The notes under the pieces: generated by a model | Told to the model about the DNA's origin: nothing | The model's input: the letters and a program-made list of their open reading frames with translations, nothing else | The model's database searches: none | Assembly (NCBI GenBank): GCA_033763315.1 | Contig: JANRKS010000028.1 | Coordinates: 154,240-218,239 of the forward strand | Direction of reading: 5' to 3' | Source: Deltaproteobacteria bacterium | GTDB taxonomy: Bacteria > Myxococcota_A > Polyangia > Fen-1088 | Length of the DNA: 64,000 nucleotides | Part shown: one piece after another, positions 1 to 64,000 of the stretch | Position numbering within the stretch: position 1 is the stretch's first letter | Layout of the letters: each line of letters opens with the position of its first letter | Translations under genes and position numbers: made by a program

Positions 1-617
1 TCGACCAAACGAACCAGGTGATCGCATTGCCGTCGCATCACTTGCAAAGGGCGGGGCAAGGGTTCCGCTTGGCTCACGCGCATCAGGTCCACAGCTTGCG
101 AGATGGCCGCCAAAGGGTTGCGAAGTTCGTGACCCAACATGGCCAAGAACTGATCGCGTTGCAAGATTTCATTTTCACGGTGGTAAAGCAGCTCGCGGAC
201 TTCGCACTGCCGCCGTCTGGCGCGCAAGGCTGCCTTCGTGGCCGACACCATGGTAAAGCGCGACACGGGGCGCTCAAGTACGGTGACGTTTCCCAACATA
301 CGTGAGATGCGCATCGCGCGCGCTTCGTCGCTCTCGCCGCGCCCCAGAAACACCAAGATGGGAACGTCAGACCATGGTGGCTGCGACTCGACCGCGGTTT
401 CCATCAAACGCAGATTGCCCGGCGTAAGCGACTCCTGCGTGACAATGATTGCGCCTACGCCGTTGCGCAGCTCATCCAGCAACTGCGCAACCGACGCAAA
501 GAGCGTGGCCTTGATGTTGGCGCCTTCTAGCGTTGAAGACACGATGCTGCCATCACGCCCAAACGGCGCGTGGACCAGCACCCGCTGATCGTTGGCGGTG
601 ATCTCAAGCGTCTTCAT
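1..617 (-). CDS. Sensor histidine kinase of the KaiC-associated type, partial (runs off the left edge)
   Basis: Not in the ORF track. Manual translation from ATG at 617 gives MKTLEITANDQRVLVHAPFGRDG... and later the HisKA H-box FLAMLGHELRNPLAAI. The start overlaps the kaiC stop. Confidence 0.85.
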   Translation of the reverse strand, partial: MKTLEITANDQRVLVHAPFGRDGSIVSSTLEGANIKATLFASVAQLLDELRNGVGAIIVTQESLTPGNLRLMETAVESQPPWSDVPILVFLGRGESDEARAMRISRMLGNVTVLERPVSRFTMVSATKAALRARRRQCEVRELLYHRENEILQRDQFLAMLGHELRNPLAAISQAVDLMRVSQAEPLPRPLQVMRRQCDHLVRLV

Positions 618-2097
618 CGGTTAGCAGCGGCGCTGTTTCGCCTACGTAGGTGGGAATGCCCGTTAAGATTCCTTTGAAAGCTTCAAGCGGCGCACCTATG
701 TGTAGACCGTTCTTTCCGAACCGCATCTCACGGATCGTCTTCTCGTGGATCCCGCCGCGCTTCTTCAACATCGATATGGCATGGCGGATGTGACCAGCGG
801 CCTCGAAATGCCGGAGCATCACAACACAGTCGGCCAGGTAGCTGACGTCCACAGGGGACTGCATGCCAGGCCCCAGCATCCCGTGTTGCGCCATCACAAG
901 GATGCTGATGACTCCGTGTTGCCCAAGGAAGGTCAGCATCTCGTGCAGCTGCAACGTGAGGAAGCTCTCCTCGGGCATCGCCTGGATGTAACCGTTCAGG
1001 CTATCGATCACCACCACCCGGACCTGCCGTTCGTCCACGGCGCGCCGGACAAGTGAAGCAAACTCGCCAGGCGACATCTCCGCCGGATCAATCTGCTGCA
1101 GTGTGATCCGTCCGTTATCGATGTTTTCCTGTAGTGGAATGCCAAGGTCGTGTGCGCGTCCACACACGGTGTCGCGGTTCTCGTCGAACGCAAAGATGGC
1201 GGCGTTCTCGCCTCGGACAGCGCTGGCCACCGCACACTGAAGGGCCAGCGTAGATTTGCCGGTGCCCGTGGGCCCCATAAACACGGTGCTGCTTCCTCGC
1301 GTTAAGCCGCCGCCAAAAAGCGCGTCCAGGGAGGGCAAGCCAGTGGATTGCTGTTCGCGTGTGTACGATGCCCGGTGCTCGAAGGCGACGAGGCGCGGAA
1401 ACGCAACGATGCCCCCACGGCGTATTTCGAAATCATGGTAGCCACCGCGAAAATGAACGCCCCGCAACTTTACAACGCGCAGTCGGCGCCGTGAGGCCCC
1501 ATACAAGGGCGAAAGATGTTCCAGCAACAACACACCGTGCGCCAAACTTTGCAACTGCAGATCGCCTGCCTCCGATGTGCGGTCATCCAAAAGCAGAACC
1601 GTGCATTGACGACCAATGAAGAATTGCTTTAGTGAAAGCACCTGCCGCCGGTAGCGAAGCGCGCTTTGCGACAACAACCGTAGTTCGGACAGAGAATCAA
1701 ATACAACGCGCGTGGGCCGCACTCGCTCCACTTCCGCCAACAACAAACGGGCCGTTTCGTTCAGCTCAACATCGGCCGGGTGAAACAAAGAGTTCTCTTC
1801 GTCCGAAGTCAGCCGCTCAGGCGGCGTCAGCTCAAACAAAGCAATGTGATCGAGCGACCAGCCATGCGAATCTGCCACGCCAAGCAGTTCTTCTTTCGTT
1901 TCCGAAAGTGTGATGTAAAGGCCTCGCTCGCCGCATTTGACACCCTCAAGCAGGAACTGCAGCCCAAGCGTGGTTTTGCCTGCACCAGGATCTCCTTGCG
2001 CCAGAAACAAACGGTTGCGTGGCAAGCCGCCGTCGAGCACCTCGTCGAGACCTGAGATTCCGGTTGAAGCGATCCGTTCCGCAGCTGCAGCCATCAT
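604..2097 (-). CDS. kaiC: KaiC-family double RecA-domain ATPase
   Basis: Two Walker A motifs (GDPGAGKT, GPTGTGKS); STGISGLDEVLDGGLP; VVFDSLS/VVIDSLN; KLRG and KKRG arginine fingers. Confidence 0.88.
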   Translation of the reverse strand: MMAAAAERIASTGISGLDEVLDGGLPRNRLFLAQGDPGAGKTTLGLQFLLEGVKCGERGLYITLSETKEELLGVADSHGWSLDHIALFELTPPERLTSDEENSLFHPADVELNETARLLLAEVERVRPTRVVFDSLSELRLLSQSALRYRRQVLSLKQFFIGRQCTVLLLDDRTSEAGDLQLQSLAHGVLLLEHLSPLYGASRRRLRVVKLRGVHFRGGYHDFEIRRGGIVAFPRLVAFEHRASYTREQQSTGLPSLDALFGGGLTRGSSTVFMGPTGTGKSTLALQCAVASAVRGENAAIFAFDENRDTVCGRAHDLGIPLQENIDNGRITLQQIDPAEMSPGEFASLVRRAVDERQVRVVVIDSLNGYIQAMPEESFLTLQLHEMLTFLGQHGVISILVMAQHGMLGPGMQSPVDVSYLADCVVMLRHFEAAGHIRHAISMLKKRGGIHEKTIREMRFGKNGLHIGAPLEAFKGILTGIPTYVGETAPLLTDEDA

Positions 2098-2350
2098 CGC
2101 CAGTTTAGCCGCCTAAAGTTGTGTGGCTAGCCACAAACGCAACCCGCCGGCGCAGAGCAAATCAGGTCTTTTTCGGCGTTTTTGCGCCTTTTGTCTTTGT
2201 TAAGTAACACCGCGGAGCGAACAGCGTTACTTGCGTAGGGCCGGGGTAACAAGCCAAATATTTTAGGCCACAAACCGATTTCAATTCCGCCAAATCCACA
2301 CAACGCTTGGCACACATAGACATGACAGCCCAACCTTGCGATTGTAGGGC

Positions 2351-3115
2351 ATGCGTATCTGCACTTGGAATGTGAACGGCATCCGCGCCCGGCACGTAGA
2401 AGTGCAGCGGTTGGCCGACGAGCACCAGCCAGATTTGCTGTGCCTACAAGAGATCAAAGCCACGTCGGATCAAGTCCCCGAGCCGCTCACTTTGTTGCGC
2501 AACTATGCAAGTCTGTGGCATGGGGCACCGCGAGGCTACTCAGGCGTGAGCCTGCATGTGCGGCGCAAAGGCGCGGCGGATTCCGGGCCCAACCACAAGA
2601 TGTTCTCGCACCCTTCCTTCGACTTCGAAGCGCGCATCGTCGAGGCGGACATTGAGACGGCCTTCGGCCTCATGACCATTGCGTCAGTCTACGTGCCCAA
2701 CGGTGGCAAGGACTTTGGCGCCAAGCTTCGCTTCTTGGAGGCATTGGTGGTTCACGCCGACAACCGCCCCAAGGATCGCCCGTATGTCATCTGCGGTGAT
2801 TTGAATGTGGCTCACACAGATGCAGACGTTCACGAACGCTTTCGCAAGTTCGGCGTCGTTGGCCAACTTCCCGAAGAACGAAATACATTCACAGCCTTGC
2901 TGGCCACCGGACTTCGCGATGTGGTTCGCAGCATGGCGCCGAGCGACGATCAGTTGTTCACTTGGTGGCCGCCCTGGCGGCAAGAAAAGCAGAAGAACCG
3001 AGGCTGGCGCATCGACTACGTCTTGGCCAGTGAGACTCTCAAGCCCCAGCGGTTCGAGGTTCTCAGAGAGTTTGGCACCAGCGATCATGCGCCGCTGCTT
3101 GTCGATCTTGCGTAG
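2351..3115 (+). CDS. xth: Exodeoxyribonuclease III
   Basis: TWNVNGIR, CLQEIK, GYSGV, YVPNG, GDLNVAH, GWRIDY and SDHAP motifs. Confidence 0.93.
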   Translation: MRICTWNVNGIRARHVEVQRLADEHQPDLLCLQEIKATSDQVPEPLTLLRNYASLWHGAPRGYSGVSLHVRRKGAADSGPNHKMFSHPSFDFEARIVEADIETAFGLMTIASVYVPNGGKDFGAKLRFLEALVVHADNRPKDRPYVICGDLNVAHTDADVHERFRKFGVVGQLPEERNTFTALLATGLRDVVRSMAPSDDQLFTWWPPWRQEKQKNRGWRIDYVLASETLKPQRFEVLREFGTSDHAPLLVDLA

Positions 3116-3235
3116 GCTCCGCCCCCTCTAGGCATTTTGTCCTAAGGTAAAAGCGCGGAATGGGCAGGTCCGTCTTACGCCGTTAGCCTTAGTCGCAAGG
3201 GGCCATGTGTTGTTGGCCCCAAGACGGGAGGCTTC

Positions 3236-4960
3236 ATGGCAGTTCGTAGGCCCGCCATCGGTGCATTTGGCTTTGGTTTGGCGCTCGGATCTCTGGTCGT
3301 GTCCAGCTGTTCGGGCAAAGTGGACAGCGCGGCACAAGGGGAGTCCGGCGAGGACGCCCCGCCGGGCAATGGAGATGATGGTGCCGAAACGGTACCTCCG
3401 GGCCAGGTGCCCGATGCCGATCGATGCGCAGAACTTCGTGCCGCAAGGCTGCTGCCGACCTCGGCTACCATGCGGCGGCTGTCGTGGGACGAGATCAACA
3501 ACGCTTGGACCGACCTGTTTCCGCAGACACGGCCCATCGAGCTTGCCGCGCAGGCCGAAACTTCAAATCTCCCCCTACGTACGCAGACTAACCTGGAGAT
3601 CAACGAAACCTTCATTCGAACATATCGTCCAGCGTTGGAGACTTTCATTGGCCGCGCCGCTCAAGCGCTCATCACCACAGGTAACTGCAGATCCATGAGC
3701 GCCGCCTGCCTTGAGGGCGAACTTTTGCAAACGGCGAAGCGCGCGTGGCGCCATAATCTGGAGCCCGAAGAAAGAACGTTCCTGCAAAGCAAGTTGGCCG
3801 CTTGGACGGCAGAGGTGGGGGCCGTGGAAGGGTTCGCGGCCGCCTTGCAATTGGTGCTGACCTCGCCACGGTTTTTGTTCCTCGCAGATCCAGGCGCGTT
3901 CAAGAGCGACGAAGCTGAAGACACCCACTATACCGCCACGGGGGACCGGCTTGCAGGTTTGTGGGCCGCCGCCGTGTGGGCCAGCGTGCCCGATGATGCC
4001 CTACTGGCAGCAAGCGCCAACGGTGATCTGAAAGACAACACCGGCCGAGAACAGGCTTTGGATCGAATGTTGGCGGATCCACGTGCGAAACGGGGCTTCA
4101 CCGCGATGTTCCGTGCGTGGTTCGCGCACAACCAAGTGATGAAGGCCGTCAAGGATGAGGCGCTTTATCCAGCCTTTAACGATGACGTGCGCAAAGAGAT
4201 GTTGGCCGACACCGAAGCCACGCTGAGCGAACTTGTTTTTGACGCCAAGGAAACGCCCAATGCGTTGCTTTCGTCTTCGTTGGGTTCGCCTGGCACCAAA
4301 ATGGTGGAGCTTCTGGGATGGAACAAGAAAAACATCGCAGCGAAGCGGCAGGATCTACAAAGAGTTGGCCGCCATGGCATCGCCACGCACCCAGCCGTGT
4401 TGGCCATAACGTCTAAATCAGCGGGCACCAGCATCGTCAACCGCGGCCGTTTTGTGGTTGAGAAGCTGGCGTGTGGCCACGTGCCGCCGCCACCAAAGAA
4501 TTTGGACATCGATCAAGTCAAACTTGAGGAGGAAGCCATGCGCCTCTCGGGCCGCCAGGTCGCACAAATGCATGCAAGCGATCCTGCCTGCGCCACATGC
4601 CACCGCTTCATGGATCCCTTCGGCATGGCGTTTGAGAACTTTGATCCGATTGGCCGCGAGCGGACGCTAGACAATGGCTTTGCCATCGACACATCGGTTG
4701 AGCTCAACGACGCCTTGGGCATCACTGGAAAGTTTGCAGGGGCTGCAGAGCTGCTGAACGCCGTGGCCACAACCGGGCGCGCGGAACACTGCTTCGCCAG
4801 CAACTTTGCCGGGTTCGTCATGCCCGTCACATTTTCAGAAACGCAAGCGTGCGCGCTGACGCCTGAGCACAAAAACGGCGAGATGCCCTCGATGTTGAGC
4901 ATCGCGCGGACGTTCTTGCTCTCTGACCTCTTCCTTCTTCGTTCGCAAGCTTCCTTATAG
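3236..4960 (+). CDS. DUF1592/DUF1588-family lipoprotein with one c-type heme motif
   Basis: Lipobox VSSC; MRRLS, LTSPRFLF, WASVPDDALL, TSIVNRG and CATCHRFMDPFGMAFENFDPIGRER. Confidence 0.82.
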   Translation: MAVRRPAIGAFGFGLALGSLVVSSCSGKVDSAAQGESGEDAPPGNGDDGAETVPPGQVPDADRCAELRAARLLPTSATMRRLSWDEINNAWTDLFPQTRPIELAAQAETSNLPLRTQTNLEINETFIRTYRPALETFIGRAAQALITTGNCRSMSAACLEGELLQTAKRAWRHNLEPEERTFLQSKLAAWTAEVGAVEGFAAALQLVLTSPRFLFLADPGAFKSDEAEDTHYTATGDRLAGLWAAAVWASVPDDALLAASANGDLKDNTGREQALDRMLADPRAKRGFTAMFRAWFAHNQVMKAVKDEALYPAFNDDVRKEMLADTEATLSELVFDAKETPNALLSSSLGSPGTKMVELLGWNKKNIAAKRQDLQRVGRHGIATHPAVLAITSKSAGTSIVNRGRFVVEKLACGHVPPPPKNLDIDQVKLEEEAMRLSGRQVAQMHASDPACATCHRFMDPFGMAFENFDPIGRERTLDNGFAIDTSVELNDALGITGKFAGAAELLNAVATTGRAEHCFASNFAGFVMPVTFSETQACALTPEHKNGEMPSMLSIARTFLLSDLFLLRSQASL

Positions 4961-4969
4961 GGGTGAACC

Positions 4970-6421
4970 ATGAAGTTACGGTTTTCTCGTCGTCGTTTCT
5001 TATCGTCAACCACGCTGGGTGCGGTTTCGGTCCTGCCCTTTTACAAGGCCCTGACTCCGCAGGCGCAAGCCGCGCCCAATGCGAAATTTCTGGCGGTGAT
5101 GTACAACCCGTTCGGCGTTGTGCGCTCGAATTGGTTTCCAGCCACCACGGGACGCAACTTTGAATTCAAGGCCTCAAGCGCTCCTTTGGCCGCGGTGAAG
5201 AACGACCTGATCATGTTGTCACGCATCGACAACGCGATGGGTGAGAAGAACGAATGCAAGAACGGCCTCGACCAACACCAAGCCGGCGTCAGTTCCCTCT
5301 TCGCGGGCGCCAACATGAAACCCGGCAAGTTCGGCTCCGGCCCTGGTGGCCCCACCATCGATAGCCAGGTGGCCAAACACCTTTTCCCCGATCGCCATCA
5401 CGATCAAGTTGTGATCAACCTGGGCGTGCGGTCCACCGAGCATGGCGACGCATGGATCCGCTATCTGTTCTTGAAGACCGATGGCTCGATCGTGAATTCC
5501 GAGGACGATCCAGGCAAAGCCTTTGCTGCGTTGTTCGGGGCAGGCGGCACCGCGGGCGCACCACCCGCGCCCAAGAAGCCATTCACCGGCCTCAAAGACG
5601 CGCTGAAGGACGACTTGCTAACTTTCGAGAAGCGGCTTGCCACGCCAGAGCGCGAACGTTTTCAAAAATACATGGAATCGTTTGAGGCCTACGAAAAAAG
5701 CATGGCCGTCCAGATGGCGCCGGAGAACTTGTGCAAGGATCTACCGTCATCGTCTTCCATCGCATCCCAGCTCAAAGCTGGATTCCGCAGCGAGAACATA
5801 TGGCCCATCGCACGGTTGCAGATGCAATTGGCCGTGCTGGCACTTTCGTGCGGCGCGCGGCGCGTGGCCACTTTGCACCTCACCGATGGCTTCCGCGGCT
5901 ACCTTGTGCCCCCAGGCGCCACGCCCGACACAGGGGTGTTCGGTGGCCACGATCTTTCGCACCATACAATCAGCGGCGATCCCATTAAGCTGCGAACAAA
6001 CCTGAATTACAACCACGCCAAACTGTTCGCCGAGTTCGTCACCGCGCTGAAGGGAGCAAGCAACCCATTGTCCGGCAGCGGCACTTTGTTCGACGATGCC
6101 GTGCTTTTGTGGGGCAGCTGCATCAGTGGCGAAGGCGGCGGCGGACACTCAAAGCTCCAGGTCCCGTTTACGCTCGCCGCTGGCCGCAACGCCGGTTTCG
6201 TCACCGGGCGACACTTGGACGCCAACTTTGGTACCACCAGCATGTTGATGCGCAGCGTGTGCAACGCGTTCGGCATGCCCGACCGTCCGTTCGGCGATGC
6301 GGAATTCTGCGCCACGCCGCTTTCTGGACTCACGGAAGACGTGGGGTCATCCGCGCCCTCAGCACGATCGGTCATGGACTATAAGAACCTGACCGATCGC
6401 TGCCGAGGACATGCGGCTTAA
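4970..6421 (+). CDS. DUF1552-family Tat-exported protein
   Basis: Twin-arginine signal FSRRRFL; GPTIDSQVA, DPGKAFAALF, HDLSHH, TLFDD...H..LQVPFTLAAG. Sits directly after the DUF1592 gene, the canonical pairing. Confidence 0.82.
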   Translation: MKLRFSRRRFLSSTTLGAVSVLPFYKALTPQAQAAPNAKFLAVMYNPFGVVRSNWFPATTGRNFEFKASSAPLAAVKNDLIMLSRIDNAMGEKNECKNGLDQHQAGVSSLFAGANMKPGKFGSGPGGPTIDSQVAKHLFPDRHHDQVVINLGVRSTEHGDAWIRYLFLKTDGSIVNSEDDPGKAFAALFGAGGTAGAPPAPKKPFTGLKDALKDDLLTFEKRLATPERERFQKYMESFEAYEKSMAVQMAPENLCKDLPSSSSIASQLKAGFRSENIWPIARLQMQLAVLALSCGARRVATLHLTDGFRGYLVPPGATPDTGVFGGHDLSHHTISGDPIKLRTNLNYNHAKLFAEFVTALKGASNPLSGSGTLFDDAVLLWGSCISGEGGGGHSKLQVPFTLAAGRNAGFVTGRHLDANFGTTSMLMRSVCNAFGMPDRPFGDAEFCATPLSGLTEDVGSSAPSARSVMDYKNLTDRCRGHAA

Positions 6422-6422
6422 C

Positions 6423-7154
6423 TTAGTTCACACAAGGCGCGGTTGGCGTTTGGCTGGCGTGCGGGCAGTGCAGGTTGGCGTCACCGCGTGCGGCGTTGAC
6501 GTGGTACAGACGGCATTGCAGCGTGTTGCCGGTTGTATCGCCGAACATTCCTGTCGTAGCAAAGCCAGCACAAGCCGTCATACATTCAGCATCGCTTTGG
6601 TAAAGCTTGTTGTTAGCGGTGCAATTTTTAGCGGCGAGGTAACAATAGTTCTCGCAGAAACCACCGCACAGCCCGCCGCCCGTGGGGCCAGCGTGTGGGC
6701 AATGAGTGTTGGCGTTGCCCGTGCTGCCGGCGGCGAGTCCAGCATGATAGCTGCGGCACATCAACGTATTCCCTGTGTTGTCGGTGCCCAGAAGCCACGC
6801 CAGCTTGTTTTGGCAGGCGCTCATGCAGTCGCCTTTGTTCATGTACTGCGTTTTTGTCGTGCAGTTGGCTTCGAGTTTGTCGCAGTAGTCCGAACAAGCC
6901 GTGGCGCCCGGAGCCGCATCCCCGCCCGCGTCTGAAGAGGCATCGCCCGTCGCGCCGTCCTTATTGACATTGCCGCCACCATCCGTGGTGTTCGTGTCCA
7001 GCTTAATCAACACGTCTGTGGAACTTGCATCGACGCTGCCATCAGAAACGTTGGCGTCGGTATCGTCGCCGCCGTCATCATCACAGCCCACTGTTGACAG
7101 GCCCAGGCCCATAACGGCAGCCATCACAACCGCATAGTGCTTACTTAATTTCAT
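6423..7154 (-). CDS. Cys-rich lipoprotein with two tandem ~75-aa repeats
   Basis: Lipobox TVGC, acidic linker, two copies of CxxYC...CMxAC...GNTLxCRxYH...HCPHA. GGAGG Shine-Dalgarno upstream. Confidence 0.8.
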   Translation of the reverse strand: MKLSKHYAVVMAAVMGLGLSTVGCDDDGGDDTDANVSDGSVDASSTDVLIKLDTNTTDGGGNVNKDGATGDASSDAGGDAAPGATACSDYCDKLEANCTTKTQYMNKGDCMSACQNKLAWLLGTDNTGNTLMCRSYHAGLAAGSTGNANTHCPHAGPTGGGLCGGFCENYCYLAAKNCTANNKLYQSDAECMTACAGFATTGMFGDTTGNTLQCRLYHVNAARGDANLHCPHASQTPTAPCVN

Positions 7155-7337
7155 CTGTCTCCTCCCAATAACGAAGCCAGCGACGCCAGAACGGGCCGCT
7201 CAGCGCGGGCATTGTAGGCCAGTCCGCCCGGTGAGCAAAGCGTTCACTTATGGGCGTGTGCGACGCGATCGCGACATGGATGTCGTGAAAATCGGGCGTT
7301 ACACGTTGCCCACGGTGCAACCTTTTCAATGGTGATC

Positions 7338-7814
7338 TTATCGTTCCCGGAGCATGGGCTTGCCCATCACTATATCGGGGAAGGGACTGACCGCCGCAGG
7401 GGCGACTTCAACTTCACCCTGCACGCGCGGGGCACCGGTGTGGCAGGTGGACTGCCATAACCACGAAAGCTGCAACAGATGTGATCCAAGCGTGACCGGT
7501 ACGATTAGGAGGAGGAACAGCATCCATCCCAAAACACCCTTTGCGCGCAGGGCACGTAATCGCGCACGGCAGTCCTTGGTCACCATGGTTCCATCAGGGC
7601 GCGCGCGCATGCGCACGCACAGGCGCCCCTCGTGAGCAAACACCAGTGCGGCCACTTCATCAGCAGCTAAATGGGAGACGTCATAGACGTTGTGCTTGCA
7701 GGCGCCACAAAAGCGCACGCGACCTTCACCCGCCATAAGGTTCCAGTCTTCGAGGCATGGCGACGCAATGCGAAGCCCGTGAGGGCGCAAGGGAGGGGCG
7801 GTGGTTGGGATCAT
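7338..7814 (-). CDS. Hypothetical membrane protein with an N-terminal Cys cluster
   Basis: IASPCxxDWxxMxGxxRVRFCxxCxxxVYD...LCVR followed by one TM helix. Start uncertain (7814 ATG or 7841). Confidence 0.7.
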   Translation of the reverse strand: MIPTTAPPLRPHGLRIASPCLEDWNLMAGEGRVRFCGACKHNVYDVSHLAADEVAALVFAHEGRLCVRMRARPDGTMVTKDCRARLRALRAKGVLGWMLFLLLIVPVTLGSHLLQLSWLWQSTCHTGAPRVQGEVEVAPAAVSPFPDIVMGKPMLRER

Positions 7815-8013
7815 GTCTACGTGAACGCACGGAGCCTCCAAAGGATCTAAACCGCGCGAAAATTGCGCCGGAACGCCTTCGTTCGACTCACGGTGGGCTA
7901 CCGGAGAGCGGGGATCGATGAGCGCGACCGCCGGTCGTGACCAACACTGGTCAAGAATCCGAATGCCGCGGCCGATGGGAAAGACTCCGAATCACGAGGC
8001 ACAAAGGAACGTC

Positions 8014-9882
8014 ATGACAAGAGCGGCAGAAAACCAATTGGATTCGAACACCCTCGCTATGCGGGGCAAGTTGAACGCGTTAGACCGCGTTCAGGCGGTG
8101 ATTGAGTTTTCGACGGATGGGGTGGTTCTGACCGCCAACGAGAACTTCCTGAAGGTTCTCGGGTACACCCTCAAGGAGATCCAAGGCCGTCACCACCGCA
8201 TGTTCTGCGATGCAGCCTATACACAATCAGCGGACTACGAAGATTTCTGGGCGAAGCTGCGACGCGGAGAGTTCGACGCGGGCGTTTACCGTCGCGTCGG
8301 CAAAGGCAACAAGGAAGTTTGGATCCAGGCCAGCTACAACCCGATCATCGAAGCTGACGGAAGCGTCAGCCGCGTCGTGAAATTCGCGACCGACATCACC
8401 GAACAAAAGAACCGCGTGGCTGAAAGCGAAGGCAAGCTCAACGCCATCAGCAAAGCGCAAGCGATGATCGAATTTTCGCTGGATGGCAACGTGCTCACGG
8501 CGAATGAGAATTTCCTGAATGTTGTGGGCTATCAGCTCAGTGAGATTCAGGGCCGCCACCACCGGATGTTCTGCGATCCTGTCTACACCGCCACTCCCGA
8601 ATATGAAGGATTCTGGGCCAAGCTGCGCCGCGGAGAATTTGACGCCGGTGTTTACCGCCGCCATGGCAAGAACAGCAAAGAGGTTTGGATCCAGGCCAGC
8701 TACAACCCCATCTTTGATGCCAATGGCAAGGTCAGCAAGATCGTAAAATTCGCAACGGACATCACCGCCCAGCGCCGCGCACAGGACGAACTGGCCAAGC
8801 TGATGACGGAAGTGCAGGAAACGATGGCGGCGGTCGCCGCGGGCGATCTTACCAGCAGCATTGTCGGAAGTTACCGTCAGGGCTTGGAAGAAACCAAGGT
8901 CAGCATCAATCTAGCCGTTTCCAAGGTGCGCGACTTGGTGTTGCAGATCGACCAAACGGCCAACACGATCACGTCCGCATCTTCGGACATTGCCGAAGGC
9001 AACCAGAACCTCAACGCGCGCACGCAGCAACAAGCTTCGTCGTTGGAGGAGACGGCCGCCAGCATTGAGGAAATGACAGCCACGATTAAGCAAACGGCCA
9101 ACAACGCGGCCCAGGCCAACCAATTGGCTTCAGGCGCGCGCTCCTCCGCTGAGAAAGGTGGTCAAGTGGTGGGCAACGCGGTCAAAGCCATGAGTGCCAT
9201 CACCGAGAGTTCGAAGAAGGTGGCGGACATCATAGGGGTGATCGAGCAGATCGCGTTTCAAACGAACATGCTCGCTTTGAACGCCGCCGTTGAGGCGGCT
9301 CGCGCGGGTGATCAAGGACGCGGCTTCGCGGTGGTGGCAGCAGAAGTGCGCAACCTCGCCCAACGCAGCGCTGGCGCCGCGAAGGAGATCAAGGCACTCA
9401 TCCAAGATAGCGCTGAGAAGGTGCAGCAAGGCGCGCAGTTGGTGAATAACTCCGGCGAAACGCTGAGTGAGATCGTGGGCTCGGTCAAGAAGGTCTGCGA
9501 CATCATTTCTGAGATCACGGCCGCCAGCGAAGAGCAGGCGTCTGGCGTGGATCAAATCAACGCAGCCGTATCGCAAATGGACAAGGCGACGCAGCAAAAC
9601 GCCGCCATGGTGGAAGAGGCCTCAGCGGCAGCGTCATCGTTGCAAGAGCAAGCCAACGGCCTTGTGGATCTCGTGGGTCAGTTCCGCACGGGCGTCGAGG
9701 AAACAGCGCACCAGGCGCCTCCACCACGCAGCGCCCCCACCAAGCCCATTGCCAGTGGACGTGCGCCAGTTCGCGCCACCCCGGCCGCCAAGCCCGCGCC
9801 CCGCCCCGCGCCCATCGCGCGCGCCAAAGCGGAACCCAAAGACGACAGCAACGGCAGCGACAACGACTGGCAATCGTTCTAA
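8014..9882 (+). CDS. Cytoplasmic methyl-accepting chemotaxis protein, PAS-PAS-MCP (BdlA-like)
   Basis: Two PAS repeats (AVIEFS...HHRMFC...WIQASYNPI), hairpin motif [34 protein letters not shown], no TM helix. AAGGA SD before the ATG at 8014. Confidence 0.93.
8065..8790 (+). repeat. Intragenic tandem duplication of the PAS domain, 366-bp period
   Basis: GKLNA starts at 8065 and at 8431; near-identical DNA blocks such as tggatccaggccagctacaacc occur in both copies. Confidence 0.85.
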
Positions 9883-9900
9883 ACGCCTACGCCTGACGAT

Positions 9901-9944
9901 CATCCCAGAACGCCAACGTCGCAAGACAGGCGGCGTCTGGGATG
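9901..9944. terminator. Stem-loop between convergent genes
   Basis: catcccagaacgcc ... ggcgtctgggatg inverted repeat with one bulge; no U-tract. Confidence 0.4.
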
Positions 9945-10006
9945 TCGCGCGCGACCTTCATCTCGCGAGCGGCAACCACGGCCCCTTGATCAACCTCATC
10001 GGCGAT

Positions 10007-10888
10007 TCAATCAAGGTTGCCGTATGCTTTGGCGACGAGTCCACGAATCAAGCGCAGCGTCTGTGGCGCCACTTGCGCCAGATTGGGTTCGCTGCGCGCC
10101 TCCACGCTAACGCCCCCGTGGTATCGCACCTTCGCCAGATTTGCGAAAAACGTCGCATAATCTGATTCTTCTTCGGACACAGGAAAGGCCCGGCCATGTG
10201 GATTGGCGATGTGTAGATGGCGAATGTGGGAACCGGCGCGGAGGATGATCGATGGATCCTCGTTCTCGATGGCCATATGAAAGAAGTCGATCATAAGCTC
10301 AAAATTGGGTCGCTCAACCGCGTTCACGTAAGCCAAACACTCTGCTGCGGTGTTGAGAATGTTGCTCTCGGAGGATTGCAGGGGCTCGACAACGATCACG
10401 ATGTTGTGCCGTCGCGCCTCATTTGCGGCCCTTCTGCCAAAGTCAATCAGCTGCAGGATCGCCTTGTCGCGCGCGAACCCTTCAGGAATCGATCGTGCCG
10501 GGCCGCTGCCGAATACCACAAGCGTAACGCCCAAGAGCTTCGCACGGGCCAAGCTCACGGACAGGTATTCGTTTTGAGCCGCAACGTTGGCGTGGGGCCC
10601 CACCAAGGGCAAGTCGCTGGGGATGAAGCTGTTGGAGAAGGGAACCGCAACGCCCATGCGCTTGACCTGGGCGCGCAGCTTCTGAAAATCATCGTCGCTC
10701 AGGCGAGCGTAGTGTTTCACGCCGATTTCGAAATAATCAAAGCCAGCGTCTTTCGTTGGCTGCATGTCCGCCGGAGCGATGGCGCGCCCCACTAAGATTG
10801 GAGGCTTCGCCCAAACATCCGGAGCCGCCCACAAACAAAAGCACAGAGCCAAGATACCCGACGCGCGTCGCTGGTGTGTCTGCTTCAC
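10007..10888 (-). CDS. Sugar phosphate isomerase/epimerase (xylose-isomerase-like TIM barrel) with signal peptide
   Basis: GFDYFE, VVFGSGPARS, metal ligands VEPL / IDFFH / HLH / SVEA; N-terminal signal ending VWA. Confidence 0.85.
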   Translation of the reverse strand: MKQTHQRRASGILALCFCLWAAPDVWAKPPILVGRAIAPADMQPTKDAGFDYFEIGVKHYARLSDDDFQKLRAQVKRMGVAVPFSNSFIPSDLPLVGPHANVAAQNEYLSVSLARAKLLGVTLVVFGSGPARSIPEGFARDKAILQLIDFGRRAANEARRHNIVIVVEPLQSSESNILNTAAECLAYVNAVERPNFELMIDFFHMAIENEDPSIILRAGSHIRHLHIANPHGRAFPVSEEESDYATFFANLAKVRYHGGVSVEARSEPNLAQVAPQTLRLIRGLVAKAYGNLD

Positions 10889-10994
10889 GTAATGAGTGTA
10901 CGGGCGACCACGACCACCTTCGCGCGGTTAAACGCGCGCCGACGGATCAATTAACATTGCTCAGTCTATCTCTGCACAACGCGGGCCGCGGAAC

Positions 10995-11735
10995 CTACCG
11001 CCCGCCCAGAACGCCGATCTTGCCGAAGACGGCTTCTGGGATGCGGCGGACCAACATCATGACGGGCCGCCAGTACCACGGAACAAAAACTTCACCGGCG
11101 CGGCCGTCGATGGCGCGCACAATGTCGCGTGCCACGCGAGGCGCTGTGGCAAACAGGACGTTCCGAGGGTGGCCCACCGTCATCGGTGAATCGGTGGGTC
11201 CAAGCTTGATGTTGGTGACGCTGACGCCGCAAGGGTAAAGCCGGCTACGTAAGCCTTGCAGATACGTGGTGACGGCACGCTTCGACGCGCCGTACGTGAA
11301 GTTGCGGGGGCGGCCACGCTCACCCGCCACTGAAGTGATCGCAGCCAAAGCGCCCGCCCGGTTGCGCTCCATGTGGTTCGCCAGGGGCACAAGCAACGAC
11401 ACCACGGATATGAAATTGACGTGGATGATGCGCGCGGCTTCATTAACATCCATTTCGGACTTGAGTTGGTCGCCCAGATCGCCGTGGGCGATGAGGGCCA
11501 CATCGATCCGACCCAGCTGAGCCACGGCGTCGCCAATGGTGCGCTCGTTGACCGCGAGATCGTCGAACGCTGCCACCACGGCAGCCACCACAGCGGCGCC
11601 AAGCTCAGACTTCAAGGCCAACAACTTTTCGGTGCTGCGGCCCACGAGGTAAAGCGCATCGCCCCGTGCAGCCCACAGGCGGCATGCCTCTGTGGCAACG
11701 GCGCTGGTGGCGCCCAGAACAAGAATGTTTGCCAT
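10995..11735 (-). CDS. Short-chain dehydrogenase, DprE2-like
   Basis: LVLGATSAVA, TSVAGERGR, YGASK, IKLGPTDSPMT. Confidence 0.85.
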   Translation of the reverse strand: MANILVLGATSAVATEACRLWAARGDALYLVGRSTEKLLALKSELGAAVVAAVVAAFDDLAVNERTIGDAVAQLGRIDVALIAHGDLGDQLKSEMDVNEAARIIHVNFISVVSLLVPLANHMERNRAGALAAITSVAGERGRPRNFTYGASKRAVTTYLQGLRSRLYPCGVSVTNIKLGPTDSPMTVGHPRNVLFATAPRVARDIVRAIDGRAGEVFVPWYWRPVMMLVRRIPEAVFGKIGVLGGR

Positions 11736-11737
11736 CG

Positions 11738-11775
11738 TTAGAAGCTTGTCCTTAAAAGCTTGTCCTTAAAAGCTA
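11738..11775. repeat. 14-bp tandem repeat, about 2.7 copies of TTA(A/G)AAGCTTGTCC
   Basis: ttagaagcttgtcc ttaaaagcttgtcc ttaaaagcta fills the gap between the two SDR genes. Confidence 0.85.
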
Positions 11776-12503
11776 ATCTTCCGCATCACGAAGCGGGGCA
11801 AGCGCTTGATCACAAGCATCACCCAGCGCCACATGGGCGGCGCATAGAGCACGGGGGTGCCCCGGCTGATCGCGCGCACCACCAACTTCGCGACGCCTTC
11901 TGGCTCACCCGCAAACGGTGGCGCCTTGAGTCCGGCCGTCATGGCCGTTTTTACGAAGCCCGGTTTAACGCAGATCGTTTTGAGGCCCGCGGCGCGAAAC
12001 TTAAAATCAAGGCTTTCCAAGTAATGCGAAAGTCCGGCCTTGCTGGCGCCGTAGATGGCCACGGGCTTGCGGCCACGATCACCAGCGACCGATGAGAACA
12101 CGCACAGGGTGCCGCCACCACGGCCCAGCAATCGCTTGCGGGCCGCCTCGCAAAACACCACCGTGTTGGTGAAATTCACCAACAACACGCGGCGCGCAAA
12201 GTCCGCGTCGGCTTCAAGTTTGTCTTGCGTGGCAAACAAACCCGCGGTCACCACCACGGTGTCGAACCCATTTAGAGCAGCGTCTGCCGTTTGCAACGCA
12301 GGTTCGATGGTTTCGTGTTGTTCCAGATCGCAAACAAAGCTTGAGACTTTTCCACCTTGCCGCCGCACGGCCAAATCGACGGCGCTGCGCTCAAGGTCGT
12401 CTTTGTCGCGGCCGAGCAGCGCTATGTCATGGCCCGCCTCGAACAACTGGCGCGCCAGGGCGCGGCCCATGCCCTTGGTGCCGCCCAAAATCACGACCTT
12501 CAC
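11766..12503 (-). CDS. Short-chain dehydrogenase, DprE2-like (second paralogue)
   Basis: VILGGTKGMG, SSVAGDRGR, YGASK, VKPGFVKTAMT. The GTG start at 12503 overlaps the upstream stop (GTGA). Confidence 0.85.
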   Translation of the reverse strand: MKVVILGGTKGMGRALARQLFEAGHDIALLGRDKDDLERSAVDLAVRRQGGKVSSFVCDLEQHETIEPALQTADAALNGFDTVVVTAGLFATQDKLEADADFARRVLLVNFTNTVVFCEAARKRLLGRGGGTLCVFSSVAGDRGRKPVAIYGASKAGLSHYLESLDFKFRAAGLKTICVKPGFVKTAMTAGLKAPPFAGEPEGVAKLVVRAISRGTPVLYAPPMWRWVMLVIKRLPRFVMRKISF

Positions 12504-13837
12504 GGCGCCACATCTCCAAGCATGCGCACCGATTGAGCGCTTCGCAGGCGACGTTGCGGATCCCACTTGCGGCGCACCTCTTCAAAGGCGGGCAAACGGG
12601 GCTCCATGGCCCGAAAATCTTCGGCGGTGGTGAAGTTGTCTTTCGTCAAATACATGCGACCGCCCTTTTCGATCACAAACTTGTTGAGCGCCGCCACCAC
12701 TGTGGCTGTGTTGCTTCGGATCGGAAGATCCACGGCGATCGACGTGCCCGGCATGGGGAACGACAGCAACCCTCGCCCCTGCGCGCCGCAGTCCTTGATC
12801 ACGCACAGCGGAGAGGCCAAGCCGAAGCCTGTCAGCAACTCAAGAAATTGCCTTGGCGCTTGCAGGCCCGCGTGTTCCGGCAACACGCACTGGTATTGCG
12901 TGAAGCCCTTCTTACCGTAGCCGCGGTTCCAATGATGAATCGCGTCCAATGGATAAAAGAACGAATCGGGATGGACCACGCCGCGCTTCATTTTGCGGCC
13001 GTGAACACGGTAATAAAGCTCGTTGAAGGCACGCGCGGTCAAGCGGTTCAACGCCCACGAAGGCAAGTTGAACGGCAACGACAATTTGTGCTTCTCGGGC
13101 GGCGGCGCTTTAGGAGCCTCTGCGGGCGTGGCCCAACGGCCCATCATCAAGATGCCGCGGCCCATGAGCTTTCCTCGTGAAACGCAATCGATCCAGCCCA
13201 TCGTCATTGGCCACGCGGGCCCCGCTTCTTTGAGGCCGCGCAAGAAATCGTCGATGCTTGGGACTTGGCGGCTTTCCATCCAGATCCACGGCGAAGCGAT
13301 GCGTTCCATGCGGAACTCCACCTCAAGAATGTGACCTGTCAGGCCCATCCCTCCGATGGTGGCGTCAAACAAGTCGGTGTTCATGGACGGCGAGCATTCA
13401 ACAACGTCGTTGTTGGCCAAGCGCAACTTCATCCAGGTCACGTGCTCGCCAAAGCAGCCATTGCGGTGGTGGTTCTTACCGTGAACGTCCGAGGCCACCA
13501 TGCCCCCCACGGTCACAAATTTTGTCCCGGGTGTCACGGGCGTGAACCAACCTTGGCGCAAGAACAGCCGGTTGAGTTCGTCCAGGCAAAAGCCGGCTTC
13601 GACTTTCATCAAACCGCTGACGGTATCGAACGCAAGCACGCGATCGGCCAACGGCGTTTGCACCACTTTATCGGTTGGGGCCGCCGGCAAAGACGAATCG
13701 CCATAGGAGCGACCTAAGCCGCGGCTTAAAGCGGCGTTGACTGTATCGCGCGCGAGGTCGTCCGAAGCCACGAGCTGGCCCACACCAACCATGCGCCCCC
13801 AACTTTCGGCAGCCAGGCCCAAGGTTTTGTCAGCCAC
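12500..13837 (-). CDS. FAD-binding oxidoreductase, DprE1-like
   Basis: RGLGRSYGD, VTPGTKFVTVGGMVASDVHGKNHH, ATIGGMGLTG, QYQ, LSFPMPG, GGRMYLTKD. Confidence 0.88.
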   Translation of the reverse strand: MADKTLGLAAESWGRMVGVGQLVASDDLARDTVNAALSRGLGRSYGDSSLPAAPTDKVVQTPLADRVLAFDTVSGLMKVEAGFCLDELNRLFLRQGWFTPVTPGTKFVTVGGMVASDVHGKNHHRNGCFGEHVTWMKLRLANNDVVECSPSMNTDLFDATIGGMGLTGHILEVEFRMERIASPWIWMESRQVPSIDDFLRGLKEAGPAWPMTMGWIDCVSRGKLMGRGILMMGRWATPAEAPKAPPPEKHKLSLPFNLPSWALNRLTARAFNELYYRVHGRKMKRGVVHPDSFFYPLDAIHHWNRGYGKKGFTQYQCVLPEHAGLQAPRQFLELLTGFGLASPLCVIKDCGAQGRGLLSFPMPGTSIAVDLPIRSNTATVVAALNKFVIEKGGRMYLTKDNFTTAEDFRAMEPRLPAFEEVRRKWDPQRRLRSAQSVRMLGDVAP

Positions 13838-14480
13838 GCGGTTTGCCCCCAGGCTTGGTGTTGGTTTGATCTAACTGCTCGTAAGCGTCGGTGATCGCGC
13901 GAAACAGTCGCTCGAGCAGCGTGCGAAACATGCCCAGATTCTTGCCGTAGAAGCGATCTGGGTGCAGTTCCTTCGACGCCACAAAGTAGGCTTTCTTGAG
14001 CGCCTTGTGATCGGCCGTGGGCGACACGCCCAAGAGTTCGTGGGGCGCCAGCTTCGGCAGCAGGCGCGCCGCCCGTATGAGCCGCGTCTTTAACGTGATC
14101 TCGAGATCCGGGCCGTCGATCAAGTCGGCGGGATCGACCGCGGAGCCATCATCCAAGCGAGCCAACACGGTTTGCCCCGGCGGCACGGGCGTTTTGGGTT
14201 TTGGTGACGCGGGCGCCTGTGCGGGCGGTGGCGAGCGAGGTGTTTCACCTGGGTTGTAGATGAGCCCCGCTTGCTTAAGCTTTCGCAGGATTTCAATTGT
14301 GCCAGCCGCGCCGAGGCCAGTGACATTGCAGATCTCAGCGTAGCTCGTGTGACCATCCACGCGAGACATCACAAACCCTTCGGTGGGTGATAGCTTTACC
14401 GCGCGCAGGTCAGCCTTGGGGTTCAACAACGGCTTGGTTTTCTTGGGGCCTAAGCCCTCGATGTCATCCGAAGCGCTCAC
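13830..14480 (-). CDS. J-domain-containing protein
   Basis: C-terminal ELLGV...KKAY...ELHPDRFY J-domain; N-terminal LSPTEGFVMSRVDG domain. The GTG start overlaps the argF stop (GTGA). Confidence 0.8.
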   Translation of the reverse strand: MSASDDIEGLGPKKTKPLLNPKADLRAVKLSPTEGFVMSRVDGHTSYAEICNVTGLGAAGTIEILRKLKQAGLIYNPGETPRSPPPAQAPASPKPKTPVPPGQTVLARLDDGSAVDPADLIDGPDLEITLKTRLIRAARLLPKLAPHELLGVSPTADHKALKKAYFVASKELHPDRFYGKNLGMFRTLLERLFRAITDAYEQLDQTNTKPGGKPRG

Positions 14481-15442
14481 GGGCGGGGTAGTAAAAATTC
14501 CAGCAACGCTTTTTGCGCGTGCAAACGGTTCTCGGCCTGGCGCCACACATGGCTTTGCGGGCCTTCGAACACTTCTTCAGTGATCTCTTCGCCCCTGTGT
14601 GCGGGCAAGCAGTGCAACACCATCGCGTTGGGTGACGCCAGCTTCATCAAAGCGCCGTCCAAACAATAACCGGCAAAATCTTTCAGGCGCTGCTCTGTTT
14701 CCGCCTCTTGCCCCATCGACGTGAACACGTCAGTGGAGATCACATCGCGGTCCGCCACCGCTTCTTTCGGATCGGAGACCACGGTGATTTTTGCAGCGGC
14801 GTTGGCGCGCGCCTTCGCCAAGATGGCGGCATCTGGTTGATAGTTCGGCGGGCAAGCCAGCATAAGATCAAGACCAAGCAAGCCTGCCGCTTCGATCCAG
14901 CTGTTGGCCATGTTGTTGCCATCGCCAAGCCACGCATATTTGCGCGCGCTTAAGATAGCGGCCGCATCCAACGAGCCCAGGCCCACGCCGCGGGCAGCGC
15001 CAAAGTGCCCAAGCACGGTCTGCAGATCCGCCAACAGCTGGCAGGGGTGCAGAAGATCGGTGAGGCCATTGATCACAGGCACCGTCGCATACTGGGCCAA
15101 CTCTTGCGCCACCTCATGACCGAACGTGCGAATCATGATCGCGTGGCAATAACCTGAAAGCACCCGCGCCGTATCTTTGACGGGCTCACCACGGCCCAAT
15201 TGCGAACCGTCACGGCCCAACACCACCGCGAAGCCCCCCAGTTCGGCGACGCCAACCTCGAAACTCACGCGCGTGCGTGTGCTGGCTTTTTCAAAAACAA
15301 GCGCCACCACGGAGCCAGGGCGCGAAGCCGCAGCCGTACGCGTGCTGCGCAAAAACCGCAGCTCTTCAGCGCGCAGGAGCAACCCGCACAGCTCATTGGC
15401 GGTGACGTCGTCAAACCCTAAGAAGTCGCGTTTAGGCGCCAT
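14477..15442 (-). CDS. argF: Ornithine carbamoyltransferase
   Basis: FEKASTRTRVSFE, HPCQ, GDGNNMA, SMGQE and HCLPAHRG motifs. Confidence 0.96.
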   Translation of the reverse strand: MAPKRDFLGFDDVTANELCGLLLRAEELRFLRSTRTAAASRPGSVVALVFEKASTRTRVSFEVGVAELGGFAVVLGRDGSQLGRGEPVKDTARVLSGYCHAIMIRTFGHEVAQELAQYATVPVINGLTDLLHPCQLLADLQTVLGHFGAARGVGLGSLDAAAILSARKYAWLGDGNNMANSWIEAAGLLGLDLMLACPPNYQPDAAILAKARANAAAKITVVSDPKEAVADRDVISTDVFTSMGQEAETEQRLKDFAGYCLDGALMKLASPNAMVLHCLPAHRGEEITEEVFEGPQSHVWRQAENRLHAQKALLEFLLPRP

Positions 15443-15455
15443 GAATTTTCGATCC

Positions 15456-16664
15456 TTATGAAGCGGCGCTGAGGACAGCGTTCAAAATGCCCACAGCTTC
15501 ATCAATTTCAGCTTTGGTGACCAGCAACGCGGGCACGAAGCGAACCACCTTGCCGCCCGCCACGCTTAACAACAGGCCACGTTCGCGTGCTTGCGCCACG
15601 ATGGGGGCCGCGTCGCCCGCCATCACCAAACCCTGCAACAAACCCCGCCCGCGTGCGGCGGTGGTTTTCGGATAATGCGCAGCGGCCAAGCGTGCCAGTT
15701 CACCATTTAGGTAGGCGCCCATCGCTTGCACGTTCTGCAGCAGCCCCAAGTCATCAATCGCGTGTTGCACATAAAGCGCGGCCGCGCTGGCCAGCGGGTT
15801 GCCACCAAACGTTGAGGCATGCACGCCAGGCTCGAACGCACGCGACACCTCAGGTGACGCCAACATCGCCCCCATCGGCACGCCGCCGGCGATGCCTTTG
15901 GCCAGCGTGATCACGTCAGGCACCATGTTCTCTTGCTCGAACGCATAAAAGGTGCCCGTACGGCCCACGCCTGTTTGCACTTCGTCAAAGATCAACAACG
16001 CACCGGCCGCGTCGCAGGCCTGCCGCAACTGCAACAAATAACCGGGCGGCGGGACCAAGATGCCGCCTTCAGCCGCGATGGGCTCCACGATCACGGCGCA
16101 CGTGTTCGGCCCCAGGTGTACCTTCACTGCGTCCAAGTTGCCGTAGGGCACGAACGTGACGCCGGGCACGAGAGGGCCAAAGCCTTCCCGGTATTTGGTT
16201 TGTCCCGTCACCGACAACGCGCCCATCGTGCGGCCGTGGAAACTGCCTTCAAACGCGATAATCTCGGTCCGGTTCGGCTGCTGCTTGCAAGTCACCTGGT
16301 ACCGACGCGCGATCTTGAGGGCCGCCTCGTTGGCCTCTGCGCCCGAGTTACAGAAAAACGCACGGCCTGCAAAAGCACGCTTGGCCAAGGCCTCGGCGAA
16401 CAACACCTGCGTCTCGACGTAATAAAGGTTCGAGGTGTGGATGAGGCGCGAGGCTTGGCTGGCAATGGCGTCGGCCAAGCCCCTGTGGCCGTGGCCCAAG
16501 GCACACACGGCAATGCCCGCAGTCATATCTAAATAGCGACGGCCTTCGGTGTCCCACAAAACACAGCCTTCACCACGGCTCATCACGATGGGTGATTGCC
16601 GGTAGTTTTGCAGGAGCAGCTTTTCCGCTGCGCCGATGAGCTCTTGCGCGTGGGTGTTCGACAT
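15456..16664 (-). CDS. argD: Acetylornithine aminotransferase
   Basis: NSGAEANEAA, SFHGRT, DEVQTGVGRTG, PLP lysine in LAKG, HASTFGGNP; adjacent to argF. Confidence 0.93.
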   Translation of the reverse strand: MSNTHAQELIGAAEKLLLQNYRQSPIVMSRGEGCVLWDTEGRRYLDMTAGIAVCALGHGHRGLADAIASQASRLIHTSNLYYVETQVLFAEALAKRAFAGRAFFCNSGAEANEAALKIARRYQVTCKQQPNRTEIIAFEGSFHGRTMGALSVTGQTKYREGFGPLVPGVTFVPYGNLDAVKVHLGPNTCAVIVEPIAAEGGILVPPPGYLLQLRQACDAAGALLIFDEVQTGVGRTGTFYAFEQENMVPDVITLAKGIAGGVPMGAMLASPEVSRAFEPGVHASTFGGNPLASAAALYVQHAIDDLGLLQNVQAMGAYLNGELARLAAAHYPKTTAARGRGLLQGLVMAGDAAPIVAQARERGLLLSVAGGKVVRFVPALLVTKAEIDEAVGILNAVLSAAS

Positions 16665-16786
16665 TGGAGCCCAGCAAAATACCAGAATCCGCGGCCACCG
16701 AAAGCCAACGACCACGCAACAGCTGGTTTAATGTGACCGCAAAGGTATGACCGGTGTTGTGCAGAGCCGGTGCTAGACTTGGGCAA

Positions 16787-17383
16787 GTGGCCGCGACGCT
16801 TAGCCGCAAAGAGGTGGAAGCGCTGTTCCGCACCTATGGACCATTGGTGCGGCGGCGGGCGCGCAGCATCTTAGGCAATGATTCCGAAGCCGACGACGCC
16901 ACCTCGGAAGTGTTCGTCAAGGTCTTGTTGCGCCTCGATGATTTTCGGGGTGAGAGCCAGCCATCCACGTGGCTTTACCGCATCACCACCAATTTGTGCC
17001 TAAACCGCATCCGGGACGAAAAGCGGCACCGCGCCCGTCTCGAAGAGCTGGGGGAGGCCAGGCAAGCCCACATCGCCGCTGAGCGGCCGGCCACCGGTGG
17101 GCCCGAAGGCCGCCTGGCGCTGCAGGTGTTGTTGCAGACGATCCCAGCCGATCTGGCAGAGGTCGCGGTGTACTACCATGTGGACGGCATGGAGCAGGAG
17201 GAGATTGCCGCTGTGATGGGCGTGGCGCGCCGAACCATAGGATATCGTTTGGAAAGATTCCGCGAGGAGGCTCGCAAACACCTTGGCATGGACGCGCTTG
17301 GTGATGGCTTCAAACAATCTATATCTTCGGTTGATCCCGTTGCCGTGGATCCACCGCTTGGGGGTCCAAAGCCCCAGGAATAG
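16787..17383 (+). CDS. ECF RNA polymerase sigma factor
   Basis: Region 2 ADDATSEVF...STWLYRITTNLCLN; region 4 GMEQEEIAAVMGVARRTI. Start approximate (GTG 16787). Confidence 0.9.
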   Translation: MAATLSRKEVEALFRTYGPLVRRRARSILGNDSEADDATSEVFVKVLLRLDDFRGESQPSTWLYRITTNLCLNRIRDEKRHRARLEELGEARQAHIAAERPATGGPEGRLALQVLLQTIPADLAEVAVYYHVDGMEQEEIAAVMGVARRTIGYRLERFREEARKHLGMDALGDGFKQSISSVDPVAVDPPLGGPKPQE

Positions 17384-17390
17384 CTGGCAC

Positions 17391-18197
17391 ATGCAAACGA
17401 AGAACGAAGCCGCAGGGGGGGCACGTCGGGTGGGGCGCGAATGCCTTTCGGACTTGCAGCTCGACCAGATGGAGCTGGGAGAGTTGGATGGCGTGACGAA
17501 CGATCGCGCCCGCTTGCACCTGGCCCAGTGTGGCGTGTGCAAAGAAGCGTGGGAAGCCCTGGTGGCCGACCGACGCGCGTTCGCCGAAGCGGTGGACGTG
17601 CCTCGTGTGGCGGCGCGCATCGTGGCCACAGCTTATCCTTCGGGTGGTCGGGTAAAACGCTGGTTGCGCGGTCTGGCTTTGCCCGCAGCTTTGGCCGCCG
17701 CGGCGGCTTCGGCGCTTGTGTTGTTGGCGCAGCCGCTCAAACTCGCACCCACAGAACGCATCAAAGGTGGAGCAGGCGCGGTGACCTTGGCCACATACGT
17801 AAAGTACGCGGGTCATGAACAACCCGGCAGCCTTTATATGGGGGAGCCACTGAGGGTGGGCGACCGTGTGCAGTTTCGGATCAGCACGGCCGCGCCGGGA
17901 CATCTGGCGATCCTTTCGATTGATGGCCGGGGCGATGTGTCCGTGTTCTACCCGTCAGGTTCCACCACGGCGTCGGTGGGTGCTGGCAAGGATCAGCCGC
18001 TTGGCAACGCTGTGGAGCTCGACGAAAGCGAAGGCACGGAGACGGTTGTGGCGTTGTTGTGTGAAGCCGAACGTCCGCTGGCCGATCTCGTCACAGCGGC
18101 GCGCAAGGCGGCCACACAAGGCGCGGTGCCGGCGCCCTTGCACACAGGTTGCGTGGAAACACGCACAACACTGACGAAAGCGACGCCGTCGCGCTGA
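17391..18197 (+). CDS. Zinc-finger (ZAS) anti-sigma factor with TM helix and DUF4384-like extracytoplasmic domain
   Basis: HLAQCGVC (HxxxCxxC), a hydrophobic segment, then LRVGDRVQF...HLAILSIDGRGDVSVFYP...VELD...GTE. Starts 7 bp after the ECF gene. Confidence 0.8.
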   Translation: MQTKNEAAGGARRVGRECLSDLQLDQMELGELDGVTNDRARLHLAQCGVCKEAWEALVADRRAFAEAVDVPRVAARIVATAYPSGGRVKRWLRGLALPAALAAAAASALVLLAQPLKLAPTERIKGGAGAVTLATYVKYAGHEQPGSLYMGEPLRVGDRVQFRISTAAPGHLAILSIDGRGDVSVFYPSGSTTASVGAGKDQPLGNAVELDESEGTETVVALLCEAERPLADLVTAARKAATQGAVPAPLHTGCVETRTTLTKATPSR

Positions 18198-18213
18198 CCG
18201 CGGCCGCGCTAAC

Positions 18214-19824
18214 ATGAAGGCTGTGGTTGCTCGCCTGACCCGTCGCTGCCTTGTTCTGCTCGCGTTCGCGCTGGCGTGGGGCAGGATGCAACCCGCTCAT
18301 GGGGCCGTGCAACGTTACGCTCTGTTGATCGGCGTTAACGAAGGCCACGCACAAGATCCCCGTCTGCAGTTCGCTGAATCCGACGTAGACAATGTGGCGC
18401 AAACGCTGGAAGCGGTGGGCGGCTTTCGCAGCGATCGCATCGTGCGGCTGAAAAATGCGACGGCTGAACAAACGCGCAACGCTGTCGTCGACTTGAACCT
18501 CTTGATCCAGCGCGACGTCAACGCAGGCACCGAAGCGGTGTTGTTCGTGTATTTTTCGGGCCACGGCGCCGGGGGCGAGCTGCACATGCGCGGCACCACG
18601 CTGGCCACGGAAGAGTTATCGAAGCTCGTGAAGCTTTCGGCGGCGAAGCTCAAGCTTTTGATGCTGGACGCGTGCCGCGCGGGGTCGCTCACGCGGGTCA
18701 AAGGCGGGCGGCAAGTGGCCCCATTTCAGATCGGCATGGCGGAGCAGCTGCGCAACGAAGGCTTCGCCATCATCACGTCTTCAGCAGCGGGTGAAGACGC
18801 CCAAGAATCCGATACGTTGCAGTCATCGGTGTTCACGCATCACTTCTTGGGCGGCCTGCGCGGCTTGGCCGATGCCAACCGGGACGGCCTTGTGACCTTG
18901 GGTGAAGCTTATGGCTACGCCTATGCGCAATCGTTGCGCAGCTCGATGACAACGGTCGTTGGTTCGCAACACGCCACGTTCGATTACGACTTGCGCGGCC
19001 GCGCCGATCCCGTGTTGGCGAATCTCAATGCCGCGCACGCTGAGGCCGAGCTGGTGTTGCGCGATCCGGGGGATTACTTGATCGCGCCCGCGTCGGGCCC
19101 TGGCGCCTTGGTGGAGGCACACGCCACCGAAAACAATACGCGTTTGCGCTTACCGGCGGGAACCTATGGCGTTCGCATGCGTACGCCTCGCCGCATCTTG
19201 CAAACGGATGTGGCGCTGACCGCAGCCCACAGCACATGGCTCACCGCGGACGAGATGACCGCATTGCCGCCGGCTTTGGCCGTTCGCAAAGGCGAAGTGG
19301 CGGCCACGCTCGTGCATGGCCCTTCGCTGGCTGGATCGATGCACGGGCCGGTGGCCAATGGTTTTTCCTCGACGGTGGGGGCTCAACTCGGATGGGCGTT
19401 CGAGTTTCCCAGCATAACGGTGATGCCACGCTTCGGTTTGGGACGCGCCGAGCCCGTTCGTTTGCCGGAGCAGATCCTATCGCATGAGCTCACCGAGTTG
19501 AGCCTCGATGTGGCCGCGCTTTATGTGTTTGATCTGGCGGGCGTGTCCGTGGCGCCGCTGGCGGCCCTCGGCTCGGCTATGTTCTCGCAAACGATCGAAC
19601 GCCTGGATGGCAGCACCACCGCGCGGCCGTGGGCGTTGATGACCAGCGTCGGTGCCTGGGCCAACTGGCCGCTGGCCAAAGGCTTTTCGCTTGAAACCAG
19701 CGCTGAATTGGCGGCGTTCTTCGTACGTCGGCAAAGCGAAAATAACGCCGCCGGCGTAACGTCAACGCCGCAGTCCGGCTCGGCCACGTATCGCGTGTCC
19801 GTGGGTTTAGGCTACCGGTACTAA
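18214..19824 (+). CDS. Exported caspase-family peptidase (C14) with C-terminal outer-membrane beta-barrel-like domain
   Basis: Signal peptide ending AHG; YALLIGVN; FSGHG (His 18562-18564); LDACR (Cys 18673-18675); AQES...SVFTHH; amphipathic beta-strands ending VGLGYRY. Confidence 0.88.
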   Translation: MKAVVARLTRRCLVLLAFALAWGRMQPAHGAVQRYALLIGVNEGHAQDPRLQFAESDVDNVAQTLEAVGGFRSDRIVRLKNATAEQTRNAVVDLNLLIQRDVNAGTEAVLFVYFSGHGAGGELHMRGTTLATEELSKLVKLSAAKLKLLMLDACRAGSLTRVKGGRQVAPFQIGMAEQLRNEGFAIITSSAAGEDAQESDTLQSSVFTHHFLGGLRGLADANRDGLVTLGEAYGYAYAQSLRSSMTTVVGSQHATFDYDLRGRADPVLANLNAAHAEAELVLRDPGDYLIAPASGPGALVEAHATENNTRLRLPAGTYGVRMRTPRRILQTDVALTAAHSTWLTADEMTALPPALAVRKGEVAATLVHGPSLAGSMHGPVANGFSSTVGAQLGWAFEFPSITVMPRFGLGRAEPVRLPEQILSHELTELSLDVAALYVFDLAGVSVAPLAALGSAMFSQTIERLDGSTTARPWALMTSVGAWANWPLAKGFSLETSAELAAFFVRRQSENNAAGVTSTPQSGSATYRVSVGLGYRY

Positions 19825-19856
19825 CAAGACCCGTCTGCTAGGTTTGGACGGCGCTC

Positions 19857-21134
<1,278 letters not shown>

Positions 21135-21201
21135 AGGTGGCAAGAACCTAAACGCAGCCCGTCCTTGACACGCCAGGCGCGAAAGTGCGTCACTACCCGC
21201 T

Positions 21202-24200
21202 ATGGCCTCTGTTTGGCAAGCGTTAGGGCGTTTCTTTCGAGCGATCTTTGGGCAATGGCAACCACCACCGTGGGCCGTGTTTCTGGGCAACAAAACCCGG
21301 CAAGGCGGACGGTGGGCGACGCAACACAAGCGCGCTTCTGCGGTTTCATTGCTGCTGTTGATCGGCCTCGGTGCGGGTGGCTTCTTCGGCTATCGCGCTT
21401 GGAAGAGCCGTCCGCAACCCGAGCTTGTGCAAGTGTCGCTCAACCCGCCCGGCCTCACGGTGTTGCAAGAACATCTGCAGCCCCAGCCCTTGACGGTTGA
21501 GTTCGAAAGATCCGTCGCGCCATTGGCCGCGGTCGATAAAGTTCTGAAGGCCGGCGTGGCCCTTTCACCACGCGTGCCGGGCACGTGGAAGTGGATCTCG
21601 GATCGCCAGCTCGCGTTTACGCCAAAAACCGATTGGCCCGTGGGGCAAGAAATCGCGGTCACCTTTGACAAGAAGGGCTTCGTCGCTCCGCACATCAAGC
21701 TCAAAGAATACCAACTGACGTTCAAGACGGCGCCCTTCGAGGTGCAGCTTGAACAAAGTGAGTTCTACCAAGATCCTGCCAACCCCTCATTGAAGAAGGC
21801 TGTGGCGACCTTTGCTTTCAGTCACGCCGTAAACACAGACACCTTTGCTCAGAACCTCAAGCTCACGTTCGAACCCTCGAACAAGGAAGAAGCTGCGTTC
21901 GCACCCGCCTTTCACATCACATACGACAAGCTAAAGGGCAAAGCGTTCGTGCACTCGGATCCGTTGCCGGTGCCCCAGAAGGACGCGACCGTGGTGTTGA
22001 CGCTCAAACCAGGCACACGTGCGGCGGCCGGGGGGCCTGGCAAAGACACAGAGGTGGTGGGCCGCGTGGCAGTGCCCGGCCTCTACAACTTCTTTCGCAT
22101 CGCAAACGTCTACACGCAGGTGGTGGACAACCCGCGCATGGAGCCAGAACAGATCTTGTTCTTCGACACTTCGACCGGCGTGGCCAACAAAGAACTGACC
22201 GCGAACATCGAGGTGTGGACCTTGCCCGTCTACCACCCCACCGAACAAACGACACCCGAGAGCCGCAGCTCGCCTTACCGCTGGAGCAGCCCCGAAATGA
22301 TCTCGCCCGCCATCTTAAAGGGCGGCCAGAAGTTGAAGCTGCAAGCCTTGCCTACGGTGCGGGAGTACGATGTGCAGCACACTTACCGGCACGAAGCGCC
22401 GATCGGTCGCTTTCTTTATGTGCAAGTGAAGAAGGGCGTCAAAGCGTTCGGCGGCTACCTGTTGGGCGACACGCAGACCTTCATCGTGGAGGTGCCGCCC
22501 TTTCCTCGCCAGTTGAAGATCATGCACTCAGGCGCGCTGTTGGCCAGCAGCGGTGATCGCAAAGTCAGCGTTTTCACGCGCGACGTGCCGCAAATCAAAT
22601 TGCAGGTCGCACGCATTTTGCCGTCACAGATCCAGCATCTGGTGGCGAGGAGCCATGGCTCGTTCGCGCAACCGTCATTCTCGTGGGATTTCGATCTCGA
22701 GAACATGGCGCAGTTTCAAGATGAGACGCGCACGTTGGCGCAAACCCCAGGAAAACCTGTGTATGAGACGTTGGATCTGACGCCCTATTTGCCCAAAGAG
22801 GGTCCGCGCCGCGGGCTGTTTCACATCAAAGTGCAAAGCTGGAAAGACAGCTACGCGCTGGGAGAATCAGATGAGCGCTTCATCTTGCTTTCGGATCTGG
22901 GCGTGTTCGTCAAGCGCACCGTATCGGGTACGCGAAGTGTGTTTGTGCAGAGCATCGCGGCGGGCACGCCTGTGGCGGACGCGCAGGTGGAAGTGCTCGG
23001 CAAAAACGGCATGGTGGTGGCGCGCGCGCGCACGGGGGCCGATGGCAAAGCCGAACTTGCGAACCTCGAATCGCTGCGCGCGGAAAAGTCACCGGTGCTT
23101 GTGCTCGTGAACGCCGGCAACGACACTTCATTTTTGCCGTGGGACCGCCGCGATCGCGAGATGGACGTGTCGCGCTTTGACGTGGGCGGCGTGGCTGAAA
23201 GCGAAGAGGCCGGCAAATTGGCCGCGTACGGTTTCTCAGATCGCACGCTTTACCGCCCGCAAGAAACGTTTCACGTGGGCTTCATCGTGCGCAGCCAAGA
23301 CTGGGCGGCCAACTACAACGGCTTGCCGTTGGTGGCCACAATCACCGATCCACGCGGCATGGAGGTCAAAAGTGAACCGGTGACGTTGGACGCCTCGGGC
23401 TTCGCGGCGATTGATTACACCACAAGGTACACGGCACCCACGGGCAGCTATGCGGTAAACCTTTATCTGGTGAAAAAGGGCGTGCCCAGCGATCTGCTGG
23501 GCTCCACCACGGTGCAGGTACGCGAATTCTTGCCGGATCGAATGACCATCAAGGTTGAATTGACGAAACAGAACACCGGCGGCTGGACCACCGCACAGGA
23601 TCTGGATGCCAAGGTAACGCTGACAAATCTTTACGGCACGCCCGCATCGAACAAACGCGTGGTGACGCGGATTTCCCTTACACCTGGGATTCCAAGTGTG
23701 CGCGGCATGCCGGGCTTTCGGTTCTACGATCCATTGAAGCCAAACGATCCGGTGCAAGAGACACTGGCCGCGGAACACACGAACGATGACGGAACTGCCG
23801 AGATTAAACTGAACCTGCAGCGCTTTGCGCCCGCCACGTACCGCTTGAGCGTGATGGCCGAAGGCTTTGAGGGCGAAGGCGGACGCAGCGTGGCCGCCGA
23901 GGCGACAACGTTCGTGTCGCCTTTGCCTTACATGATTGGCTACAAAACCGAAGGCGACCTTTCCTACTTGCACATGGGCTCGGCGCAAGTCGTGCTGCTC
24001 GCAGCGGCCTCGCCCGAAGGCGAGCGGATGAGCGTGGGTGGCCTGACGCAAGTGCTCCTGGAACGAACGTACGTCTCTGCTTTGGTGAAGCAAGCGAACG
24101 GCACATACCGCTATGAATCCGTGGGCAAGGATGTGGAACGCTCGCGCAAGCCCTTGCAGTTCAGCAAGGCTGACACGGCTGTGACCTTGCCCACCGACAA

Positions 24201-27057
24201 ACCGGGCACATTCTTTCTCACGGTGCAAAACGCCGAAGGGCTGGAGCTGCAGCGCGTGCCGTTCACCGTGGCCGGCCAAGCCAATCTGGCACGAACAATG
24301 GATCGCATCACCGAACTGCAGCTTTCGCTGGCCAATGCCAGCGTAGACCCAGGCGCGCCTTTGGAAGTGCAGATCAAAGCGCCGTACGCGGGCTCGGGGC
24401 TCATCACGATCGAACGCGATCGCGTGTATGCACACAAATGGTTTCACACAGACACCACGGGCACCATTGAGAAGATCGACGTGCCCGCGGGGTTGGAAGC
24501 CGGTGGGTATGTTTCAGTGGCGATGATTCGGGATGCGGCCTCTGCCGATGTGTTCGTAAGCCCGTTGTCTTATGGAATCGTTCCGTTTTCAATTAGCCGC
24601 GATCAGCGGCGCATCAACGTCAAAGTGGACGCGCCCGCGTTAGCGAAGCCAGGCGTGGTCATGAAGCTCAACGTCACGGCCGACAAGCCTGGGCGCGCCG
24701 TGGTGTTCGCCGTGGATGAAGGCATCTTGCGCGTGGCCAAACATCCCAACCCGGATCCATTGGGTCACTTTCTGCAAAAGCGGCAACTGGGCGTTTCCAC
24801 AACTCAGATCCTAGATCTCATTCTGCCCGAGCATCGCTTATTGATGCAGGCGCTTGCCCCTGGTGGTGGCGACGAAGCGGATGCCAGCGCTTTGGGTGCC
24901 AATTTAAACCCTTTCAAACGCAAGCAAGACATCCCCGCGGTGTATTGGTCGGGCCTGGTGGATGTGGGGCCGCAAGCCAAAGAACTAAGCTTCTTGGTGC
25001 CGGATAGTTTCGCGGGCACGTTGCGCGTGATGGCCGTGGCCGCGAATGCCAGCGCCGTGGGTGCCTATGTGGGGCAAAGCTTGGTGCGCGGCGATTTTGT
25101 GATCAGCCCCAACGTACCTACGTTCGTCGCACCCGGCGATATGTTCGACGTGCCAGTGACGGTGGCCAACAACGTGGAGGGTTCAGGCAAAGCCGCCAAC
25201 GTGACGTTAACGCTGCAAACCACGCCGCATGTTGAAGTTGTGGGCAGCGCCAAAGCCTCCCTCACCGTGGGCGAATTGCATGAAGCGGCCACCACTTTCA
25301 AGCTGCGCGCCAAAGACACACTGGGCTCGGCAGGGCTGACGTGGAAGGCCACGCTTGGCAAAGCGTTTGGGCAACGCCGGGTGGATGTCAGCGTGCGGCC
25401 CGCGGCGCCCTTCCTATCGACTTTGAATGTTGGGTATCTGAAAAACGGCAGCAAGAAGGTGCCCGTGCAGCGGCAGCTTTATGGTGCCTTTCGCACGTTG
25501 CAGACGGGGCTATCACCCGTGCCCACCACGCTGTCTTCGGGGTTGGCACGCTACTTGGAGAAATTCCCGCACGGATGCACCGAGCAGATCAGCAGCCAAG
25601 CGGTGCCAGCGCTTGTGATGGCAAGCCCGGGGGGCGGCAGTGCACCGCCCGTGGACGCCGCCAACGCGGTATCACGCTTCACCGAGCTGGTGGCCACACG
25701 GCAGAACGATGAAGGCGGCTTCGGCTTGTGGGTCGCAACCCCGAACGCGGCACCGCTGGCCAGCGTTTACACAATGCTTGTGTTAACCGAGGCCAAAGAT
25801 CGTGGCTTTCCCGTCGCTGCGCGCGTGATGGACAACGGCCTGCGGTACTTGGAAACCGTGGCAGACGCCACACCTGATGATCTTGCGGGCGCGCGCCTGC
25901 GTACGATGGCGATCTATGTACTGACCCGCAACGCGGTGGTGACCACACGGTACGCGTCGGCGGCACAAAAACACATGGAGGCCAATTACGCCAAGGCGTG
26001 GCGTGACGATCCCGCGGCAGCCTATTTGGCGGGCGCATACGCCCTTTTGCAAGATCAGGCCTTGGCTGAAAAGCTGAGCCAACCTCTGGCGCTGGGACGC
26101 GATCGGCAACCCGATTACGCCGCTTACTACGACAACATGGCGCACGACGCGCAGGTGCTCTACGTCTTGGCCAAGCACTTCGCACCGCAAGCGGCGAAGC
26201 TGCCCTCCAGCGCGCTTGAGGGGATGTTGCGTATGATTGAGAAAGGCGCCTACAACACCTTCTCGTCGGCGTTCTCCATTTTGGCGTTGGATAGTTACGC
26301 TCGCGCAGGCGCGGCCGCCAGTGGTGGCCAACGCAGTGTCGCGCAATGGTTGGCGGGCAAGGCGGAGCCGCTCGCGTTGCCGCAAACCGCGGGCGCGATG
26401 ATCGATTTTTCGCCCAAGGCAAGCGCGTTGGAGTTTAACGTGACGGGTGATTTCGGTGCCTACTTCGTCGTCAGCCAACAAGGCTTTGATCAGGTGCTGC
26501 CCACCAAGCCGCGCGCGGAGAAAGTGGAAGTGTTCCGCGAGTACATCGGCAAGGACAACGCGACGCTCACACAGGTGGCCGCGGGTGATGAGATCCGCGT
26601 GCGTTTGCGCGCGCGCAGCCTCGACGGTTACATTCCCAATGCGGCCATCATCGATCTGCTGCCCGGAGGCTTCGAGGTCGTGATCCAAAGCGCGTCGTCC
26701 GGCACAGCTGACAACGACAACACGGGTGACCAGGGCGAAGCCGAAGGTGATGCTGAAGGCAACGACGAAAGCAACGGCGGCGACGAGGCACCACCTGAAA
26801 CGCCCGCCAGCGGATTCGGGGTGCCCATCGCCATGCCCGGATCTGATCTGCCCCTGGCCTACGGCGACGTGCGCGAGGATCGAGTTGTGTTGTACGCCGA
26901 TCTTGGCCCTGACGCGCACACGTTCATCTACACGATCAAGGCCACGAACACTGGCGACTATGTGGTGCCGCCCATCTTGGCCGAATCGCTTTACGATCGC
27001 GCGGTGCGCGCCGTGGGCGTCCCTGGCAAGATGACCGTGCAAGCGCCCAAACAATAA
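21202..27057 (+). CDS. Bacterial alpha-2-macroglobulin
   Basis: SDRTLYRPQE, AVDEGIL, thioester GCTEQ, IIDLLPGGFE, DVREDRV; followed by pbpC. Confidence 0.93.
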   Translation: MASVWQALGRFFRAIFGQWQPPPWAVFLGNKTRQGGRWATQHKRASAVSLLLLIGLGAGGFFGYRAWKSRPQPELVQVSLNPPGLTVLQEHLQPQPLTVEFERSVAPLAAVDKVLKAGVALSPRVPGTWKWISDRQLAFTPKTDWPVGQEIAVTFDKKGFVAPHIKLKEYQLTFKTAPFEVQLEQSEFYQDPANPSLKKAVATFAFSHAVNTDTFAQNLKLTFEPSNKEEAAFAPAFHITYDKLKGKAFVHSDPLPVPQKDATVVLTLKPGTRAAAGGPGKDTEVVGRVAVPGLYNFFRIANVYTQVVDNPRMEPEQILFFDTSTGVANKELTANIEVWTLPVYHPTEQTTPESRSSPYRWSSPEMISPAILKGGQKLKLQALPTVREYDVQHTYRHEAPIGRFLYVQVKKGVKAFGGYLLGDTQTFIVEVPPFPRQLKIMHSGALLASSGDRKVSVFTRDVPQIKLQVARILPSQIQHLVARSHGSFAQPSFSWDFDLENMAQFQDETRTLAQTPGKPVYETLDLTPYLPKEGPRRGLFHIKVQSWKDSYALGESDERFILLSDLGVFVKRTVSGTRSVFVQSIAAGTPVADAQVEVLGKNGMVVARARTGADGKAELANLESLRAEKSPVLVLVNAGNDTSFLPWDRRDREMDVSRFDVGGVAESEEAGKLAAYGFSDRTLYRPQETFHVGFIVRSQDWAANYNGLPLVATITDPRGMEVKSEPVTLDASGFAAIDYTTRYTAPTGSYAVNLYLVKKGVPSDLLGSTTVQVREFLPDRMTIKVELTKQNTGGWTTAQDLDAKVTLTNLYGTPASNKRVVTRISLTPGIPSVRGMPGFRFYDPLKPNDPVQETLAAEHTNDDGTAEIKLNLQRFAPATYRLSVMAEGFEGEGGRSVAAEATTFVSPLPYMIGYKTEGDLSYLHMGSAQVVLLAAASPEGERMSVGGLTQVLLERTYVSALVKQANGTYRYESVGKDVERSRKPLQFSKADTAVTLPTDKPGTFFLTVQNAEGLELQRVPFTVAGQANLARTMDRITELQLSLANASVDPGAPLEVQIKAPYAGSGLITIERDRVYAHKWFHTDTTGTIEKIDVPAGLEAGGYVSVAMIRDAASADVFVSPLSYGIVPFSISRDQRRINVKVDAPALAKPGVVMKLNVTADKPGRAVVFAVDEGILRVAKHPNPDPLGHFLQKRQLGVSTTQILDLILPEHRLLMQALAPGGGDEADASALGANLNPFKRKQDIPAVYWSGLVDVGPQAKELSFLVPDSFAGTLRVMAVAANASAVGAYVGQSLVRGDFVISPNVPTFVAPGDMFDVPVTVANNVEGSGKAANVTLTLQTTPHVEVVGSAKASLTVGELHEAATTFKLRAKDTLGSAGLTWKATLGKAFGQRRVDVSVRPAAPFLSTLNVGYLKNGSKKVPVQRQLYGAFRTLQTGLSPVPTTLSSGLARYLEKFPHGCTEQISSQAVPALVMASPGGGSAPPVDAANAVSRFTELVATRQNDEGGFGLWVATPNAAPLASVYTMLVLTEAKDRGFPVAARVMDNGLRYLETVADATPDDLAGARLRTMAIYVLTRNAVVTTRYASAAQKHMEANYAKAWRDDPAAAYLAGAYALLQDQALAEKLSQPLALGRDRQPDYAAYYDNMAHDAQVLYVLAKHFAPQAAKLPSSALEGMLRMIEKGAYNTFSSAFSILALDSYARAGAAASGGQRSVAQWLAGKAEPLALPQTAGAMIDFSPKASALEFNVTGDFGAYFVVSQQGFDQVLPTKPRAEKVEVFREYIGKDNATLTQVAAGDEIRVRLRARSLDGYIPNAAIIDLLPGGFEVVIQSASSGTADNDNTGDQGEAEGDAEGNDESNGGDEAPPETPASGFGVPIAMPGSDLPLAYGDVREDRVVLYADLGPDAHTFIYTIKATNTGDYVVPPILAESLYDRAVRAVGVPGKMTVQAPKQ

Positions 27058-27060
27058 TTC

Positions 27061-29394
27061 ATGAGGTGGCTGGGCACGCGCAAGACCGCCGCGTTTATCA
27101 GCGGCGCCGTTTTCGGTTGGTTGGTGGGCGTAGCGGCGCTGCCCCACCCACCGCTGTCTCGCCGCGCGCCTTTGTCCCGTGCCGTCTACGCCGCTGATGG
27201 CACTTTGATGCGCTTAACATTGGCCAGCGACGGCCAGTACCGTTTGTGGACGCCGCTCGCAAACATCTCGCCTGCGCTTGTGCAAGCAACCCTGCTTTAC
27301 GAGGACAAACACTTTCGCCGCCACCTAGGGATTAACCCATGGGCACTCGTGCGCGCCACCGCCACATCCCTGTTTGGCCACCGCCGCATGGGAGGCTCCA
27401 CATTGACGATGCAACTGGCACGGCGCTTGTGGAACATCGACTCGCGCGGCCCGCTCGGAAAGTTGTGGCAGATGGCGACCGCACTTCATCTGGAACTGGC
27501 CTACAGCAAAGACGAACTTCTTGAAGCGTATTTGAACCTCGTACCCTACGGCGGCAACATTGAGGGCGTGGGCGCCGCCGCGCGCGTCTACTTCGCAAAG
27601 GCCCCCCAAGGGCTACAGGTCACCGATGCCGTCACATTGGCGGTGATTCCCCAAAGCCCAGGCGCGCGTGGCACGCCAGTGGCGCGTGGGCACACCATTC
27701 CCCCCGCGCTCACGCAAGCGCGGACCCGCTTGTGGGCGCTATGGCAAAAGCAGCACAGCACACATCCATCAGACGCTGTGGTGTTGAGTCAACCGCCCCA
27801 GATGAAATCGCTGCGCCAACTGCCGTTTCTCGCCGCGCATCTAACAGAAGAAGCGCTGGCAAAAAGCAAAGCAGACGTAGTGACAACCACGCTGCATCCG
27901 CGTTTGCAACGTGTGGCCGAACGTGAAGTGTCACGCTTTATAGCCACGCAAAGAGAGCTCGGCATTCACAACGCCACCGTGCTAATCGCTCACCACGCCA
28001 GCTCTGAAATCGTGGCGCTGGTGGGATCGGCCGATTATTTCTCCAACGCCATCGCAGGCGCGGTTGATGGCACAGCGGCGCGCCGATCTCCAGGTTCAAC
28101 ACTCAAGCCTTTCGTTTATGGCTTGGCCATGGACCAAGGCCTCATTCACCCGCAAACGTTGGTGCGCGATGCGCCCACGCGCTTTTCCGATTACGTGCCC
28201 GAAAACTTTGATGGTGAATTTGCCGGGCCGGTGTCCGCCACAGACGCTTTGGTGCGCAGCCGCAACATTCCTGCCGTGGCATTGGCGGCGAAACTCACCA
28301 GCCCCACATTGTTTGGCTTGCTTCGCCAAGCGGGCGTGGGCGATCTCGTCGATGAAGCACACTATGGTTTAGGGATCGCGCTCGGCGCCGCCGAGCTGAC
28401 GATGCGCGAGTTGACGGCGCTTTACGCAAGCCTCGCGCAAGCAGGCAACCACCGACCGCTCACCCTATTCAAAACACCGACGCCACAGCCCACGATTTCG
28501 CTACTGTCTCCGCAAGCAAGTTACCTGACGCTGACGATGTTGGCGCAAACACCTCGGCCAGACGCTTTGGATCCCGTGGGGGTCATGAACGAGCGCCCCG
28601 CCATACCGTGGAAAACGGGCACTTCGTGGGGCTTTCGCGACGCATGGAGCGTAGGCATTGTGGGACCTTACGTGTTGGCCGTATGGGTCGGCGACTTTGC
28701 TTCGCGCAGCAACCCAGCCTACGTTGGGCGCAAGGCGGCCGCGCCCTTGTTCTTTGCGATCGCCGACGCGATGTTCGCCAGTGGTTTGGCGAAGCCATGG
28801 ATGCCATCGCCTCCGCCTGGCGTGAGCCGCGTGCCCGTGTGTGCCTTAACAGGCGCCCTGCCCGGCCCCGATTGCCCTGCCACACACAAGGGTTGGTTTA
28901 TCCCAGGACGCTCGCCGATCACACGCTGTGAAGTGCATCGCGCTTTGACCATCGACGACAAAACCAACCAACGCGTTTGCCAAGCTGTGCCAGGGCACAC
29001 AACACACAAAGCGTTGTATGAAGTGTGGCCTTCGGATCTCGCGGCGCTTTTCGTGGCCGCGGGCTTGCCACGCCAATCATTGCCGCCGCCTGGGCCGGGA
29101 TGCCGCGCGCTTGAGGAGAACACCGGGCAGCCACCACGACTGACTTCACCCAGCGCCAACGCCGCCTTTGCTTTGACGGGCGCGCCAAGTTCGTGGAAGC
29201 CCGTGCCTCTGCGCGCCGAAATTGACGGCGACGCCGCCGAGGTCTTCTATTTCGTTGACGGTAGTTTCGCGGGCCGCGCGAAAGGCGGCGTGCCCGTGTT
29301 CTGGGCCCCGCGACCCGGCAAATTTCTGGTGCGTGCGATCGACGATCGCGGCCGCGACAGCGCCATCCAAATGGTTGTGCAGGTGGTGCAATGA
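27061..29394 (+). CDS. pbpC: Penicillin-binding protein 1C
   Basis: Transglycosylase motifs EDKHF and GGSTLTMQLAR; transpeptidase STLK, SRN, KTG; C-terminal BiPBP domain. Confidence 0.94.
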   Translation: MRWLGTRKTAAFISGAVFGWLVGVAALPHPPLSRRAPLSRAVYAADGTLMRLTLASDGQYRLWTPLANISPALVQATLLYEDKHFRRHLGINPWALVRATATSLFGHRRMGGSTLTMQLARRLWNIDSRGPLGKLWQMATALHLELAYSKDELLEAYLNLVPYGGNIEGVGAAARVYFAKAPQGLQVTDAVTLAVIPQSPGARGTPVARGHTIPPALTQARTRLWALWQKQHSTHPSDAVVLSQPPQMKSLRQLPFLAAHLTEEALAKSKADVVTTTLHPRLQRVAEREVSRFIATQRELGIHNATVLIAHHASSEIVALVGSADYFSNAIAGAVDGTAARRSPGSTLKPFVYGLAMDQGLIHPQTLVRDAPTRFSDYVPENFDGEFAGPVSATDALVRSRNIPAVALAAKLTSPTLFGLLRQAGVGDLVDEAHYGLGIALGAAELTMRELTALYASLAQAGNHRPLTLFKTPTPQPTISLLSPQASYLTLTMLAQTPRPDALDPVGVMNERPAIPWKTGTSWGFRDAWSVGIVGPYVLAVWVGDFASRSNPAYVGRKAAAPLFFAIADAMFASGLAKPWMPSPPPGVSRVPVCALTGALPGPDCPATHKGWFIPGRSPITRCEVHRALTIDDKTNQRVCQAVPGHTTHKALYEVWPSDLAALFVAAGLPRQSLPPPGPGCRALEENTGQPPRLTSPSANAAFALTGAPSSWKPVPLRAEIDGDAAEVFYFVDGSFAGRAKGGVPVFWAPRPGKFLVRAIDDRGRDSAIQMVVQVVQ

Positions 29395-30332
29395 GACGTG
29401 TCTGCGTTGCGGTGGCTGTAGCGCTTGCGGCGGCGTGCAACGTCACGGCACACAACGATTCCACCACCGGCCCTGCGCCGGTGAGCGCCTACTACGTTGT
29501 AGAACGGGCCACGCGCACGCTCAACGATGAGCCGCGCGATCTGCTGCCGGGCTTCGGCTTCGAGATCACGCAGGTCAAAAAGATCAACGGCGTGAAGGTG
29601 GGTGTCTCGCGCTTGGGGCAGCTGATCCCCCTGTCGGATTTGAAACAGGTCAAGCCATCAACCTTCGAGGGCGTTCACCAGCCAGACCCGCTGCTGCGGC
29701 TGGCCTTCGTGGTACAGCCGCTGGCAGCCATTCGCAGCGCGCCCTCACAAGCGGCGCCTGTGATCTCACGTGCGCGTCGACTTGCGGTGTTAACACTAAA
29801 GACGCACGACGGACCCCTTGGGTATTACCACACGACACAGGGTTGGGTGGCGGCGAACGACGTGCGGGTGCCGCGGTTGTCGCCCCGCCCACCAAACATC
29901 GGCACCAGTGCCAGCGAGGACATCTGGATTGACGTCGACCTTCGAAGCCAAACTTTGGTGGCTTATGCGGCGGAAAGGCCAGTGTTTGCAACGTTGATCT
30001 CAGCCGGCGTGGGCGCGGCCGGCTCCCCATTCGCCACCCCCATGGGGTTGCACCGCATCGTGGCCAAGCTTCGTGCAGCCACAATGGATAACTTGGAACA
30101 CACCAACGTGGTGCCCTACCACTATGAAACCGTGCCGCACACGCAATACATTGGCCGCGTGGCGCTTCATGGCGTGTTCTGGCATGACGACTTCGGGCAC
30201 CCCAAGAGTCATGGCTGCATCAACTTGTCGATGGCGGACGCCGCCTATCTCTTCGATCTCACTCGCCCCAAAGTGTCCCTCGCTAGGAACGAAGGTAACG
30301 GCGCACACGGAACAGTCGTTCAAGTCAGGTAA
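29391..30332 (+). CDS. L,D-transpeptidase family lipoprotein
   Basis: Lipobox AAAC, WIDVDL..QTL, ALHG...SHGCINL; ATGA overlap with pbpC. Confidence 0.88.
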   Translation: MRRVCVAVAVALAAACNVTAHNDSTTGPAPVSAYYVVERATRTLNDEPRDLLPGFGFEITQVKKINGVKVGVSRLGQLIPLSDLKQVKPSTFEGVHQPDPLLRLAFVVQPLAAIRSAPSQAAPVISRARRLAVLTLKTHDGPLGYYHTTQGWVAANDVRVPRLSPRPPNIGTSASEDIWIDVDLRSQTLVAYAAERPVFATLISAGVGAAGSPFATPMGLHRIVAKLRAATMDNLEHTNVVPYHYETVPHTQYIGRVALHGVFWHDDFGHPKSHGCINLSMADAAYLFDLTRPKVSLARNEGNGAHGTVVQVR

Positions 30333-30395
30333 CGCCAGTTTTATGGCGCCGTAGCGAAGCCTTTTTTTTCGAGAAAAGTCTGCCACTATGCACAG

Positions 30396-32201
30396 ATGTC
30401 TTTGCTTAAACGTGTTCTAGGGGTTGCCGCTTGCCTTGGCTTGGTGGTGGCGTGCACAGTAAGCGCAGACGGCATTACTCCGCAGGGCACGCCAGGCAAT
30501 GACGCGTCCGCCATCGAAAACGACAGCGGCGCGGTGGGTACCGGTGGAACAGCGGGAATGGGCAGCGCCACAGGCGGCACCAACGTCGCTGGCACAAGCG
30601 GAACAGGCGGCAGCGCCATGATGCCGTCATCCTGCGCCAGTGGCTCCACAAAGTGCGACGACGGCAACGTCTTGCTGTGTTCACCGAAACGCAGCTGGGA
30701 GATGGTTCAGACGTGCACCTATGTTTGTTCTGAAGGCGCGTGCGCTGGAGATTGCACGCCCGGCGACAAACGCTGCGCAGGGTTCGTCCCGCAATTGTGC
30801 GATACGACGGGTCAGTGGAAGACAGGCCAAGCCTGCGACAAGGTTTGTTTGTCTGGCCGATGCACCGGCGATTGTTCACCTGGATCTCGCCGCTGCCTGA
30901 ACAACGCGACGCAGATTTGCGACGTGACCGGCACATGGAAGGCTGACAAAGCGTGCGCCAATGGCTGCACCAACGGATTGTGTGAAGGTGAGTGCACGGA
31001 AGGCCAAAAGACTTGTAACGGGATGGACGCCCTGGTTTGCGGCTCAGGCCAAGCCTGGACAAAACAAACCACGTGTCCGTTCCTTTGCGACGACGGCATT
31101 TGCGCGGGTCAATGCAAACCAGGCAGCAGAGACTGCGCCGGCAAATCACCTCGCGTATGCAACGCCGCCGGCGTCTGGGTGCAAGAGGCCGCCTGCGAGT
31201 TCGCCTGCAGCGCGGGTGTTTGCAGCGGCGAATGTGTTCCCACGAGCAAGCGGTGCAACGGCCTCAAACCTTCCACATGCAACGCCGAGGGCCGTTGGGT
31301 GGACGCGGCGGCTTGCCCTTTCACGTGCAACGCCGGTGCGTGCGGTGGCACATGTGCGCCCGGCGAAACGCGTTGCGAAGGCAACGCCGCACAGTCTTGC
31401 GGAACGGATGGCAATTTCAAAACCGTTTCAACATGTCCCTTCGTGTGCGTCGACGGTCAATGCCAAGGCGAATGCGTGCCAGGCCAAAAATCGTGCAATG
31501 GCCAAACACCGCGCACCTGCAACAGCGCTGGCGGCTGGCAAAACAGCACAGCTTGCCCGATCCTCTGCAGCGCGGGCGTTTGCACAGGCACCTGCACACC
31601 GGGCACGCGCGAGTGTAATGGCGACACGTCTTCGGTCTGCACGGGCAATGGCTCGTGGCAGGTGGAAGCCACGTGCCCCTTTGTTTGCGCTCAAGGTAAG
31701 TGTGGCGGCTCATGCAAACCAGGAAAGCAGGAGTGCTCGGGCAGCACGCCGCAAACTTGCAACATGGCGGGACAGTGGGAAACCGGCGCGGCCTGTTCCT
31801 TGGCCTGCATCGACGGCAAGTGCGGCGGCAATTGTAAGCCGGGCGAAACGCGTTGTGCGAACGGCAAGGTCGAGACCTGTTCAAGCACAGGCGAGTGGGG
31901 CGCGGGCCAAACCTGTTCGTACCTGTGCCTCGGCAAGGCCTGTGCGGGAGAATGTGTGCCGGGCGACCGCGATTGCAGCGGCAAGACACCGCGGGTGTGC
32001 AGCGAGGCAGGCAAGTGGACCGCGCAAGGCACGTGCGCCGGCGCGTGCAGCAATGGCAGGTGCAGCGAATGCGTGCCTGGTGACTTCGTGTGCAGCCCCA
32101 ACGGCCGGGGGGCCTTGTGTTCCCCGCAAGGCGTCTGGGGTGAAGAGGGCTGCATCGAACCCTGCGGCTACACGAAATCGTGCAAAAAGAAGGACAAGTG
32201 A
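30396..32201 (+). CDS. Lipoprotein composed of 13 six-cysteine ~40-aa repeats
   Basis: Lipobox VVAC, Gly/Thr linker, repeat unit CxPGxxxCxGxxxxxCxxxGxWxxxxxCxxxCxxGxCxGx. Confidence 0.85.
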   Translation: MSLLKRVLGVAACLGLVVACTVSADGITPQGTPGNDASAIENDSGAVGTGGTAGMGSATGGTNVAGTSGTGGSAMMPSSCASGSTKCDDGNVLLCSPKRSWEMVQTCTYVCSEGACAGDCTPGDKRCAGFVPQLCDTTGQWKTGQACDKVCLSGRCTGDCSPGSRRCLNNATQICDVTGTWKADKACANGCTNGLCEGECTEGQKTCNGMDALVCGSGQAWTKQTTCPFLCDDGICAGQCKPGSRDCAGKSPRVCNAAGVWVQEAACEFACSAGVCSGECVPTSKRCNGLKPSTCNAEGRWVDAAACPFTCNAGACGGTCAPGETRCEGNAAQSCGTDGNFKTVSTCPFVCVDGQCQGECVPGQKSCNGQTPRTCNSAGGWQNSTACPILCSAGVCTGTCTPGTRECNGDTSSVCTGNGSWQVEATCPFVCAQGKCGGSCKPGKQECSGSTPQTCNMAGQWETGAACSLACIDGKCGGNCKPGETRCANGKVETCSSTGEWGAGQTCSYLCLGKACAGECVPGDRDCSGKTPRVCSEAGKWTAQGTCAGACSNGRCSECVPGDFVCSPNGRGALCSPQGVWGEEGCIEPCGYTKSCKKKDK

Positions 32202-32266
32202 GGGGGGCTGCCACGGTCGTTGCCGGTGAGGCACACTCCGGCATGGCGGCTGCATAAGGCAGCCGC

Positions 32267-32749
32267 ATGCTGAAGACTGTTTCCGGAGACATCCTGTTAA
32301 GCGGCGCCAAGGCCATCGCCCACGGCATCGCGCCCAATGATCACTTCGCGTCCGGGTTGGCGCTTGCCTTGCGGGAACGATACCCCGCCCTCGCGAAAGA
32401 TTTCCGCCACTGGTTTCATGAGGCTCACCCCAAGACGGGGCAGCTGTGGGCGTGGGCCAGCCCCAACGGCACGCGGATCTATAACTTGCTCACGCAAGAG
32501 CCCGCTCCGGGCGAAAAAGCCCTGCCCGGCAAGGCAAAGATCGAGCACGTGAACCACGCCTTGCGTGCGTTGCGACACGCCATCGAAGAAGAGAAGATCG
32601 CGAGCCTGGCGATCCCTCGCTTGGCCACCGGGCACGGCGGCCTGGACTGGGCCGAAGTTGAACCGTTGGTCCGCCAACATTTGGGGACGTTGAGCATCCC
32701 CGTTTACGTGTATTCAAACTACGTGAAGGGTGAAAGGGCGGCCGAGTAA
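32267..32749 (+). CDS. Stand-alone macro domain protein (TARG1/OARD1-like ADP-ribose processing fold)
   Basis: GDIL, IAHG, GLALAL, YNLLTQ, SLAIPRLATGHGGLDW. Confidence 0.85.
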   Translation: MLKTVSGDILLSGAKAIAHGIAPNDHFASGLALALRERYPALAKDFRHWFHEAHPKTGQLWAWASPNGTRIYNLLTQEPAPGEKALPGKAKIEHVNHALRALRHAIEEEKIASLAIPRLATGHGGLDWAEVEPLVRQHLGTLSIPVYVYSNYVKGERAAE

Positions 32750-32759
32750 CGGGGCATAA

Positions 32760-32788
32760 TTTGCGCCCGCGCTCGCCGCGGGCGCAAA
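32760..32788. repeat. Perfect 12-bp GC-rich inverted repeat (REP-like hairpin)
   Basis: tttgcgcccgcg-ctcgc-cgcgggcgcaaa; no U-tract 3' of the stem on either strand. Confidence 0.6.
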
Positions 32789-32892
32789 AACCGCCGCCGG
32801 TGGCGCCACACACACGTTCGCCCACAGATCACCCCGGCCAGATCGGGCGTCCACCACCGACGACCGGGTGGCGCTCGTAAGCCTTTGCGGCG

Positions 32893-34761
32893 ATGATGGA
32901 GTTTCACGTGGCGAACGAACCGTCTCTCAACGGCACTGAGGTTGGTGGATACCGCCTGGTCACTGAACTGGGCAGTGGCGGCATGGGCACCGTCTATTTT
33001 GGTGAGCACCTGCTCATCGGCAGGCGTGCCGCCATCAAAATTTTGCATCCCGAGTTCGCGCAGGACAGCGACTTGGTGGAGCGCTTCTTGACTGAAGCCC
33101 GCGCCGTCAACGACATCCGCCACCCCAACGTTGTGGAGATCACCGACGTAGGACGCTTTCAAGATCGCCCATACATCGTGATGGAGTTGTTGGAGGGCGA
33201 GACGCTTGGTGAACGTTTAGAGCGTGAAGGCCCTTTAGAAGACGCGCCGGTGGTGCGCATCACACGGCAAATGGCTTCTGCGCTGGGCACCGCACACGAA
33301 CGCGGGATCATTCACCGCGATCTCAAACCCGAGAATATCTTCCTCACGAATCACCCTGATTTTCCCGATCATTTGAAGCTGCTTGATTTTGGCATCGCCA
33401 AACTGATCGGCCCCGCGCGCATTGGCAAGAAGACGCGTGCAGGCGTATTGCTGGGAACGCCAGCCTATATGTCACCTGAGCAGTGCAAAGGCGAAGAGGA
33501 CATCGGCCCAGCCAGCGACATCTATTCGCTTGGCGTCGTGCTTTACGAGATGGTTGTGGGGCGGCCGCCGTTCATGGCAGACAATCTGAACCGCATCATC
33601 ATCGCGCACGCGACGGAAGCGCCAGTGCCAGCCATTGAACGCAACGCAGACGTGCCACCGTGGCTCAACGAACTTATCATGCAGATGTTGGCGAAGGAGC
33701 CCGCGCAGCGGCCGGCCAATATGCGTGAAGTGCGAGAAATGCTTGAGCCGGCGCGGCCGCGCAAACCGACCAAAACCAGCGAGCCCAAGCCGCCCCTTTC
33801 GGTGGAAGAGATCGAGCGGCGTGAAGAGGTGGAGGCCCACGTTGTTGTCGACAAGCTGATTCAGCTGTTGATGAAGCGGCTCGAAGCCGACCGGCTCACC
33901 TTGCCCACGATGCCCGGCATCGCCGCCGAATGTTTGCAAGTGCTGCGGGATCCCGTGCAAACGTTCGCCAGCGTTGCCGATGTGGTGTCACGCGATCCGC
34001 ATTTGGCTTCGCGCGTGCTGAAACTCGCGAACAGCGCGGCGTTTCAGCGCCGCACACCGGCAGCCACGATCGAACAAGCCGTGAGCCGCATTGGCACTGA
34101 AGGACTGACGGCGGCCTTGGTTGAATTTTCGCTGCATGAAGTGTTCGTGTCGCGCAACAACCAGATTCGCTCGGCGTTCAGAGGCATGTGGGAACACTCG
34201 TTGGCGGTGGCCTTGCTTTCGAAAGACATCGCCGCGGCTTACGGGCGCGGTGAGATCGACCCCAACACGGCCTACCTTGGGGGGCTGTTGCATGACGTGG
34301 GCAAACCCGTGGTTGCCTCGTTTTTGCTTGAAGCCGAAAAGATGATGGATCCCGACACGGCCAAGAGTGAATGGCTCACCGAATCGGTTTGGAAAAAAGT
34401 GATCGATCACGCGCATCGTTCTGTGGGGCAAGCGCTGGCTAGACGTTGGGAGCTGGCCGAAGAGGTGTCGCAAGTCATTGCCTCGGTCGATAAGTACACG
34501 ACGGAAAAACCGCGCAGCACGATCAATGTGGTGCGACTCGCAAACGCGCTTGCAAAACGCGAGGGTCTTTACGTCGGCAAACCCAAAGAATCCGAAATCC
34601 ACGATGCGATTGGGGCAGGACGAACACTGCTTGGCTTGACCGACCAAGATCTGGTGCGTGTGTGCAACAACCTTTACGGACGCGTGGGCACGCTGGTCGA
34701 CGGAAATGAGAAGCGCAAGCCGGGCGAGGCCAAGGCGGGCCAGGAAAAGAAGCGTGCTTAG
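32893..34761 (+). CDS. Hanks-type Ser/Thr kinase fused to an HDOD domain
   Basis: GSGGMG, AAIK, HRDLKPEN, DFG, GTPAYMSPE; then LPTMP...DPHLASRVLKLANS...WEHS...LLHDVGK. Confidence 0.9.
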   Translation: MMEFHVANEPSLNGTEVGGYRLVTELGSGGMGTVYFGEHLLIGRRAAIKILHPEFAQDSDLVERFLTEARAVNDIRHPNVVEITDVGRFQDRPYIVMELLEGETLGERLEREGPLEDAPVVRITRQMASALGTAHERGIIHRDLKPENIFLTNHPDFPDHLKLLDFGIAKLIGPARIGKKTRAGVLLGTPAYMSPEQCKGEEDIGPASDIYSLGVVLYEMVVGRPPFMADNLNRIIIAHATEAPVPAIERNADVPPWLNELIMQMLAKEPAQRPANMREVREMLEPARPRKPTKTSEPKPPLSVEEIERREEVEAHVVVDKLIQLLMKRLEADRLTLPTMPGIAAECLQVLRDPVQTFASVADVVSRDPHLASRVLKLANSAAFQRRTPAATIEQAVSRIGTEGLTAALVEFSLHEVFVSRNNQIRSAFRGMWEHSLAVALLSKDIAAAYGRGEIDPNTAYLGGLLHDVGKPVVASFLLEAEKMMDPDTAKSEWLTESVWKKVIDHAHRSVGQALARRWELAEEVSQVIASVDKYTTEKPRSTINVVRLANALAKREGLYVGKPKESEIHDAIGAGRTLLGLTDQDLVRVCNNLYGRVGTLVDGNEKRKPGEAKAGQEKKRA

Positions 34762-34858
34762 CGCGATGCCCTAGAGACCGCGGGGGCCCGCGCACCACCC
34801 ACAGTGGCGGCTTGCGCGCATATGTTCAGTTGCCTGCGGTCGTGTAAGCCAATATGCT

Positions 34859-35614
34859 TTGATTGTTTTGCTATCGGCACGCTGTTCACGCCGACGCTTC
34901 CGCAGGACGTCCCTGCGCGCAGGCTGGCTCCCCACCTTAGGTTTGGTGCTTTTGGGCACCTCGGCCTGTGGCGAAGCCTTGCTGCCTGCGACTTACGAAG
35001 GCCCGGCGGCGGCCGAGGTCAGCGGGGCTGTGGTGAGGAGCACCAACGCGGCGGTGACAGAAGCGGGCGCGCCGCGTTTCTCGCTGGAATGGCTCAACGC
35101 CGCACCGCGGGCCGATGAGTTTCCCCTTCACGGCCAAACGGTCGGATTCGCGAGGTCCGCACAGCTTCAGAAGGATTGGGATCTTGAGTTCGCCGTGCCT
35201 CGGCAGGCCGCGAAAATGACGCTGAACTTCGGCTCTGGCACCGCCACCGTGGCGATCGGCAAACTTGTGTACTTTGACGACAAGAACGGCGACGGCCGCC
35301 TCAATTGGCAGTGCGCGCGCCACGACTGCGATCAAGTCAAAGCTCTGGGCGAAGAGTTCGTGGTGTTTATGGATCAGCCGCTGACGTGCACCACGACCAC
35401 GGCAGAAGGCGTGGAGAAACGCACGCGGCTATCCGCCGGCTTTCACTACTTTCAGTGGGTGGGCTCTAGCGTCAAGGAGGTGAACCGCGACGCGGACCTG
35501 CGCTTCGAGCTTGCCGACACGCCCGCCTCCTGGGTTGACCCCACCAGCAACCTGCAACGTTTCATGCAGCAGTTGCAGCGCAGCTACGGGGCAAACGCCC
35601 TGGGCGGCTGCTGA
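34859..35614 (+). CDS. Hypothetical lipoprotein
   Basis: Hydrophobic stretch plus TSAC lipobox; DKNGDG Ca-binding-like loop. Start uncertain. Confidence 0.65.
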   Translation: MIVLLSARCSRRRFRRTSLRAGWLPTLGLVLLGTSACGEALLPATYEGPAAAEVSGAVVRSTNAAVTEAGAPRFSLEWLNAAPRADEFPLHGQTVGFARSAQLQKDWDLEFAVPRQAAKMTLNFGSGTATVAIGKLVYFDDKNGDGRLNWQCARHDCDQVKALGEEFVVFMDQPLTCTTTTAEGVEKRTRLSAGFHYFQWVGSSVKEVNRDADLRFELADTPASWVDPTSNLQRFMQQLQRSYGANALGGC

Positions 35615-35728
35615 TCAAAGATTTATCCAGGTAATATTAGATACAATTTATTGCCTGGACAATGTAGTCCCCGTCGTTACACTTGACGCATCTTTGGTTC
35701 TCGAAGCTCAGGCGACAGGGAAGAGTTC

Positions 35729-37288
35729 ATGCGCAAAGAGAAGCTTTTGGCGGCGGCAGGTAAGTACCAACAGCGAGGGCAGTGGCCCAAATGCCGCACC
35801 ATGCTGGAGCAAGCCGCTGGAGTTGATCCACAAGACAGCCGCATCTGGCTGGCGCTGGCCGAGGTCAATTGCCGGCTGCAGGCCGTACCCGCCGCCATCG
35901 AAGCCTATGGACGCGCGGCCGAGCTGTTTCGCAAGAACGGCTTCGTGCGCCGGGCGATCGCTGTCTACAAGAACGTTTTATCGCTGGCGCCCGAACGTTT
36001 GCAAACCCGCCTGGATCTAGCCGCCGCGGCCACGGACTTGGGGCTGCTCTCGGACGCCGCACAACAGTACGATTCCATTTCGTCGATGTTGCTTCAGGCA
36101 GGACGTGCCCCCGAGGCGGTGCCCGTGTTGGAGCGCTGGTGGTCGCTGGACCACAGCAATCTCAACGTGCTGTTGCGCCTCGGCGAGGCGTGTTTAGAAG
36201 CGGGTCACGAGGTGGCTGGGCAACACCATCTGTCCGAGGCTGCACAACGGTTAAAGCGTGAAGGTCACCTGAGCGAATACGTGCGCGTGGCCGAGCGCCT
36301 GCTTGCGCGCGACGCGCAGAGCGTTTCGCTACGAAAGTCTTTGGCCCGTGCCTACTTGGACATCGGCCAAGCCGACCACGCGTTGGCCCGGCTGGCCCCG
36401 TGTTGTCATGCGGACACACAAGATGGCGAACTGCTAACGCTGTTGGCCCAGGCGTTTGAGAGCCGCGGACAAATAGACAAAGCCGTGACCGTGCTGCGTG
36501 CGTTGGGTGAGGTGCTGCACGATCAAGGTGCGCTTGCCCAAAGCCTGCAGGCTTATCGCAAGATCCTCCTCTTGAAACCCGAAGACGCTTCCGCCCAAGC
36601 CCGGGTCAACGCGCTGGGCATGGGCTTCTTACCGGAAGACTGGCGCACGCCCACGCGTGACTTGGTTTCAGGGTTGCCCGTGGTGTTTCCGCCGTTGGCC
36701 GAGCAGCCACCCACAGCCACGCCGGCCACACAGGATGAATCGAACACCGAGCCCCTGTTTCTTGCGTTCGGCTTGCCCGGCGCCACACCGGCCGGTAAGA
36801 CCCAAGCGCGCGTTGTGGCGCCCGCCCCTCCTCGCCACGCGCAAATGGTGCATCCGCCCTTTGGCGCCCGTGAGCGCCCACGCAGCGTTCTCAACGACGA
36901 TCCCACGGCCTTGATCCGGCAAGAAGTCTTGGACGCCCAACTGCAACGATGTGATCGGGGAACGCCCGCCGCCGGCGCCGTGTCGCCCCTCCCAGCCAGT
37001 GCTTCGCGACCAGCCGACCTCGCCACGTCCGCGCTCGAAACGGTGGACGAACTCTTGAACGAATGCACTGGTCTTATGGAAGACATGGCAGCGAAATTGA
37101 GCCGTGTTTTGCAGTTGGCGCCTTCGCACGTGGGGGCGCGCGAGCGGCTGGCCTATGTGTTGTTGCAGCTCGGCCGAGCCTCCGAGGCGGTTGAACACCT
37201 GACCTGGTTGTCCGAACGAGGTCGCGTGGCCGAGCCGTCGTGGTCGCCCCGCCGCACTGAACCATCTGCAGTCACGCCGCTTCGCTAG
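35729..37288 (+). CDS. Tetratricopeptide repeat protein
   Basis: Multiple TPR-like helices (RAIAVYKNVLSLAP, QAYRKILLLKPED), Pro-rich linker, C-terminal TPR. Confidence 0.78.
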   Translation: MRKEKLLAAAGKYQQRGQWPKCRTMLEQAAGVDPQDSRIWLALAEVNCRLQAVPAAIEAYGRAAELFRKNGFVRRAIAVYKNVLSLAPERLQTRLDLAAAATDLGLLSDAAQQYDSISSMLLQAGRAPEAVPVLERWWSLDHSNLNVLLRLGEACLEAGHEVAGQHHLSEAAQRLKREGHLSEYVRVAERLLARDAQSVSLRKSLARAYLDIGQADHALARLAPCCHADTQDGELLTLLAQAFESRGQIDKAVTVLRALGEVLHDQGALAQSLQAYRKILLLKPEDASAQARVNALGMGFLPEDWRTPTRDLVSGLPVVFPPLAEQPPTATPATQDESNTEPLFLAFGLPGATPAGKTQARVVAPAPPRHAQMVHPPFGARERPRSVLNDDPTALIRQEVLDAQLQRCDRGTPAAGAVSPLPASASRPADLATSALETVDELLNECTGLMEDMAAKLSRVLQLAPSHVGARERLAYVLLQLGRASEAVEHLTWLSERGRVAEPSWSPRRTEPSAVTPLR

Positions 37289-37374
37289 AGCGGAAAAACG
37301 GCCGCGCCAGGCGCTGAGGCGCACACAAATCGTGCCGCCCTCACGCGGGCCGTGTATGGTTCGCCTCCGTTTTC

Positions 37375-39237
37375 ATGCTCAACGCTAAGCAAGTCCTCGT
37401 CACTATCGGAACCCCTTGTTCTATGTCTGCTGTGGGCAGCACGGAGACCCACCGCGCCCTGGTAAACCGCGATCCGCGCGCCATCGGATTCGCAGCCGCA
37501 GACGCCGGGTTGGCTTTCACTGATCCGCATAGCCCGGCCGCGTCGCCGCGCTTCCTAGATGCCGATGGACAACCGCTGGCGGTGGCCGACATCGAGGCGC
37601 GCTGGGGCGCGGGCTTGCGCGCCAACATGGGCATTCGTCAGATCGGCCGCGAGCGCATGGCGGACCACGTTCAAACCGACATCGCCGCGCCTTTGCCGCA
37701 CGATTTAGAAGCCGCGCAATTACGCAAACTGGCGGGCATTCGTTTCGAGGACATCCGCGGCTCGTCGCTCAAGGACATGTTCGGGCTGTTCGATGATGAC
37801 ATCCGGGTTGGGCCTTCGCTGCAAACGCAGCTGTTCATTTACGCCGGGTTGGGCGCCTTGGCAGCGCTGCCAGCGCCACTGTCGCAGTTGCTGCCCGAGC
37901 CGCATCGCTTTCGCGTCGCAGCCGCCTGCGCGTTTCATGGCGTGGAATCTGTGGCGCATTGGCAGCTCGGCATGCAACCGCGTTCAGAACGCGTGCCAGA
38001 CAAAGCCAGCGATAAGTTCGCTTTCCGATTGGCCGGCGCCTTGGCTTCGCACGGGCCGGGCTTGATCAACGCCATGTTGTCTCCTGCGTTCAACCTGAGC
38101 CGCGTGATGCGCAACCCAGCGCTGCTCGATGAGTTGCGGCAACCGGGCACCGTGCTGCGACGTGTGCCGCAAACGCCCTTAACTTCGATGGGCGCTTGTG
38201 CGAGCGCCACGATCGCTTTGTGTGAGATCGCGCCGCAAATGGTGCTGGATTATCCTGGGCACACGCGCCCGGAGATGGTGCTGTGGACCGGCGCGGATGC
38301 AGCCCTGCGCCCTGATTTCACCGTGCTTGAGGCTTTCGGCGTCGGGGCGATGATGAGCCGTGAAAAGTTGGATGCCGCCAACGCCAACCGCGCCGAGCAT
38401 GAAAAGCGTCTGGTGTCAGAAGCCTTGGCACCCTTCGATGTGGACGCGCAGGGCACCGTCGTGGGCAATGCAGGTTCAGGATTGCTGGTGACAACGCTCG
38501 ACTTCGCGCTCCGCAACTTCTTGGACATCACGTCAGTGATCGTCGGTTGGGGACAAAGCGGCGAGACCGGCGGCAAGGGTCACTTCGCCGGCGTTGGCTT
38601 CGGCGGCGAGAACGCGCTCATCACATCTTTGCAGATGGCACACGATGGCCACGGCTACGGCGTGCAAGATTTCGGGCACTTGGTGGCGCACGCCACGGGC
38701 ACGCGCACCAATTCCAAAACCGATCTTTCCACCACTCACACCGCACGCGTCGCGGCCGCTGAAGCGCAAGGATGGAAAGGCCGCTTGCCCGACATGACCG
38801 TGGGCGCACCCAAGGCGATCGGTGATGGCCACTCCATGGGTGAAACGGGGTTGAAGGCCGCAGGCGAGGCGATTCAATACGTGCTCGGAAACACTACCGT
38901 GGGCATCCCCACGTTGCGGCGGCCCGATCCAGATCTCGGAGAGCCCGCGGCGTTCTTCAAACTTTCGGCAGATCCTGTGCCTGGCAACGCCGATGGTGGC
39001 GTGCTTTCCGCCACGCAAGGCTTCGGTGGATACGACGGCGCGATGGCCATGCGCGCGGCCACGCCAGAAGCCCTCGGCCGATACACGTTCGATGATCGCA
39101 AAGTGTTAGACGCGTACCTCGAACGTTGGGAAACCGTAAGGCGCGAGCGCGTGGAACGTGAAGCACAAACACGTCGCACGTTGGCCTTCCCGCGTTTGAT
39201 GGCTGAATTGCACCGTTGGCCCGGCGCCCAAGGTTAG
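37375..39237 (+). CDS. Long beta-ketoacyl synthase (FabY-like size and motifs)
   Basis: Catalytic Cys in MGACASA, APFD, His in AHATGT, His in GDGHSMG, QGFGG; 620 aa. Confidence 0.75.
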   Translation: MLNAKQVLVTIGTPCSMSAVGSTETHRALVNRDPRAIGFAAADAGLAFTDPHSPAASPRFLDADGQPLAVADIEARWGAGLRANMGIRQIGRERMADHVQTDIAAPLPHDLEAAQLRKLAGIRFEDIRGSSLKDMFGLFDDDIRVGPSLQTQLFIYAGLGALAALPAPLSQLLPEPHRFRVAAACAFHGVESVAHWQLGMQPRSERVPDKASDKFAFRLAGALASHGPGLINAMLSPAFNLSRVMRNPALLDELRQPGTVLRRVPQTPLTSMGACASATIALCEIAPQMVLDYPGHTRPEMVLWTGADAALRPDFTVLEAFGVGAMMSREKLDAANANRAEHEKRLVSEALAPFDVDAQGTVVGNAGSGLLVTTLDFALRNFLDITSVIVGWGQSGETGGKGHFAGVGFGGENALITSLQMAHDGHGYGVQDFGHLVAHATGTRTNSKTDLSTTHTARVAAAEAQGWKGRLPDMTVGAPKAIGDGHSMGETGLKAAGEAIQYVLGNTTVGIPTLRRPDPDLGEPAAFFKLSADPVPGNADGGVLSATQGFGGYDGAMAMRAATPEALGRYTFDDRKVLDAYLERWETVRRERVEREAQTRRTLAFPRLMAELHRWPGAQG

Positions 39238-39403
39238 TAGCAGCTCATCGAACGCCTCTGGCCCGGCGCCCACAACACGACAACATTGTCGCGGTTCTTT
39301 TGAAAGGCATGCCACCAATCACAGCCTTGCTACTGGACGCGCTTGAGAAGGCATTGATGCAAACAAGAGCACGGAACTTGCATAATTGGGCAAGGCGGTG
39401 CTC

Positions 39404-40792
39404 ATGGATAAAAGACGAAGAGGCATTTGTTGGTTGGGCATCTGGCTGTTCACCACTCTTGCAGCTTGCGAACCTGGCAGTCCGAGCGGTAGCTCAGCCT
39501 CCCCAGATGCTGCAGAGGAGACGAACGGGAAGGACGCCTCGGGTGCGGTTCCGAACGGTTCTTTCTTGGCCCATGTGACCATTCGAAGCCAGACGCCAAG
39601 ATACGGAGGCACGATCAACCCCAATGAGAAATTATCTTCGTTCCCTGCGTTCTCCCTTTCGATACATGAGTCCAACGGTCAACGTCGAATCGTGATTTCC
39701 GACGCGACGTCGGCCTCCAGTGCTCTACTCGACGATGGTAAACCGAGCTTGGTAAAGGCCAGCAGCAAGCTGTATTTAGGCTCCGCAGCGGTGTGCAGAG
39801 GCTTGGCGCAGACTCTTTACACTCGGTTCGAGCTGTGGCCGAGCAAGGCTGGCCTCGTGGTTGGCGAAGTTGAGGGCGAATTCACAATTGCCGAGGGAGA
39901 CACGGGGCGAGCCTATGTCTTTAAGGGTATTGTTGAAACAGCGCCGGATGACGAACCACCTGAGATCCATCTGAACCTGCCATCGAGCTCTTTTCAACTC
40001 GACAGGCCGAATGTGGCGAACAACGCGTTAACGCGTCATCCCTTTGACGGCATAGCGATCACGGCATCAGAAGCGCTCCGTCCGCCAGAACGCGTGTTTC
40101 TAAGGTCGAGCGATGGCACCGAGTTAGATTTGATGGTTCAGCCCGGCTCCGAGGCAACAAACCATAGCTTTGCGTTGCCTTGGCGCCCGCTGCAGTCTAA
40201 CACCACCTATACGGTGAACTTTGTGCCGCCCGCCACTGACATCGCCGGCCACCCTGTGCGCAATACCATCTCGTTTCACACGAGCCCTGTGCCGCTTTAC
40301 GCTGGTGATGATTTCGAGAGCGATAGACCTCGCTCAACCGACGGATTCGTTTTGACGCCGTCAACAAAGGACCCGTCCGTAAACCTACCTGCGATTTCGG
40401 GCACCACTTCCTTAGTCATGCTTCCAGCGTCACTAAATGTGTCACGTCGATTCGCCATGCGGTTACCGCTCACAAGCGATAGCAAGCGGATCACAATGAA
40501 GGTGCAGTCCGTGGACGGAACCTGGAAGCAAGCGTTCCCACAACTAAACATCATGGTCTTTACAGAGCAGCCGAAGTTCTCCTGGTACGCATGGCCGGAT
40601 GATACTGCTCCCGCATCCCCGCGTCCTTACGGATCACCGCCCGTGCTCGGGCCACTGATTAATGTGGTTCTACCGCTGCCAGAAGGTGCCACCAAAGAAG
40701 TGATGTTATCCATTGAGGCAAAGGGGCCGCTTGGCTGCGGTTTGATACCAACCCTGCCAGGTCTCATCATTGACGACGTCGCGGTACAGTGA
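39404..40792 (+). CDS. Hypothetical lipoprotein with Ig-like domain
   Basis: LAAC lipobox; PLQSNTTYTV...ATDIAGHP...ISFHT Ig-like (Big_5-type) pattern. Confidence 0.65.
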   Translation: MDKRRRGICWLGIWLFTTLAACEPGSPSGSSASPDAAEETNGKDASGAVPNGSFLAHVTIRSQTPRYGGTINPNEKLSSFPAFSLSIHESNGQRRIVISDATSASSALLDDGKPSLVKASSKLYLGSAAVCRGLAQTLYTRFELWPSKAGLVVGEVEGEFTIAEGDTGRAYVFKGIVETAPDDEPPEIHLNLPSSSFQLDRPNVANNALTRHPFDGIAITASEALRPPERVFLRSSDGTELDLMVQPGSEATNHSFALPWRPLQSNTTYTVNFVPPATDIAGHPVRNTISFHTSPVPLYAGDDFESDRPRSTDGFVLTPSTKDPSVNLPAISGTTSLVMLPASLNVSRRFAMRLPLTSDSKRITMKVQSVDGTWKQAFPQLNIMVFTEQPKFSWYAWPDDTAPASPRPYGSPPVLGPLINVVLPLPEGATKEVMLSIEAKGPLGCGLIPTLPGLIIDDVAVQ

Positions 40793-40879
40793 CACGGTCG
40801 GTGATAGGTGTGTGTGATCGCGAAGCGGTCATGCTCCGCCTAACTGGCCGTCGTTCGCGCTGTCCTCGATGTTACCCAG

Positions 40880-42169
40880 TCACTCACTCCACTTTACACG
40901 CGCGAAGCTGGGGGCCAGCAAGTGGTTCAGCACGAACGCCACCAGGTAGGCGCTGCCGCAGATCGCAAACAACACCGTGTAGCCGCCCGAGATGTTGCCT
41001 TGGGCGGCGAAACGATCCAGCAGTTTCCCAGCAAAGATCGGGAACAACATGCCCCCCACGGAGCCGGCCATTCCGCCCACGCCGATCACAGAAGCCACCG
41101 CTTTCTTAGGGAACATGTCCGACACGGTGGTGTATATGGTGGCGGAAAACGCCTGGTGTGAAGCGCCAGCGATGCCAATCAAGATCACCGCCACCCAATC
41201 CGAAGCGCGTGTGGCAAAGAAGATCGGTAACACCGTAAACGCAAACAACAGCATGCCGGTTTTGCGCGCCGCCGTGACGGATTGTCCACGTTGGTTCAAA
41301 TACCCCGTTAACCAACCACCACCGATGCTCAACACAGTGACGATTGAATAGATGGTCACCAGATGTACGGCGCTTGCTTTGATGTCGAGGCCTCGCGTCT
41401 TTTTGAAATAATCGGGCAGCCAAATCAAAAAGAACCACCACACCGGATCGGTGAGAAACTTTGCCACGAAGAAGGCCCACGCTTGCCGGTAACGGAACAA
41501 CGTGCGCCACTTAACCTTGGCGCCCTCGGGGCCCGCTTCGTCCACATCGCTGCGGATATAGGCGAACTCTTCCGGGCTCAACCGCTTGGAGCCTTCGGGC
41601 ACGCTGTAAAGCGGCCACCACAACAGCAACCACAGCAAGCCCGCGATGCCCGCCACCACGAAAGCAGAGCGCCACCCCCACGTGACCGCCATCCAGGGCA
41701 CCACGGCCGGAGCCAAGATCGCGCCCATGTTCGTGCCGGCGTTCATCACGCTGGTGGCAAACGCGCGATCCTTCTTCGGGAACCATAAGGCAATGGCTTT
41801 GATGGCAGATGGGAAATTGCCTCCCTCGCCCAGACCAAGCGCCACGCGGGCCACGTAAAAGCCCCTGATCGACCCCACAAACGCGTGGCCCAGCGCCGCG
41901 AAACTCCACGCCGCGATGGATACGGCGTAACCGATTTTGGTGCCAACGCGATCGATGAAGGCGCCGAACCCCAGCAGCCCAATGGCATAAGCCGCCTGGA
42001 AGGCCGAGTTTACACGCCCGAACTCCTCGTTCGTCCAACCCAGCTCCTGATCCAGCACGGGCTTGAGCAGCGACAGGATTTGCCGGTCAACGTAGTTGAT
42101 GGTGGTGGCCGCAAACAGCAGCGCACAGATCATCCACCGGACGCGACCGGACGAGTGTGGGGGCGACAT
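40880..42169 (-). CDS. exuT: MFS transporter, ExuT/hexuronate type
   Basis: LLFAATTINYVDRQ, LGLGEGGNFP, WFPKKDR, KFLTDPVWWFFLIWLPDY. Confidence 0.8.
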   Translation of the reverse strand: MSPPHSSGRVRWMICALLFAATTINYVDRQILSLLKPVLDQELGWTNEEFGRVNSAFQAAYAIGLLGFGAFIDRVGTKIGYAVSIAAWSFAALGHAFVGSIRGFYVARVALGLGEGGNFPSAIKAIALWFPKKDRAFATSVMNAGTNMGAILAPAVVPWMAVTWGWRSAFVVAGIAGLLWLLLWWPLYSVPEGSKRLSPEEFAYIRSDVDEAGPEGAKVKWRTLFRYRQAWAFFVAKFLTDPVWWFFLIWLPDYFKKTRGLDIKASAVHLVTIYSIVTVLSIGGGWLTGYLNQRGQSVTAARKTGMLLFAFTVLPIFFATRASDWVAVILIGIAGASHQAFSATIYTTVSDMFPKKAVASVIGVGGMAGSVGGMLFPIFAGKLLDRFAAQGNISGGYTVLFAICGSAYLVAFVLNHLLAPSFARVKWSE

Positions 42170-42255
42170 GCCCCCGGTTCTGGCTGAGAATCGCTTTTAG
42201 GGCAAGACTTTCGAAGCTATTCGGTTAGCTAGCGGAGCTTTCCGCGAGGATGCGC

Positions 42256-43335
42256 TCACGATTTGGCGGGCACTTTGACCTTTGCCAAAACCTCCGGCGG
42301 ATAATAGGGCGGGTATTCATCCTTGGCCGGCAGGGCCGTCAACGCGCGCAGAAGGGCCTCGATGTCCGCGGGTGGTGCCGCTGTGATTTTGGGCGGGGCC
42401 TCATCGGGGGCGAGATCTTTCGGAATCACCACACCGAAGGGGCACTGCCCGCGCACTTGGGCGTTGCTGGCGATCACTTGCGAAATGTTCTGACGGTGAA
42501 CGCGCAAGAAGCTGTCGATTTGCTCATTGCTGGCCCCGCCGAGAGCCGCTTTCGCCACGTCAGCCGAGGGCTGCCCCTCGGCCAGTCCGTTCACCAAAGG
42601 CCCCATGGCACCGCGGTGGGCGTTGCCATCGGCATGCATGACGTAATCCACCAATGTCATCGCTGTGGCCTGGAACCAGCCTCGGTATTCCGCCTTCGCG
42701 TACTGCTCAAATGTTCCATCCCACATGTTCGCGACAGGAATCATCACTTCGCCGGTCAGAGGAAAGCCGAAACACGCAAACGTCTGCCCATTGCCACCAC
42801 GGACGTCCGAAGTGCTGACGTAGGCCGAGAAGCCCTCGTGAAACCACAGCGGCACCTTGGGCATGGCGCGCTCGATGAAGAGGTGGGTGAGCATCTCTTT
42901 GGCAGCCATGCCTGCGGCGTTCCCCATGGCCCCTGTGCCCGCCGCGAACGTGCTAGCCACGTTACCATCGGCCGTCACGCTGGGGTTTATGGACTGAACG
43001 TGCGGACGCAGAACCAGCAAACCCTGTTTGCCGATCTTGCCGTCTCCTGGGACAGAGGCCAGCGCGGCGCCTTTTCGGAAGTTTCCAAAATAGGTAATGA
43101 AATCGGCATCTTCCAGGAAGAGGACTTCGACATTGCCGATCTGCTTGCCTTTGAAAAACGACGCTGAAAGGCTCGCGTGGGCATTTTCGAGCTGCCGCAA
43201 GGTCTCTTGGTAGTGCTCGTCGGTGCTCGTGTAGACGGTGAAGTTTTTCGTCTGCACCTGGTTCCAGCTATTAATGCTGGCACACCCACCGGCACTGACA
43301 ACCAACCAAGCTGCAACTGCGAAAGCTCTGTTCAT
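42256..43335 (-). CDS. Hypothetical lipoprotein, DUF1570/peptidase MA-like
   Basis: GAGGAG SD, AGGC lipobox, W..VQTKNFTVYT, KEMLTH...PLWFHEGFSAY. Confidence 0.65.
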   Translation of the reverse strand: MNRAFAVAAWLVVSAGGCASINSWNQVQTKNFTVYTSTDEHYQETLRQLENAHASLSASFFKGKQIGNVEVLFLEDADFITYFGNFRKGAALASVPGDGKIGKQGLLVLRPHVQSINPSVTADGNVASTFAAGTGAMGNAAGMAAKEMLTHLFIERAMPKVPLWFHEGFSAYVSTSDVRGGNGQTFACFGFPLTGEVMIPVANMWDGTFEQYAKAEYRGWFQATAMTLVDYVMHADGNAHRGAMGPLVNGLAEGQPSADVAKAALGGASNEQIDSFLRVHRQNISQVIASNAQVRGQCPFGVVIPKDLAPDEAPPKITAAPPADIEALLRALTALPAKDEYPPYYPPEVLAKVKVPAKS

Positions 43336-43597
43336 GCGAATCTCCTCACTAACGCGTATCCCCCGGCCGCCTGCCACAGTCAAGTCTGGTTTACAGCGAC
43401 GTTTCCCCGAGGGAACAACCCGTACATCTGTGTCCAAACCGGGGACGCAGGGGCGGTTTAAGAACGTTGACCCAATCTATCCTAAAAAGTAGAGTTTCGT
43501 CCCGGTTGGTCAGAACGCGCAATTTTGGCGTCTGCCCAAATGCCTCGGTGGTCGTGAGTGGGTGTGTGTGCAGGCTTGATTAAGGAAGTGGGTACCC

Positions 43598-47290
<3,693 letters not shown>

Positions 47291-47325
47291 GCGCGAACCT
47301 CAAGCGCGGTAGTGGAGATCACCAA

Positions 47326-49251
47326 ATGAACAATACGCAAAACGCTGACAACAAATTCAAACTTCCCGTCTTGGGCGCAAACGTTCCTGAGATGCCCGAA
47401 GCCGATGTGGACATCGAAGCCGAATTGGCGCGCTTCGAGGCCGAAGAATCCCAGAAGCTGGGCCTCAAGGTGGATACGGAGCACTGGTTTGACGCCATGG
47501 TGGATCCGCAGTTCACAAAGAGCGAACGCGCCGAGACCACGCTGTTGATCTCCGGCCTCACGGCCGCCCACGACTTCTTGGTCAAGGGCGCGCTTTCGGG
47601 CGTGGGCTACAAGGTAGAAGTGGTTGACGTGCCTGACAACGATGCCCTTCGTTACGGCAAAGAGTTCGGCAACCGTGGCCAGTGCAACCCCACCTACTTC
47701 ACCGTCGGCAACCTGGTGAAGCACCTCACCGAGACGTCAGTGAAGTTGGGCCTCACCAAAGAAGAGATGGTGAAGAAGTACGTGTTCCTCACGGCGGGCG
47801 CCTGTGGCCCCTGCCGCTTTGGCATGTACGCCACCGAATACCGCAAAGCCCTGCGAGATGCGGGTTTTGATGGCTTCCGCGTGTTGTTGTTCCAACAAAA
47901 AGGCGGACTCAAGCAAGCGACAGGCGAAGAGAAGGGCTTGGAGCTGAACCCCAAGTTCTTTATAGGTTTGTTGAAGGCGCTGCTGGCCGGCGACGTGATC
48001 AACGGCATGGGCTACCGCCTGCGGCCCTACGAGGTGGTGCCCGGCTCTACGGACGCGGCGATCGCCAAAGCCAAGCAGTACTGCTACGAGGCGCTTGAGA
48101 ACCGCAAGTCGATCCTCATGGCGCTGCGCCGAGGCCGCAAAGAGTTCGCACAGGTCAAGTGCGACTTCACGCGGGTCAAGCCGCGCGTGTCGATCATCGG
48201 CGAGTTCTGGGCGATGACCACCGAGGGCGACGGCAACTATCAGTTGCAACGCTTCTTGGAAGGTGAAGGCGCCGAGAACGACATTCAGTTCGTGACAAAC
48301 TGGTTGTTGTACATGTTGTGGGAAGGCCGCTACGACACCAAGTTGCGCGGTGAATTGCGTGGTTTGGATGAAGCGCGCAAGAGCCTGAAAGACAGCAAGA
48401 TTGGCAAGAAGCTATTCATGTTGTTCGTGGCCGACGGTGCGATTCGCGCTGTGTTCCACATCTTCGGAGCGGCCGTGGGCTTCCGCGGTTACCACCTGCC
48501 CGATATGGACGTGGTGGCCGAGACGGCGCACGAGTACTACAACAACCAATTGCGCGGCGGCGAAGGCCACATGGAAGTGGGCAAGTTCATTTTGAACGTG
48601 CTGCACAACAAGAACCACATGACCTTGTCGGTGAAGCCGTTCGGCTGCATGCCTTCTTCGGGCGTGTCGGATGGCGTGCAAAGCACGATCACCAGCAAGT
48701 TCCCGCAAAGCATCTTCTGCGCGATCGAGACGTCGGGCGACGGCAAGGTGAACGTGTACAGCCGCGTGCAAATGTTCTTGTTCAAGGCGCGCTTGGCGGC
48801 GCAAAAAGAATACGAAGAGATGCTCGAAAAGTTGGGCACCACAAAAGAAGAAGTGCAGGCGTTCTTCGAGAAGCACCCGCAGTACGCTTCGGGCTTGCAC
48901 CGCTCGCCCCACGCGGCCGCCGGCACCGCCGCCGATCGTTTGGCCGAGTTCGCGCCTTACTTCAGGAAGCCCAGCTGGCAGATTCCTTTGTTGCGCGTCA
49001 AAGACAAGGCCGCGCAAGCTTTGGATGCCGCCAAGATGGCGCCCACATGGATTGCGAAGGCCCGCAAAAAGTTTGCTGAGAAGTCGCCGGTGCTGTTTGC
49101 GCAGGCGAAAGAAGAATGGATCGATGTGAAGCCTCTGTTGGCTAAGAAGGTAAAAGACACCACGAAGGCCAGCGTGGATGCCACACTCGCGAAGTTCGGC
49201 TTCGGACCGACGGTGGCGCCTGAAAGGGAAGCCCCCCGCGCGGCGGCGTAG
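47326..49251 (+). CDS. 2-hydroxyacyl-CoA dehydratase-like Fe-S partner protein
   Basis: GQCNPTYFTVG, GACGPCRFGMY, IIGEF, GGEGHMEVGK, KPFGCMP; GGAG SD. Confidence 0.82.
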   Translation: MNNTQNADNKFKLPVLGANVPEMPEADVDIEAELARFEAEESQKLGLKVDTEHWFDAMVDPQFTKSERAETTLLISGLTAAHDFLVKGALSGVGYKVEVVDVPDNDALRYGKEFGNRGQCNPTYFTVGNLVKHLTETSVKLGLTKEEMVKKYVFLTAGACGPCRFGMYATEYRKALRDAGFDGFRVLLFQQKGGLKQATGEEKGLELNPKFFIGLLKALLAGDVINGMGYRLRPYEVVPGSTDAAIAKAKQYCYEALENRKSILMALRRGRKEFAQVKCDFTRVKPRVSIIGEFWAMTTEGDGNYQLQRFLEGEGAENDIQFVTNWLLYMLWEGRYDTKLRGELRGLDEARKSLKDSKIGKKLFMLFVADGAIRAVFHIFGAAVGFRGYHLPDMDVVAETAHEYYNNQLRGGEGHMEVGKFILNVLHNKNHMTLSVKPFGCMPSSGVSDGVQSTITSKFPQSIFCAIETSGDGKVNVYSRVQMFLFKARLAAQKEYEEMLEKLGTTKEEVQAFFEKHPQYASGLHRSPHAAAGTAADRLAEFAPYFRKPSWQIPLLRVKDKAAQALDAAKMAPTWIAKARKKFAEKSPVLFAQAKEEWIDVKPLLAKKVKDTTKASVDATLAKFGFGPTVAPEREAPRAAA

Positions 49252-49269
49252 TTCTCGATTGCGCTACAC

Positions 49270-49303
49270 GAAGACGCCCGGCTCACCCGGGCGTTTTTCG
49301 TTT
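49270..49303 (+). terminator. Rho-independent terminator
   Basis: acgcccgg-ctcac-ccgggcgt followed by ttttcgttt, just after the stop at 49251 and between convergent genes. Confidence 0.8.
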
Positions 49304-49317
49304 CGAAAGGCCCCGCG

Positions 49318-50232
49318 CTAAAGGCAGCCGATGCGAGACGTCGCAATCGCCCAATCGTCGAACCAGATCTCCGCAGACTTTTGGGAGGGTGCGGGTATGA
49401 GCCCGACGCGAAAACGCTGGATGCCGGGGTCGGTGGTGCTGAGCAGAGTGTTGACGTCGATGTTCTCGTCCACGAGATTGCCGTCAACGTAAAGCCGCGA
49501 CCACCCTTTGTTGGGCGACAGCTTTAGCGCCAATTCAACGCAAACCCAACGATCGTGAGGGAAGGTTAGAGCTTCGTCGATCCGTTGCGAGACATCCGAA
49601 AGGTTGCTGCCGTAACCCTTGCTGCCGAGATCGAACGAGAACTTGTTGTCGTGGCTAACCGTGCCCTTCATTTCCATGGGCACGAGCCACTGTTGCACGG
49701 CCCATGAACTGGGCACATACATGAACACGCGAGAATAGATTTCTCCGGTCGTGAGCGCCTTCGGCAACGAAATCTCAAGATAGCGCAGCCCGCTTTGGTT
49801 TCCCTTGCTGCACTTGAGGCTTGCCACGCCCCCATATTGCCGCGCCACATCGCGCACGGCTATGCCCTCCGATCCAATGAACTTACCGCTCCAGCTGTCC
49901 GTGGGTGCTTCGAAGTCTTGCAAGTAAGGCAAGGTGATGGTCGAGGGTGGCGACACGTCCGGCGATGTGTCTGACGCCGTCGCGATCGCGTCGGATGTGG
50001 GGCCGTCATGAGGGCGCGCCCCATCGTCGCCGTTTGGGTTGGCGTCCGCCGCGCCATCGACTGGATCGACGCTGCCATCTTGGGTGGCGAGCCTCGTGTC
50101 CGGAGGCGTTCCCACGGCCGGATCATAACCCACACGGCCACAGCCGGGGCCGATGACCGCGCACAGGGAAACCACCACGCCAACGATGGCGTGGCTGCGG
50201 GCGCCAGGGGTCAAACCGCGGATTGTCGCCAT
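49318..50232 (-). CDS. Lipoprotein with a beta-sandwich (polysaccharide-lyase/LamG-like) domain
   Basis: GC-GRVGYD lipobox; QDFE, YSRVFMYVP, DRWVCVE, LYVDG, IWFDDWAIA...IGC. Confidence 0.68.
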   Translation of the reverse strand: MATIRGLTPGARSHAIVGVVVSLCAVIGPGCGRVGYDPAVGTPPDTRLATQDGSVDPVDGAADANPNGDDGARPHDGPTSDAIATASDTSPDVSPPSTITLPYLQDFEAPTDSWSGKFIGSEGIAVRDVARQYGGVASLKCSKGNQSGLRYLEISLPKALTTGEIYSRVFMYVPSSWAVQQWLVPMEMKGTVSHDNKFSFDLGSKGYGSNLSDVSQRIDEALTFPHDRWVCVELALKLSPNKGWSRLYVDGNLVDENIDVNTLLSTTDPGIQRFRVGLIPAPSQKSAEIWFDDWAIATSRIGCL

Positions 50233-50300
50233 GCCGTCTTCACACAATCGGCAGCCGGCGTACCGCAATTAAGAGCGGGAGGCCCATACAGAGGCACCGC

Positions 50301-51275
50301 CTAGGGCGCCGTTAAAGTCGGCACACAGAACGTAGCCACGTTGTTAAATGGGCCGGTGCGCGCGGCGGTGGCGCCCTCGTTCCGCAGGAAATATTGGCCA
50401 AGTCTATCGTCCAATGTGTTCTTAAGCGGGGTGCTGACGGAAACGTTGTGTCCAAGGTTGATGCCGACGCGCTGGCCAGCCGCCAAGCTCCACGTGTTTA
50501 GCGACAGGTCCTCCTTTCGAACAAACGCCTCCACCACATAGCCTGCCGGCGTGGCAAACGCCTCGTACTGTCCCGTGGACCAGACGCCCTTCACACTCGT
50601 TTGCTCGTACATCGTGGCCTGCTTGCGCACCATTGTGTCGGCCGCAGGCGCCATAACGATGAATTGTCTTGTGCCGGGCTTGTCGTAATCAGGTGACTTC
50701 GCAAAAACGCCGTCAGAATCGACATAAAGCTCAAGCGAATCGCCCCAGTACGGCGACGTCGATGCGATTGCGGGCAAAAGATCGGGGTCAACAACATCAA
50801 TGAAGAAGTAGAGGCCCTCATTGCGCCACGCCACCGCGTAGCGTGCGTGCACACCCACGGGAGGCGCGGGGTCGGGGCCACTGGTCAGCCAATCTTCCGG
50901 AACCCAAGGACGCAGCACAACGTCGGCATCAAGTACGCCATCAATCACGGGCGCGTTCGGAAGCGCAGGTATCGCTAGACAGTAATCGGGGGCCACGGCA
51001 CCGTCGGCGCCCGCGGCACCGACATCGAGCGCAGCCGCAGCGTCATTCGTCTCGCCCCCGTCGCTGCTGCGAACGTCAACATCGTGGGGACCGTCATCGA
51101 CAGCAACGCCGGCATCCTCGTTATTGGCAGCTGCCCCATCTCCAGGCAGGGCATAAACGTTGACGGCTTCGTAGCCGACGCGGCCACAGGCCACGCCCAC
51201 AACGGCGGCGGCAAATCCAAGCACGACGATGCGTTGGTTGAAGTGATGGGTGAAGTTTTTCACGCAGCTCCTCAT
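50301..51275 (-). CDS. Lipoprotein with a CBM9-like sugar-binding domain
   Basis: AC-GRVGYE lipobox; PVIDGVLD, AW..EGLYF...V.D, WGDSLELYVD, GYVVEA. Confidence 0.75.
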   Translation of the reverse strand: MRSCVKNFTHHFNQRIVVLGFAAAVVGVACGRVGYEAVNVYALPGDGAAANNEDAGVAVDDGPHDVDVRSSDGGETNDAAAALDVGAAGADGAVAPDYCLAIPALPNAPVIDGVLDADVVLRPWVPEDWLTSGPDPAPPVGVHARYAVAWRNEGLYFFIDVVDPDLLPAIASTSPYWGDSLELYVDSDGVFAKSPDYDKPGTRQFIVMAPAADTMVRKQATMYEQTSVKGVWSTGQYEAFATPAGYVVEAFVRKEDLSLNTWSLAAGQRVGINLGHNVSVSTPLKNTLDDRLGQYFLRNEGATAARTGPFNNVATFCVPTLTAP

Positions 51276-51397
51276 GCCTATCGTCAGAGCTGCCAGGAAT
51301 CTTCAGCCACGCCCCGGATTGGCGCGATAAGCCACGAGGCCTTACGACGCCGCGCCGGCACGGGGTGAAGTGGCCGGCAGGCGCGCACCAGCACACG

Positions 51398-51934
51398 TTA
51401 CGGCATCAAGGTGCCTTCGACCGAGTCGTCCATTGTCTTACCAACCGCCGCTCCAATCATCATCTTGATGCCAGCCACGGCGTTGCCGTGTTTGTTGTCC
51501 CAATAATATCCCTGCAATGGCTTGACCCGTATCACCGTGATGCGCGGATCATCCACACCGCCCGTGAACCAGGTTTTGATCACAGGCTCCCACAGCTCTT
51601 TGATCTTGGCTTTGTCGCGCGAGATTGTGGCTGTGCCTTTGAGTTGCAGAAAGTCGGAGTGCGGAGAACCTTGAAAAAATAGATTCACTTCGCGATCCTG
51701 TTCGACTTCTTCGTTCTTGTGGCTGTCGTTGGCGCTCAAAAACCACAGATTTCCTTCTTCGTCGACCTTGCGCACGTTCATGGGTCGGGTTCCCAGTGAC
51801 GGTCCCGTAGCCACCTGCGTGCAGAAGAAGCAAGTCTGCGCTTTGCCCACCACCTCCTTGATCTTTTTGACGGCCTCTTGTCCGGCCAAATCTTTGTAAT
51901 TGTCTTCGGCTTGGTTTTCGTTGATTGAGTCCAT
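51398..51934 (-). CDS. General stress protein, pyridoxamine 5'-phosphate oxidase family
   Basis: TRPM, GNLWF, SHKN, KIKELW...WF..GVDDPRI, YYWD. Confidence 0.88.
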   Translation of the reverse strand: MDSINENQAEDNYKDLAGQEAVKKIKEVVGKAQTCFFCTQVATGPSLGTRPMNVRKVDEEGNLWFLSANDSHKNEEVEQDREVNLFFQGSPHSDFLQLKGTATISRDKAKIKELWEPVIKTWFTGGVDDPRITVIRVKPLQGYYWDNKHGNAVAGIKMMIGAAVGKTMDDSVEGTLMP

Positions 51935-52138
51935 GCCTATTGAGATGCTCCCTCTTCGATAGGCGAGCACAAAAACACCGGAAAATGTCGTGGAAAAACG
52001 CATGGTCCTGCGAACGTGGGAGGTCCAAAATCATCGAATGTCGCCGCCGAGAAGATGGCGTAACGTAAGTAACGAAGCACAGCGCCGCTGGTTACCTATT
52101 CGGCACGATGGCGAGCCTCTCAATTGCAGGTGCGGGCC

Positions 52139-53776
52139 CTACCTGGTGTTTGCGGCGTTGAGTTTATCGAGACCGCGCCCCACGCGCGCCAAACGGGCCG
52201 GATTGGCGAGATACTCTTCGTACGTCATGTGCATGTCGTAATACTTTTCCCCGTCGAGCTCGATCACCCGCTGGGCCAGCGACTCCATGAACTGAACATC
52301 GTGGCATGAAAACATCATCGAGCTGTCCGTCTTCAATAGGCCGTTGTTCAAAGCCGTAATGGACTCAAGATCCAAATGGTTCGTGGGCTGATCGAGCAGC
52401 AGTGTGTTCGGATCCTGCAGCATCAAGCGCGAAAACATGCACCGCACGCGCTCACCACCCGAAAGGACTTTTACCTTCTTGTGCGCGTCGTCACCTGAGA
52501 ACAACATGCGTCCTAGAAACGATCGGATGAAGCTTTCATCCGTGCCTTCAGGACAATACTGGCGCAGCCACTCAAGCACAGTCTTTTCGCCTGTGAAGTA
52601 TTGGTTGCTGTCTTTCGGGAAATAGCCTTTGTGAACGGACCGGCCCCAAGTCATGGTGCCCGAATCTGGCTGCATCTCACCGGCAAGCACACTGAGCAAT
52701 GCGGACACAGCGCGGTCGTCACCCACCACGGCCACGCGCTCACCACGACCGATGGAGAAGCTGAGGTTCTTGAACATCACTTCGCCGCCGATGGATTTGC
52801 TGAGCTTGTCAACCGTCAGCACTTCTTTGCCCAGCACGCGTTCGGTTTTGAACTGAATGAATGGATACTTGCGCGACGAAGGACGGATGTCGTCCAGCGT
52901 GATCTTGTCCAGCAGGTTGCGGCGTGAAGACGCTTGGCGTGATTTAGACGCGTTCGCGCTGAAGCGGGCGATGAAGGTTTTTAGATCCTTGATCTGTTCT
53001 TCCTTCTTCTTGTTGGCGGCCGACCGCTGGGTCAAGGCCATTTGGCTGGTCTCGTACCAGAACGTGTAGTTGCCGCTGTAAAGCGTGACCTTGCCAAAAT
53101 CAATGTCGGCAATGTGCGTGCACACCTTGTCGAGGAAGTGGCGATCGTGTGAAACCACCACCACCGTATTCTTGAAGTTCAGCAAGAACTCTTCCAGCCA
53201 CAAGATCGAGTCGACGTCCAAGTGATTGGTGGGCTCGTCAAGCAGCAAAATGTCAGGGTTGCCAAACAGCGCCTGCGCCATCAATACGCGCACCTTCTCG
53301 CTGTCGGAAAGTTCCTTGACGGGAAGGTTATGCTTATCGGCGGTGATGCCGAGCTCGCTCAAGAGCTTTGCGGCTTCTGATTCTGCGTCCCAGCCGTTCA
53401 AGTCGGCAAACGCGGCTTCGAGTTCACCCGCGCGCGTGCCATCGGCTTCGCTAAAGTCTGGCTTGGCGTAAAGGGCATCCTTTTCGCTCATGATCTCGAA
53501 CAACTTCTTATGCCCCATGATCACCGTCGTGAGCGCCGGCACCTCGTTGAATGCGAAGTGATCCTGCGACAACATGCTGAGGCGCTTATCAGGTGGGATG
53601 TTGACGCTGCCCGCGGTGGGCTCGATCTTGCCCGCCAAACACTTTAAGAAGGTGGACTTGCCCGCCCCGTTGGCGCCGATGAGGCCATAACAGTTGCCAG
53701 GCGTGAACTTGGCGTCCACCTCTTCGAATAAGGTTTGGCTTCCAAAAGAAACAGACAGGCGCTGGGTCGAAATCAT
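52139..53776 (-). CDS. ABC-F family ATPase (YbiT/YkpA-like)
   Basis: GANGAGKS, LLLDEPTNHLD, VSHDRHFLD, RFSANASKSRQASSR linker, LSGGE; no TM domain. Confidence 0.92.
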   Translation of the reverse strand: MISTQRLSVSFGSQTLFEEVDAKFTPGNCYGLIGANGAGKSTFLKCLAGKIEPTAGSVNIPPDKRLSMLSQDHFAFNEVPALTTVIMGHKKLFEIMSEKDALYAKPDFSEADGTRAGELEAAFADLNGWDAESEAAKLLSELGITADKHNLPVKELSDSEKVRVLMAQALFGNPDILLLDEPTNHLDVDSILWLEEFLLNFKNTVVVVSHDRHFLDKVCTHIADIDFGKVTLYSGNYTFWYETSQMALTQRSAANKKKEEQIKDLKTFIARFSANASKSRQASSRRNLLDKITLDDIRPSSRKYPFIQFKTERVLGKEVLTVDKLSKSIGGEVMFKNLSFSIGRGERVAVVGDDRAVSALLSVLAGEMQPDSGTMTWGRSVHKGYFPKDSNQYFTGEKTVLEWLRQYCPEGTDESFIRSFLGRMLFSGDDAHKKVKVLSGGERVRCMFSRLMLQDPNTLLLDQPTNHLDLESITALNNGLLKTDSSMMFSCHDVQFMESLAQRVIELDGEKYYDMHMTYEEYLANPARLARVGRGLDKLNAANTR

Positions 53777-53934
53777 GGTCTGCCGCGGGTTTACGCCACG
53801 CATGCACCGGGTTCAAGCGATAGGTGGCATTCGGCCGTGGGAAACGCCGAAAAGCCGCAAAAGGGTGGGAGGGGAGCGGGTTTCTGTCATCCGCTCTAAA
53901 GGGCCGCACGGATTGACGCGCGCCACGTTCGCGG

Positions 53935-55335
53935 CTAACTACCGTTGCGTTCAACCAGCGTGAACGCGGCGTCCACCCGCAAAGAGAAGCGGCCACGCGC
54001 CGTGGGCACGAGGCGCACGCTCGGGCATTTTTGTTCCAGGCGCCGTCGCAATAGGATCAAGCGACTTTCGAGGTTGTCCTTGATCTCAGGCAGCGCCAAA
54101 GCCGGATCCAGTCGCAACTCGCGGTTTGTGAATTCGCTGCGCCCTTCACGCTCGTAGCTCGTGAGAATCTTCCACAAGATGCGCCCAGGTACGTTGCGAA
54201 TCAGGTATTGGCCATCCAGGAACACGCAATCGTCGTTGCGGTACAAACAAAATTCGTGTGTTTCCTTAGACGTCGCAGCTGCGGGTGCCGGCGCAGGCAC
54301 GGCAGGCCCACGGGCTTCCTCGGTCTCATCTTGCCCAGCGCTTGCGGTGGCAATGCCCAGCGCCACTTGGCTGGCCACAACCGACAAAAACGCCTCGTGC
54401 CAGGCCTCAAACGTTGCGTCTTCGCGGCTTTGCAGCGCCAACACACCCACCAAGCGATCGCGCACCAACAGCGGCAAAGCCATATGGCTGCGGGCATCGG
54501 GCAGGCCGGGCAGTGGAACCTCGGCATAAAAGCCGCCGCGCATGGCGTTCATCTCGCCTCGCACGTTGCGTGCGTACTTCAATGCACCATCGAGCTTGCA
54601 CACGCGCAACAGGCGCTTCTGTTCCGCCACCGTACCGATCAGCCCTTCGCCCATCGCCACTTCGGCGCCAATGCCGCCACCTCCATAGCCCTTGCTGGCG
54701 ATCGTGAACAAGCGTTTGCCGGTTTCGTCAGGCAACAGCACCATGGAATGCTCGAACCCAAAATCAGTCGCCAGCGTGTCGAGGACGCCTTCAAACAAAC
54801 ATTCCAGATTCGCCGCTTCATTGATGCGCGCTGTGATCCGCTGCAAAGCCCACAGTTCAGAACGTGCCGAGGGAGGCAAGGCGGGCGGCCCGTCAAGATC
54901 GGGCAGCTTCAAATCCACAGGCCGAGGTGCATCCATCACGTGCGCCTCCTCCTCAAGATGCAGCACCTCGTAAATGTCAGACGACAGCAGGCGAAACACA
55001 CCCTTCATACCGGTGTGAGACGCGATGGCATCAATGCGAACGGTCATGGTCTCGAAGATGGGCCCCGCTGTTTCTGAGCGCACGAAACGCAGCCGCAATC
55101 GATAACGTTCAAGCGTGAGTGGATCGTAAACGCTTACGAGCGCGCGTGGGTTCTCTTCTACGTTCTGCGTGGTTTTGTTGAAGAACTGGCGAGACAAAGC
55201 GACGTGCCGTTCATCCACGTAGTGAACGTGGCTCAGGATGCTGACGTTGGGGACGCCGTCCTTTGAGCATGTGGCAATGATGGATGGAATGATGCCATCG
55301 AAGCAGCGGCGAATCGCTTCCAAGGTCACGCTCAT
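53935..55335 (-). CDS. PNPOx-like + GAF + putative winged-helix one-component regulator
   Basis: [18 protein letters not shown]...SRQFFNKT..N; GAF motifs GEGLIGTVA and [13 protein letters not shown]; C-terminal FTNRELRLD...[14 protein letters not shown]...RGRF. Confidence 0.82.
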
Positions 55336-55823
55336 TGCCCTTGCCCCCACTGCCGGCCTGCATGCGGGCCTGGCGTTTGCGTATAAACCTCGCGCACACT
55401 TACAGTAACAGCGACGCTTGGCCACCAATGCAGGCGCTTCGCCAAACTGCGAGGCACACCCACAATCGCAAACTGCTCCACAAGCGCGCCCCGGTAATTT
55501 TCCTGCAGAGCTTGATCCGCGTTCTCGCTGTCGCGCACGCTCTGCAACACGCCTTTGAGCTGCACCGTCTTGTCGTCGGACGGCCGGCAGAATGTGCCTG
55601 CGAACAAGCCATTGGCTTTGAGGTTGTTGAGCGTTTCGGCGGCACTGGCTTGCGGTAGATACACCGTGACTGTGGTGCGATCTGGACCAACCTGGACCCC
55701 CATCGCGCTTGCAAGCGCGGGGGTGTTCTGTGCATCACGTGTCGCCACGTAAATGACGACGCCCGAGCTCAGCAGCTCAACGACGGAATCATCCAACCGC
55801 AGGGGGGTGGTCAAAGGCGTCAT
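55332..55823 (-). CDS. Pyridoxamine 5'-phosphate oxidase-like (split-barrel) protein
   Basis: [24 protein letters not shown]; ATGA overlap with the GAF gene. Confidence 0.8.
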
Positions 55824-55845
55824 GCAGACCCGCAGGATAGCCACT

Positions 55846-55910
55846 TCCTAAACGCCTGCTTAGGATCGTTTTAGGAAATTCTTACGGCCACACGAGGAAA
55901 ATCTTAGGAA
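55846..55910. promoter_or_regulatory. Phased operator array: five TTAGGA-like direct repeats at 11-bp period plus one inverted copy
   Basis: TTAGGA 55860, TTAGGA 55871, TTACGG 55882, CGAGGA 55893, TTAGGA 55904; TCCTAA 55846. Lies in a divergent intergenic region. Confidence 0.75.
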
Positions 55911-55943
55911 ACACCGCGTCGAAAGCTTGGCACTCTTTACTTC

Positions 55944-57008
55944 GTGACAAGCTCACTTGCGCTCAACCGAAACACCCGCCGCTTTGCATGGGCTGCGTTG
56001 TGCGTCGCTGTCGTAGGCCGGCCGCTCAACGCCCCCGCCGATACGCAGGCCAGCTTGCCAAGCACGCTTGTCCAAACCGGTCTGTGCGCTGACCCAGCGT
56101 GCGCAAGAATCGCGGACGACGCCCTGCCATTTTCGCCTCAGTACCCCCTGTGGTCAGACGGCGCCGATAAACGTCGCTGGTTCTCATTGCCGCCCGGTAC
56201 AAAGATCGACGCGCGGCATGCCGACGCGTGGCGGTTTCCCATCGGCACCAAGTTTTGGAAGGAATTTCGCGTCTCGGGTCGCCGGATTGAAACGCGCTAC
56301 ATCACGCGGGCAAAGATTGGTTGGCAGTTCGGCGCTTACGTTTGGAACAGCGACGGCACCCAAGCGCGCTTGGTTTCACAACAGGGCACCACGGCGCACG
56401 TGAATGACCACGTCAGGCATGCGGTGCCTTCAGTGGACGATTGTCGCGCTTGTCATGAAGGCCACGAGCCGCCGGTTCTTGGTTTCAGCCTGCTGCAACT
56501 ATCTACCGATCGAGATCCACTGGCGCCGCACGCGGAGCCGCGCCGCGAAAGCGATGTCGACGTGGCACAACTGCGCGTGCGGGGCTTGATCAAGGGGCTC
56601 TCGCTGGATGCAGATGCCATACGCATCGCTGCCAGCACACCCACAGAGCGCGCGGCCTTGGGTTACCTGCATGCGAACTGCGGCGGCTGCCATAACAGCA
56701 CGGGGCCGCTGTCTTCGCTCGAGCTCTTCTTGATGTCGTCATCGCGTGCGAGCAGCACGCAGCAAACGCGCAACTCGCTATTTGGTGTAACCAGCCACTT
56801 TCAACCAGCGGGGCAAAGCCATATGAGCCGCGCCACGCCGGGGCGGCCCGAGCTTTCAACCCTCGTGGCGCGCATGCGCTCGCGAGATCCTTTCGCACAG
56901 ATGCCGCCCTTGGCCACACAGCTCGTGGACCGCGAAGGCCTCGCGCTGATTGAACACTGGATAGCGACCGATCCCGCCGGGATCACCACAACAAACAAAG
57001 GAAAGTGA
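55944..57008 (+). CDS. Exported diheme c-type cytochrome (SO2930-like)
   Basis: PLWSDGADKRRW, FPIGTKFWKEF, IETR, CRACH, YLHANCGGCH, QMPPL. Confidence 0.82.
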   Translation: MTSSLALNRNTRRFAWAALCVAVVGRPLNAPADTQASLPSTLVQTGLCADPACARIADDALPFSPQYPLWSDGADKRRWFSLPPGTKIDARHADAWRFPIGTKFWKEFRVSGRRIETRYITRAKIGWQFGAYVWNSDGTQARLVSQQGTTAHVNDHVRHAVPSVDDCRACHEGHEPPVLGFSLLQLSTDRDPLAPHAEPRRESDVDVAQLRVRGLIKGLSLDADAIRIAASTPTERAALGYLHANCGGCHNSTGPLSSLELFLMSSSRASSTQQTRNSLFGVTSHFQPAGQSHMSRATPGRPELSTLVARMRSRDPFAQMPPLATQLVDREGLALIEHWIATDPAGITTTNKGK

Positions 57009-57012
57009 CGTC

Positions 57013-57654
57013 ATGAAAAAGCAAACCACCATCACCACATTCGCTGCCCTTTTCGCGTGTGCTTTTGCCAGCGCGAAAACCATGGCCGCTGAGCCCAAAG
57101 CCCCTTTGACCAAACCAGCCGTCGACAAGAGCAAGGAAAACGATCCACGCGTTAAGCGCGGCGGGTACCTTGTGTGGTTTGGTGGCTGCCACGATTGCCA
57201 CACGCCCTTGGTGATGAGCGCCGACGGGCCGTTGCCTGACTTCTCCCGCGCGCTGTCAGGACACCCTGAGCAAATGCAAATGCCGCCGGCCCCCACACCG
57301 CCACCGGGCCCCTGGATCGTATCCGCGGGCGCGACGCTCACAGCGTGGTCAGGCCCGTGGGGCACAAGCTTCACGGCAAACCTGACGCCAGACAAGGAGA
57401 CGGGGTTGGGAAGCTGGACGCCCGAGATGTTCATCGCCACCATGCGCACCGGCAAACACATGGGCCGCGGGCGCAAACTGTTGCCGCCGATGCCGGTGCA
57501 GAATTTGGCCGGTCTGTCGGATGAAGATCTACGCGCCGTCTTCGCCTTCTTGCAGGCGATTCCGCCTGTGAAAAACCGCGTGCCGCAACCATTGCCGCCC
57601 CCTGCACCGGTGACCGCGTCAACTAAAAAAGTGGCCCCCATCGGACAGAATTGA
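57013..57654 (+). CDS. Exported c-type cytochrome
   Basis: Signal peptide, RGGYLV..GGCHDCHTP, GPWG.S..ANLTPDKETGLG.W, PPMP. Confidence 0.88.
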   Translation: MKKQTTITTFAALFACAFASAKTMAAEPKAPLTKPAVDKSKENDPRVKRGGYLVWFGGCHDCHTPLVMSADGPLPDFSRALSGHPEQMQMPPAPTPPPGPWIVSAGATLTAWSGPWGTSFTANLTPDKETGLGSWTPEMFIATMRTGKHMGRGRKLLPPMPVQNLAGLSDEDLRAVFAFLQAIPPVKNRVPQPLPPPAPVTASTKKVAPIGQN

Positions 57655-57689
57655 AAGCCCGCTTGATCGCTTGCTTGCCTTCATCGACG

Positions 57690-58334
57690 CTAGCGGGCCC
57701 TATAGCCCGTCAGCGCAAGCCAGCGCAGGACCGAGGGCCTCGACCAAATTCGGCTGGCGTAATCCGCCAGTGTGGGTGGCACGGGGTCCCCGTTAGACAG
57801 CAAACGCTGGAGCATCATGGCCAGATCGACGTCGGCAATCGAGAAGTCGCTGGCCAAGAATGTTTCAGAACGCTGAATCAATGTGCCCGCGATTCGATGG
57901 AGCCGCTCTGCCGCAGCCGCTGCAACCGGGCTCAACGGTTTAGGCGGCACATTGGCAAACACTGTATCCGTGGAGCGCTCTTCGCGAATCGGAAGGAAGT
58001 CGCTTCGAATCAGCGCTTGCACCATGCGTACGCGGGCACGTTCGTGCAAATCGGCAGGGTAAAGCCGCGCGTATTGCGGTGGCGGAAAGCGCTCTTCCAA
58101 ATATTCAGTGATGGCTGAAGATTCCGATAGCGCGAAACCTTCGTGCACCAACGTGGGAACCCGGTTCGTGAGGGACAATTGAATATGACCGGCTGTGAGG
58201 TGCTCGCCGTTATCCAGTGAGAGCTGAACGAAATCGAACGCCAACCCCTTTTCTGCAAGCGCCACGAACACGCTCATCACGTAAGGGCTGGTCAGGGGTT
58301 TGTTGCCGTAAAGCACGAGATCAGACATGGTCAT
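57690..58334 (-). CDS. yfcF: Glutathione S-transferase, YfcF-like
   Basis: SPYVMSVFVALAEKGL, SLTNRVPTL, LSESSAITEYLEE, LRSD-like IRSDF.PIREERST, SIADVDLA.ML.RL. Confidence 0.85.
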   Translation of the reverse strand: MTMSDLVLYGNKPLTSPYVMSVFVALAEKGLAFDFVQLSLDNGEHLTAGHIQLSLTNRVPTLVHEGFALSESSAITEYLEERFPPPQYARLYPADLHERARVRMVQALIRSDFLPIREERSTDTVFANVPPKPLSPVAAAAAERLHRIAGTLIQRSETFLASDFSIADVDLAMMLQRLLSNGDPVPPTLADYASRIWSRPSVLRWLALTGYRAR

Positions 58335-58346
58335 AACCCTTTTAGC

Positions 58347-58988
58347 TTATGGTGAGAAACCGCCACCACAAACGGTTTCGGGCGCTTGGCTATAGTGATC
58401 GTCAACGAATTTGTTGAGCACTTTGAGCGCCTCCGCGTCTAAACAATCCGCAGTGAACGTCCATCCCCAAGCGGCCGCGGCCACCTTCGTGGCAAGCGCT
58501 GCATCGGGTGTAATGATGAAGCGTTTGTTTGGGCAATCGCGTTCCCCTTTGAAGCCCTGCACGAGCGACGCGAACGCGGATTTCACGTCGCTGCATCCGC
58601 TAGGGCAATTGTGAAGCAACACAACGGCGCCATGCTCAAGGTTGTGAATGTAGTTGCAGCGGGGCAATGCAGGAGCGTCGAACGTTGTGTAGGCGCCCCA
58701 CGTTCCGCAATGTGGGCCAGATGAAGGCGGGTTGGAGTTGTAGATGGCGGGGTCATACGAAGACGCGGCAATGTGAATGCCGCCTTGATCCGCATGCTGC
58801 ATAACGCGCGCGTTGCAAGCACCTGCCGCGATGACGTCGGGCGTGGTGTCCCCACTGGCAGCCTCTTGCGACTGAGCATCGGAGGCGTTTGGTGTGGCGG
58901 CATCCTGGCCACCTTCATCAACCTCAGAGTCGCTGCACGCCACCCACACGAATAAACAAGCGATAAGCATAGGCTTCATGCGCGTCAT
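58347..58988 (-). CDS. DUF3105-family lipoprotein
   Basis: WVAC lipobox, YNSNPPSSGPH, HNLEHGAVV, AAAW, APE; ATGA overlap with the upstream gene. Confidence 0.82.
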   Translation of the reverse strand: MTRMKPMLIACLFVWVACSDSEVDEGGQDAATPNASDAQSQEAASGDTTPDVIAAGACNARVMQHADQGGIHIAASSYDPAIYNSNPPSSGPHCGTWGAYTTFDAPALPRCNYIHNLEHGAVVLLHNCPSGCSDVKSAFASLVQGFKGERDCPNKRFIITPDAALATKVAAAAWGWTFTADCLDAEALKVLNKFVDDHYSQAPETVCGGGFSP

Positions 58989-59632
58989 GATCGGGTTCCC
59001 TGGGCACAAATGCAAGCCGCACGTGCACAGCGGACAGGCCACCACAAAAGCGCGAGCGCCAGAACGACAGGCCACACAAACCGATTGGCTGGCGGTAGCA
59101 CCAGCACTTCGTGCCCGGCCATCAACAGCCATCGTGGTCCGGGGGACAGGACGAAGATTGTGGCCAAACGTTCGGCAAAAACGTTGGCGATGGCAATGTA
59201 GAGCAGGCCCAGGCTTGTCAGCAGCGACAGGGGGGCACCGAGGAGCAGCGCGCGTCGCTTGGCCCGCCAATGGACGGGCGCGGTCAAAGCCACGGCGCCC
59301 AGCAAGGCGAGCGGTATATGCACATCGCGCCTCACGCTGATGCCGAACAGCAGCTCGCCCCGCGTGGCATTGACGGTGACTTGCACAACGGTGTCGGTGG
59401 CAACGGCCTCTTTCACGAGGCGCTCGCTGTCGCTTGCCGGCCGCAGACGCGCGTGGCCTCGCTCGCCGAAGCTCACGCGGTCAAGGATTTGATTCGCCAG
59501 GGCTGCATAGGACACGGAAACAAGATGGCCCAGACCGGGCCAAGGTGCGGCCAGCAAGACCAAGATCAAACTGGCGCGAACAACCCACTTTAAGATTTGT
59601 GGTGAACTAGGTGCGGGCAAGGGAAGGCTCAT
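58985..59632 (-). CDS. Exosortase-associated membrane protein
   Basis: About 4 TM helices; PLALLGAVALTAPVHWRAK parallels the neighbouring exosortase; overlaps the exosortase 3' end. Confidence 0.65.
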   Translation of the reverse strand: MSLPLPAPSSPQILKWVVRASLILVLLAAPWPGLGHLVSVSYAALANQILDRVSFGERGHARLRPASDSERLVKEAVATDTVVQVTVNATRGELLFGISVRRDVHIPLALLGAVALTAPVHWRAKRRALLLGAPLSLLTSLGLLYIAIANVFAERLATIFVLSPGPRWLLMAGHEVLVLPPANRFVWPVVLALALLWWPVRCARAACICAQGTRS

Positions 59633-60158
59633 GCCGAGGGCGCGCGCTGGCCCACGCGGCCCATAAGGCAAACAACGCGATAGAGAGTACGACCAAAATC
59701 ACCTGAAGCACCTCCTCGTGAATGAAGTTGAACGAAGCAGGTGCATAAACGCCCACAAAATAAAGCGCGCCGATGCGCAAAACATTGAAGGCGAAAATGA
59801 TTATGCAACCAACCGCAGCCCCCATCACCCGCTTCCGCCACGCCGCCGGGTAAACGAAAACCGCAGCGACAAACAAGGCTTGGGCATCGAGCGCGGCACA
59901 GTCCAAAACGATTCGAAGGGGGAAAGAGCCTCCAATGTCGTGGCCGTCAACAGTGGCTGCGCCATCAAAAATACGGATGAGGGCGCCAGACACCTGGGCC
60001 ACTTGTTGCAGGTACCAGGTCAGCAGCCGCAAACGAAGGCCGCCGGGCGCCGCGGGCAAGAAGATCAACGCATAAAGCGCGCCTGCCAGCGGCACGCCCC
60101 AGACGATTGACCGCCAGCGCGGCCTTAGGCTTTTCGAGATTTGTGGCTGACCCAACAC
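59607..60158 (-). CDS. Exosortase/archaeosortase family protein (XrtH-like)
   Basis: Catalytic triad pattern Cys (IVLDCAA), Arg (FNVLRI), His (FIHEE); YPAAWRKR. Start approximate (GTG 60158). Confidence 0.82.
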   Translation of the reverse strand: MLGQPQISKSLRPRWRSIVWGVPLAGALYALIFLPAAPGGLRLRLLTWYLQQVAQVSGALIRIFDGAATVDGHDIGGSFPLRIVLDCAALDAQALFVAAVFVYPAAWRKRVMGAAVGCIIIFAFNVLRIGALYFVGVYAPASFNFIHEEVLQVILVVLSIALFALWAAWASARPRHEPSLART

Positions 60159-61831
60159 AACAACCCCGCAAGCAGAATTGCGGCTCCGGACGATAGGGCA
60201 GGCACACTCCTGGGTGCGGCGTCGATGGTTCCCGGAAGGGTAACGCCGGCCGCTGATCCCGGGTTTGGCAAGCCCAGTCGCCAAACGCCGTTGGGATCTT
60301 GCAGTTCCACGCCATTGCTGCGGCCATCTTTATCAGAATCAAGCGCTGCCAAGGCCGCGTTCCAGACAACATTGCCCGCGGGCCCATCGAGAAAGTGATC
60401 CTCTATGTCTTGTCCGAACAAGTTGCGGGGGCCGCCCGGATAGATGTGGCAATTGTCGCAGCTCTTGATGCTGCCGTTGGGTATCTGATCAACCCGGAAA
60501 GGACGTGCCTGAGCCAACGTAGGCACGCACAGGACAGCCGCCACAATGATTATGCCTCTGCGTCTTGCATATTGTGACCTTCGACGGTGTGCGAGCGCGA
60601 GCAGGAGGAAGGCCACGCCAAGCAATGCGCCATTGCGCGCGCCGAGCGCGGGCACAGACGCGGGGGGCGGTGCATCTGAAGCGAGTTTGACCAAAGCATT
60701 GCCAAACATTGCGTAGAGCTCACCTTGGTTGTCTTCACCAAACGAGGTGAGGGAGTTGCCGCCATCAAACAAGAGTGTGGACGTCCATGTTCCAGCCCCC
60801 GTTGGCGCCAAAGTCCACACGCGGCCACTGCAGTAGTCACCGTAGATGTACTTGCCAACCAGCTCTGGAACTTTTGATCCGCGGTAAAAGTACCCTCCCG
60901 TCACCGAACAGTCGCCCGTGCTGCCATGTGGATACACAGCGACGGGCGGCGTGAACGCAGGAGCGTTGCAGCCAGGCGTAGAAGATGGGCACGCCGACGA
61001 TTCGTTGCACGCGTTGCCCTCCATAATTTTCCAGCCGAAGTTGAGCGCCCCCGAAGCGTTGGCGGGCACATAGTTGACCTCTTCCCACAATCCCTGGCCA
61101 ACATCACCGATCCACAGATCGTTGGTTTGGCGATCGAACGAGAAGCGCCAAGGGTTGCGCAAGCCAAAAGACCACACTTCATCGGGCACTTCATTTAGGG
61201 GATCGCGCGCGCCAACATAAGGGTTGTCACTGGGAATGCCGTAGTAAGGGGCGACGTCAAAATTTTGCCTCACGTTCAGGCGAAGCATCTTGCCGAGCAG
61301 GGTGGATTTTGTTTGTGAGCGGCAACCTGGATCTTGTTGGCCACCGCCGTCGCCCATCCCGATGTAAAGATGGCCGTCGCTTTTGCGGACTTGCAGTTGC
61401 CCGCCATTGTGGTTGGCGAACGGCTGCGGGATGACCATCATGATTTTGCCACTTGAGGCCACGGCCACATTCGGATCCGAACTCACCAAATAGCGTTCAA
61501 TCACGGTGTTGCCGGCGGTGTTGGTGTAGTTGACGTAGAACGCCTTCGTCGCCGCAAAGTCGGGGTGAAACGCAAGCGACAACAAACCTTGCTCGGGCCC
61601 TAAACTGACTTTGCTGCTGATGTCGAGAAACGGCGTGCTGCGGACCGAGCCGTCGATCACGCGAATGAAGCCACCTTTTTCGATAACAAACAGCCGCTGA
61701 TCGCCGGGCACCCCCGAACCTGCGAGGTAAATCGGGTTGTTGATGGTGGCCACGGGCACAACGATAACCGCCGCATGGGCGGATCCAACGGTGAGGGCCA
61801 CGAGCCCCGCAAGCAATGCGCGAAAGAACAT
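60125..61831 (-). CDS. Glucose/sorbosone dehydrogenase-family beta-propeller with two VPAL-CTERM sorting signals and a second heme-motif domain
   Basis: EQGLLSLAFHP, NHNGGQL, YIGMGDGG, LGKMLR, GLRNPWRFSFD, SFGED; VPAL+TM+basic tail at aa 393 and aa 543; CDNCH. Confidence 0.85.
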   Translation of the reverse strand: MFFRALLAGLVALTVGSAHAAVIVVPVATINNPIYLAGSGVPGDQRLFVIEKGGFIRVIDGSVRSTPFLDISSKVSLGPEQGLLSLAFHPDFAATKAFYVNYTNTAGNTVIERYLVSSDPNVAVASSGKIMMVIPQPFANHNGGQLQVRKSDGHLYIGMGDGGGQQDPGCRSQTKSTLLGKMLRLNVRQNFDVAPYYGIPSDNPYVGARDPLNEVPDEVWSFGLRNPWRFSFDRQTNDLWIGDVGQGLWEEVNYVPANASGALNFGWKIMEGNACNESSACPSSTPGCNAPAFTPPVAVYPHGSTGDCSVTGGYFYRGSKVPELVGKYIYGDYCSGRVWTLAPTGAGTWTSTLLFDGGNSLTSFGEDNQGELYAMFGNALVKLASDAPPPASVPALGARNGALLGVAFLLLALAHRRRSQYARRRGIIIVAAVLCVPTLAQARPFRVDQIPNGSIKSCDNCHIYPGGPRNLFGQDIEDHFLDGPAGNVVWNAALAALDSDKDGRSNGVELQDPNGVWRLGLPNPGSAAGVTLPGTIDAAPRSVPALSSGAAILLAGLLCWVSHKSRKA

Positions 61832-61952
61832 GAGCGCATCATGAGCGGCGCGCGTGAGACCGTAGGAATCAACACGGCCACAGGTGTGTTACAGCTGTGA
61901 ACGCCGCTGCCTCAGGGCAGGCCCCGCATTCTGGCTCGCAAAGCATTCGCGC

Positions 61953-62693
61953 TTAGAAGTATTGAATCTCTTGAGCAAAAAGTTGTTTCGCCTGAACTTC
62001 GTCGGCTTCGATGTCTTCTGCGTAAATCACGTTCGCCCGAACCGAGGGTTGATCGATGTCGGCGGCACCCTTGGCCATCTCATATCGCTTTTCTTGTTTT
62101 GATTCGCTCATCTCGCCGATGCGCGCCACGCCGAGTTTGATTTGCTTTGTGTAAATCACATCGGCGACCAACAGTTTGGTTTTGATCACCTTCGCCATCA
62201 GGGTGATGTTTGGGATGCTTGGTGTGGCACCACCGGTACCCGGCACGCTTACGGAGGATGAGCCGCCGCTGCCCATCATCCCGCCCGCCGCAGTTCCACC
62301 GGTTCCTCCCAGCCCGAACCCAGCGCTTCCGCCGACCCCAGAGCCAGCGTTTCCGCCCGCGCCCGCCATCGACACCTCGGGCATGGGGCCGCCCCCTGCA
62401 CCACCATTTGTTGTTGGACCAGGAGGGATCCCTGCCCCGCCGGCGCCGCCGGAACTCCCGAGCGTGCCCCCCGCCGCTGGTAAAGCGTTCGGGTCAAGGC
62501 TGCTGTCGTCGTCGGGCGTGGCTAAGGCGGCGCCGCGGCCTTTGTTGACGCGTGAGCCCTCTTCAAAGCCTGGGCCGTCAGCCGAGCCTTTCGTTTGTTC
62601 GTCAGCTCCGGCGCCCGCGCCATCGGAGCACGCCGCCAGTGCCCCCAAATAGCCGGCTGCGATCACCCAAACACACGTTTTTTTCTTGGTCAT
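61953..62693 (-). CDS. Hypothetical Gly-rich lipoprotein
   Basis: LAAC lipobox, Gly-rich linker, repetitive beta-strand C-terminus (VADVIY, VRANVIYA). Confidence 0.7.
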   Translation of the reverse strand: MTKKKTCVWVIAAGYLGALAACSDGAGAGADEQTKGSADGPGFEEGSRVNKGRGAALATPDDDSSLDPNALPAAGGTLGSSGGAGGAGIPPGPTTNGGAGGGPMPEVSMAGAGGNAGSGVGGSAGFGLGGTGGTAAGGMMGSGGSSSVSVPGTGGATPSIPNITLMAKVIKTKLLVADVIYTKQIKLGVARIGEMSESKQEKRYEMAKGAADIDQPSVRANVIYAEDIEADEVQAKQLFAQEIQYF

Positions 62694-62861
62694 GACGACG
62701 CCTTCCGGGCTGATAGGTATCAAGCGCCATGCCAGCTTGGTTCGTGCACGAGCCCCCGCGAAACCCCGCGCGCTCACCACCGGGCAGCACGCCACAGGAT
62801 CGGACGTCCGCTCAGTGGTACGAACCGGGAACGCCCTACGTCGTGACGAAGAGAGAGCCGT

Positions 62862-63480
62862 CTAGTAAGGAAAGCCTGGCACGTTCAGTTTGATCTCGTG
62901 CAAGCGGCCGCTGCCGGTGATGTACAGCGTTTTGCGGTCAGGGCCGCCAAAGGCTGCGTTGGAAGTGGAGTTGCCTTCCACCGTGATGGTCCCACGAGCC
63001 GTGTTGTCCGGCCCAATGACATGTACACCCGTGCCGCTTGTGACGTAGAGATTGCCCGCACAATCCACTGCGAGGCCATCGGTGAAGGAACCAACGTTGC
63101 TGCCAAAGGTCATGGGGGCACCGTTAAGCGATCCATCAGCCTTAAGCCCCACCTTGCGAATCTGACCTGACATGTCACCGACATACAGCGTGTTTTGATC
63201 GGGCGACAAAGCCACGCCGTTTGGCTGGCTTCCCGCAAATAGCCGAGTGATCGTCCCATCTGGCGCGCGCCTGTAATAAAAGGCGCCCGTTTGCCCAGGG
63301 CGGTTGCCCTGCTGCCACGTGGGATCGCTGAAGTAAATGTTGCCGTCCATGCGTACGGTGAGGTCGTTCACCGAATTGAATGGCGCGTCCAGATACTTCG
63401 ATGGCCCCTGCAATGCGGTTCGCGCCTTGGTCTCGATGTTGAACTTCGCCATCCACTGCACCTCGTGAGCGGCCGCGCGT
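62862..63480 (-). pseudogene. 5'-truncated SMP-30/gluconolactonase family gene
   Basis: FNSVNDL...DGNIYFSDP, PNGVALSPD, DGLAVD..GNLY and SNAAFGG are present, but the N-terminal EGP/NGL blades are absent; a divergent recombinase gene lies immediately upstream. Confidence 0.7.
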
Positions 63481-63505
63481 GCGACGTGACGTGCGATAGG
63501 ACGCC

Positions 63506-64000
63506 ATGCGCGATGAGAAGCAACCAGACACGGCCGGGATATCGTCGGAATGTGAGGGCGCACGCCTGCGCGCCGTGCAGTACCTGCGCATGTCGACGGA
63601 CAACCAGTCCTATTCGCTGCTCAATCAGGCGAGCGCCATCGCACGCTACGCCGAGGCGCGCGCCATCGACATCGTGGAGACCTTTGAGGACGCCGGACGA
63701 AGCGGGCTCACCTTCGCCACGCGTCCGGGGCTCATGCGGCTCATCGCGCGGGTGCAATCGGGAACACTCGCCGCTCACTGCGTGCTCGTCTACGACGTCA
63801 GCCGATGGGGGCGCTTCCAGGATGTGGATGAAAGCGCTCACCTGGAGTTCATCTGTCGCAGCGCCGGCGTCGAGGTCGTCTACTGCGCGGAGCCTTTTGC
63901 GGAAGCCGACGTGCAAACGGCAGCCGTGATCAAGGCGCTGAAGCGGATCATGGCAGCCGAATACAGTCGCGAGTTGTCGCGCAAGGTCTGGCTCGGGCAG
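63506..64000 (+). CDS. Large serine recombinase, partial (runs off the right edge)
   Basis: Not in the ORF track. Manual translation: MRDEK...AVQYLRMSTDNQSYS...FEDAGRSG...RPGL...YDVSRWGRFQDVDES...MAAEYSRELSRKV. AGGA SD upstream. Confidence 0.92.
   Translation, partial: MRDEKQPDTAGISSECEGARLRAVQYLRMSTDNQSYSLLNQASAIARYAEARAIDIVETFEDAGRSGLTFATRPGLMRLIARVQSGTLAAHCVLVYDVSRWGRFQDVDESAHLEFICRSAGVEVVYCAEPFAEADVQTAAVIKALKRIMAAEYSRELSRKVWLGQ

Follow-up and report, generated by a model that had tools for sequence, protein, structure and literature searches.

A three-gene operon in the window (the whole 64,000-nucleotide stretch analyzed) encodes an ECF sigma factor, a single-pass anti-sigma factor and an exported caspase-like protease, and a short R-x-K-G motif recurs in the last two of these proteins, close behind the catalytic Cys of the protease and in the juxtamembrane linker of the anti-sigma factor. 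The placement and conservation of the motif, together with the matching of its basic residue between the partners at related loci, suggest that the caspase may serve its own anti-sigma factor as a dedicated site-1 protease and that the operon forms a proteolytic envelope switch, a reading to which we give slightly better than an even chance.

Operon architecture and predicted topology

The sigma, anti-sigma and caspase ORFs follow one another on the + strand in the ORF listing of the window, with gaps of 7 nt (17384-17390) and 16 nt (18198-18213) between them (Table 1). The sigma ORF spans 16754..17383, and either of two in-frame GTG codons, at 16754 (209 aa) or 16787 (198 aa), could serve as its start. 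Its product exceeds the Pfam cut-offs for Sigma70_r2 (68.8 bits; cut-off, 24), Sigma70_r4_2 (30.9; cut-off, 25.7) and Sigma70_ECF, as well as that of NCBIfam sigma70-ECF (TIGR02937; 86.3 bits; cut-off, 42.9), and the possession of sigma-2 and sigma-4 regions only, in a protein of 198 to 209 aa, places it in the ECF group (group 4). No promoter common to the sigma upstream regions emerged from a naive alignment of 160 nt from the window and nine close orthologs, and a search of 72 loci for an ECF-type promoter by k-mers and two-block patterns found [GT]GAAC-N15-19-[CG]GT[CAT] at 3 of 72 loci versus 2 of 71 coding controls.

Table 1. Coordinates of the operon and of features within its products (window numbering)
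Feature	Position	Strand	Basis
ECF sigma factor	16787..17383	+	198 aa from GTG 16787; Pfam and NCBIfam matches
Single-pass anti-sigma factor, 268 aa	17391..18197	+	ORF; orthologs upstream of caspase; AF2 model pLDDT 85.7
ZAS-type motif H43-x3-C47-x2-C50 (HLAQCGVC), cytoplasmic domain	17517..17540	+	Conservation
TM helix, residues 88-113 (AF2); hydrophobic core ~94-113	17652..17729	+	AF2 helix and hydrophobic window
R123-I-K125-G126-G127, candidate site-1 cleavage site (between K125 and G126)	17757..17771	+	DNA reading, AF2, conservation
Periplasmic Ig-like beta-sandwich with DUF4384 match, conserved C224 and C254	17781..18179	+	Pfam, AF2
Exported C14 caspase-like protease, 536 aa	18214..19824	+	Peptidase_C14; 332 homologs
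Putative N-terminal signal peptide, ~residues 1-30	18214..18303	+	Inferred from hydrophobic N-terminal helix 2-23 (model)
Caspase domain, residues 32-270; H117 (18562-18564), C154 (18673-18675)	18307..19023	+	Structure alignment, invariant dyad
T160-R-V-K163-G-G165, candidate autoprocessing/self-recognition site (between K163 and G164)	18691..18708	+	Conservation, AF2 loop
Ig-like beta-sandwich after caspase domain, residues 277-351	19042..19266	+	AF2 strands
C-terminal 8-stranded beta-barrel, residues 366-535, ending GLGYRY	19309..19818	+	AF2 strands, Foldseek

The anti-sigma ORF extends over 17283..18197, with ATG 17391 as its likely start. An H-x3-C-x2-C domain (AF2 helices 21-81) followed by one TM helix marks the product as a ZAS-type transmembrane anti-sigma factor, predicted to bind the sigma factor; H43, C47 and C50 are at least 90% conserved (n = 64 sequences), and HxxxCxxC occurs in 149 of the best 150 family representatives. 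Residues 131-263, modeled at pLDDT >90, contain the match to DUF4384 (PF14326; 31.8 bits; cut-off, 27) and include C254, which is invariant among orthologs, and C224, which is at least 90% conserved. Structural neighbors in the Atlas carry PF14326, and a Foldseek search of the PDB with the periplasmic domain returned nothing at an E value of ≤0.001, the best match being the Ig-like fold of RhoGDI (3.2e-3). One long relative, P0121 (758 aa), merely repeats DUF4384.

The third product matches Peptidase_C14 (PF00656; 54.7 bits; cut-off, 21.4) and falls below the cut-off of the NCBIfam profile for caspases of the EACC1-associated type (NF047832; 69.7 bits versus 140). Among 30 homologs, the N termini are variable and hydrophobic and end in Ala-rich sites, and H117 (SGHG) and C154 (DACR) are invariant. 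The model has the caspase-hemoglobinase fold, as judged by VIA-align matches of residues 29-273 to procaspase-7 (1k88_B; Z, 21.0; rmsd, 2.8 Å; 211 aligned) and of the caspase to AtMC4 (6w8r_A; Z, 20.3). In HMMER alignments, D57 falls on the Asp of the metacaspase "CIND" segment, which we take to line the metacaspase S1 pocket, and we infer that the enzyme would accept basic P1 sites. Basic P1 specificity characterizes the MALT1 paracaspase and type II metacaspases, and orthocaspases likewise cleave after basic residues (PMC6426788).

The best Foldseek matches are MALT1 caspase-Ig3 chains (E, 1.4e-8), in which, as here, an Ig-like domain follows the caspase domain; hhalign found no significant homology between this Ig-like domain and DUF4384. 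Identity to MALT1 and metacaspases is only 9 to 18%, and those proteins have neither a signal peptide nor an outer-membrane barrel. The C-terminal barrel resembles NspA (1p4t; E, 3.9e-7), Ail (3qra) and the OmpA TM domain (1bxw), and the final residue is aromatic in most of the 30 homologs, features of small outer-membrane barrels of the OmpA-TM/NspA/Ail type for which membrane insertion is predicted. The model depicts a caspase-Ig module, exported through Sec and anchored by an 8-stranded barrel in the outer membrane, so that the protease would face the periplasm. We rejected a surface-exposed passenger because an 8-stranded barrel is, from general knowledge, too small for passenger export. 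ORFs, Pfam matches and the invariant dyad together bear out the first-pass annotation of a tight operon of ECF sigma factor, ZAS/TM/DUF4384 anti-sigma factor and exported C14 peptidase with an intact His-Cys pair.

The motif common to protease and anti-sigma factor

RVKGG had been placed seven residues past the catalytic Cys and RIKGG just beyond the TM helix, and both placements hold: RVKGG (18694-18708) occupies residues 161-165 of the caspase, with R161 at C154+7 and K163 at C154+9, and RIKGG (17757-17771) occupies residues 123-127 of the anti-sigma factor, past the helix at 88-113. In the AF2 models, the caspase copy lies in loop 157-181, which connects the Cys strand to the strand that follows, and the anti-sigma copy at the end of a disordered linker (114-123), directly before strand 131-138; both segments have pLDDT <50 and adjoin confident domains.

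The motif is also kept across orthologs of both proteins, as the first reading requires. Thirty caspase sequences show no variation at T160, V162, K163, G164 or G165 and at least 90% conservation at R161, and at K-type loci K and G occupy C+9 and C+10 in 74 of 74 caspases, with R at C+7 in 70. The anti-sigma linker retains R in 64, K in 71 and G in 72 of 73 sequences, with flanks at 0.9 to 1.7 bits; judged by this conservation, the R-x-K-G core is an island in a variable, disordered juxtamembrane linker. Of 77 anti-sigma rows, 63 carry RxKG and 75 carry [KR]-G, the G is followed by a further Gly in just 24, and a wide range of residues is found at x. What the two proteins share is the R-x-K-G core of the R-[IV]-K-G-G motif first described, its I/V and second Gly not being kept in the anti-sigma factors. 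When the best 150 anti-sigma representatives were taken and one long protein skipped, R.KG lay within 50 residues past the TM helix in 144 of 149, and P1 is 8 to 29 residues (median, 14) from the hydrophobic segment. R[IV]KGG occurs 13 times in the 11,851 six-frame ORFs of at least 150 aa in this genome (3.5e-6 per residue), a background so low that two copies in these neighbors are not expected by chance, and we rejected a chance motif on this basis.

Recognition of both motifs need not entail cleavage, and a fairly unlikely alternative has the caspase bind the anti-sigma segment as a pseudo-substrate or tether, that is, as a nonproductive or inhibitory ligand. The segment would hold or silence the caspase, or the caspase loop would be auto-inhibitory; some other site-1 protease would trigger release, or the signal would run from the anti-sigma factor to the caspase. 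The conservation, and the Lys/Arg matching described below, fit this alternative as they fit cleavage, because matching needs recognition only. DUF4384 also recurs in the Atlas fused to C14 and C1 peptidases, in the manner of a regulatory or pro-domain-like module, and a Foldseek search with the periplasmic domain lists, as a weak row, the intracellular proteinase inhibitor 3isy (E, 1.5e-2). Yet a near-invariant [KR]-[G/A/S] in a flexible juxtamembrane linker resembles a scissile bond, a median stub of 14 residues suits hand-over to a site-2 protease, and no other protease gene is conserved nearby, all of which speak against this alternative.

Conservation of the triad and Lys/Arg matching

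The order sigma, anti-sigma, caspase is kept on one strand at 70 of 80 related genome loci, and at 4 of the 10 exceptional loci the anti-sigma gene stands at the contig end. This is a large family: the anti-sigma profile retrieved 2,672 cluster representatives at an E value of ≤1e-30, and when 251 genomes were sampled from the phylum, the caspase profile matched 95 of them. Among 69 downstream genes there is no conserved fourth member of the triad, the largest cluster having 2 members. Upstream, a gene for a secreted, Cys-rich product that matches nothing in Pfam is common to 23 of 69 loci and absent from the window.

Arg-Gly replaces Lys-Gly in both partners in a second deep clade. By a fixed rule applied to 107 pairs, a caspase K is accompanied by K[GA] in the linker in 76 of 81 cases and a caspase R by R[GS] in 23 of 25, K[GA] alone accompanying R in 0 of 25. 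The 51 further pairs from metagenomes behave alike: caspase R occurs with R[GS] in 48 of 50 and with a K-only linker in 0 of 50, and the single caspase-K pair (L200), which branches inside the R clade (supports, 0.91 and 0.968), has K[GA] only. Switches in both partners are seen at the deep K/R split, in L076, in the L059/L079 clade and in L200, and on these sequences at least four lineages would have switched P1 in both partners, never in opposite directions. Two pairs, L063 and L078, are discordant, with K in the caspase and R in the anti-sigma factor; L201 and L202 have R-D in the caspase versus FRSKG in the anti-sigma factor.

A phylogeny-aware test of 83 rows counted 5 and 4 state changes but just 3 pairs that are independent and lie on supported branches (P = 0.5), with the partner changing the same way in 1.8, the opposite way in 0.0 and showing no difference in 1.2; the test is underpowered, the independent events being too few for significance. 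Within K-type loci (75 pairs), no covariation stood out when identity was compared with the shuffled mean at P3 (64/75 versus 62.5), P2 (5/75 versus 7.0) or P2' (10/75 versus 8.5), and no other caspase column, as sought for the S1 pocket, tracks the four small K/R switches. The common element of R-type loci shrinks to R-G or R-S and so carries little information. Of the co-variation raised by the first-pass annotation, what stands is the matching of P1, seen in both deep clades and again at four smaller switches; it reaches neither P3, P2 and P2' nor formal significance.

The missing covariation at P3, P2 and P2' and the nonsignificant test are among the points favoring a reading that we consider unlikely, namely, that the caspase is output only: the ECF pair would control a co-transcribed envelope protease with other substrates, and the motifs would be kept for unrelated structural roles, as a turn at the DUF4384 domain boundary and as a caspase-family loop. 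ECF operons often carry their own effectors (general knowledge), this genome has one anti-sigma factor of the family (C24:7607-8422, RTKG) that lacks a neighboring caspase, a fact that also counts against the site-1 model, a caspase with TGVKGG was found without an anti-sigma factor, and an hhalign comparison of the two family profiles falls short of significance (Prob, 0.35%; E, 0.17). The sole local alignment in that comparison is, however, exactly the motif, both copies lie in low-confidence loops outside the folded cores, and the joint P1 switches, together with the missing combination of caspase R and K-only linker, are hard to square with independent roles.

This genome contains 10 triads, each with an ECF-like sigma gene, of which 7 are K-type and 3 R-type, every pair being matched internally. 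That K-type and R-type triads stand side by side argues against a single third protease, unlinked, periplasmic and of basic specificity, that would process both the caspase zymogen and the anti-sigma factor at their common motif. Both sites are exposed basic sites, and known systems as a rule use proteases that act on anti-sigma factors in trans (general knowledge), but a single outside protease would leave the pair-by-pair matching unexplained, no such gene is conserved near the triads and we regard this route as highly improbable.

The proposed switch and its precedents

Under the site-1 protease model, the ECF sigma factor would be held by the ZAS-type single-pass anti-sigma factor, whose Ig-like DUF4384 domain sits in the periplasm on a short R-x-K-G linker. 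The caspase would recognize R-x-K-G, with the scissile bond after Lys, twice: in the linker of its cognate anti-sigma factor and in its own post-Cys loop (L2-like and equivalent to the intersubunit linker), the latter for maturation or self-occupation. Cutting after K125 would remove the periplasmic domain and leave a stub of about 12 residues, and a site-2 metalloprotease would then cleave the membrane helix and release the sigma factor. The genome has 8 matches to the M50 profile PF02163 (best E, 8.9e-61), a non-specific finding that recurs in 14 of 14 control genomes. The envelope caspase as site-1 protease for its own anti-sigma factor, proposed in the first-pass annotation, gains from gene order (70/80), the motif in both proteins, the disordered loops and P1 matching, and is weakened by the underpowered test, the lack of fine covariation and the unshared second Gly. 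Also against it, in an intact envelope the protease on its outer-membrane tether may be far from a cut site only some 12 residues off the inner membrane. In an elaboration that we think quite unlikely, this distance would be the point: each triad would be an insulated, self-matching channel, with the caspase loop copying the cognate cut site and Lys and Arg channels free of cross-talk, and the barrel would keep the protease from its site, so that the switch would fire only upon a change in envelope geometry or failed barrel insertion, as a caspase analog of DegS, which senses OMP stress.

The same logic is proposed here as in the E. coli SigmaE/RseA/DegS/RseP system, in which a periplasmic site-1 cut of a single-pass anti-sigma factor precedes the action of a site-2 metalloprotease. 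In E. coli, the site-1 cut falls to a PDZ serine protease whose gene lies elsewhere, whereas the candidate here is a Cys protease that the operon itself encodes and that is predicted to be anchored in the outer membrane. In Myxococcus xanthus DdvA, periplasmic proteolysis by a caspase-fold (CHAT) module has been proposed to precede RseP cleavage of the anti-sigma factor (PMC11506125). The passages of that source on DdvS/DdvA describe, in the same phylum, an ECF sigma factor, a zinc-binding single-pass anti-sigma factor and a periplasmic caspase-fold module, with a flexible linker joining the protease module to the TM helix where the present protein has its disordered, motif-bearing linker. They depict a TPR-CHAT module that is fused to the anti-sigma factor and whose proposed autoproteolysis would occur in trans, inside a dimer; in the present system, a separate C14 enzyme carries Ig-like and barrel domains, the anti-sigma factor carries DUF4384, and a short motif is common to the enzyme loop and the candidate substrate. 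Protease and anti-sigma factor are separate genes in the window, and a weak search among longer anti-sigma relatives found no anti-sigma-caspase fusion.

In Craspase, Cas7-11/Csx29 (TPR-CHAT) cuts Csx30, which holds RpoE (10.1101/2022.08.17.504292; PMC10028731), and some Csx30 C-terminal domains belong to DUF4384 (preprint 10.1101/2022.08.17.504292). Common to both systems are a caspase-clan protease and a sigma-binding inhibitor cut in a linker, the cut here being proposed. Craspase is cytoplasmic, RNA-guided and CRISPR-linked and uses CHAT and other cleavage motifs, whereas ours is an envelope C14 system, and the ORF listing of the operon contains no CRISPR genes.

According to Asplund-Samuelsson et al. 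2012 (PMC3501461), operons that include sigma factors contain four of the five M. xanthus metacaspases, and this arrangement recurs in Anaeromyxobacter, Haliangium, Sorangium, Ralstonia and Fibrobacter. These sigma-70/metacaspase operons most likely represent the same gene neighborhood, which is all that the relevant passages of that paper record, with no anti-sigma factor, motif, topology or mechanism in them. The first-pass mention of similar myxobacterial clusters agrees with these operons, and given them and the proposed DdvA precedent, a caspase acting on an anti-sigma factor is less unprecedented than first thought.

Bacterial caspase homologs are common, and almost none has a defined physiological substrate; the operon partner supplies a specific candidate substrate and a specific candidate bond, that between K125 and G126. 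If the model is true, a cysteine-protease class would join the site-1 proteases of ECF signaling, the triad would be a split counterpart of the fused DdvA design, and these genomes would hold sets of naturally orthogonal protease/cut-site/sigma modules.

Operon structure and predicted architecture of the two partners

Three open reading frames (ORFs) encoding an ECF sigma factor, an anti-sigma factor and an exported caspase lie head to tail on the plus strand, with gaps of 7 and 16 nt, a combination that we refer to as a triad. The first-pass annotation had described this operon and placed a basic R-[IV]-K-G-G motif in both the anti-sigma factor and the caspase, and both points are borne out by the ORFs, by Pfam and by direct reading of the DNA. 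In the caspase, R161 and K163 follow the catalytic C154 by 7 and 9 residues, respectively; K163 and, in the anti-sigma factor, K125 are the candidate P1 residues. Against the NCBIfam entry "EACC1-associated caspase," the protease scores below threshold (69.7 against 140).

Features of the triad and its surroundings (nucleotide positions refer to the window, residue numbers to the protein)
Feature	Position	Strand	Basis or remark
DnaJ-domain protein, ornithine carbamoyltransferase, acetylornithine-type class-III aminotransferase	13830-16715	-	upstream
ECF sigma factor	16754/16787-17383	+	ORF; Pfam Sigma70_r2/r4_2/ECF; NCBIfam agrees
Anti-sigma factor, 268 aa	ATG 17391 to 18197	+	ORF; Pfam DUF4384, 31.8 bits (cut-off 27)
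Anti-sigma helices with H43-x3-C47-x2-C50	residues 21-81		model
Anti-sigma transmembrane (TM) helix	residues 88-113		model
Anti-sigma disordered stretch	residues 114-123		model
Anti-sigma RIKGG	17757-17771; residues 123-127		read from DNA
Anti-sigma beta-sandwich, confident	residues 131-263		model
Caspase-like protease, 536 aa	18214-19824	+	ORF; Pfam Peptidase_C14, 54.7 bits (cut-off 21.4)
Caspase signal-peptide-like helix	N-terminal		AlphaFold2
Caspase domain	residues 32-270		AlphaFold2
Caspase RVKGG	18694-18708; residues 161-165		read from DNA
Caspase Ig-like sandwich	residues 277-351		AlphaFold2; short low-confidence linker after it
Caspase 8-stranded barrel	residues 366-535		AlphaFold2
Secreted CxxCH protein, 425 aa	19857-21134	+	downstream
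Bacterial alpha-2-macroglobulin, 1951 aa	21202-27057	+	two genes downstream of the operon

The secreted CxxCH protein (..CLRCH..) has no Pfam or NCBIfam match and no relatives in 80 related loci. The alpha-2-macroglobulin, a periplasmic protease trap with bMG3, MG2, bait-region, A2M and bMG10 domains, was not found adjoining orthologous triads in related loci. In L001, L002, L004 and L006, which are the orthologous loci nearest to that of the window, the aminotransferase gene is likewise divergent and upstream. No promoter motif emerged from the 160 nt upstream of the sigma gene in the window and nine orthologues or from a scan of 72 loci.

The caspase model (AlphaFold2, 30-row alignment, mean pLDDT of 81.8) has MALT1 caspase-Ig3 chains as its first Foldseek matches (E value of 1.4e-8), and its residues 29-273 match procaspase-7 (1k88_B; Z score of 21.0, rmsd of 2.8 A over 211 residues; VIA-align), together with other caspases and Arabidopsis metacaspase 4 (Z score of 20.3). 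Foldseek matches to the barrel are NspA, Ail and the OmpA transmembrane domain; because 8-stranded barrels normally have both ends in the periplasm, the protease is predicted to be periplasmic and tethered to the outer membrane. The loop of residues 157-181 (pLDDT below 50), situated between the strand that ends at C154 and the next, holds T160-R-V-K-G-G165 and is the predicted positional equivalent of the caspase intersubunit linker; caspase-3 and caspase-7 mature in this loop about 12 residues after the Cys. The anti-sigma model (AlphaFold2, 64 rows, pLDDT of 85.7) places RIKGG right where the linker meets the beta-sandwich, and this domain has no clear relative in the PDB by Foldseek (best E value of 3.2e-3).

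Spread of the triad and conservation of the motif

Relatives of the caspase number 332 among 8,000 candidates scored and 511 in a scan of species-representative genomes; when 251 genomes from across the phylum were sampled, 95 contained a match to the caspase profile. Nearly all of the best 80 of the 511 loci are labelled Myxococcota, and in 70 of these 80, as judged by phmmer with the window's proteins, sigma, anti-sigma and caspase genes follow in this order on one strand. The ten exceptions comprise four loci in which the contig ends at the anti-sigma gene (L029, L050, L058 and L079), two whose anti-sigma factor is recovered by profile only (L076 and L080), one that is divergent (L065), one in which the sigma gene is far away (L068) and two without partners (L049 and L052). 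Among organisms that can be cultured, Archangium gephyra (L038), Sorangium (L021 and L040) and Polyangium (L015, L017 and L028) have orthologous triads. There is no other conserved downstream neighbor, the largest cluster among 69 downstream genes having 2 members. Directly upstream of the sigma gene, a secreted Cys-rich protein without a Pfam match is encoded on the same strand in 23 of 69 K-type loci (e.g., L010:2679-3656 and L015:1727-2719, plus 21 others); the window lacks this gene and has argD upstream in divergent orientation.

The 7.6-Mb genome itself carries 10 triads (two on contig C28 and one each on C11, C7, C24, C9, C20, C2, C22 and C5). Seven are K-type, with Lys at the candidate P1 (caspase ..T-R-x-K-G.., anti-sigma R-x-K-[GA]), and three are R-type (caspase ..x-x-R-G-[GP].., anti-sigma ..[AW]-R-G..), the Arg again being located at Cys+9. 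The genome also encodes one sigma/anti-sigma pair without a caspase (C24:7607-8422; linker RTKG, followed by a lipoprotein gene) and one barrel-bearing caspase without either partner (C6:182198-183793; TGVKGG, preceded by a lipoprotein-like gene), and these two loci may form a split pair.

Thirty caspases, picked from 120 listed and 33 to 100% identical to that of the window, were aligned; all have T160, V162, K163, G164 and G165, and at least 90% have R161. Across K-type loci, the caspase K and G are present in 74 of 74, the R at C+7 in 70 of 74 and the second G in 64 of 74. In 73 aligned anti-sigma factors, R123 (64/73), K125 (71/73) and G126 (72/73) stand at 3.5 to 4.2 bits within a linker of 0.9 to 1.7 bits, and the candidate P1 lies 8 to 29 residues (median, 14) past the hydrophobic segment. 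An independent set, the best 150 family representatives with one long protein left out, has R.KG within 50 residues after the TM helix in 144 of 149, the other five reading x.KG. Across the 11,851 long ORFs of the genome, there are 13 instances of the string R[IV]KGG. The expected co-conservation holds for a conserved R-x-K-G in anti-sigma factors and for K-G in K-type caspases, but not for the full motif: only 24 of 77 anti-sigma factors have the second Gly, and the middle position accepts many residues. A motif kept as a pseudo-substrate or as a tether is another reading, which we regard as unlikely. In R-type caspases, the region that follows the caspase domain toward the C terminus contains a further Arg-Gly pair, which is nearly invariant (positions 378-379 in L093:2625-4349; alignment A3).

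Matching of Lys and Arg between partners

The R-type clade was enlarged with R-type queries in the 251 genomes and in metagenomes, where a search with the 22-row alignment A3 gave 374 relatives; of the best 80 loci kept, 24 without a usable anti-sigma ORF and 5 duplicates were left out, giving 51 pairs. Under a fixed rule, the caspase residue at C+9 was compared with the dipeptides in the 50 residues after the anti-sigma TM helix.

Dipeptides in the anti-sigma linker by caspase residue at C+9
Set	Caspase residue	K[GA] only	Both	R[GS] only	None
107 pairs	K	36	40	3	2
107 pairs	R	0	5	18	2
51 metagenome pairs	K	1	0	0	0
51 metagenome pairs	R	0	9	39	2

The 107th pair (L115) stands outside the table, its caspase having Gly at C+9 from a two-residue insertion and its linker being R[GS]-only. 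An Arg caspase with a Lys-only linker was found in none of the 107 pairs or the 51 metagenome pairs. In profile-aligned columns, in which eleven R-type rows are misaligned, caspase/anti-sigma states are K/K in 78, K/R in 2, K/gap in 1, R/R in 13 and R/K in 1, this last being the misaligned L092, whose linker reads QARG. L201 and L202 are discordant (caspase R-A-R-D versus anti-sigma F-R-S-K-G).

Caspase-domain trees show changes apart from the deep K/R split. L076, with R in both partners, stands beside L051, with K in both; one clade unites L059 and L079, whose partners both have R, and the mixed pairs L063 and L078, with a K caspase and an R anti-sigma factor; and L200, with K in both, is sister to L196, with R in both (support, 0.91), within an R-type clade (0.968). 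When an IQ-TREE phylogeny was limited to the 83 rows in which both states are known, with motif columns masked, the state changes 5 times in the caspase and 4 times in the anti-sigma factor. Independent pairs number 3 on supported branches and 5 on all branches; the partner differs in the same way in 1.8, in the other way in 0.0 and not at all in 1.2 (sign test P of 0.5, 3 pairs being too few for significance).

K or R at P1 is matched in most pairs, but there is no co-variation at P3, P2 or P2' within the K-type, and the sign test leaves the P1 matching suggestive. No caspase column other than the motif follows the small K/R switches, and a profile-profile comparison of the two families yields a single local alignment, TRVKGG on RIKGG, that is not significant (Prob of 0.35%, E value of 0.17). 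That the caspase is a mere output of the ECF sigma factor, with the motifs kept for unrelated reasons, seems to us somewhat less likely still than a pseudo-substrate or tether. Cleavage by a third protease is very improbable: K-type and R-type triads occur side by side in one genome, and the partners within a triad agree in type, which favors the cognate enzyme over a shared protease from outside as the one that recognizes the site.

Proposed mechanism and relation to known systems

The best-supported reading of these sequences is that the caspase active site would recognize one basic site in two places, namely the loop behind the enzyme's catalytic Cys and the linker of the cognate anti-sigma factor. 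Cleavage C-terminal to K125 would detach the DUF4384 domain, and the short stub that stays behind would be open to a site-2 protease. PF02163 is matched eight times in the genome, although such genes are universal. D57 of the caspase aligns with the Asp of metacaspase "CIND," which presumably has a role in the pocket. From this alignment, the fold family and the orthocaspase literature (PMC6426788), we infer a basic P1 specificity. With the protease tethered to the outer membrane and the proposed cut only about 12 residues away from the inner membrane, a wide gap is expected between the two; one speculation is that the switch would fire when envelope geometry is altered or when the barrel fails to insert. 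The proposal that the caspase is a dedicated site-1 protease of its own anti-sigma factor is partly supported, strongly by conservation and suggestively by partner matching.

The nearest described system is DdvS/DdvA of Myxococcus xanthus, in which the anti-sigma factor carries a fused periplasmic TPR-CHAT domain that is proposed to act by autoproteolysis in trans, ahead of RseP (PMC11506125). Craspase cleaves Csx30, a sigma-binding protein, and some Csx30 proteins are reported to have a C-terminal domain of the DUF4384 family (10.1101/2022.08.17.504292). Four of five M. xanthus metacaspases share an operon with a sigma factor according to Asplund-Samuelsson et al. (2012), who noted the arrangement for metacaspases of several other genera too; the relevant passages give no mechanism (PMC3501461). 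Searches of the open full-text literature yielded no description of the triad mechanism or of the shared motif. Proteolytic control of ECF anti-sigma factors by caspase-fold proteases is an already known theme, on which the triad would be a fresh variant.

The Atlas contains fusions of DUF4384 with peptidases of families C14 and C1, as well as domains of similar appearance in zf-HC2 proteins from Myxococcota, Fibrobacterota, Spirochaetota and Acidobacteriota. The top match of the anti-sigma profile, P0121 (758 aa; five matched stretches), was rejected as a caspase fusion and is a multidomain relative with repeated DUF4384. That profile matches 47,030, 9,328 and 2,672 cluster representatives at E values of ≤1e-3, ≤1e-10 and ≤1e-30, respectively. 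The family as a whole is very large; for bacterial caspase homologues, the proposed bond would provide a substrate that can be tested directly.

Follow-up and report, generated by a model that had tools for sequence, protein, structure and literature searches.

The window, the whole 64,000-nucleotide stretch of DNA analysed here, contains on its reverse strand a single open reading frame, P0001, in which a dehydrogenase-fold domain and a small CxxCH-bearing domain are each followed by an exosortase-type sorting signal, with a further signal peptide between them. The reading that we favour, with modest confidence, is that P0001 is a genuine fused gene and encodes a two-cargo precursor for the adjoining exosortase. 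Judging from the order of its signals, the chain probably yields two surface proteins by cleavage. The features on which this reading is built are collected in Table 1.

Table 1. Features of the P0001 locus (nucleotide positions in the window; residues of P0001)
Feature	Residues	Positions	Strand	Remarks
Whole fused ORF, P0001	568 codons/aa	60125..61831	(-)	ATG start, single open frame
N-terminal signal peptide	1-20	61772..61831	(-)	Ends AHA, then AVIV; from hydropathy; homologs start alike
GSDH domain (glucose/sorbosone dehydrogenase, PQQ-type beta-propeller)	43-374	60710..61705	(-)	Pfam PF07995, 124.7 bits, cut-off 25
Internal sorting motif VPAL	393-396	60644..60655	(-)	S/A-VPA-L/T also opens three other tails in the genome
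Membrane helix of internal sorting signal	401-414	60590..60631	(-)	Kyte-Doolittle peak 2.2
Basic loop HRRRSQYARRR	415-425	60557..60589	(-)	Predicted cytoplasmic by the positive-inside rule
Tyr421 codon TAT	421	60569..60571	(-)	Site of the stop codon in the closest GSDH relative, P0005
Internal signal-peptide core and AQA cleavage-type site	426-442	60506..60556	(-)	Kyte-Doolittle peak 2.59; mature end would be RPFRV
Temptin_C domain	447-534	60230..60493	(-)	Pfam PF24784, 39.4 bits, cut-off 27; AlphaFold core pLDDT about 97
CDNCH (CxxCH) motif	458-462	60446..60460	(-)	Cys, Cys and His invariant in 102/102 aligned sequences
Terminal sorting motif VPAL	543-546	60194..60205	(-)	Standalone homologs bear VPAL/VPGL tails
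Terminal membrane helix and basic tail SHKSRKA	547-568	60128..60193	(-)	From translation and hydropathy
XrtH-like exosortase		59607..60160, ORF open from 60284	(-)	Overlaps the 3' end of P0001
Multi-helix membrane protein, 3' of the exosortase		58985..59671	(-)	No Pfam or NCBIfam match

Domains, sorting signals and the adjoining exosortase

From N- to C-terminus, P0001 consists of a signal peptide, the GSDH domain, a first sorting signal (VPAL, a membrane helix and, directly after it, HRRR at aa 415-418), an internal signal peptide, the Temptin_C domain and a second sorting signal (VPAL, helix and KSRK). Hydropathy analysis delimits four hydrophobic segments (aa 1-20, about 401-414, about 426-440 and about 547-560) and, together with the open frame and the Pfam matches, confirms the architecture of two sorting signals and an internal signal peptide described in the initial annotation, all of whose coordinates were right. 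The predicted topology alternates consistently, as proposed there. The putative internal signal peptide, as read from the letters, has a charged N-region (RRR, aa 423-425), a 14-residue hydrophobic core (426-439) and AQA at 440-442 (nt 60514-60506), followed by RPFRV, and its homologs are built alike. A small residue occupies position -1 before R-x-x-R in 13/13 aligned homologs, and the AQA-RPFRV passage of P0001 is identical to that of the standalone protein P0134. The locus (60125..61831) has the base composition of the genome. A genome-wide regular-expression scan of ORFs of 200 aa or more, for a motif, helix, basic cluster and second hydrophobic stretch, returned 6 matches, among which P0001 is by inspection the sole credible case of a sorting signal leading into a signal peptide. 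The layout of P0001 exceeds chance.

The match to PF07995 spans profile positions 11-321 of 332. In contrast, the NCBIfam model of the glucose/sorbosone family PQQ-dependent dehydrogenases (TIGR03606) gives 30.8 bits, below its cut-off of 434.55; by these profiles, this part of P0001 is a member of the fold family and not of the TIGR03606 subfamily. A search of the source genome for PqqC found no match, but its control also matched nowhere, which makes the search uninformative. The closest relatives of the GSDH part are P0005 (69% identity) and P0008 (65%). In the class sample, homologs occur in 98 of 301 genomes at no more than 52% identity, and the 29 best loci inspected mostly have no sorting tail. 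To our knowledge, the natural electron acceptors of GSDH-type dehydrogenases are largely unknown.

The match to PF24784 covers profile positions 8-97 of 98, and the nearest Atlas clusters are also Temptin_C; 1486 relatives were found. The Temptin_C part of P0001 retains all 7 invariant and 20 nearly invariant positions of the family, and therefore looks undecayed. When it is compared with c-type cytochromes, the conserved CxxCH is present, but neither a cytochrome fold nor a second axial ligand was found: the aligned Temptin_C sequences contain no invariant Met or second His, and the fold has no PDB match by sequence, Foldseek or VIA-align (wide). The source genome has genes for cytochrome c assembly. 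Among the literature matches listed, temptin is described in animals only, mostly molluscs, with nothing bacterial.

The gene overlapping the 3' end of P0001 encodes an exosortase, as first proposed: it matches the exosortase signature TIGR04178 with 47.3 bits (cut-off 23; 48.9 bits in the genome search), and this match is the sole one in the genome. Its likely start, inferred from the L129 homolog, is a GTG or TTG near 60160. The earlier label "XrtH-type" went too far, since TIGR04177 (XrtH) is the best specific model of the 13 exosortase models but its 71.5 bits remain below the cut-off of 86; "XrtH-like" is used here. In the same way, the assignment of the sorting signals to IPTL/VPxL-CTERM was overstated: the VPAL motif is present, but neither tail of P0001 matches the IPTL-CTERM model (TIGR04174 / PF18203), even at E up to 10. 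The membrane protein encoded 3' of the exosortase resembles the N-terminal part of P0016 (36% identity over 180 aa, E 3e-27), a protein that runs on from this part into a GSDH relative, and has no significant similarity to its positional counterpart in L131 (E 0.85).

Other proteins of the genome carry comparable tails. A loose tail pattern matched 35 ORFs, 3 of which have credible tails by inspection, and with the internal signal of P0001 the genome contains at least four sorting signals, located on the GSDH part and the Temptin_C part of P0001, on a TSP3-repeat protein of 412 aa and on an S8 peptidase. They share S/A-VPA-L/T, a helix of 14-16 residues and a basic cluster (HRRR, KSRK, RGRR or RRRR). 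As far as the excerpted accounts of PEP-CTERM/exosortase systems (Haft and colleagues) describe them, the tripartite C-terminal signals of those systems have the same composition of motif, hydrophobic helix and Arg-rich cluster, and in those systems, too, a single dedicated sorting enzyme serves several cargo proteins per genome that are unrelated to one another and have signal peptides at their N-termini. The criteria given in an excerpt of one study of tripartite signals are, to begin with, a position near the C-terminus, and further, a signature motif, a hydrophobic helix and a basic cluster of 2-5 residues, and several occurrences per genome on otherwise unrelated proteins with N-terminal signal peptides (10.1101/2023.06.07.544157). 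Set against this excerpt, the source genome shows both the multiple occurrence and the motif, helix and basic cluster of 2-5 residues, and the terminal signal of P0001, with 7 residues after its helix, has the described position. The internal signal departs from the first of these criteria because it lies 150 residues from the C-terminus.

The junction and its counterparts in relatives

The unfused protein P0005 ends in ...RRSRQ and a stop codon, where P0001 reads ...RRRSQ-Y. From the position of this stop, at that of Tyr421, the joined form arose by fusion or the P0005 form by fission, and the joined state is uneven among close relatives, as P0005 shares 69% identity and is unfused. The absence of an in-frame ATG at the junction was correctly noted at the outset: there is none after Met375. 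In-frame GTG (codons 430 and 436) and TTG (439) codons all fall within the hydrophobic core, and Temptin_C would therefore be exportable only within the precursor. Loss of a stop codon, offered initially as a recent event, fits the place at which P0005 ends, but the fusion is not merely recent-looking, because no start codon is left for the second protein.

The junction also contains an out-of-frame ATG (caaTATGca) preceded by GAAGG, an arrangement that fits the loss of one base at an old start codon, whether real or an assembly error. A canonical two-gene ancestor one substitution or indel away was considered and rejected, since no single change creates a stop after Gln420 together with an in-frame start ahead of RRR. 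The longest homopolymer at the junction is 2. In four read runs searched at 85% likeness, near-identical fragments cover parts of 60770-61669 and none covers 60128-60582; the best of the four contained 0.14 and 0.12 of the sampled words, and no RNA run was among the matches listed. With no read or contig over 60128-60582 in these four runs, the junction rests on one assembly.

The initial annotation had suggested a search for other proteins with an internal sorting signal and signal peptide, and such proteins were found. P0129, from a JGI metagenome, is 43% identical to P0001 and collinear with its aa 296-548, and comprises in one continuous frame the end of a GSDH domain, a sorting signal, a signal peptide, Temptin_C and a second sorting signal. 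In P0008 the sorting signal leads directly into a lipoprotein-type signal peptide. Both are single sequences on short contigs (1152 and 4788 nt, respectively). Four further cases, in proteins unrelated to P0001, come from related genomes of the same bacterial family. G012 (L131) contains VPTVPVP, a helix and RRAR followed by a lipobox signal peptide, and its gene lies divergently beside a homologous exosortase. G326 (L179) has SVPAT, a helix and RRR, again followed by a lipobox signal peptide. G218 (L138) and G317 (L177) present IPTLSQWG, a helix, a basic cluster and a second helix at residue 62 of 447; this internal signal matches IPTL-CTERM above the cut-offs (TIGR04174, 26.5 bits, cut-off 20.5; PF18203, 30.1 bits, cut-off 20.8). 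Proteins of the G218/G317 type score 38 bits on NF033207, "midcut-by-XrtH", and the one in L138 is encoded directly upstream of a homologous exosortase.

The resemblance of P0001 to the NF033207/XrtH/IPTL-CTERM arrangement, a family known here by its name and model size and whose structure is read from that name and from L138, lies in an internal motif, helix and basic cluster, a second helix immediately after, and a small XrtH-like exosortase adjoining. NF033207 is the top family for aa 385-443 of P0001 (13.6 bits, E 0.052, below the cut-off of 45), and the source genome has no members of it. The differences are that the motif is VPAL and not IPTLxxWG, that a full enzyme of 370 residues precedes the internal signal where midcut-by-XrtH has a leader of ~30 residues, and that a second sorting signal closes the part that follows. 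The search of the accessible literature found no experiment on mid-chain exosortase cleavage and, among the matches listed, nothing relevant on XrtH or midcut.

The same two domains are also joined without sorting signals. Direct fusions of signal peptide, Temptin_C and GSDH occur in G011 (L002), L038, P0273 and P0137, one of these genomes belonging to the same family; they resemble P0001 in placing both domains in one exported chain, and differ from it in the reverse domain order, a single signal peptide and a soluble linker of ~30 residues. These fusions support a functional tie between Temptin_C and GSDH.

The order GSDH-then-Temptin_C was found only in P0001 and P0129. No GSDH gene lies upstream of a Temptin_C gene in 79 species-representative loci or in 30 metagenome loci, and tblastn detected no exosortase homolog in these 109 loci, which were gathered with a 5-row alignment (a 13-row alignment was without a conserved stretch). 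Conversely, 12 exosortase loci of related genomes include no GSDH, Temptin_C, downstream membrane protein or DUF3105 by tblastn, and the same-genus genomes are without the P0001 locus. A search with aa 441-540 among proteins of 312-994 aa gave 19 matches at E up to 1e-5, the query included, of which P0273 alone contains GSDH as well, with the two domains in reverse order. The search with aa 385-568, in which low-complexity words had filled the candidate list, retrieved the query alone.

Proposed processing and competing readings

In a two-cargo precursor, the N-terminal signal peptide would take the GSDH propeller across the inner membrane, and the first sorting signal (VPAL, helix and HRRR) would stop transfer, so that the HRRRSQYARRR loop would remain cytoplasmic. 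The next hydrophobic stretch, acting as an internal signal peptide, would restart export of Temptin_C, and the second sorting signal would anchor the end of the chain. The cuts would then be made by signal peptidase I after AQA442 and by the XrtH-like exosortase at, or close to, each VPAL motif. The membrane would keep a hairpin of two helices, about 46 residues long, and the products would be the dehydrogenase and a small CxxCH protein in equal numbers. As both ends of the linker would be removable, the mature products would be the same as those of two separate genes, which would explain the persistence and recurrence of such fusions. A complex prediction for the GSDH domain with the Temptin_C domain returned a score of 0.00, which, without controls, is evidence neither way.

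The fusion may instead be real and its hairpin uncut, the membrane-embedded linker holding the dehydrogenase and Temptin_C next to each other at the outer surface of the inner membrane, with the exosortase acting on the terminal signal only or on neither. The direct fusions in relatives speak for this, as they suggest that togetherness of the two domains is a selected state, and so does the definition of exosortase signals, in the excerpted text, as lying near the C-terminus (10.1101/2023.06.07.544157). We consider it unlikely. Against it stand the unchanged AXA site before the conserved mature end RPFRV and the internal motif, whose S/A-VPA-L/T form recurs in three of the genome's terminal tails; the name "midcut-by-XrtH", and the relative of that family encoded beside a homologous exosortase, also point to mid-chain cutting.

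The remaining readings concern the junction itself. It seems to us improbable, more so than an uncut hairpin, that P0001 represents a pair of ordinary neighbouring genes which an assembly error or a very recent mutation (a base lost at the ATG, or a stop changed to TAT) has joined; a real mutation of this sort may leave the second protein poorly produced and the joined state short-lived. The stop of P0005 exactly at the Tyr421 position, the out-of-frame ATG after GAAGG and the four runs without a read over the junction agree with such an origin, as does the nature of the source genome, an incomplete binned assembly (90.85% complete, 4.1% contamination). A search for rpoC as a gauge of assembly error found no match in this genome and so gives no measure of such error. 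The tails of the metagenome relatives P0016 and P0017 look frameshifted, from which errors appear common in such data. On the other hand, no single-base change restores a canonical pair, the junction has no long homopolymer, the Temptin_C part is wholly preserved, the frame is equally unbroken in P0129 at 43% identity, and four or five related genomes have a like junction in other proteins. Independent translation of the second protein from one of the internal non-ATG codons, with the read-through chain as a by-product, is very improbable. AGAGG does stand 10 bases ahead of the GTG at codon 430, but a start there would give a 13-residue leader without a charged N-region, against 22-30 residues in standalone homologs; the RRR-GIII part would be wasted, and in the absence of a stop codon the full chain would be made anyway.

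Sorting signals within chains

The reading of P0001 as a two-cargo precursor leads to a wider proposal, which we put forward tentatively, as possible and not as probable. Together, a sorting signal and the signal peptide after it would constitute a self-removing membrane hairpin, which would let bacteria weld and unweld exosortase-cargo genes cheaply. Mid-chain cutting would then be routine for the small XrtH-like exosortases of this bacterial family, a bacterial counterpart of viral polyproteins processed at membranes. In the case of P0001, a PQQ-type dehydrogenase and a CxxCH mini-protein of a new kind would be made in equal numbers, as an enzyme and its electron or metal partner. More generally, the locus marks the widespread bacterial Temptin_C domain as a likely partner of GSDH-type dehydrogenases in their work.

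Current definitions and annotation place exosortase signals at the C-terminus, and one curated family name, "midcut-by-XrtH", implies cutting within a chain. The P0001 locus offers a compact test case, with one small exosortase, one precursor, two small globular products that would be readily tagged, and an assayable enzyme activity in one of them. If mid-chain cutting is true, many surface-protein genes that appear "fused" or "too long" would be precursors of several proteins, and annotation pipelines that examine C-termini alone would miss such cargo.

Layout of the fused reading frame

A single ORF of 568 codons spans window positions 60125-61831 on the minus strand. The initial annotation described two exosortase substrates in this one frame, an observation confirmed by the translation, Pfam searches and hydropathy, with all its coordinates right. 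Hydrophobic segments alternate with basic clusters along the chain, in keeping with the consistent topology proposed there, and no in-frame ATG occurs at the junction or anywhere downstream of Met375. The 3' end is overlapped, as described, by an exosortase gene (59607-60284, minus strand).

Parts of the fused ORF, in residues of its translation
Feature	Position	Strand	Basis
Hydrophobic leader	aa 1-20	-	hydropathy
GSDH domain	aa 43-374	-	Pfam PF07995, 124.7 bits
First VPAL (internal)	aa 393-396	-	translation, hydropathy
Membrane helix after first VPAL	aa 401-414	-	hydropathy
HRRR	aa 415-418	-	translation
SQYA	aa 419-422	-	translation
RRR	aa 423-425	-	translation
Second hydrophobic stretch	aa 426-439	-	hydropathy
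AQA, then RPFRV	aa 440-442	-	translation
Temptin_C domain	aa 447-534	-	PF24784, 39.4 bits
CDNCH	aa 458-462	-	translation
Second VPAL	aa 543-546	-	translation
Terminal helix, then SHKSRKA and stop	aa 547-568	-	translation, hydropathy

The exosortase, candidate sorting signals and the neighbouring genes

The overlapping gene carries the exosortase/archaeosortase signature (47.3 bits against a cut-off of 23), and is its sole match in a profile search of the genome (7.6 Mb in 40 contigs, 90.85% complete). The best of 13 exosortase models is XrtH, at 71.5 and thus below its cut-off of 86. Of the other genomes sampled from the same bacterial family, 11 of 46 have homologs of it, as against none of the 254 taken from other families of the class. 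One related genome, G228, contains four paralogs of the small exosortase (loci L118, L125, L127 and L128), where the window's genome has one. In two others the exosortase homolog has a conserved 185-aa ORF directly upstream of it (L134 5517-6074; L135 5495-6052). This ORF closes with APA, a helix and RRR, and might encode one dedicated cargo.

A genome-wide scan of ORF ends with a loose pattern matched 35 ORFs, three of which have credible tails by inspection: the fused ORF and two proteins on contig C5. The first of these two, 412 aa long, contains an HExxH motif besides a thrombospondin type 3 repeat; the second is a 674-aa S8 peptidase. Counting the internal copy, the genome holds four signals on four unrelated domains, each preceded by a signal peptide. 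All are built as S/A-VPA-L/T, a short spacer, a 14-16-residue helix and a cluster of Arg/Lys. The IPTL-CTERM model matches neither tail of the fused ORF.

The exosortase gene is followed by a membrane protein without known family (58985-59671) and by a DUF3105 protein with a lipoprotein-like internal start (58347-59270, minus strand; PF11303, 74.2 bits), the last of the same-strand row. The N-terminal part of P0016, a 710-aa protein from an ENA contig of 504962 nt, is homologous to this membrane protein (36% over 180 aa); without a break in the frame, the chain goes on through a signal peptide to a GSDH relative with a frameshifted-looking sorting tail. A second lineage thus links the membrane protein with the dehydrogenase. 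Upstream of the fused gene, two genes away, is an SMP-30/gluconolactonase-like ORF (62862-63563, minus strand; PF08450, 87 bits), which covers only profile positions 66-244 of 246 and looks N-terminally cut short; a lactonase adjoining an aldose dehydrogenase would be in keeping with a pathway of sugar oxidation. The start of the lactonase-like ORF is overlapped by a plus-strand ORF (63506-64000), serine recombinase-like by eye, that runs off the contig end. The 280-aa ORF between the lactonase-like and fused genes (61953-62795, minus strand) has a lipoprotein-like start and many Gly-Gly-Ala/Ser runs, and matched no family in Pfam or NCBIfam.

Relatives of the two halves and of the junction

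In the list of the 120 best-scoring relatives of the full-length protein, both Pfam domains occur in the query only. The closest GSDH relative listed (P0005, 69% identical, 422 aa) ends in RRSRQ and a stop precisely where the fused gene reads RRRSQ-Tyr421. By our own pattern, a sorting-type tail is terminal in 15 of the 119 other hits listed, and two extend past it; in one of these (P0008, GSDH 65% identical) the tail is followed by a signal peptide of lipoprotein type and then by a domain rich in Cys.

For the Temptin_C half, 1486 relatives reach an E of 0.001 or better. Among the 150 listed, the domain almost always directly follows an N-terminal signal peptide, and standalone proteins have a VPAL-type tail of their own (for example P0123, 61% identical, 153 aa). 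Bacterial Temptin_C (window 60230-60493, minus strand, and its relatives) is a widespread N-terminal module ahead of varied passengers, including T9SS sorting domains, EGF-like repeats, GSDH and exosortase tails. The exception to this N-terminal placement among those listed is P0129, a 304-aa metagenomic fragment (JGI; a single sequence on a 1152-nt contig), in which the end of GSDH is followed by VAVPTG, a helix and RARARAT, a signal peptide beginning MPHW and closing in AAA, the RPFRV Temptin_C domain, and VPGL with helix and KSR. It aligns with residues 296-548 of the fused ORF as one collinear block at 43% identity, and the continuous frame is therefore common to two sequences more than half diverged.

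The search proposed initially, for other proteins with an internal sorting signal and signal peptide, was productive, yielding six kinds including the fused ORF, P0129 and P0008. The remaining kinds come from genomes of the same bacterial family. In G012 (L131), the gene next to the exosortase, in divergent orientation, encodes a lipoprotein-like module that ends in VPTVPVP, a helix and RRAR; a lipobox signal peptide and a second, paralogous module come directly after it. The G218 case (L138) is an EGF-repeat protein of 447 aa, encoded directly upstream of the exosortase; its residues 62-110 hold IPTLSQWG, a helix, KHLRWHR and a second helix. This internal signal is an IPTL-CTERM (NCBIfam 26.5 bits, cut-off 20.5; Pfam 30.1, cut-off 20.8), and the protein scores 38 bits on NF033207, the NCBIfam "midcut-by-XrtH protein", slightly below the cut-off of 45. 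Across the family, NF033207 found matches in 4 of 80 other genomes, all of them below the cut-off; these include an ortholog of the G218 protein (G317, L177) and an RCC1-like protein in which SVPAT, a helix and RRR precede a lipobox signal peptide and further protein sequence (G326, L179).

The name of NF033207, known here by name and size, indicates that mid-chain cutting by a small exosortase has already been conceived in curation, and no paper on it was found in the literature searched; one preprint places sorting signals close to the C-terminus (bioRxiv 10.1101/2023.06.07.544157). The fused ORF differs from such midcut and internal PEP-CTERM cases in its VPAL motif, in the whole enzyme ahead of the internal signal, in the second signal closing the chain, and in an independent functional tie between its cargo domains. 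It and its exosortase miss the numeric cut-offs for XrtH, IPTL-CTERM and NF033207, and by analogy the system would work like midcut-by-XrtH without membership in it.

Origin and processing of the proposed precursor

Direct gene fusions indicate that GSDH and Temptin_C belong together. Proteins of about 610-620 aa with signal peptide, Temptin_C and GSDH, in the order opposite to the window's and without sorting signals, occur in a same-family genome (G011, 609 aa; L002 1480-3309), in a record labelled Myxococcota (L038 3013-4416) and as P0273 and P0137. The fold of Temptin_C is predicted confidently by AlphaFold (core pLDDT about 97) and has no match in the PDB by sequence, Foldseek or VIA-align. 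Across 102 aligned sequences CxxCH is invariant and a DxDxDG-type loop nearly so, and cytochrome c assembly genes are present in the genome. Since no second axial ligand is conserved in this alignment, the heme acceptor proposed initially is a guess, and a metal site is an equally open possibility.

An artefact, or a lesion of recent date, could instead explain the joined frame. GSDH before Temptin_C is a rare order, absent from 79 species-representative and 30 metagenome loci, and the sampled same-genus genomes lack the locus. The tails of P0016 and P0017, also metagenome relatives, look frameshifted, and an ATG at the junction, one base out of frame after GAAGG, would fit a one-base loss at an old start codon. 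However, no single change of a canonical gene pair yields the present junction sequence. Four public runs gave only fragments, with 60128-60582 covered by none. An assembly error could account for one case, but not for the pattern of six kinds of protein with a signal peptide directly behind a sorting signal. An artefact or recent lesion is improbable here.

For a genuine precursor, the topology and cleavage route are most likely as follows. GSDH and Temptin_C would both lie outside the inner membrane, with the loop HRRRSQYARRR and the final basic tail inside. Temptin_C is fully intact and has no usable start codon of its own, so its export would have to be within the precursor. The AXA site and the mature end RPFRV of the internal signal peptide are unchanged from standalone homologs, with a small residue at -1 in all 13 aligned sequences. 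Signal peptidase I would cut after AQA442 and the exosortase at both VPAL motifs, leaving a two-helix remnant behind. Alternatively, the hairpin may be left uncut and merely tether the two domains. Of the initial interpretation, layout, topology, missing ATG and exosortase overlap stand, and cleavage is the putative part. If the precursor is cut as proposed, its mature products would be the same as those of two separate genes, so that fusion or fission would be nearly neutral and the product ratio would be fixed at 1:1.
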